Shown here in pieces: positions 1 to 34,199 of a DNA stretch of 34,199 bases; position 1 is the first letter of the stretch; every line of letters begins with the position of its first letter. Both the position numbers and the translations under genes were made by a program. This DNA comes from Chiloscyllium plagiosum (taxonomy: Eukaryota), in the NCBI RefSeq assembly GCF_004010195.1, contig NC_057719.1, forward strand, positions 12,404,137-12,438,335. Direction: 5' to 3'. The notes beneath the pieces were generated by a model. It ran no database searches, was not told where the DNA came from, and was given only the letters and a program-made list of their open reading frames with translations.

Positions 1-745
1 CAGTCCTGCCCATCCCTGAGCCATGTTTCTGTAATTGCTATGATATCCCAGTCCCATGTTTCTAACCATGCCCTGAGTTCATCTGCCCTCCCTGTTAGGC
101 CCCTTGCATTGAAATAAATGCAGTTTAATTTATTATTCCTACCTTGTCCCTGCCTGCCCTGACTGTTTGACTCACTTCTGTTCTCAACTGTACCAGTCTC
201 AGATTGATCTCTTTCCTCACTATCTCCCTGGATCCCAACCCCCCCATCTTACTAGTTTAAATCCTCCCAAGCAGTTCTAGCAAATTTCCCTGCCAGTATA
301 TTAGTCTCCTTGCAAGTTATATGCAATCCATCCTTCTTGTACAGATCACTTCTACCCCAAAAGAGATTCCAATGGTCCAAAAATGTGAATCCTTCTCCAT
401 ACACCGGCTCCTCAGCCGTGCATTCATCTGCTCTATCCTCCTATTCCTGCCCTCACTAGCTCGTAGCACTGGGAGTAATCCAGATATTACTACCCTTGAG
501 GACCTCCTTTTTAAATTTCTGCCTAACTCTGTAATCTCCCTTCAGAGTCTCAACCTTTTCCTTTCCAATGTCGTTGGTTCCAATGTGGACAATGACCTCC
601 TGCTGGCCCCTCTCCCCCGTGAGAACATTCTGCACCCTCTCTGAGACATCCTTGATCCTGGCACCAGGGAAACAACACACCATTCTGCTTTTTCTCTGCT
701 GGCCACAGAAATGTCTGTCTGTACCTCAGACTACAGAATCCCATC
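1..745 (-). mobile_element. CR1-clade LINE fragment: 3' part of ORF1 (SGNH/esterase-like) and start of ORF2 (APE endonuclease), running off the window
   Basis: ORF 456-683 reads VCCFPGARIKDV...VIVHIGTNDIG, typical of the CR1 ORF1 esterase domain. The reverse complement of 1-125 reads CIYFNARGLTGRADELRAWLETWDWDIIAITETWL, the APE N-terminus. Frameshifts are present. Confidence 0.9.
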
Positions 746-905
746 TGTGGAAAGAAACCAGAGTTAACGTTTCGAGTCCGGTGACCTTTTGAAGGGTAAT
801 TTATTATGGATTTCTCTTCACAGACGTTGCTGGACCTACTGAGCTTTTCCAGCAATTTCTGCTTTTCTTCCTGATTTTACGGCATCTGCAGTTCTTTCGG
901 TTTTT
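746..905. mobile_element. Old Penelope-like hairpin element remnant; left arm cut by the adjacent CR1
   Basis: Carries GCTGGACCTACTGAGCTTTTCCAGC...GCATCTGCAG, related to 8687-8905. The - strand has the hammerhead remnant GGTCACCGGACTCGAAACGTTA. Confidence 0.6.
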
Positions 906-909
906 AAAA

Positions 910-2225
910 TTTAATCAGAGGTGGTCAGCATGTCTTTGAAAGAGGGCATCATGTCTGACAAATCTGGTTGAAATGTTTGAGGTGACCGAACATGTGGATG
1001 AAGATAGTGTAGTGGACGTCGTTTACGTAGAATTTAGCAAGGCCATTAACAAGGTCCCACATTGGAAACTGATAAAGAAGATTAAAAGCACACAGGATCC
1101 AGAGTAACTTGGCAAGTTGGATCGAACATTGGCTTTGTGACAGGAGACAAGGGGGTGGTGGTCGAAAGCTGTTTGTGTGACTGGAGCTCGGAATCCAGTG
1201 GTGTACTCCGGATCCGTGCTGGGTCCATTACTGATTGTGATATGTATCTGTGTGTATGATTTAGATTAGATAGATGCAATAATAAGAAAGTTGACAGTGA
1301 GGAAGAAGATCTTGGGTTACAGGAGGATATAAACAGATTGGTCAGATGATCTTGTCAGTGACAGATGGAACTTAGCGATGATAAGTGTGAGGTGATGCAT
1401 TTTGGAAGAAGGAACAAGTCTCTGGATTACTCCGTGCTTGAGATACTAGGAAGCTCAGGAATAAGGGGACCTTGGGGTGCTTGTCCACAAATTTCTGAAG
1501 ATGGAAGGCAGGTTAATAAGGTGACTAAGAAGGCATACACTGCCTTTTTTCAGTTGAGACATAGATTATAAAGGGGAGGAGGCTTTGTAGTAAGGTTATA
1601 ATCAACTAGGAGAAAGTATAGAGGGAGAAGGGGAACTCTCCTGCTCCTCGGATGCTGCGTGACCGGCTGTGCTTTTCCAGCGCCACACTTAGACATAGAT
1701 TATAAGAGCATTTTGGAAAAGTGCAGAACTTTGGATAAGCCACAGCTGGAGTACTGTGTGCATTTATGGTCACCATACTATAGGAGGGATGCGATTGCCC
1801 TGTAGGAGTGCTGAGGAGTTCACTGGAATGCTGCCTGGGATGGAGCATTTCGCCTGTGAAGAGAGGCTGGATAGGCTTGAGGGAGAGACTCAATAGAGGT
1901 GTACAAGAGGCCTGTGTAGAAAGCAGCTGAAAGATAAGGGTTAGTTGAAAAGTCAATAATAAGGGGGCACATTTTTAAGGTGAAAGGCAGGAGGTTTAGA
2001 GGAGAGTTGAAATCATTTTTCACCCCGAGGGTGGTGGGGTTCTGGAATGCACGACCTGGGAGGGTAGTAGATGTGGGGAAAAAGGTACATGGATAAACAC
2101 TTGAAATGTCATAATATTCAAGGTTATGGACCAAGTACTGGAAAGTTAGATTAGTGTAGATTTAGCACAGTTTTGGCAGTGAAGACTTGCTGGGCCAAAG
2201 GGCATCTTATGTAATGTATGATTCT
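910..2225 (+). mobile_element. Degenerate CR1 LINE 3' portion (RT C-terminal region and 3' UTR), interrupted at 1572-1690
   Basis: Decayed motifs: VDVVYVEFSKAINKVPH, KCEVMHFGRRN, CCACAGCTGGAGTACTGTGTG (PQLEYCV). Ends in a TATGATTCT tail. Confidence 0.85.
1572..1690 (+). mobile_element. Truncated Penelope-like insertion with 15-bp TSD
   Basis: AGACATAGATTATAA occurs at 1557-1571 and 1691-1705. The insert ends in CTCCTGCTCCTCGGATGCTGCGTGACCGGCTGTGCTTTTCCAGC, the right arm of the 8687-8905 family. Confidence 0.85.
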
Positions 2226-2231
2226 GGGAGT

Positions 2232-2335
2232 TCTCTCTATCTGTTTCTTGACAGATGCTGCCAAACCTACTGAGTTTTATCGTTGCTTTGTTTTTGTTTC
2301 GTGTTTCCAGTGTCAGCAATATTTTGCTTTTTTAT
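2232..2335 (+). mobile_element. Old single-arm remnant of the Penelope-like hairpin family
   Basis: ACAGATGCTGCCAAACCTACTGAG...TTTCCAG...TATTTTGCTTTT resembles 820-905 and 25765-25850. Confidence 0.55.
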
Positions 2336-2608
2336 ATTGGCATTAACCCGACTTGAACCTCCTCCCAACCCTCTTCATCCATATCTGGTTAGTCCTCTTG
2401 TTCCTTTCTCTCTCGTAATCCCCACGCCTTTCCCATGTTTGCTCTCTGCCTGAACAACTCTCTGTGTGATAGTGAAGACTACATTTTGACCACCTGGAGT
2501 AAAGTGCATAAAAATAATTTTGCACAGGGGATACCATTCTCATGGCTGTGAGAAAATAGCATTGAAACAAAAATGGGTTATCTGAAGTGACATTTCATTG
2601 GATTGCAG

Positions 2609-2731
2609 GTGAGAAGCCTTACCGTTGCAGCATTTGTCACAAAACGTTCTCTCAGAGCGGCAGCAGGAATGTCCACCTGCGGAAGTACCACAATGTGCTC
2701 GTGCCTGTCTCTGACCAGGAAGAAACCAGAG
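2609..2731 (+). CDS. ZNF410: ZNF410 coding exon, last C2H2 zinc finger (123 nt, phase 1-1)
   Basis: Acceptor TTGCAG, donor GTATGT. Translates (G)EKPYRCSICHKTFSQSGSRNVHLRKYHNVLVPVSDQEETR. KTFSQSGSRNVH matches ZNF410 finger 5 as recalled from the human protein. Confidence 0.95.
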
Positions 2732-3159
2732 GTATGTGCTGGCGGTGGAAGGGGTGAGTGGATTTCATGAGGGCTCCCAATGTTGTGGAAGGAGCATTTT
2801 CCCAATTATTAAAACCAGTTCCATTCATGCATTCATAGAGTCTGTGCCTCTGAAAATGTTGCTTTTCCCAGAGAATATGCTTCTGTGCCTCCCCACCACC
2901 CCTCTCAATCCAGAAGCGCAAGCCCTAACTGCATTACTGCGATATTTATTATATTCTTAGTTCACCACCTGTCTGTCACCTTGGTCCAAGATAAATTTGT
3001 GTGAAATTGTACTGCTTGAGGAACAAGGTTGACCTGACGTAAGCTAATTTGACTGTTAAGCAATACCTTCAGCAGAGAGGAGATGGTACTTAATTCCATT
3101 AGTCACTACTCAATGAGGACCCTTGATCGTGGATAGTTGATGGAGCAGTTTTTAAAAAA

Positions 3160-3770
3160 AATTAATTCAAGGGATGTGGGCATCACCAATATACCAGCAT
3201 TTATTGTGCTTGAGAAGGTGATGGTGAGCAGCTGTCTTGAACTGCTGCAGTCCATGTGATGGAGGTACACTCATGGTGCTGTTAGGGAGCGAGTTCCAGG
3301 GTTTTGACCCAGCAACAGGTGCAGAACAGTGATATAGTTCTGAGTCAGACTGTTGTGTGACTAGGATGGGAATTTGCAGGAAGTGGCATCCATTGCATCT
3401 GCTGACCTTGTCTTTGTGGGTGGTAGAGGTTGTAGATTTGGAAAGTGCTGTTGGAGGTGCCTTGATATGCTGTTGCAATGTATCTTGTAGGTGGTACGCA
3501 ATGCTGCCACTGTGCAATACACTGCTTTGATTTTGAGTTTCTTGAGTGTGTTGTTGGAATTAGTCACCCAGAAAAAGCGAGAATATTCCATCATATCCCT
3601 GACTTGTGCCCTTTAGATGGTAAACAGGCTTTGGGGAGTCAGGAGGTGATTTGCTTGTTGCAGGATTCTAGCCTCTGATCTGCTCTTGTAGTTGGTGTTT
3701 CTATGGCTCGTCCATTTTCTAATTGATGATAACCCTTGGGATGTTAGTGGTGGGAGTTTCAGTGATGTCC
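3160..3770 (-). mobile_element. LINE (CR1/L2 group) 3' fragment; same family as 4028-4475, 13620-14000 and 20830-21525
   Basis: Reverse complement aligns with 4028-4475 (CATCTACAAGA..., GACAAGG..AGCAGAT, CCCTGGAACTC = KPWNSLP). Ends in an A-rich tail. Confidence 0.75.
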
Positions 3771-3849
3771 AATGATACCACAGGTCAACACAAGGGGAGA
3801 CACCACCCACTGTTCTCTTGATCAAAAAGATTAGTGTCGGCCAAAAGAC

Positions 3850-5020
3850 CTGGAACATTTTCTGAAACAACGGTGATTACTAAGAAAAAATGCAAATGAC
3901 GGACAAACTGGATCATGAGAGAAAACTTTTAAGTATGAAAAAGACTAAAATATTCTACAAGTATGTAAAAAGGAATAAAAGACTGGAACATTAGCCTTTA
4001 TTACAAGGGGATTTGAGTCCATGAGTAATCCAACATCCAGGACAAAGCAGTTTGCTTGTTTGACAGCACGTCCACAAGCATCTACTCCCTCCACCACTGG
4101 TGCTCAGTAGTGGCAGTGTGTACTATCTACGAGATGCACTGCAGGAATTCACCAAAGATCGTCAGACAGCACCGTCCAAACCCACAACTACTTCCATCTA
4201 GAAGGACAAGGGCAGCAGATAAAAGGGAACACTGCCACCTTCAAGTTCCCCTCCAAGCCACACTCTATCCTGACCTAGAAATATACCACCGTTCCTTCGC
4301 TGTCGCTGACTCAGAGTCCCTGATGGCATTGTGGGTCAACCCACAGTAGATGGACTGTAATGGTTCAAGAGGCAGCTCATCATCACCTGCTCATCAAGGA
4401 CCTCTAGGGACAGGTAATAAATGTTGGCCAGCCAGTGACACCTGTATCCTGTAAATGAATACATTTTTTTAAAAAGTGCTTCAATTGTACAGAAGCTTGC
4501 TTAGACTATACCTGGAATATTGTGTGCCTTATCTCAATAAAGATATTGTTGCCTTGAGGCAGAGTTGTAGCCAAGATAGTAGGAATATCTTATGAAGAGA
4601 GATTGGGAAAACTGGGCCCTTTACTCCTTAGAGTTTTGAAGAATGACAGGTTATTTAATTTTAAAATCTACCAAATACTGAATAGGATAGACAGAGTAAA
4701 CCTAGATTAAAATGTTTCCTCTGTTTAAGGAGTCTACAACCAGGGGAAACAATTTTAAAATGATGGAGATGCTATTTCAGAGCAAGATGAGGAGAGCACT
4801 TTTTTTTCTTAAAAGGTGAATCTTTGGAATTCTTTACCACAGAGGGCTGTAGAAACTCAGTCTTTGAATATGTTTAAAGTAGAGGCTGATAAGATTTTCT
4901 GACTACCAATGGTGTAAAGGGTTATGGAGAAAATGTGAATAAAAAGCATTGAAGAGTTTGAACAGCCATGACCATATTAAATGGTGGAGCTGACTTGACA
5001 ATCTGAATGACCCACTCTTG
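3850..5020 (+). mobile_element. Degenerate CR1 3' fragment with a second LINE fragment nested at about 4028-4475
   Basis: GCCTTTATTACAAGGGGATTTGAGT before 4025 resumes with AGACTATACCTGGAATATTGTG after 4475. CR1 3' UTR follows to about 5020. Confidence 0.75.
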
Positions 5021-5054
5021 GTTTTTTTTTTGTTCCTTAATGAAATTTGATTCC

Positions 5055-6350
5055 TGAAAATTGAAACTGGGGAATTCATAATGGGAAACCAGAAAATGGC
5101 AGAGACTTCAACTGTGGATGCAAAATGTTTGTTCAAGATGTGAAAGGCATCCCAAGAATAGAGAAAATTAAAAGACAAAAAGAGTGGAGGAGCCTGAAAC
5201 AATTGCTGTAATTTGAATGTTTGAAAAACCCAATGAGACCAAAGGCTGACAAGACCCTGGACATGATGCCTTCACCCTAGGATCCTAAGTGAATGCTTAG
5301 TTGTAACCTTCAAATTTTCCCTAAATTCTGGAAAGTCTGAATGGATTGGAGATTGGAACAATATCGCTATTTAAGAAAGGAGGGGGATAGAAAGTGGGGA
5401 ATAGACACTAGTTATAGCCTAATATCTGTTATCAAGGAAGCAGGAGATTTGGAAAATCCACATACGATCAGGTCAAGTCAACATGGTCTGTGAATGGAAA
5501 ATAACCAGGGTAACTACTGATTTTAGGTTGTTAGTAGTAGAGTACCATAGGGTTCAGTACCTGGGCTGCCATTATTTATCAGCTATATTAATGACTTTGA
5601 AAGAGCAGCTGTATTATTGCAACATTTGCAGGTAATATGAGGGTGGGGAAAGTAAATTGTGAGAACCACACAAATGGTCTGCAAAGGGATATACATAGGT
5701 CAAGTGAGTGGAAAACATTTGGCAACTGGAGGTTGGTGTGAGAAAAATGTGAAAGAATAGAAAAGCAAATACTTAAATGGTGAGAGTCTGTAGAATGTTG
5801 CAATGCTGGCGTGTGTCCTTGTGCACAAATCACAAAAGTTAGCATGTAGGCACAGTGAGTAATTCGGGAGGCAAATGAAATGTTGGCCTTTCTTGTGAAG
5901 CGCAATGAAAATGAATGGGAAGTCTTGCTACAATTGTCAATGACATTGGTGAGATCAGACCAAGATTATGGCACTGGTCTTTGTACTTAAGCTTAGTGTG
6001 TATCTCCTGTCACCCCGAAAGGTTCCCATTCCACTGAAGAAAGGGGGTGGAATAACATAATTACATAAATAACATAAATCATGGCACGGGAAGTGTGCAT
6101 TTTGCACTTGAGGACTGAGAATGTTTCAGCCGGGTGTCAGCAGATTCTCTCTTATAATTGTCAGGATATTCATTAAGGAAGTAGTTTAAAGAATGTTAAC
6201 TGATTTCTGGGATGAAAGATTGCCTTTTGAGGAAAGGCTGAGCTGTTTGGGCCTGTGCTCACTGGATTTTAAAAGCATGAAAGCACTTGTGAGGGCCTTG
6301 ACAGGGTAAATGCTGAGTGGATATTTCCTCTTCTGGGGGAATCTAGAATA
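5055..6350 (+). mobile_element. Heavily decayed CR1 ORF2 fragments
   Basis: Remnants of FKKGG...SLIS, GTACCATAGGGTTCAGTACCTGGG (GVPQGSVLG-like), ACATTTGCAGGTAAT (FADD-like) and GAGGAAAGGCTGAGC. Confidence 0.65.
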
Positions 6351-6380
6351 GTACATTGTTGTATTTCTTGTTTTTAAAGG

Positions 6381-6643
6381 TAAAGTTGTCATAGGACTGC
6401 TCTCATTTGGAGAGAGAAAGCTGGTGGTGAGTTTAACCTGAGGGTTACCATACCTCAAGCGGGGGAGGAGATTCAGAAGGATAGTCCTTCTTGGTAACCA
6501 CAATCTATGCAGGAATTGAATGCTGTTGATGTCAATCTGCATCACATACCAGCTGTCCAGCTAACTGACCGCAAAACCACCACCAGTCATCTCTACCTAA
6601 TGAGAAAGCAGCCCTGTAGTCTGGTAGGACCATGGCAACTTTA
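6381..6643 (-). mobile_element. tRNA-headed SINE-like element with an inverted copy of its own 3' end attached to its head
   Basis: The - strand head starts near 6572 with a degenerate A box and B-box-like GCATTCAATTCC (6512-6523). Arms 6381-6436 and 6573-6643 are inverted (CTGGTGGTG/CACCACCAG; TAAAGTTGTCATA/CATGGCAACTTTA). Confidence 0.6.
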
Positions 6644-6847
6644 TTTTTCGCTTTTGTTTCATGTCTTATTGATAAATAATACTGATTAAGTAGCGTGGAT
6701 TCAATTTATTTGAAAGTCTCTTTATAGGTTTAACAGTTTAAACTATAAGCTATATATACAGATGACTCTGCATGCAATCTGCTTCTAGCATTGCTTCTGC
6801 TCTTGTGGTTTCATCCTGGTTCTACTAGCATACCCAGTTCTTAATTA

Positions 6848-6947
6848 TTGTGTTCAGACATATTATAACACACTTCCGGGGCAGGTGTGTCTTGGACTCT
6901 AATCTTCAGGCCAAAAGGCAGAAACCTTATCACTGTCTACAAAAGCA
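6848..6947 (-). mobile_element. Degenerate short tRNA-derived SINE, same family as 21025-21145
   Basis: ACACACTTCCGGGGCAGGTGTGTCTTG aligns with ACACACTTCTGGAGCAGGTGGGTCTTG at 21063-21089. Confidence 0.55.
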
Positions 6948-7051
6948 TGCTCATAAATGCCAAGTATCTTAGCCATTATTGTCCCCACAACAAAGCCGCC
7001 AATTCCTTATGGTAAGAATCCTGTAAGTATCTGTTGTTGATTTGATTCCAT

Positions 7052-7315
7052 ATAGAATCCCTAAAGTGTGGAAATAGGCCATTCATCCCATGGAGTCTGC
7101 ACCAATCCTCTGAAGAGCATCCCATCAGGATCCAGACCCTTCCCATATCCCTGTAACCCCGCATTTCCCATGGCTCATCCATTTAGCCTACACATCCCTG
7201 GACACTACAGACAATTCAGCATGGCCAATCTGCCTAATCTGCATATCGTTGGACTGTGGGAGGAAATTGGACCACCCAGTGGAAACCCACGCAGGAACAG
7301 GGGGAACATACAAAT
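7052..7315 (-). mobile_element. HE1-type (V-SINE) shark SINE, 5'-truncated
   Basis: Reverse complement matches 12600-12822 (GCGTGGGTTTCC, CCCACAGTCCAA, ATTGGCCATGCT, CCTATTTCCACAC). Confidence 0.85.
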
Positions 7316-7454
7316 GTAGAACCTTATATCCTTGCTGATATAAGGTTTGTCCAAGGGAGATCATTGGAGGAACATCTGTGTGTATTGTAGAGAAATAAAT
7401 TACTAGTTATTGGCCAGCCAGCCAGTTGGTCTTTCAGTTGGATTGGAAAGATAA

Positions 7455-7945
7455 TATGAACATGTGAACTTGGAGCAGGAGTGGGTCATTTGGCCTACTT
7501 GACCTTCTGCTCTGACAGTCATTAAGATCCTGGCTCATCTGAATGTGGTCTCAACTCCATCCCTCTGACCTACCACCATATGAATCCCTTGTTGGTCAAG
7601 AATCTATGGTTGCCATCAAAATCATTCAATGGCCTTGCTCCCTGTTTTAAAAAAAGGAATTTCTCCAACTCTCAACCTGTTTCAACCTCTAAATTTTAAA
7701 CAATCCCCTTATTCTAATCTCTCCTACAAGGGGAAAAAATCCTGCCAGCATCCACCCTATCAACTCAATTCAGTATCTCATACTTTTCACTCAGATTCTT
7801 CCTAATTCCAATGGATACAGGCCCATCCTGTTCTCGTAAGGTAACTCTCCCCATATCCACGGCATGCGATTTCCTGCAAACAGTGCCTACTCCATCTTGG
7901 TGGAGGTTGCTATATTGTACACAGCAGCTTTTCCAAGTGCTAACC
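7455..7945 (-). mobile_element. Degenerate CR1 3' fragment abutting a ZNF410 acceptor
   Basis: GGAGCAGGAGTGGGTCATTTGGCC tail and CCAGCATCCACCCTATCAA resemble 13045-13585 and 33885-34199. Confidence 0.7.
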
Positions 7946-7973
7946 TTACTTTTCTCCCCAATTATATTTTCAG

Positions 7974-8120
7974 AAGCGATCCCATTGGCTGACACTGGTG
8001 CAGCAAAAGAGCCAGAGGTACCTGCTGGACTTCCGGTAGCAACAACTACAATGGCAATGCCTACGGGTTTGGAAGCTCAGCCTTTAGTGTTGTCACCTAG
8101 TATACTTGGAGCAGAGGAAG
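7974..8120 (+). CDS. ZNF410: ZNF410 penultimate coding exon (147 nt, phase 1-1)
   Basis: Branch-like TGCTAAC (7938-7944), pyrimidine tract, TTTCAG acceptor and GTATGT donor. Translates (E)AIPLADTGAAKEPEVPAGLPVATTTMAMPTGLEAQPLVLSPSILGAEE. SILGAEE parallels human SILGVDD and the exon is in frame with both neighbours. Confidence 0.9.
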
Positions 8121-8438
8121 GTATGTAGACAAGCCAAGTTTTTTTTTAAAAAATGCAAGTGTTTTGCTTGTTTTACATGTTTATTTCTTTGTTTGTCCAG
8201 ATTGTATAACATCATGCACCTTTCCTTGCCTCTGAGATGCACTGGGTCAACCTGCTTCTAGGTCATGAACTGACAACTACTTTATGTACCCGTCTCTCCC
8301 AGGTTGACTTGCTATACGAATTTTCCTCTCCCTCTACCTTCCCTTGACTCCTGTTGAACAGGTAGTTTGTGCATTCTTGGAGGGGAAGAGTTCCAGATTT
8401 CCAACATCCTTTGCAGACAAGAGTTTAAAAATCAGGAC

Positions 8439-8667
8439 TGAAATAATTGCACAGAGACCAGTATCCATCACCAAGTCACCTTTTATTTACATGTGAACAG
8501 TACGTGGGTCCTGACCGGCCAGCTCAGAGCCAGTCCCTAGACTGAGTTGACCTTCTGAATCTTCTGTTTATATCTGTCAGCCAGGGCTCCTTGATTGGGT
8601 TTGTTAACCTGGGCCAATCAAGGATCTCCATAGTCAACGATACCTGACCCTGGTTTCAACCATTGCA
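8439..8667 (-). mobile_element. Solo LTR (229 bp) with 5-bp TSD
   Basis: TG...CA ends (TGAAAT/ATTGCA). AGGAC occurs at 8434-8438 and 8668-8672. On the - strand CCAAT, GATATAAA (about 8567-8574) and AATAAA (about 8482-8487) appear in LTR order. Confidence 0.85.
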
Positions 8668-8686
8668 AGGACTCTCCCATTTTAAG

Positions 8687-8905
8687 GGAGAAAGTGAGGA
8701 CTGCAGATGCTGGAGATCAGAGCTTAAAAATATGTTGCTGGAAAAGTGCAGCAGGTCAGGCAGCATCAAAGGAACAGGAGAATCGACGTTTCGGGCATAA
8801 GCCCTTCAGCCATTCCTGAAGAAGGGCTTATGCCCGAAACGTCGATTCTCCTGTTCCTTTGATGCTGCCTGACCTGCTGCGCTTTTCCAGCAACGCATTT
8901 TTAAG
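8687..8905. mobile_element. Penelope-like non-autonomous hairpin element with 15-bp TSD and hammerhead motif
   Basis: 89-nt inverted arms (8719-8807 and 8821-8909) with 3 mismatches. An unpaired tail of about 32 nt lies on the left. CTCTCCCATTTTAAG occurs at 8672-8686 and 8906-8920. Confidence 0.9.
8812..8847 (+). ncRNA. Minimal type I hammerhead ribozyme motif with intact core
   Basis: CTGAAGA (8816-8822), one extra A, stem II GGGC-TTAT-GCCC, GAAA (8836-8839), then CG-TC. Predicted cleavage is after C8843. Stem I is short (ATTC/GATT, one mismatch). Confidence 0.75.
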
Positions 8906-9165
8906 CTCTCCCATTTTAAGCCTGAGATGAGGTTGTTTTTTTAATGAGAGTTGTGGGTCTTTGGAGCTCTGTTCCCCAGACTCTAGGAGGGGTTGTTATC
9001 AAATACTTTTAAGACCGAGGTTAATAGAACCTTGACTAACAAGGGAGCCCATGGTTATCAGGAGTAGGAAGGAAAGTGGTGTTAAAATGATGATCAGATC
9101 AACTCGATCTTGTTAAATGATGGAAGAGCCTTGAGGGCGAAATAGCTTACTCTTGTTAATAATTT
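8906..9165 (+). mobile_element. Old CR1 3' end; host of the LTR and hairpin insertions (begins about 8420)
   Basis: GAGTTTAAAAATCAGG...CCATTTTAAGCCTGAGATGAGG...GAGAGTTGTGGGTCTTTGG...TTGAGGGCGAAATAGCTTACTC is a typical CR1 ORF2 end and 3' UTR. Confidence 0.7.
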
Positions 9166-9435
9166 GTCAGTTTGTATGAAGAACTGCTTCCCAGCATCTT
9201 TGACTTACTTAGTTTTTATTTCAAGGTTATGCACCTTTTCTGTCCAGACTCTGCCCATGAGAGGAAATAGCTTCTGTCCATCCCAGTAATTATCTTAATC
9301 ATCTTAAATGACTCACTAATCATTCCCAATTAATTTGTAATGAAGCGAATACAAGCTTTCTGACTTGATAATGTAACACTTTGTAAAAAAAAGATGTATT
9401 AAAAATGTCTTTTTTTTTTGTTTCCCCTCTGCCAG

Positions 9436-9578
9436 AAGTATTACCTGAGAATTCTCCTTCAGTTACTGGTACAGCGACCACTGCATCCGTTGTTGTTCTG
9501 CCCCAGCCGCACCATCTGGTTACTATCGCCACGGCCGGACATTCTTACGAAGAAGTAGTTACTGTGATAATACAGTGA
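9436..9578 (+). CDS. ZNF410: ZNF410 terminal coding exon (143 nt to TGA)
   Basis: Long T tract and GCCAG acceptor. Translates (E)VLPENSPSVTGTATTASVVVLPQPHHLVTIATAGHSYEEVVTVIIQ*. EVL..SP, HHLVT and SYE match the recalled human C-terminus. Confidence 0.92.
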
Positions 9579-11590
9579 CTACCAGTGAACCCCTTTTGTG
9601 AACGGAGGCCGCTTATCCCGGAGTGGTTAAAATAAAGTGTTGCAGAAGTTAAGCTGCTGCCTGCAGAATTGAACTGTAGGAACAAATTTCTCTCTCAAGT
9701 TTACCCTAAAATGACTAACCTGAGAGTAGGTTCACCTTTTGAGTTTGAGAATGAGAACTGTAGTGGTGGGTATTTTTATTGTTTTTCATCATCTTCCTGA
9801 ATTATTTGCCCATGGTTGCAAGATCTCTGCTCGAAAGAAATTAAACACATTTTAATTTCTTCTCGTCTTTGGAGCAGTAAGGAAAAAGACTTGCCTGGTA
9901 TTTATTTAAATACAATGAGCCATTAAATTCCATTTGCTGCATCGCAACAAACTTTGTTAGCCAGTGATGTTCTCAATATCTCAGCCTGTAGATCTGAATA
10001 CAAGACGGTGTTTTTAGAATCTTCTGTGTATCCTGCTCTTCATGCGTCATGCTCAAAAGATTGCCTTTCAAGATTACGCTCCAGTGAAGTTACTTTAATA
10101 ATCACCTGAGCTGTGCATCACCACCATTTTGAGAGTGACAAGAAGCCTGAAACAGAGCCGGTCCTGTGGTCTACAAGTGACAGAGCCAACTTTGCTTTCC
10201 CAGTGAGCCAGTAGGTCTAATAATGAAAGTCATTTAAGGTTTTGTGTATGCATCATTAAATATTTTCCAAACCCAAAACTCTTCTCCTCCCCCGTCCTAG
10301 AATTAGGTTTGAGTGCTGAGAATTACTGATAATGACATGCACAGGTGTTACACTTCGTGTTAAACAAAAGGTTATATCACCATGTCCTGTGCCCTGCATT
10401 CAGAATACTTTGAGTCAAACCTCTCAAATGAAATGTGGTCGGGGTGGCAGGTCAGAGTTAGGGAATAGAATATTTAGATCTTGCTCAGTTTCCTCTGTAC
10501 TCAGCTTCCGTCCTGGACCTCATGGTTTGAAGATGCAATGAATACTGGTCTATAATCCTGTCCACATTGGAACCAGAACTCAAAGGAAAAGCAACTCTGC
10601 ACGTCCACTTGGAACACTTTTCTAACCGTAGAGGACTATGGGATCTTTATATGGCTCAAAGGAAGCTGTCACTGAAAGAGGAACTTAACAAGCAGTTGGA
10701 ACCAAATATGATTGAAAAGTGGAGCTTCTACTAGGCTTGGTGGGTGAATCTTGGTTAAAAAGCCAAATAGACCAAAATTTCCAAGACTTAACCTGGTTTT
10801 TGCTAAGTTAAGTAATAGACTGGCAGATCAGCTGGGAAATCTGCTCCTGATCATTATTTACTAACTCCCTGATCAAATGTAACATGAGGTGACAACAAAA
10901 TTGAGCTGGGCTGTGATTTTCCTAATGTTGGAATAGCCAAACTCATGAACACAAAGTCCATTCAGATAAAGGGGAGAAGTGGCTGCTGTCCATGGAATTA
11001 TCATCTCCCAGTTCAGGAGGGCAAATTAAAAATGCAACAAGATTTTGTTTTGGGTCAAGTGCCCATGTGATGTATTTGAATGTGAACAGGAACATGGCAT
11101 TACAGAATTTAAAAATATTATTGTGAAATATATATATAATAGAGTACACCAATAATGGAAGTGTTAGAAAGCCTTGCAACTGAGGTGGTTATGACCCTCT
11201 ATAATATCAGTCATTACTTATGAATTTCAAATTGCAATATTCCATGTTAAGAAATTTTGTAGATTTTCAATAACCTTTTAAAGGTTTGTATGAAAGTTTG
11301 AAATTATTGAAGTTTCCTTTCAGAATTCAGGCAGTATTGCCTCTTAAAAAGCAGCATTGAACTTAATTTTAGTTCTTGCTAATGCCTAATTTCTTTTGAT
11401 TCTTCAATTTTTTTATTGGTCCAATTTGCTTTTCTAGCATCTATTCTAAGAGGCCTCGCTGTCCTCAGTGATGGATGATTACATCAATGAACAAGGACAC
11501 TGAATTTGTCTGCTTTATGCTTTTGAAGCAGTGTTTTGCATTTAAGGGTACTGATGTCCAGTTTTAATAAACTATAAGTTAGAAATATTT
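9579..11590 (+). other. ZNF410: Probable ZNF410 3' UTR
   Basis: About 2 kb with no recognisable TE in a TE-dense window. Contains ARE-like TATTTATTTAAA at 9899-9910 and ends at a poly(A) signal. Confidence 0.65.
11566..11571 (+). terminator. Likely distal ZNF410 polyadenylation signal
   Basis: AATAAA followed about 20 nt later by GT/T-rich TTTGTCGATGTTTGAGTTTTT. Confidence 0.6.
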
Positions 11591-11753
11591 GTCGATGTTT
11601 GAGTTTTTAATATCATTTATGAGACTTTCTTTTAACTCCATATGTTGTGACTTATACTGGGCTAAAGTACAAATTGTGGAAGTATAAATGATTGAATATT
11701 AGAAGGCTGTGTGTTTGTGGAGCTTTAACAATAACAGGCAGGAAGTCTGGCTG

Positions 11754-11967
11754 GGCAAATGTGAGGACTACAGATGCTGGAAATCAGAGTCTGGATTAGA
11801 GTGGTGCTGGAAAAGCACAGCAGGTCAGGCAGCATCCAAGGAGCAGGAAAATCAACGTTTCAGGCAAAAGTCATTCCTGATCAAGGGCTTTTGCCTGAAA
11901 CATCGATTTTCCTGCTCCTCAGATGCTGCCTGACCTGTTGTGCTTTTCCAGCACCACTCTAATCCAA
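11754..11967. mobile_element. Penelope-like hairpin element with 12-bp TSD; hammerhead core mutated
   Basis: GAAGTCTGGCTG occurs at 11742-11753 and 11968-11979. Inverted arms TGGATTAGAGTGGTGCTGG/CCAGCACCACTCTAATCCA with a one-sided tail. Core reads CTGATCA...GAAACATC. Confidence 0.88.
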
Positions 11968-12517
11968 GAAGTCTGGCTGTGTTACCTTTTCCGCCCTCCT
12001 GGTTTAGTACTCCAGCACCCCTCTGATTATGAATGTGTAGCTCTGCTTAGACTAATGAGCAACAGAAGCTTCAAACTGCCTGTCCATACTGCTTCACTTG
12101 ACCCTGTGCTCTAAAAAACATTTTCACATGAAACTTGGTCCATAATGGTCGCTTTAGAAGTGTGCAATGTCTTTCCGTAGTTTGAGAATCCAGTCACCCT
12201 AATTCCCAATGAAATTGCAATTGGAATTCAAGCTATTGTCCTCTGTACTTATAACCTTCATTGTTCTGTAGTGTGTGGTGGAAAACATGATTGAGGAGAT
12301 TGTCACTCCACAGCTTGAGAATCAGTGACTACCAGATAGACCACACAGCAGAACAATTTGGAAGAGAGAGTAGTCATAGTCCAAAAGGATATAAATGTCA
12401 TGAGTGGAAAAGTTGAGGTCCTTCAGGCAGATTTTAAGGAATGAGGAAAGAGATTAAAATGTAGGACTTCAAAAGTCATACCATATACTAGTGAGTACAG
12501 AAATTGGAGGATTGATA

Positions 12518-12822
12518 GGGGCGGCACGGTGGCTCAGTCGTTTGCACTGCTGCCTCACAGCACTAGAGTCCTGGTTCGATTCCAGCCTCGGGCGACTGTC
12601 TGTGTGGAGTTTGTACATTCTCCCTGTGTCTGCGTGGGTTTCCTCTGGGTGCTCTGGTTTCCTCCCACAGTCCAAAGATGTGCAGATCAAGTGAATTGGC
12701 CACGCTAAATTGCCCATATTAGATGCATTAGTCAGAGGGAAATGGGTCTGGGTGGGTTACTCTAGGTCGGTGTGGACAGGTTGGGCCGAAGGGCCTGTTT
12801 CCACACTTTAGGGAGTCTAATC
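12518..12822 (+). mobile_element. Full-length HE1-type (V-SINE) tRNA-derived SINE, inside a decayed CR1 ORF1 remnant (about 12240-12990)
   Basis: A box TGGCTCAGTCG (12530-12540) and B box GGTTCGATTCC (12573-12583). Core GCGTGGGTTTCCTCTGGGTGCTCTGGTTTCCTCCCACAGTCCAAAGA. CR1-like tail TGGGCCGAAGGGCCTGTTTCC. Confidence 0.92.
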
Positions 12823-13044
12823 ATTTGAGAAAAGGTGAACATGTGGCTAGAGAGATGGTGCCAGCAGATGAACTTTAGCTTTTTAGGGCAATAGGATTAA
12901 ATCTGGGAAACATGAAATCTATACACACCAATGCTTTGCACTGCAACAAAGCTACATCTAATGTCAGGAGAGATTTAAAGAACAACACTTTGGCTAATAA
13001 GTCTTAGTCCTTGGGTAAAATGTATAAAGTTTGATGTAATGTAA

Positions 13045-13585
13045 TAACTAGGAGCAGGAGTAGGCATTTCAGCCCCTTGATCCTGCTCCGCCATTTGATA
13101 TGAACATGGCTGATCTTATCTTGGCCTCGAGTCCACTTTCCTGCTGCCTCCATAACGCTTCAATCCACTGCTGATTAAAAATGTCTATCTCCTCCTTAAA
13201 TTGACTTTGTCCCAGCATCCACATTGGGATAGTGAATGTCAGATTCACAGCCCTTTGAGAGGAATAATTTCTCTTCTGTTTTAAATCTGCTACCCATTAT
13301 CCTAACATTATGACCCCTCAATCTAGATTGCCCCACATGAAGAAACATCCTCTCTATGTCTACTTTGTCTCCTTTAGCATGTTGTACCTCAAGATTGCCT
13401 CTCATTCGTCTATACTCCAAACAGCATAATCCCTCTTCAGAAGACAAGCCCCCATCTCTGGAATCAATCTAGTGAATGTCCCAATGGGACTATATTCTTC
13501 AAGTAAAGGGATCAAAATCATATGCAATGTGGTGTCAATAATGTCTTGTACAGTTGCAACAATACTTCCCTACTTTATATTGATT
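13045..13585 (-). mobile_element. CR1 LINE 3' fragment
   Basis: ORF 13196-13447 (LEYRRMRGNL...RGHNVRI) is a decayed ORF2 C-terminus. The tail resembles 33885-34199. Confidence 0.8.
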
Positions 13586-13619
13586 TAGAAATTGTAAAGG
13601 AATTATGAATGCACAGTCA

Positions 13620-14000
13620 TTCCAAGGCATTGGAAAGTTACCTCCAGGCAGTGGTGGTGGTCCCATGCATCTGCTGCCCTTGCTCTAGGTGGTTGAAGTT
13701 TCAGGTTAGAAAGTGCTCTTGAAAAAAATCATGGTGTTTCTGCAGTGCATCTTGTAGATTGTACATGCTGCTGCTGTGTATCAATCCTGGATCAATTGCA
13801 CACATCCAAGCAAGTAGACAGAATTACATCACACTCTGGCATATGCCTTGGAGATGGGAGATGAGCACTAGGGAGACTGGAAGTAAAATACTTTCCTCAG
13901 ATTTCTCAACTTCTGTCCTGCTCTTGTAGTCACTTTTTTATGTGGTTAGTCCAGTTCACTTAATGGTGATGTTGACAGTGGGGTTGCAGTGAGAGTAATT
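13620..14000 (-). mobile_element. LINE fragment of the 3160-3770 family
   Basis: CCCATGCATCTGCTGCCCTTG and TGCAGTGCATCTTGTAGA match 3390-3490. Confidence 0.7.
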
Positions 14001-14029
14001 GAATGTTAATGAGCAATTATTAACAATGG

Positions 14030-15110
14030 GAGCTTAACTTCAGTTGTTGGCAAATGATTGGAATCAATTCTGAGAGACATTATAACACTGCTTTTAAAAG
14101 CAATTAGTCAGGAAACTGAGTTTACAGGAAAGCCATGAACTTGACTTGGAAATTTTTGAGGAAGTACTAAAGTGGGTTGATGAGGGCAGTTGCAGTTGGA
14201 TGTGATCTACATAGATTTTAGCAAGGTTTTTGACAAGGTCTTTCGTGCCAGGCTGTAAGCAATCTGGCAGATTCAAGCCAAAATTAGAACCAAAAACAAA
14301 TTGCAGAAAAATTGCTCAGCAAGTCTTGCAACATCTGTGAAGAGAAATCCAAGTTAACGTTTTGGATCAAGTGACCCTCAGACTGGGATCCAAAATGAGT
14401 TCAGTACCAGGAGACAGGATTGTGGTTTGTGTGTTTTTGTGAGTGAGAGGCTGTTACCAATGAGGTTCCACAGGGCTCAGTACTTATCCCTTGCTCTTTG
14501 TGGTTTACACTAATAATCTAGACTCAAATAGTGGGAATGTTCAAGAATCACCATTAAGTGAACTGCAGATAATACAGAAGTTGGCTGTACTGTTGATATT
14601 GACCAAGAAAGCTATAGACTGCATGAAGGTTTGGATTGTCTGGGCAGTTGACAGAAGGTGGAAAATGGAATTCAGTTTGGAGAAGTGTGAAGTAATGCAT
14701 TTTGACAAGTGGGAGAAAATCATAAATGTGAGGTTCCTAAATAGTGTGGATAAATTAAGGAACTTTGGAGTACATGGCCACAGAATCTTAAAGGTAGCAG
14801 ACAGGCTAATAAAGATGGTTAAGGCAGCACTGGCCACGTTTTCCTTTATTAGCTGAAGCACTGCATATCAGGGCAGGAAAGTTATCCTAGAACAACTATT
14901 TAGATCACATATTGAGAACTTTGAGCGCTGATTTAATTGAGCTGTATAAACGGAGGGCTGTGTGTGTAAATTGGGGTGACCTATTTAAATCTAGGTAAAA
15001 TAATGGAAAAATTAGAGGGGGAAATTAAACATTTTTTCAGTGATTGAGCGGTAGGGTGTGAATCTCATTGCCTGAAAGGGTGGTTCAGGCAAAAGTTCTT
15101 ATCACGTTTT
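14030..15110 (+). mobile_element. Degenerate CR1 RT fragment with an old Penelope-like arm inserted at about 14283-14381
   Basis: IYIDFSKVFDKV, GTTCCACAGGGCTCAGTACT (VPQGSV), WKMEFSLEKCEVMHF. The insert GCTCAGCAAGTCTTGCAACATCTGTG...GTTAACGTTTTG resembles 746-905. Confidence 0.8.
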
Positions 15111-17329
15111 TGAGGGGAGACGGGGATCAATTATTTCATTGCTTGGAAAGCCAAGATTGCAGAAGTAGGACCCACTCTGGGTCTCCGGAGGGCTGAAAGC
15201 TACCCTGTAGTATAAGTTTTCTGTGACTGCCATTATAGTCCAGTTACAGACAGCACTGCACTACAGCACACAGAGGAAACCAACTCCTGCCTTTATATGA
15301 CATTCCTTTTATTGTTTTTCTTATTTCCCCAAAAGTACAGGCTCTCCTGGGTGTCTGCTAATGCAACTCTATACCAATACAAGAGCTACAGGAGAATTGT
15401 CAAAATTACAACACAAACAATTCACCTAGATGGGTGCTGGTGGTATTTTGCCTTCATAAGAATTGAATACCTTGTCCATCAGCTATTGTTATTGTTTTTC
15501 CTGTCTCTGAGGAAGTACTTGGCTTTTTAAAACACAAATTATACAATTTAGTTTGGTTTTGGAGATGTGTAGTTTTATCCTGTCATAGAATGTTGAATTG
15601 TTGGAGCATTGCTTCATTTTCCTTTTAAACCAGCATCCACATCCTCTTAATTAAGGGAAGTAAAGAGATAATTAGCTACCTTTCCATCTGTTCCCTATCG
15701 AGGATGAATCAAAACTGGGTCTGGGATTAAGTGGGAGGCATAGTTTAGAAGCTGTGAAAAGGCTGCCTTGGGAGGTGGAAAGGAGCATGGTTATCTCCGT
15801 GATGAAATTTAGATCACAGATAACCATGCTGAGATAGTAGATGAAAGGACATGGACCTAGTCCAGCACACTCTTGATCACCAGTGAGAATAATTGGTAGG
15901 AAGCGGAATTGGTTCAGAGTAATGCGGATTATGAATGTGTGGTTACCAGAAGAGAATCTGATCAAGGAAGAAATAATGATGAAAAACAATCCATGGCTAG
16001 ATAATTTTATTTATATAGATAGAATGGTATTTGCTTTTCAGAGTGAAACGTTTTGTAAAACACGTAAGGTCAGTTGTGTTAAGTGAACAGGTGTGAGACA
16101 GACTCTGGAACAACTGATGGGAACAATAATTATCTACATGTAGGTTGCTGCATTCTGTGCACTTGCCAGCTGATCTTATATTTCTGCAAAAATGAAGATT
16201 CTAAACTTGTGAGCAATATTAACATATTTTTGATCAAAATTTATGATATGAAATTCAAAAAATACACTATAGACAACATAAGGAGTGAACATTATTTTAC
16301 ATAGTGAATATTCTAGTAAAATGTGTATAGTGTTACTTTCCAAGAAAATTTTTGAAAAAAAAAATCACAATTACAGCAAAAAGAACAATGTTTAAGAGCA
16401 TAACTATAGTTAACCTTTCTGTATTCTGTAGCAAGGGACTAATTTAGAGAGCTATCATAAACTATGACTTGCATGAGAGTTCATGTGACCCATCAATCTA
16501 GCCAATTATATAATGAATACATTTTCCAGTTAAAAGCTGAATCTAAACACTGTGTACAAAAAGAAACACAATTAATCCATAACAAAAATAAGGAATGGCA
16601 AATCGGTTCAATGATCTCGCTGTTGTACACTGGAATAATTTTTTCTCATAAGCAAGTAACTTTCTGAAGTAAAATTCAGAGACATTTACGAGGCAAAAAA
16701 GGTGCCAGCTTCTGGTACTAAACAGGTAGGATTATTGAGCTTGGCTGTGAAGGGATTTTGCTTGATCAAAGCTCTTGCAAAATGTCTTGCAATGTTTTAC
16801 TACATAGAAGGTACTATATAAATAGAGTGCAGAGAGAATAAGTCAGTAGTAAAGTTACTTCTGTCAATAGAGTCTCATAGTTCAAGGAGAACAAAAAGGA
16901 AAGGACGAGTAGATTGGAAGTATTTTCTTCCCTCACAATAATACGTTGTTACCTCAACCTGGTTGTGCACGAAGATAAAAACTTGAGACTTTCTTTTAAA
17001 CTTGCATTTGACGGTTTCAGATTCTGATTTATTTTGTGAAAAGGAGTTTTTTTTTAAACATCACTACTTAGTTCGCACAGCAAAACAAATTTTTAAAAAG
17101 AAACAAAAACCTGAAGATTGGAGTGTTAAAATAAACTTTTAAAAACCTTGAATGGATAGTTATTCATGTTTTTTATCCCAGCAAAAAGGTTATATGGACA
17201 TTTTAAACTAATATTAATTGCTGTGTTCATAACTTAGTAATTGGTAGCCTAGATAAATTGAACAAACATTAGCCAGAGAAGAAACTTACTTATTAATGAG
17301 TTGGAACTGCAAGTGATGCATTTGTAAGA

Positions 17330-17790
17330 GATTAAAGGGTAATCTATTGTACATGTAGAGGGGCAGGACAAATACTTCAAAAATCTTTAGCATGTAAAAC
17401 TAAAGCTCATTAGATTGGGTAATATACTGACGGATAGAGAACTGATTAGAAGACAGAAAACCAAAGGAAATAATAAACTGGTCCTTTTCCAAGTGACAGC
17501 CAGCGATTATTATGGTCCTGCAGGAATCAGTACTGCTTGGACTTCAGCTATTCACAAAATACATTGAGTTAGATGAAAGAATTCAATGTAATATCTCCAA
17601 ATTTGCAGGTGAGACAAAGCTGGAAGAGTGAATTGTGAGCAGGAGGCGGAGGTGTTGCGATGTGATTTGGACAAGTTGAGTGGACAAATTATGGCAGATG
17701 AAATTTATGGATAAATGAGGTTATCCACTTTGATAGCAAGAACAGGAAGGCCAATTATCATCTGAATGGCAATAGTTTGGGAAAGGGGGA
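17330..17790 (+). mobile_element. Degenerate CR1 RT fragment
   Basis: TCCAAATTTGCAGGTGAGACAAAGCTG (SKFADDTKL-like) and GAGGTTATCCACTTTG (EVIHF). Confidence 0.75.
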
Positions 17791-18110
17791 TGTTAGCGAG
17801 TTTTGAGAAGATTTGTAGCTCAGGTTGAGGTTCTAGATGTAGGTTTGCTCGCTGAGCTAGAAAGTTTGTTTTCAGAGGTTTCATCACCATATTAGGTAAC
17901 ATCATCAGTGAGCCTCCGGATAAGCCTCCACTTTCTATTTATGTCTTTCAAGTTCATTAGCTGCTGTTTTAGAGCGCTTGATGGGTTTGTAGGCTACCAG
18001 GCTCTGGCTCAGGAGTTCTACTCCACTATCATCTTGGAGTTAGTTCGATTGAAGTAATGGATTGTTGATAGTTTTTATGTGCTGGATGTTAGTGACAGGG
18101 TCACAACTAA
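17791..18110 (-). mobile_element. Internally deleted Penelope-like retroelement: ORF remnant plus pseudo-LTR with hammerhead motif
   Basis: The - strand 18000-17943 reads LVAYKPI then, after a frameshift, LKQQLMNLKD, resembling the RT to GIY-YIG linker. The - strand 17911-17872 reads TCA-CTGATGA-TGTTACC-TAATAT-GGTGAT-GAAA-CC-TC-TGA. Confidence 0.75.
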
Positions 18111-18354
18111 GAGCAAGAATAAGCCCTTCAAATCTGCTCTGAAATTCAGTGTGATCATGGCTGATCCTGTACCTTATTGCTATATTCAAGCTTTCACCCC
18201 ATATCCATTGCCTTTGAAATCACAAAGAAAGTCTGTCTTCATTGAATATATTCAGGTTACTTGGCCTCCACAACCTTCTGTGGTAGATATTTTCACATGT
18301 TCACTACTGGTTTTGAGTGAAGAAATTTTTGCTCATCTCACAGTCCTACATTAC

Positions 18355-18911
18355 ATAAGTACAGTGAAAAGATTACAAGTCGCCACTTAAGTATCTTTGT
18401 ACCTAAGGTGATGCCATAAGTGCAGAGTCTTTGGTATAAATTTTTTTTAAAATAAGTTTTAAAAAAAGTTCAGACAAATAAAATAGAAAAATAAAGAAAA
18501 AGTACACAATTTACAGCCCTTCCACCTCAGTACACGCAGGACCTCACCTCCAGTCGGAGCACTGGGGCCTTGTCTTCAGTCCACACATTGGGCCCTATCC
18601 ACACAGAGTTGCAGAGCCCCACTCTGGACTCAGCCGCTATGCCACCGACTGCCGGAGTTGTGCCCAGGCACACCAGCCACCTCATCGACAACTAACAACG
18701 TCTCCGCTCCTGGTCCCCAGCTGCTGCCATCGCCACCACTGCCTCTATGACAGCTCCCTCCAGAAGGAAGCAGAGGGGTAAAAAAGGCTAAAAAGAACTT
18801 AAAAAAAGGGAAGAAAAAAGTGAGAAAGGAATAAAAAAAAACAATAAAATAAAGAAAGAAAAGCAGTGCACATGCACTCCTGCTCAGGAACCCTACTCCA
18901 CTGCCATCATG
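18355..18911 (-). mobile_element. Probable non-autonomous LINE-derived element (Rex1-like 3' end), following a CR1 3' remnant (18110-18350)
   Basis: The - strand starts ATGATGGCAGTGGAG (YY1-like), has T-rich tracts and a GC-rich middle, and ends CTTTTCACTGTAC. CATTAC lies on both sides (18349-18354, 18912-18917). Confidence 0.5.
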
Positions 18912-19414
18912 CATTACGGTTTCCTGTCTGATTATAGTCTATTTAATCTAAGCAGGGAAAGCATTAGTTTGTCCAGCCTATGTGCATTGTCAGATTGTCA
19001 ATACTGATCAATGACAGAATGACAACATTCTAGACTAACATGCATTACCTTGATGCTGATGATCAAACCAAAATCTTTACAGATGTGGCTGCTGAACGTG
19101 TAAAAGGAAATTCCTTAGTTTCTTCAGTTATTGGATAATAGAATAGGGAATTGCTCATTTTTAGTGTGCTTTCTCTAAGCTTAACAGATTTATTTTTACT
19201 ATTATTTAGTAGTGCTAAAAAGAGTCATTGGTTACCTAGTTTTCAGTTAGAATATGTAAAGTATTGGATTTAAGGACAGGAAACATTTGAAGGGCTGTCG
19301 GGGGAGCAGGAGTAAAAAGTAGGGGTGTTCCAAAGAGTTGGATAGTTCTTACAATCAATGGTCTTAACAGACTGAATAGCCTCTTCTTAAGAGAAGGTAT
19401 ACTTTACTTTCTAG

Positions 19415-19420
19415 TTTATT
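19415..19420 (-). terminator. Candidate FAM161B polyadenylation signal (alternatives at 19752-19757 and 19189-19194)
   Basis: AATAAA on the - strand, closing about 400 nt of unique sequence after the stop. A TE remnant begins just beyond it. Confidence 0.45.
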
Positions 19421-19815
19421 AACACGTCGATACCCAGCAGGAACGTCCTTCGCTCAAGTACATTATGTCCTTCAAACATGTCAAATGCAAAACTTTACAT
19501 TAAATGTACAAAAGAGACATGGATGTAACTTGTGAAATAATATATTAAACTGATCAAAGCAAAATTCAGGTAGTTCATCAATGCTACGTCAGTAATTTTA
19601 AGAGCTGTGTGTGCTTGGATTCTGAAATGATATGTTTCCAAGGTATAGTGTACATTGGTAATTGGCTCACATTATGCTTGCTAACATATCTACATCAAAA
19701 CACAGGCTGGAGTAATTGTAATTGCAAACCTAATGTAGAAAGAGTGAATAATTTATTGTTGTCTTTCTTTTAACTGAAGGCTAGAACGATTACTATTATT
19801 TACAGTTTGAATTTC

Positions 19816-19936
19816 TTAGTAAGGATCGTCATCTTGTTCTCCATCCTTCTTTGGAATAATTTTTTCCTCATCTACTCCCACTGGTTTGATACTTTCTGAA
19901 GGCTCACTTGTCTCGTCACTCTCCTGGTTTTCTCTG
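19816..19936 (-). CDS. FAM161B: FAM161B terminal coding exon (121 nt to TAA)
   Basis: Acceptor TTTTGTTCCATAG. Phase 2 matches the upstream exon. Translates (S)RENQESDETSEPSESIKPVGVDEEKIIPKKDGEQDDDPY*, an acidic tail. No direct homology was recognised. Confidence 0.75.
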
Positions 19937-20565
19937 CTATGGAACAAAATGCAGATTGCCTTTAGTTCTTAATTAGAGCCAAGTAGCATAAGTGGGATCC
20001 TCAAAAGGAACAGATGCATATCAAATCAACCGATAAGTGATGCGAATTTGCTATATTTATTATAGCAATTCCAGTGATTCTTTTGCAAATCTAGCTCTGA
20101 ATCATCTCACATTTTGTGGTTTTGAAAGTTCAGAACTAGATTTCACAAAATAAATCTTAAATCTCAAACATGTCAAATGCCATCCTTGCCAAGTACCAAC
20201 CTGAGCAAGTTATTTAGTTCCCATTCATGAATTAAAACTTCTGTAGACCAATGATTTAGCACCTGGGTATTCAGCTTACCACAAGATATTTTTTAAAAAT
20301 GCGAACACGATAGGGATAAACACATTGAAGCATTTAAATTAATAAAGGGATTCAATAGAATAGGTACAAGTAACTTTCCTCTGGCATGGGAAATCAAGAG
20401 GGGGCATAATCTTGAAATTAGAGCACGGTATGTTAATAGAAATCTGTAATTCTTTCCCTCAAAACATGATGAATACTCAATAATGCAACTTCCAAGTTGT
20501 TGGATGAAGTGATGGATGGTATCATCAACAATGGCCATAAAGCAGAATTTGCTTAGCATTTGCTT

Positions 20566-20729
20566 AGTCCAAAAACATGCAGGTTAGGTGAATTGGCCAT
20601 GCTAAATTGCCCGTAGTGTTGGGTGAAAGGGTAAATGTAGGGGACTGGGTCTGGGTGGGTTGCTCTTTGGAGGGTCGGTATGGGCTTGTTGGGCCGAAGG
20701 GCCTGTTTCCACACTGTAAGTAATCTAAG
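20566..20729 (+). mobile_element. HE1-type SINE, 3' half
   Basis: GTGAATTGGCCATGCTAAATTGCCC...TTGGGCCGAAGGGCCTGTTTCCACACTG matches 12690-12810. Confidence 0.88.
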
Positions 20730-20829
20730 CTGATCACTATGTTTGGTTTCAGTTCTGCCAGTGCCAGTCATCATATGACATTATTTAAAACCTTGGTTCA
20801 AACTCAGACAAAAATGCTGAATTCCAGAG

Positions 20830-21525
20830 CTGAGATGTGAGTAACTGCCTTGACATCAAGGCCACATATGACCAAATGAAGCATCAAGGAGCCCAAGCAA
20901 AACTGGAGTCATTAGGAAATATTCTCCACAGGTTGGAATCATGTCTTGCATTAAAGGATAATAGCTGTGATTATTGGAGGTCAGTCATCCCACCTCCAAG
21001 ACATCTTTGCAGGAGTTCCTCAGCTTTGGCATTTTCTAGCCAACCTGCTCAGAGATGTTTTTACACACTTCTGGAGCAGGTGGGTCTTGAATCCAGATTT
21101 TCTGGCTCAGAGCTAGGGTTGCCACCACTGTACCACAAGAGCCCCAAGTTATTCAGTTGGGCTGAGGACACTATCTTCAGCAGCTTCATAAATAACCTTC
21201 CTTTGAAGTGGGATTATTTGCTAATGATTGGAAAATGTTCAGCACTATTTGTCATTCCTCACACACCGAAGCTTATCGTGTCCAAGTGCAGCAAGACAAT
21301 ATCCAGGTTTGGATTGAAAAGGGGCGAGTAACATACACACAACATATGTGCCAGGCAATGAAATCACAGAGTGAAATTAACCATCGTTCCTTGACATTCA
21401 ATAGCATTACCCAATTCCCTCCTGGCAGTGTCCTGGACTTTACTATTAACCAGAAATTGAACTAGCCTAGATATATAAATATTGTGGATACAGTGTGGTG
21501 AGAAACTGATTGCTTAGCTCCCCAA
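20830..21525 (+). mobile_element. LINE RT fragment with nested short SINE
   Basis: CLDIKATYDQMKHQG, GGAGTTCCTCAG (GVPQ), TIFSSFINNLP and MGLFAND are decayed RT motifs. Confidence 0.75.
21025..21145 (-). mobile_element. Short (about 120 bp) tRNA-derived SINE
   Basis: The - strand has A box TGGTACAGTGG (21135-21125) and B-box-like GGATTCAAGACCC (21094-21082). It interrupts the GVPQGSVLGP region of the host LINE. Confidence 0.7.
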
Positions 21526-21530
21526 AGTAC

Positions 21531-21870
21531 ATCAGAGTGGTGGTGGAAAAGCACAGCAGGTCAGGTAGCATCCGAGGAGCAGGAAAATCGGGCAAAAGCC
21601 ATTCATCAGGAATTGAGGCAGGGAGCCTCCAGGGAGGAGAGATAAATGGAACGGGGGGAGGGACTGTGGAGAAGGTTGAAAAGAGTATATGAGGTGAATG
21701 GGGATGGGGATGGAGTTGATAGAACAGAGAGGAGGTTGGGGGAATTTAGCAAAAAATACATTTTTTGGACGTGTGTATGAAGGACATAGATCAGAGGGGG
21801 GTGGAGCGGATAGGTGGGAAGGGAGATCGGCAGATAGGGCAGGCTAGGAGGAGAGTGCTAAGCTGGAAGT
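21531..21870 (-). mobile_element. Longer Penelope-like 3' UTR/pseudo-LTR fragment; probable parent of the hairpin family
   Basis: Arm GGAAAAGCACAGCAGGTCAGG matches 11810-11830. The - strand core CTGATGAATGGCTTTTGCCCG lacks AAACGTCG. It continues into about 250 nt that is G-rich on the + strand. Confidence 0.7.
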
Positions 21871-22321
21871 TTACAGAGAAATCTCAAAATCATATGCGTA
21901 TAATGACGAAATTAAATGAGACATGAATGAAATGCACTGAAAAATGTCCAGTTGCTCTTTCGGCATCTATGTTTTCAAACATCGATGAGATTGGAAAAGC
22001 ACTGAGACCATATCTCCTACCACCAAATAAGAGTCTTCCAGTGACCTGACAGTGGCAGAAACAATAACGCTATGACACACTATTTTTCACAAAGCTAGCC
22101 CATATTTTTCTTCTAAAAGCTGTTCATTATCTGAACGGTACTCTGTCCCTTTTTTCAGATTGTCAATAAACCAGCTGAGAGTGATTTAGAGAGGCTTTTT
22201 GATTATATGTAGACAGTTGAGATATGAGTTCAAAGTGGTCATGTTGTAGAAATGACCAATGGAATGAAAGTGGAGTGGTCAGGTCTCTAACTGAGCAGTT
22301 TAATTCAGTCCAGAACTTGTT

Positions 22322-22937
22322 TGGAAAGATGTTGTGAAACTTGAAAGGGTTCAGAAAAGATTTAGAAGGATGTTGCCAGGGTTGGAGGATCTGAGCTACA
22401 GGGAGAGGCTGAGCAGGCTGGGGCTGTTTTCCCTGGACCATCGGAGGCTAAGGGGTGATCTTACAAAATTATGAGGGGCATGGATGCGATAAATAGACAA
22501 AGTCTTTTCCCTGGGGTCAGGGAGTCCAGAACTAGAGGGCATAGGTTTAGGGTGAGAGGGGAAAGATATAAAAGGGACCTAAGGGGCAACTTTTTCACAC
22601 AGAGGGTGGTTTGTGTATGGAATGAGCTGCCAGAGGAAGTGGTGGAGGCTGGTACAATTATAACATTTAAATGGCATTGGATGGGTATATGAATAGGGAG
22701 GAAGTTTCTGAAGAAGGGCTCATGCTCGAAACGGCGATTCTCCTGCTCCTTGGATGCTGCCTGACCTGCTGTGCTTTTCCAGCAACACATTTTCAGCTGG
22801 GTATATGAATAGGAAGGGTTTGGAGGGATATGGGCCGGGTGCTGGCAGGTGGGACTAGATTGGGTTGGGATATCTGGTCGGCGTGGACAGGTTAGACCGA
22901 AGGGTCTGTTTCCATGCTGTACATCTCTATGACTCTA
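22322..22937 (+). mobile_element. Young CR1 (HER1-like) 3' end, interrupted at 22698-22797
   Basis: ORF 22471-22692 reads RTRGHRFRVRGERYKRDLRGNFFTQRVVCVWNELP. Tail CTCTATGACTCTA. Highly similar to 32556-33063. Confidence 0.92.
22698..22797 (+). mobile_element. Single-arm Penelope-like insertion with 16-bp TSD and near-intact hammerhead
   Basis: TGGGTATATGAATAGG occurs at 22682-22697 and 22798-22813. Core CTGAAGA-A-GGGC-TCAT-GCTC-GAAA-CG-GC, with the cleavage-site U changed to G. Confidence 0.9.
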
Positions 22938-23242
22938 ACAGAAGCAAGGTTGATGCTTTGAGTGGAACCTACACAAAAGGTTTCTCAATGAAAACATATA
23001 GGCACGAAAAGAATTAAAGTTGCAATTTCATTTGCATCAAACTCTTTTGGGTTCCTTGTTCTCATGCAACATACCATAAGAATGATCTCTTGGGGGTTAC
23101 TGGCCCATTATTTCCACATACTTCCCAAAGACCAGCATATGATCAGGAACTTATAATGTGCTGCAAAAAGAACCAGTGTCAGACTCTGCAGACTAAATAC
23201 AAATGTGAAGGATATGCTGTTGTGGAAAGTTTGAGGTACAGT

Positions 23243-23550
23243 TATAGAGATATACAGCACAGAAACTGGCCCTTCAGTCCAACTTGTCTATGCCAGATAT
23301 CCTAAATTAATCTAGTCCAATTTGCCAGCATTTGGCCCATATCCCTCTCAACCCTTCCTATTCATATACTCATGCAGATGCCTTTTAAATGTTGTAATTG
23401 TACAAGCCTCCACCACTTCCGCTGGCAGCTCATTACAATTATGCACCACCCTCTACGTGAAAAAATTGCCCTTCGGTCTATTTTATTTCTTTCACCTCTC
23501 ACCTATGTCCTCTAGTTCTGGACATCCCCATGCCAGGGAAAAGACTTTAC
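23243..23550 (-). mobile_element. CR1 (HER1-like) 3' end
   Basis: Reverse complement of 22500-22937 without the insertion. Confidence 0.9.
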
Positions 23551-23977
23551 ATTGAAAACATTGGCTTGACCTTCAGTTCATCTCTTCTGACCTTATGCTG
23601 AAAAATCACAAGAAATGGCGTTTAACTGTTACATTATTTCACAACTCCTTCTGATTTCACACTACACAATTCCTTCCCATCTCGTATATTTCTTTTGATG
23701 ATTTCAAAGATAAAGTGTGCTATCTAATAGAATACAATGTTAACTGTATTTTGTTTCTCTCAGAAGCCAACCATTTGTTTTCTTACACCAAGGGGTATCT
23801 GACCTCAGTCAGATGGGTGCATGGAGGCATGATATGGGACTACCCTGAATGGCAAAAACAATGTTGAAAATTTGGGAAATAGTACTACAAACCACTTCTT
23901 ATCATTTGTTTCAAGTGTCCATGTAAAGCTACTCACCACCACCCCAAATATCATCCTCCCAGCAAAATATTTATTTA

Positions 23978-25285
23978 GAGTCAGAGAGTGATCGAGATGT
24001 ACAGCATTCCAACAGTAGCCTAACCAATGTCNNNNNNNNNNNNNNNNNNNNNNNNNNNNNNNNNNNNNNNNNNNNNNNNNNNNNNNNNNNNNNNNNNNNN
24101 NNNNNNNNNNNNNNNNNNNNNNNNNNNNNNNNNNNNNNNNNNNNNNNNNNNNNNNNNNNNNNNNNNNNNNNNNNNNNNNNNNNNNNNNNNNNNNNNNNNN
24201 NNNNNNNNNNNNNNNNNNNNNNNNNNNNNNNNNNNNNNNNNNNNNNNNNNNNNNNNNNNNNNNNNNNNNNNNNNNNNNNNNNNNNNNNNNNNNNNNNNNN
24301 NNNNNNNNNNNNNNNNNNNNNNNNNNNNNNNNNNNNNNNNNNNNNNNNNNNNNNNNNNNNNNNNNNNNNNNNNNNNNNNNNNNNNNNNNNNNNNNNNNNN
24401 NNNNNNNNNNNNNNNNNNNNNNNNNNNNNNNNNNNNNNNNNNNNNNNNNNNNNNNNNNNNNNNNNNNNNNNNNNNNNNNNNNNNNNNNNNNNNNNNNNNN
24501 NNNNNNNNNNNNNNNNNNNNNNNNNNNNNNNNNNNNNNNNNNNNNNNNNNNNNNNNNNNNNNNNNNNNNNNNNNNNNNNNNNNNNNNNNNNNNNNNNNNN
24601 NNNNNNNNNNNNNNNNNNNNNNNNNNNNNNNNNNNNNNNNNNNNNNNNNNNNNNNNNNNNNNNNNNNNNNNNNNNNNNNNNNNNNNNNNNNNNNNNNNNN
24701 NNNNNNNNNNNNNNNNNNNNNNNNNNNNNNNNNNNNNNNNNNNNNNNNNNNNNNNNNNNNNNNNNNNNNNNNNNNNNNNNNNNNNNNNNNNNNNNNNNNN
24801 NNNNNNNNNNNNNNNNNNNNNNNNNNNNNNNNNNNNNNNNNNNNNNNNNNNNNNNNNNNNNNNNNNNNNNNNNNNNNNNNNNNNNNNNNNNNNNNNNNNN
24901 NNNNNNNNNNNNNNNNNNNNNNNNNNNNNNNNNNNNNNNNNNNNNNNNNNNNNNNNNNGTCTATATCTTCCATATCCTTTTCCACAGTAAATACTGATGC
25001 AAAATACTGATTTAGTATCTCCCCCATTTTCTGCGGCTCCACACAAAGGTCATTTTGCTGATCTTTGAGGGGCCCTATTCCCTACCTAGTTACCCTTTTG
25101 CCCTTAATGTGTTTGTAAAAACTCTTTGGATTCTCCTTAATTCTATTTGCCAAATCTCATGTCCCCCTCCTGATTTTCCTCTTAAATATACTCCTACTTC
25201 CTTTATACTCTAAGGATTCACTCGATCTAGCCTGTCTATACCTTACATATGCTTCCTTCTTTTTCTTAACCAAACCCTCAATTTC
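23978..25285 (-). mobile_element. CR1 ORF2 copy spanning the assembly gap
   Basis: The right flank reads MGEILNQYFASVFTVEKDMEDID. The left flank reads TLVRLLLECC and is fused to a CR1 tail remnant. Confidence 0.8.
24032..24958. other. Assembly gap (927 N)
   Basis: Run of N. Confidence 1.
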
Positions 25286-25376
25286 TTTACAATTTGACGA
25301 GTAATTCATAATTAAGTTATTTGCCAGAGTTTTGTAATAGCCCATTATCTCTAGTATGTGCAACAAAACATTCTAC

Positions 25377-25531
25377 CTGTCTTCACTGTCAAAGCTGTTG
25401 TCTTCTTCATCTGATATTGTAAGAGGGATAGATGCTGTATTTCTTCCTTTATCCTCCACAAATTCTTCATCCACGCCAGCTTGCCGCAATGTTTCACGGT
25501 ACCGTCTCTCAGCTACGGATGTAGCATTTTT
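25377..25531 (-). CDS. FAM161B: FAM161B coding exon (155 nt, phase 0-2)
   Basis: Acceptor GGTTTTAG, donor GTAGAA. Translates KNATSVAERRYRETLRQAGVDEEFVEDKGRNTASIPLTISDEEDNSFDSED, compared with recalled human AEQWYLDTLKQAGLEEDFVRNKG. Confidence 0.92.
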
Positions 25532-25721
25532 CTAAAACCAAAAAAACACAGTGCTGAGGAGAGATCTATGTTGCACACTTCCATGTGAGGGTGTTAAACT
25601 TAAATAATTTTCAACCTTCTGCTTAATTATCTCTCGTTTCCTTGTTTAATAGTTATAATATCTACGGCAGGTGATGATCACCTCTGTATATTTCACTCAA
25701 GTGATCATTTTCGTAATGTCC

Positions 25722-25852
25722 TCTTGACAGGTTATTGATCTGAAACGTTAATTATTTGTTTTCCACAAATGGTGTCTGATCTTTTGAGTGTCTCTAGCAC
25801 TGTCTGTCTTTTACTGCAGATTTCCAACATCTACAGTATTTTGCTTTTATAT
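25722..25852 (+). mobile_element. Old Penelope-like arm remnant in a short FAM161B intron
   Basis: AGGTTATTGATCTGAAACGTTAA (decayed hammerhead) ... CAGATTTCCAACATCTACAGTATTTTGCTTTT. Confidence 0.55.
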
Positions 25853-25896
25853 TTGTAGCTTTGAGTTTTACTACTTGCAATCATTTACGTGCTCAC

Positions 25897-25996
25897 CTGA
25901 GTGACTTGTTCAAAGAGGAATGGTCTGCTACGGACTCGTCTCTTCATCTCTTCCATTTCCTTCATGTATTCTTTCTTCCGCTTGAAATCTCGCTGT
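25897..25996 (-). CDS. FAM161B: FAM161B coding exon (100 nt, phase 2-0)
   Basis: Acceptor GCTTCAG, donor GTGAGC. Translates (R)QRDFKRKKEYMKEMEEMKRRVRSRPFLFEQVTQ. EY..E.EEMK.R...RP.LFEQV is the FAM161 (UPF0564) C-terminal motif. Confidence 0.95.
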
Positions 25997-26261
25997 CTGA
26001 AGCAACAATTGATCAGTTAGAATTTATGAACACAGAGGTTTCACAAATCACAAGGGACAAAAAAGAACATCTTTGGTTTTAGGTCACAGCAGAATGCAAT
26101 ATTGCCAACTGATCTCTTACATGCAATTGAACATGGCTATAAATAATGTGCCATCTTATCGTTAGATATACATAGCAGATAACAAATTTTATTATATTAT
26201 TGCTATTACAACACATTCTCATTTCTGTATAGAAAAGTGGCACAGTAAGAACTGAACAGAC

Positions 26262-26429
26262 CTATACTGCTTCAATGTTTTTTTGTAGGTCTCTGCCAAG
26301 CTTTGATGAGGGTCCATAGCTTTAGCCCGTGTCAATAAAGTTTTGCTCATGCCTTTGGTATTCATCTTGTACTTCTCCATCCATTGAGCTTTCTCGAGCG
26401 CTTGTTTGTCCCGTTCTTCTAGAGATTTT
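26262..26429 (-). CDS. FAM161B: FAM161B coding exon (168 nt, phase 2-2)
   Basis: Acceptor TCCCATAG, donor GTCTGT. Translates KSLEERDKQALEKAQWMEKYKMNTKGMSKTLLTRAKAMDPHQSLAETYKKTLKQY. RAKAMDPH and adjacency to ZNF410 favour FAM161B over FAM161A. Confidence 0.93.
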
Positions 26430-26625
26430 CTATGGGATAAAATCAGATTAATTTGTTAAAATGGCACAACATAGCAATGCTTAAAGTGATTCTCCTAACT
26501 CAAAAAAATGTACGTATCTTTCTGTTCTTTCTACCAGGCTTCTTCCTTGCTAGTCTGAACAGATCTTTGCACATGATTTTTTTCTCCAGTCTTCAGTTAG
26601 TCTCCATTGGGCAGGGTCAGAGAGA

Positions 26626-27513
26626 TTATACATTTGCAGTGATCTGGGCTACCACACTCCTACTGGCCCACAATACTGCTGACAAAGCATTTTCCTCATT
26701 TCCATTCTTTCTTGCCTCCCTTTAATTCTGAAGCTTCCTGGTGCCAGCAAAACTGGCTTAAAGATAATAGGATTATTAAAATGGAGGCACGCATCTGTTT
26801 AAAAGGGGTGTTACCAACTGAGTCTCTGAGACTCAAACCTTTGGTTGTGTGCCTCCATAAAAACCACAGGTTGACAGGACCTTGTCAGGTTTTAATTTCT
26901 TTGTAGTTAGCTTTGCACATCTCCCAAATGCAATTCTCCCTGCCTGGCCTTGGTACCTGAGGGAATTATCCAACTCTCTCTGCCATCTCTTGGTGTCTGA
27001 GGCACAAATTCCAACTCCACCTCCTTGCTGCTCACTCAGTCCATAAAACCGGTGTCCTGTTTGACTGAGTTATACATTTGCAGTGATCTGGGCTACCACA
27101 CTCCTACTGGCCCACAATACTGCTGACAAAGCATTTTCCTCATTTCCATTCTTTCTTGCCTCCCTTTAGTTCTGAAGCTTCCTGGTGCCAGCAAAACTGG
27201 CTTAAAGATAATAGGATTATTAAAATGGAGGCACACATCTGTTTAAAAGGGGTGTTACCAACTGAGTCTCTGAGACTCAAACTTTTGGTTGTGTGCCTCC
27301 ATAAAAACCACAGGTTGACAGGACCTTGTCAGGTTTCAATTTCTTTGTAGTTAGCTTTGCACATCTCCCAAATGCAATTCTCCCTGCCTGGCCTTGGTAC
27401 CTGAGGGAATTATCCAACTCTCTCTGCCATCTCTTGGTGTCTGAGGCATAAATTCCAACTCCACCTCCTTGCTGCTCACTCAGTCCATAAAACCGGTGTC
27501 CTGTTTGACTGAG
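26626..27513. repeat. Direct tandem duplication, 2 x 444 bp
   Basis: 26626-27069 versus 27070-27513: 5 substitutions by eye and no indels. Confidence 0.97.
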
Positions 27514-29349
27514 TAAAATGGAGCTTCAAATGCAATATCTGAAGCAGTACCTCTATTACTTTGCCTATTTTGCTAACACAGCCACTATCACAGAAAGTGC
27601 CAATCAGGTCTTTGGAAACTTCAGCCTCAATTTCTTCAGTGCCTCCTCATCTTCATTCAATTTGTAGAATTTCAATGCATTTATTGCCTTGCTAATTGTA
27701 TGTTATAATTTCCCAAGTTCCTATCATTCTTGTCCTTGCAAACCTCTAGTGACTCACTGATTTTAACATCATTGTTTATATTTTACATGGTTACTCATCA
27801 ATTTCTTTACCTCTATTCTCAGCACATGCCATTCTTTTGATGGTGGTCTATTGTTTGTTACTACTCCTCATGGTCCACCCTCAGTAAATAGAAACTTCTG
27901 GCATCATGTTTCTGCTATCGACCTTTATTCCTAAATTCCTCCATTTCCCATTCCACCTTCAAAATCCTCCTCAAAACATAAAGCTTCTACTGTGCTGTTG
28001 GAGGCTACCTTAACAGACCACAAAGCAGGATTTAGGCAAATGGAAAACTGTTATCTAAGCATAAACTGGTTGATGCAAGGAGAGGCCTGAAGGATCTTCC
28101 CTTATTCTCGCCTCAAGGTGAGAAAGCAATTTTTCCCTTAATCTTTGGCTCAGATCAAAACAGTGATCAATGGCACATTCTGATCTTTACAGTAAAGTAC
28201 AGCATATTTATATATTTTGTATTACAATAATCAAATACAGTATAGTCATTGTTCTTCCCCCTTAATTCCATACACCTAATTGTGTAAAATACCTAATCAA
28301 TGATGGGCATTCCCATGGACAACTCCAGGTTCCTAAGATCTTATGGTGTTTATCAGACACTATTATTTCAAGGCTTTGGGATCCTCCAATGCATCCACAT
28401 TCCAAACTTATTGGTTATAGTCCTTCAAATATACTCAGGCTTGCTTATCTCTCTAAGGACTGCTCAAATTCTGTTAGTCATTGTATTTCCCACAGTCCTA
28501 ATCACATATGTAAAAATACAAAAGTTAATTTTAACTACTTGCTATAAGATTTGTAATGTTGATTTCGGTTATAAAGTTAGTTATAAAGTGTAAAGTTATA
28601 CAGCTACTTCTACTGTTAGCACTTTGTAATTAGTGGGCTGTGAACAATCTAGTTTGTTCAGGGCGTAACAGAAGAGGTTTATTAAGACTAATTAACATTC
28701 ACATCTGTGTTTAAGTGGTTTTTTTCCTAATGGTTGTATTATACTTTGGTTATATATGTATCTACCTCTTATGTTGAAAACTACTTCTATGATTATCTGA
28801 AAATATTAACAAATAGGTTCTAGTTAAAAGTTATGAGTAACTTCAAAGAAACAACTAACTACAAAATAACTTTAGCTGTTGTCTTTTCAGCTGCGTAGGG
28901 AGTCAATCTGGCTGGCTCACAGGCTGAGATTCATACCTGATGTTATTTATTCACTGGGATAATCATTGTTTCATTAATGAGGCTAGGATCAATCACTTGT
29001 CTGTATTTAGGCAGCCTCTTATCAAAACTGTTTCAGATGGTTTCTCGTAGGGCCCCCTTCATGACCTTGGAGTAGTCCTGTTCAAAGGTACCATTATGTT
29101 TCACTATGTAACCAGGCAGTTTGGTTTTGCTTATTTTTCGTCATCCTTCGTGTAAGCAGGCATGGGCCATTTTGGTATAAGCAGGTACAGGCCACCCTTA
29201 CAGGGCTTCAATCATCTCCTGGAACATCTCTTTTCTGACTTGGTGTTCTTTAAATTCCTAGTGAGCATGACAGGCCATTTGTTCTATAAAATGTGCTGTG
29301 TACGCATGGTTACAGTTTGTTATCGTACAAATGTAAATTTAAGATGATA

Positions 29350-29740
29350 TCTGAGTTTTTGTTATTGGCAGAGTGTACATTGCACTTGGCTTATTAATAA
29401 ATGTGATCTGTTGTTGGCTGCCATACAAGAGTATGTTATTGTTGAATGTTTCTGAAGTGTAAGCTGTACTTGCCCCTATGATTATTCAGTTGTTATTGGT
29501 AGTAACAGAACTTCAAGTTGCTGGTGTTGGCTGTTACATAAATGTATAAATTGTTGATTTTGGCTGTTGTTAGTTGTTGCTGTAACACAAGGTATTAGTT
29601 GCTATGTAAAAGTAAGTTGTTGGATATTTCACAAGTGTGAGCTATATTTGGCTGCTGTTTAAATGTAGATGTTATTGGCTGGTATACAAGTGAACAACTC
29701 AATGTAGTTGCCCATTGTTTGGTATAATTTGTTGGCTTTC
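29350..29740. repeat. Highly degenerate minisatellite-like tract
   Basis: Recurrent TGTT(G/A)TTGGCTG...ACAAG(T)G words at irregular spacing of roughly 25-55 bp. Confidence 0.5.
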
Positions 29741-30129
29741 TCTCCAAGCTTGTCTTTTCCAGGAAACCTGCTTCCTCAAATCTATTTCAATCAAACTGCT
29801 GACCAACCACTTTTCTTCCTGGCTCATAATAGCTAATATTGTTAGCGGTTTCCTCTTCTCAGGTACTGTCCTACTCTTCTTCAAATCTGCCAGGATCATA
29901 TTTGCTCAAAATAATATTAACCCTTCTTCCCTTTAAACTATTGCAACCATCCTCAAAGCAAGATGAAATAATGTGTATGCTGGAAGTTTGAATTAGAAGC
30001 ACAAAAGGCTGGAAGAACCCAGACTCCTCAATGTGGATTCTTAGTGGTCTTCTCATATTGTTTAGCAATCCACTAAATTGTATTCAAGATGGAAGTTTAC
30101 CAATAACACCTCAGGAGAACATATTCAAT

Positions 30130-31060
30130 CTGGGGAAACACTGGCAGATTAAGTTTAATGTAAGGAAGTGTGAAGTGATTTATTTTGGTAGGAAGCAACG
30201 ATGTAACCAAATTTTAAAGGACTTACAGGTACAAATATTGGAGAATAATTGTGTACACATTTTCAGAGGCACATATAATCCCTGGCTTTATGAATAGAGT
30301 ACCAAATCAAGAAATCTGTACTAAATGCTTTTAAACGTAGGAGCCTGCTCAGAATTTTGTACCAAATTCTCAGCACCATACTGTAGCAGAAGGACACAAC
30401 CTTAGATTGTGCAGAGGAAATACATGAAAATGGTACAAAGGGTGAAATTAGATGGAGAAACCAGGTTTCAGAGTCATTGAGTTACATAGCATAGAATCAG
30501 ACCCTTTAGCCCACCATGTTTTTGCTGACCAACACACACCAAACTGTATTAATCCCATTTATCTGTACCTAACCAATAGCTTACTATGCTCTGGCTTTTT
30601 AAATGCTCATCCAGATGCTTCTTAAATGTTGAGAGAGTATGTGCCTCCACCACCCTCTCAGGCAATATGTTCCATATTTCTACCACCCCCTCGGTGAAAA
30701 AGATTTTTATCGGATCTTCTCGAAACCATTTATAGTTCACCTTAAACTTATATCCTTTGGTCTTAAGACACATCTACCAAGGGGAAAAGATTCTCACAAT
30801 TTACTGTTTGTGCCTCTCTTAATTCTGTGCACCTCAAATCAAAAACCCACTCCACCTCCTCAGACTGTAGCCCGAGACAATCCTGCTATCAACACCAATT
30901 TTCATGTCATCAGCAAATTTACTAATTCTACTTTTTATATTCACACCCTAGTCATTAATGTACACAACAAAGAGTCCTAGCACCAATGCCTGTGCTACAC
31001 CACTGGTCACATGCTTCTAATCACAACAACAACTCTCCACAATCACCCTTTGCCTCCTAT
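30130..31060. mobile_element. Adjacent decayed CR1 fragments (+ about 30130-30465; - about 30470-31060)
   Basis: WQIKFNVRKCEVIYFGRK on +. FFTEGVVEIWNILPERVVEA...FKKHLD on -. Confidence 0.75.
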
Positions 31061-31127
31061 TTAGTTACAGAACTGTATAGTATGGAAACACACCCTTTGG
31101 TCCAACTTTCTCTATCTTATCTTATCT

Positions 31128-31715
31128 TTGAAAGTTGACATTCAGGTGGATATAGCTTGTAAGAAGGCCTATGGTGTATTAGCGTTCATTAGCAGAGGGA
31201 TTGAATTCAAGAGTCGTGAAGTGATGTTGCAGCTGTACAGGACCTTGGTTAGGCCACATTTGGAGTACTGTGTGCAGTTCTGGTCGCCTCACTTTAGGAA
31301 AGATGTGGAAGCTTTGGAGAGGGTGCAGAGAAGATTTACCAGGATGTTGCCTGGAATGGAGAATAGGTCGTACGAGGATAGGTTAAGAGTGCTAGGCCTT
31401 CTCATTGGAATGGTAAAGGATGAGGGGTGACTTGATAGAGGTTTATAAGATGATGAGAGGAATAGATAGAGTAGACAGTCAGAAACTTTTTCCCCGGGTA
31501 CAACAGAGTGTTACAAGGGGACATAAATTTAAGGTGAAGGGTGGAAGGTATAGGGGGGATGTCAGGGGTAGGTTCTTTACCCAGAGTGTGGTGGGGGCAT
31601 GGAATGCGCTGCCTGTGGGAGTGGCAGAGTCAGAATCATTGGTGGTCGCTAAGCAGCAACAGGATAGGTACCTGGATGAGTGCGTAAGCGAGGACACATG
31701 TTCGGCACAACATCG
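31128..31715 (+). mobile_element. Young CR1 ORF2 3' fragment of a second subfamily, followed by (CA)n at about 31722-31736
   Basis: ORF 31128-31430 reads LYRTLVRPHLEYCVQFWSPHFRKDVEALERVQRRFTRMLPG. ORF 31420 reads RGDLIEVYKMMRG...FFTQSVVGAWNALP. Confidence 0.92.
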
Positions 31716-31736
31716 TCGCGCGCACACACACACACA

Positions 31737-32080
31737 TTTCCCCTCTTACCTTAAACGTATGCCCTCTAGTTCTGGATTCCCCCACCCAAGGGAAAGACCT
31801 TGAATATTCACCCTATCCTCATGATCTTATAAACCTCCAGAAGTTTACCCCTCAGCCTTCAACGCTCCAGGGAAAATAGCCCCACACTATTCAGCTGCTC
31901 CCTATAGCTCAAACCCTCCAATCCTGGCAGTGTTCTTGTAAATCTTTTCTGACCCTTTCAAGTTTCACAACATCTTTCCTACAGCAGGGAGACCAGAAAT
32001 GAACACAGTATTCCAAAACTGGCCTAACCAATATCCTGTGCAGCTGCAACACAACCTCCTAACTCCTATACTCAATGCAC
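31737..32080 (-). mobile_element. CR1 (HER1-like) fragment; its tail lies at about 31062-31108, beyond the + copy
   Basis: Reverse complement of 32490-32800. Confidence 0.88.
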
Positions 32081-32334
32081 TATTTGTAAGCTAATTTTGG
32101 ACCATGTTTGTCAACTTGCATTGGATCTCATAGGCTGTTAATTTTTAGGATTTTTAAAATTCCATGCCTTCCAACCTTCCATGTGTGATCTCGTCAAAGG
32201 GCTTTATGACGTTTGTGTAAACCACTTCAACTACATCAGTATAATCAATACACTTGGTCATCTTTTCAAAAACTCAATTACATTTTCTTAACTTAATTAC
32301 TGACCTAAAGGAGAATTTATACAAAATCTCTGGA

Positions 32335-33063
32335 GTATGGTAAGGTCCTAGGGAGTGTTGCTGAACAGAGACCTTCGAGTGCGGGTTCATAACTCCTTGA
32401 AAGTGGAATCGCAGGTAGATAGGATAGTGAAGGCGGCATTTGGTATGCTTTCTTTTATTGGTCAGAGTATTGAATACAGGAGTTGGGAGGTCATGTTGCG
32501 GCTATACAGGACATTGGTTAGGCCACTGTTACAATTCTGGTCTCCTTCCTATCGGAAAGATGTTGCGAAACTTGAAAGGGTTCAGAAAAGATTTACAAGG
32601 AGTTGCCAGGGTTGGAGGATTTGAGCTATGGGGAGCAGCTGAACAGACTGGGGCTGTTTTCCCTGCAGCGTCTGAGGCGGAGGGGTGGCCTTATAGAGGT
32701 TTACAAAATTATGAGGGGCATGGATAGGGTAAATAGGCAAAGTCTTTTCCCTGGAGTCAGAGAGTCCAGAACTAGAGGGCATAGGTTTAGGGTGACAGGG
32801 GAAAGATACACTAAGAGATCCAAGGGGCAACTTTTTCACATAGAGAATGGTACGTGTATGGAGTGAGCTGCTAGAGGAAGTGGTGGAGGCTGGTACAATT
32901 GCAACATTTAAGAGGCATTTGGATGGCTATATGAGTAGGAAGGGCTTGGAGGGATATGGGCTGGGTGCTGGCAGGTGGGACTAGATTGTGTTGAGACATC
33001 TGGTCGGCATGGACGAGTTGGACCAAAGGGTCTGTTTCCATGCTGTACATCTATATGACTCTA
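32335..33063 (+). mobile_element. Young CR1 (HER1-like) 3' end
   Basis: LYRTLVRPLLQFWSPSYRKDVAKLERVQKRFTR and SRTRGHRFRV. Tail CTATATGACTCTA. Confidence 0.92.
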
Positions 33064-33783
33064 CTGTAGCCTTGTGATCAAAACTAGTATTCTAGCAGCA
33101 TAGACCTAAATCCCTTTGGAACCACCTGCCCTCTACCTTAAGCAAGATTTTTTTTTCTGAAAGAGTGTTAGAATAGGAAACTTCACAACATTTAGGAAGT
33201 GTTTAGATGAATACCTGAAATGCTATAGAAACAGGGCTATGGAATAAGTAGTAGAAAATGGGATTAGAGTGGATGGGCATTCGATGACTGGGTCAAAGAG
33301 CTCCTTCTATGCTGTAAAGTTCTATGACTAGGCCTGGACTAATAATCCAGACATTAAAAAAAGTGCTCAAACCCCGCCATGGCAGTCAGGAAATTTAAGT
33401 TTAAACAAATTTGGAATTTTAAAAATCCTAAAATGATCACAACACAGTAGGCCATTTGGTCCATTATGTCCATGTTGAATTCTTGCATGAGCAATTCACC
33501 AACCCCTATTACCTACCCATTACCCATAGGGTGCTTTTTTATCCTCTCCAGAAAATTATCCAGTTCTCTTTTGAATCTGCATTCACCCATATTTAGACAT
33601 TGCATTCTAGATCATAACCACCTGGTCCATAAAAAAAAATATTCTTTATGTCGGTATTGCGTCTTTTGCCAATCACTTTAAAGTGATGTTCCATTGAGAG
33701 AGTTTCCTCCTGTTTATTCCACAAATGTCTCATAATATAACGTATAAGGCCCCAGTGTCCCAGTATCACTGTACTCACTAATC

Positions 33784-33880
33784 AAAGTTAAAAATCACAA
33801 CACCAGGTTATAGTCCAACAGGTTTATTTGAATGCACTAGCCTTTGGAACGCTGCTCCTTCATCATTTGGTTGTGCAGTA
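33784..33880 (-). mobile_element. Remnant of another hammerhead-bearing Penelope-like family
   Basis: The - strand reads ATGATGA-AGGAGC-AGC-GTTCC-AAAG-GCTAG, a decayed CTGATGA-stem-GAAA core, within sequence unrelated to the other families. Confidence 0.55.
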
Positions 33881-33884
33881 TAAG

Positions 33885-34199
33885 ACCATAAGACATAGGA
33901 GCGGAAGTAAGGCCAATCGGCCCATCGAGTCCACTCCGCCATTCAATCATAGCTGATGGGCATTTCAACTCCACTTACCCGCATTCTCCCCATAGCCCTT
34001 AATTCCTTGTGACATCAAGAATTTATCAATCTCTGCCTTGAAGACATTTAGCGTCCCAGCCTCCACTGCAGACTGCGGCAATGAATTGCACAGGCCCACC
34101 ACTCTCTGGCTGAAGAAATGTCTCCGCATTTCTGTTCTGAATTTACCCCCTCTAATTCTAAGGCTGTGTCCACGGGTCCTAGTCTCCTCGCCTAACGGA
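33885..34199 (-). mobile_element. Young CR1 3' end running off the window
   Basis: ATAAGACCATAAGACATAGG tail repeats. The - strand encodes ETRTRGHSLRIRGGKFRTEMRRHFFSQRVVGLCNSLP. Confidence 0.9.

Follow-up and report, generated by a model that had tools for sequence, protein, structure and literature searches.

Head-to-head 5' ends of a Penelope-like element form a hammerhead-bearing hairpin in a ZNF410-like intron of the shark Chiloscyllium plagiosum

Endonuclease-positive Penelope-like elements (PLEs) leave behind insertions of a peculiar shape. As described for the Pen2a_Av type (PMC3846280; PMC8557442), these combine a head-to-head inverted pLTR with a 30-40-bp tail at one end, a target-site duplication (TSD) of about 9-15 bp, a parent in partial tandem and an initiator-like motif in the pLTR, and initiators have been reported in other PLE pLTRs as well (PMC2377424, PMC3846280). 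In vitro, a PLE from an anole extends both strands and copies uncut RNA; the tail is delimited by its two internal priming sites (PMC11167929). Neptune and Nematis have in common a CX2-5CxxC linker between the reverse transcriptase (RT) and the endonuclease (EN), according to PMC8557442. The minimal hammerheads of PLEs, as set out in PMC4209133, are recognised by an extra nucleotide between 9 and 10.1, a G10.1-C11.1 pair and a palindromic 15.2-16.2; single minimal hammerheads gave no cleavage in vitro in that account, and a dimer result of Lünse et al. is relayed in a review (PMC6765202). The shark insert described here shares every one of the Pen2a_Av-type traits, and its layout is the one already known for endonuclease-positive PLEs, an inverted pLTR with a tail. 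Its two arms correspond to the initial ~95 and ~128 nt of a Neptune-type PLE in the same genome. Since neither the Penelope insertion cycle nor the part that the hammerhead plays in it is settled, the insert's family is useful, and its stubs likely record where element RNA starts rather than the predicted ribozyme cut.

The window, that is, the whole stretch of 34,199 nucleotides analysed, holds the insert at 8687-8905 (Table 1). Its inverted repeat has arms of 89 nt each at 8719-8807 and 8821-8909 (97% complementary), the flanking direct repeats are 100% identical over all 15 nt, and the 32 extra nucleotides lie on one side of the insert only. The first-pass annotation, made from the letters alone, had described just such an 89-bp inverted repeat with a 32-nt one-sided tail and a 15-bp TSD, and repeat search and sequence confirm it. 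Four bases, CTCT (8906-8909), are common to the right arm and the target. Folded as RNA, the insert collapses into one long hairpin (-167 kcal/mol, z = -21) in which 86 of 89 bp of the arm duplex are paired, with an A8732·C8896 mismatch within. The tail terminus is the far, fixed copy end and the putative RT start site, and A8812 is the putative transcription start.

Table 1. Features of the hairpin insertion and its host intron (window coordinates; element positions counted from core C3)
Feature	Position	Strand	Basis or remark
5' TSD copy, 15 bp	8672..8686	+	repeat search
One-sided tail, 32 nt, element about +93 to +125	8687..8718	-	
Left arm, inverted copy of the parent 5' end, begins at +5, core without G8/A9	8719..8807	-	
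Junction filler AGCC, head-to-head	8808..8811	+	junctions differ among copies
A at -4, preferred copy 5' start genome-wide	8812..8812	+	initiator-like context
Minimal type I hammerhead motif, helix I AUUC/GAUU with U·U	8812..8847	+	sequence, compared with the description in PMC4209133
Right arm, parent -4 to about +89, stops at the near, variable copy end	8812..8905	+	
3' TSD copy	8906..8920	+	repeat search
Last coding intron of the ZNF410-like gene, 1315 nt, GT..AG	8121..9435	+	transcript contigs

The parent itself is present in the genome. Its family is abundant: the exact 31-nt core occurs 28,912 times genome-wide, about once per 120 kb, and the exact 27-nt arm motif 83,332 times, with reversed controls of 0 for each. 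The arms of the hairpin share 93-97% identity with the 5' end of the four ORF-bearing copies tested, which supports the Penelope-derived origin proposed earlier; the left arm with its tail is 93-95% identical to ORF-bearing copies, in which the parent sequence runs on past the tail end, into 5' UTR and ORF. The accompanying idea of the hairpin as an independent retroelement found no support, as the arms are the 5' end of an autonomous Neptune-type element and the junctions differ in many copies. Longer copies place a C-rich 3' UTR 5' of the core, and GIY-YIG and RT coding sequence before that UTR. In one of them, L255, a long frame matches RVT_1 above the cut-off (E 4.7e-8), GIY-YIG weakly (E 2.9e-4; 21.5 bits, just below the 22.6 cut-off), and the RT-EN linker reads CNRRRCNTC (CX4CxxC), the motif on which the putative assignment to the Neptune-type clade is based, rather than on a tree. 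The Met of the parent ORF lies ~160 nt beyond the core; an ORF starting inside the arm was considered and discarded, its ATG frame closing after about 42 codons and the real ORF beginning further down. One copy (L108) has a 131-aa frame 5' of it, at about 397-790 of the oriented upstream stretch, which we take to resemble a retroviral envelope transmembrane segment. Partial tandem pLTRs, an inverted 5' pLTR and a 30-40-bp tail all occur in the parent family, L263 being a partial tandem of pLTR-ORF-pLTR and L068 carrying an inverted pLTR with tail. The inverted-pLTR-plus-tail layout had been called typical of PLEs, and this agrees with the description of Pen2a_Av (PMC3846280).

On the plus strand the hammerhead core runs CUGAAGA (8816-8822), an extra A8823, the stem GGGC/GCCC (8824-8835), GAAA, CG and UC (8843), with the predicted cut after C8843. 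An intact core at 8816-8843, and a mirror core on the minus strand that has lost 3 nt, had both been claimed from the sequence and both are there, G8 and A9 being among the lost bases. The conserved CUGANGA...GAAA...UH is present, and across subfamilies the variable positions are N7 and loop II. With A8823 as the extra base between 9 and 10.1, G8824-C8835 as G10.1-C11.1 and ACGU as the palindromic 15.2-16.2, the shark motif shares core bases and diagnostic features with the minimal type I hammerheads of metazoan PLEs as described in PMC4209133, a comparison that supports the type and palindrome first proposed. Helix II is 4 bp; helix I forms 3 of 4 pairs where 4-5 bp are expected for the type, and other families in the genome have it perfect (AUUC/GAAU, AGUC/GACU, AGCU/AGCU). 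In those families the core is kept while helices I and II change pairwise. Stem covariation, proposed beforehand as a test, is present in 6 of the 8 pairs of helices I and II, which change on both sides (score 0.40 against 0.18 shuffled and <=0.13 slid) in a set of 12 rows hand-picked out of 283 that were retrieved by core pattern and are therefore biased. At least four further hammerhead-bearing repeat families (L041:406-457, L217:1489-1537, L224:2158-2202, L018:846-892) differ in helices I and II, and one has GAAAGCUA instead of GAAACGUC. A sister subfamily (L255, L257, L264, L266) has a perfect 4-bp helix I and offers a natural contrast to the U·U subfamily. The Rfam hammerhead models, a check suggested at the outset, gave zero matches at gathering score or at E up to 10; generic miRNA-hairpin matches from Rfam were dismissed, being below their own cut-offs. 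When two cores are cofolded, a competing GUCGAU pairing forms across the cut, not ACGU. In the full hairpin the closing pair of helix II has a probability of 4e-12, against 0.99 in the right arm alone, and helix II is disfavoured by 15.7 kcal/mol. The suggestion that the upstream arm locks the core in duplex is thus sound by folding computation, and in ZNF410 pre-mRNA the ribozyme would be held in duplex and then removed with the intron.

From the first 3 Mb of one chromosome, 107 arms were selected by a motif 3' of the cut; a few adjoin assembly gaps, microhomology blurs the hairpin joins, and the reference ended at +124. Their 3' ends cluster twice: 60 lie at +82..+96 and 47 at +119..+124, counted from core C3. 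The gap between the two clusters is the tail, and the pair matches the two internal priming sites of the anole element (PMC11167929). Their 5' ends are spread more widely: 41 at -10..0, 21 at +1..+10, 27 far upstream, 4 at +28..+30 and 14 elsewhere. A genome-wide count of patterns put 7,188 starts at -4; the predicted cut (+28) had 566 and a control position (+31) 664, which rough correction for the flanking-base filters turns into about 12,800 : 1,600 : 1,350. Starts at -4 are ~8-fold commoner than at the ribozyme cut, a ratio that is approximate because the -4 pattern used a different anchor from the +28 and +31 patterns. Neither the 107 arms nor the genome-wide pattern counts show a clear peak of copy starts at the cut. 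The +28 class amounts to about 1.2-1.35 times the control, and a start peak there was rejected, about 10 of 30 '+28' loci being microhomology joins and 4 of 30 not starts. From these counts of copy starts we argue that ribozyme-cut RNA is a minor template at most; a small fraction of template may be cleaved.

Copies that run into the ORF tell a similar tale: among 20, seven start at -7..+2, three are tandems, two lie at gaps, eight start elsewhere and none starts at +28. In 8 of the 20, a short unit from -4/-5 is joined directly to ORF +524..+680, without intervening 3' UTR, which is the pattern expected of run-off followed by a template jump. L271, L274, L275, L278, L279, L281, L282 and L283 are small partial tandems, made of 5' UTR and 500-680 nt of ORF and then a unit restarting at -4/-5. 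Several of them are TSD-bounded, and such small partial tandems look like run-off plus template jump. The context of the copy start, YCATTCC, presumably fits an initiator with the A as +1. RNA reads of other copies break at -4 more often than at -3 (152 vs 40), and were set aside as a sign of RNA starts, as these breaks reflect genomic boundaries. When the first 100 of the 7,188 matches at -4 were taken, 56 hairpin-type joins were put aside and the 44 host-flanked matches counted by eye; the base before A(-4) was G in 28, A in 8 and T in 8 (p about 1e-7 against local composition). In L1 and SVA, capped full-length inserts carry an extra G as the trace of cap copying (PMC11702581, PMC2912911). 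Among TSD-resolved shark copies the G is clearly added in 2 and lies in the target in 5 (L289 and four others, among which two are duplicates); one copy has an added A. Such a G before A(-4) would result from a target preference as well as from pairing between a cap-derived C and a G in the target.

The reading that we prefer, at a probability of about 0.72, is that the insert joins, head to head, two copies of the terminal 95-128 nt at the 5' end of a high-copy Neptune-type element, and that it was produced in one insertion from two short cDNAs run off capped, uncut RNA. Observation covers the structure of the parent, its copy numbers, the pair of 3' end sites, the -4 start that copies share and the variable junctions. 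The element RNA would start at an A, 4 nt before the hammerhead core, and the element protein would nick both target strands about 12-15 bp apart. Priming would use the near site (+84 to +96) on one strand and the far site (+124) on its partner, and the difference would become the tail. Priming on the 5' copy of the terminal repeat would let each cDNA end after about 100-130 nt, whereupon the two cDNA ends, mostly of the same source, would anneal via microhomology or short snap-back, with the ribozyme probably no more than a passenger. Certain observations sit uneasily with this account. The G is clearly untemplated in just the two TSD-resolved copies, and target preference would do too; and run-off cannot account for every short copy, since 27 of the 107 arms reach far into the 3' UTR. 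Some hairpins may have undergone secondary copying, and a hairpin master would also explain why 22 of 30 copies chosen by a single motif have one join in common. Arkhipova (2013) attributes junctions of this kind to self-priming on an antisense template (PMC3846280).

That last view, applied to the same parent, would have the second arm made by fold-back (self-priming) of one cDNA or of an antisense template; in a variant, the pile-up at -4 would come from stalling or processing and not from a capped start. We hold this unlikely, for all that it is the strongest of the alternatives. Hairpin arms agree at 58-61 of 63 diagnostic sites, against 49-68% expected at three variable sites, short fold-back fillers occur at junctions, and a self-priming model has been published (PMC3846280). 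However, a fold-back of near-site cDNA cannot supply the inverted arm where it is the longer of the two, as it is in most hairpins examined; an RNA end fits both the excess of G and the joining of -4 units to ORF interiors. A two-template origin of the arms was also rejected, the discordance (4-5 of 63 at two sites, against a 2.3% background) being too small.

Less likely still, the hairpin would be a non-autonomous element of MITE or SINE type, transcribed in full and reinserted as a unit by the Penelope protein. A DNA search gave 2,522 candidates, and the best 40 scored, barring the window copy itself, all cover almost all of the 219 nt, with 92-95% identity; the recurrent join and the concordance of arms within copies point the same way. 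Those best matches, however, were selected by likeness to the query, and 77 hairpins (fetched loci, a biased set) show 32 spacer lengths. The recurrent join is seen with the tail on either arm (L037 and L047 against the L032 type), which favours preferred annealing over one master copy, and solo arms, longer hairpins and ORF-bearing copies all have the same ends. In 30 whole-hairpin copies the tail end is fixed, the opposite end shifts by a few bases and the centre varies, with TSDs of 10-18 bp (one mismatch allowed) in 26. Identity as a MITE, a class with TIRs at both ends, uniform length and a short fixed TSD, was rejected on the one-sided tail, the variable junction and near end, and the 10-18-bp TSD.

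As to the host gene, exons of a shark ZNF410-like protein flank the hairpin, and in a protein search the queried exon is 100% identical to an entry named for Chiloscyllium plagiosum; a PDB sequence search gave no clean name for the gene and ranked ZNF410 ninth. Its last three coding exons lie at ~2609-2732, 7974-8120 and 9436-9578. Transcript contigs from two runs splice out the intervening sequence normally, skipping it as GT..AG, which places the hairpin within the last coding intron with its core in sense; exon mapping and contigs together thus bear out the position and orientation first proposed. The location looks incidental: with an intact core about once per 120 kb, at least four related pieces in the window and normal splicing, ZNF410 is not singled out. 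An older stub hairpin of a sister subfamily, with tail, a TSD of about 13 bp and a decayed core, occupies 11757-11968, just beyond the ZNF410 3' UTR region. Further pieces of these Penelope ends, or of related ones, lie at 21531-21760 (-), 22705-22797 (+), 1637-1681 (+) and about 833-895; among these four, one has a 3' UTR, one is a solo copy with TSD inside another repeat, and two are decayed fragments. RNA reads and contigs from other loci pile up at 8384-8625, which suggests another repeat just 5' of the hairpin. Positions 24032-24958 are 927 bases of N, and a tRNA search of the window found none.

An A·C mismatch in a long duplex is of the kind that ADAR favours, and A8732·C8896 is a candidate editing site. 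Editing at A8732 would restore the family base, so that locus-specific reads alone could reveal it. Changes in the reads on the element (A>G 6, G>A 9, T>C 9, C>T 5) have no A>G bias; 96% of the X19 reads on the element continue into unlike sequence, and the unique intron flank 8989-9351 has zero X19 reads. Reads on the element thus derive from other copies. That the ribozyme is active at this locus, or that the hairpin persists because it serves ZNF410 RNA through cleavage, editing or splicing control, seems very improbable: the core is intact and sense and the 86/89-bp duplex has its ADAR-favoured mismatch, but helix II is disfavoured within the hairpin, helix I has its U·U, two cores cofold through GUCGAU, single minimal hammerheads stay uncleaved in vitro (PMC4209133), the intron is spliced out, and the copy is young and one among tens of thousands.

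The single ZNF410 insertion matters little, and the mechanistic signal of the family is modest but testable. By the counts, copied RNA in the shark family mostly starts just 5' of an uncut ribozyme, in agreement with one in vitro study, and the counts point to an exact candidate site, A(-4). We give even odds to a broader proposal, in which the shark stubs are a fossil library of Penelope 'strong-stop' cDNAs with a capped -4 start, an uncut hammerhead, two internal priming sites on both strands, and head-to-head joining or a jump into the RNA interior. If true, a single mechanism would account for tails, inverted pLTRs and tandems in vivo, and the template's 5' end would not be made by ribozyme cleavage. 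Sharks, moreover, carry very many 90-bp perfect hairpins, many of them presumably intronic, a possible large source of dsRNA.

A search of papers found no published description of shark or hairpin Penelope stubs; the family may already be catalogued in Repbase or Dfam. Set against the Pen2a_Av-type insertions it otherwise resembles, as these are described, the shark insert consists of the two ends only, without an ORF, in tens of thousands of copies with one 5' start. The non-LTR retrozymes (bioRxiv 10.64898/2026.07.22.740005) are likewise non-coding, hammerhead-bearing and derived from PLE pLTRs; in the text of that paper, sharks are not mentioned. Theirs are head-to-tail tandem units, whereas the shark insert is a head-to-head pair with one core broken. 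Identity with them was rejected on that ground, an inverted pair with one broken core not being tandem units each with a complete hammerhead. Compared with the metazoan PLE hammerheads described in PMC4209133, the shark motif, a predicted ribozyme, has a helix I of 3/4 pairs with U·U (perfect in the sister subfamily) and a 4-bp helix II. A close mechanistic parallel is Poseidon of Anolis carolinensis (PAc; PMC11167929), where too a hammerhead heads the coding unit, two internal priming sites bound the tail, both strands are extended and uncut RNA is the template. The shark parent differs from PAc, as reported there, in being Neptune-type (CX4CxxC linker) and in having its ORF Met ~160 nt beyond the core, not in stem II; genomic hairpins and the RNA start were not the focus of the PAc account (PMC11167929).
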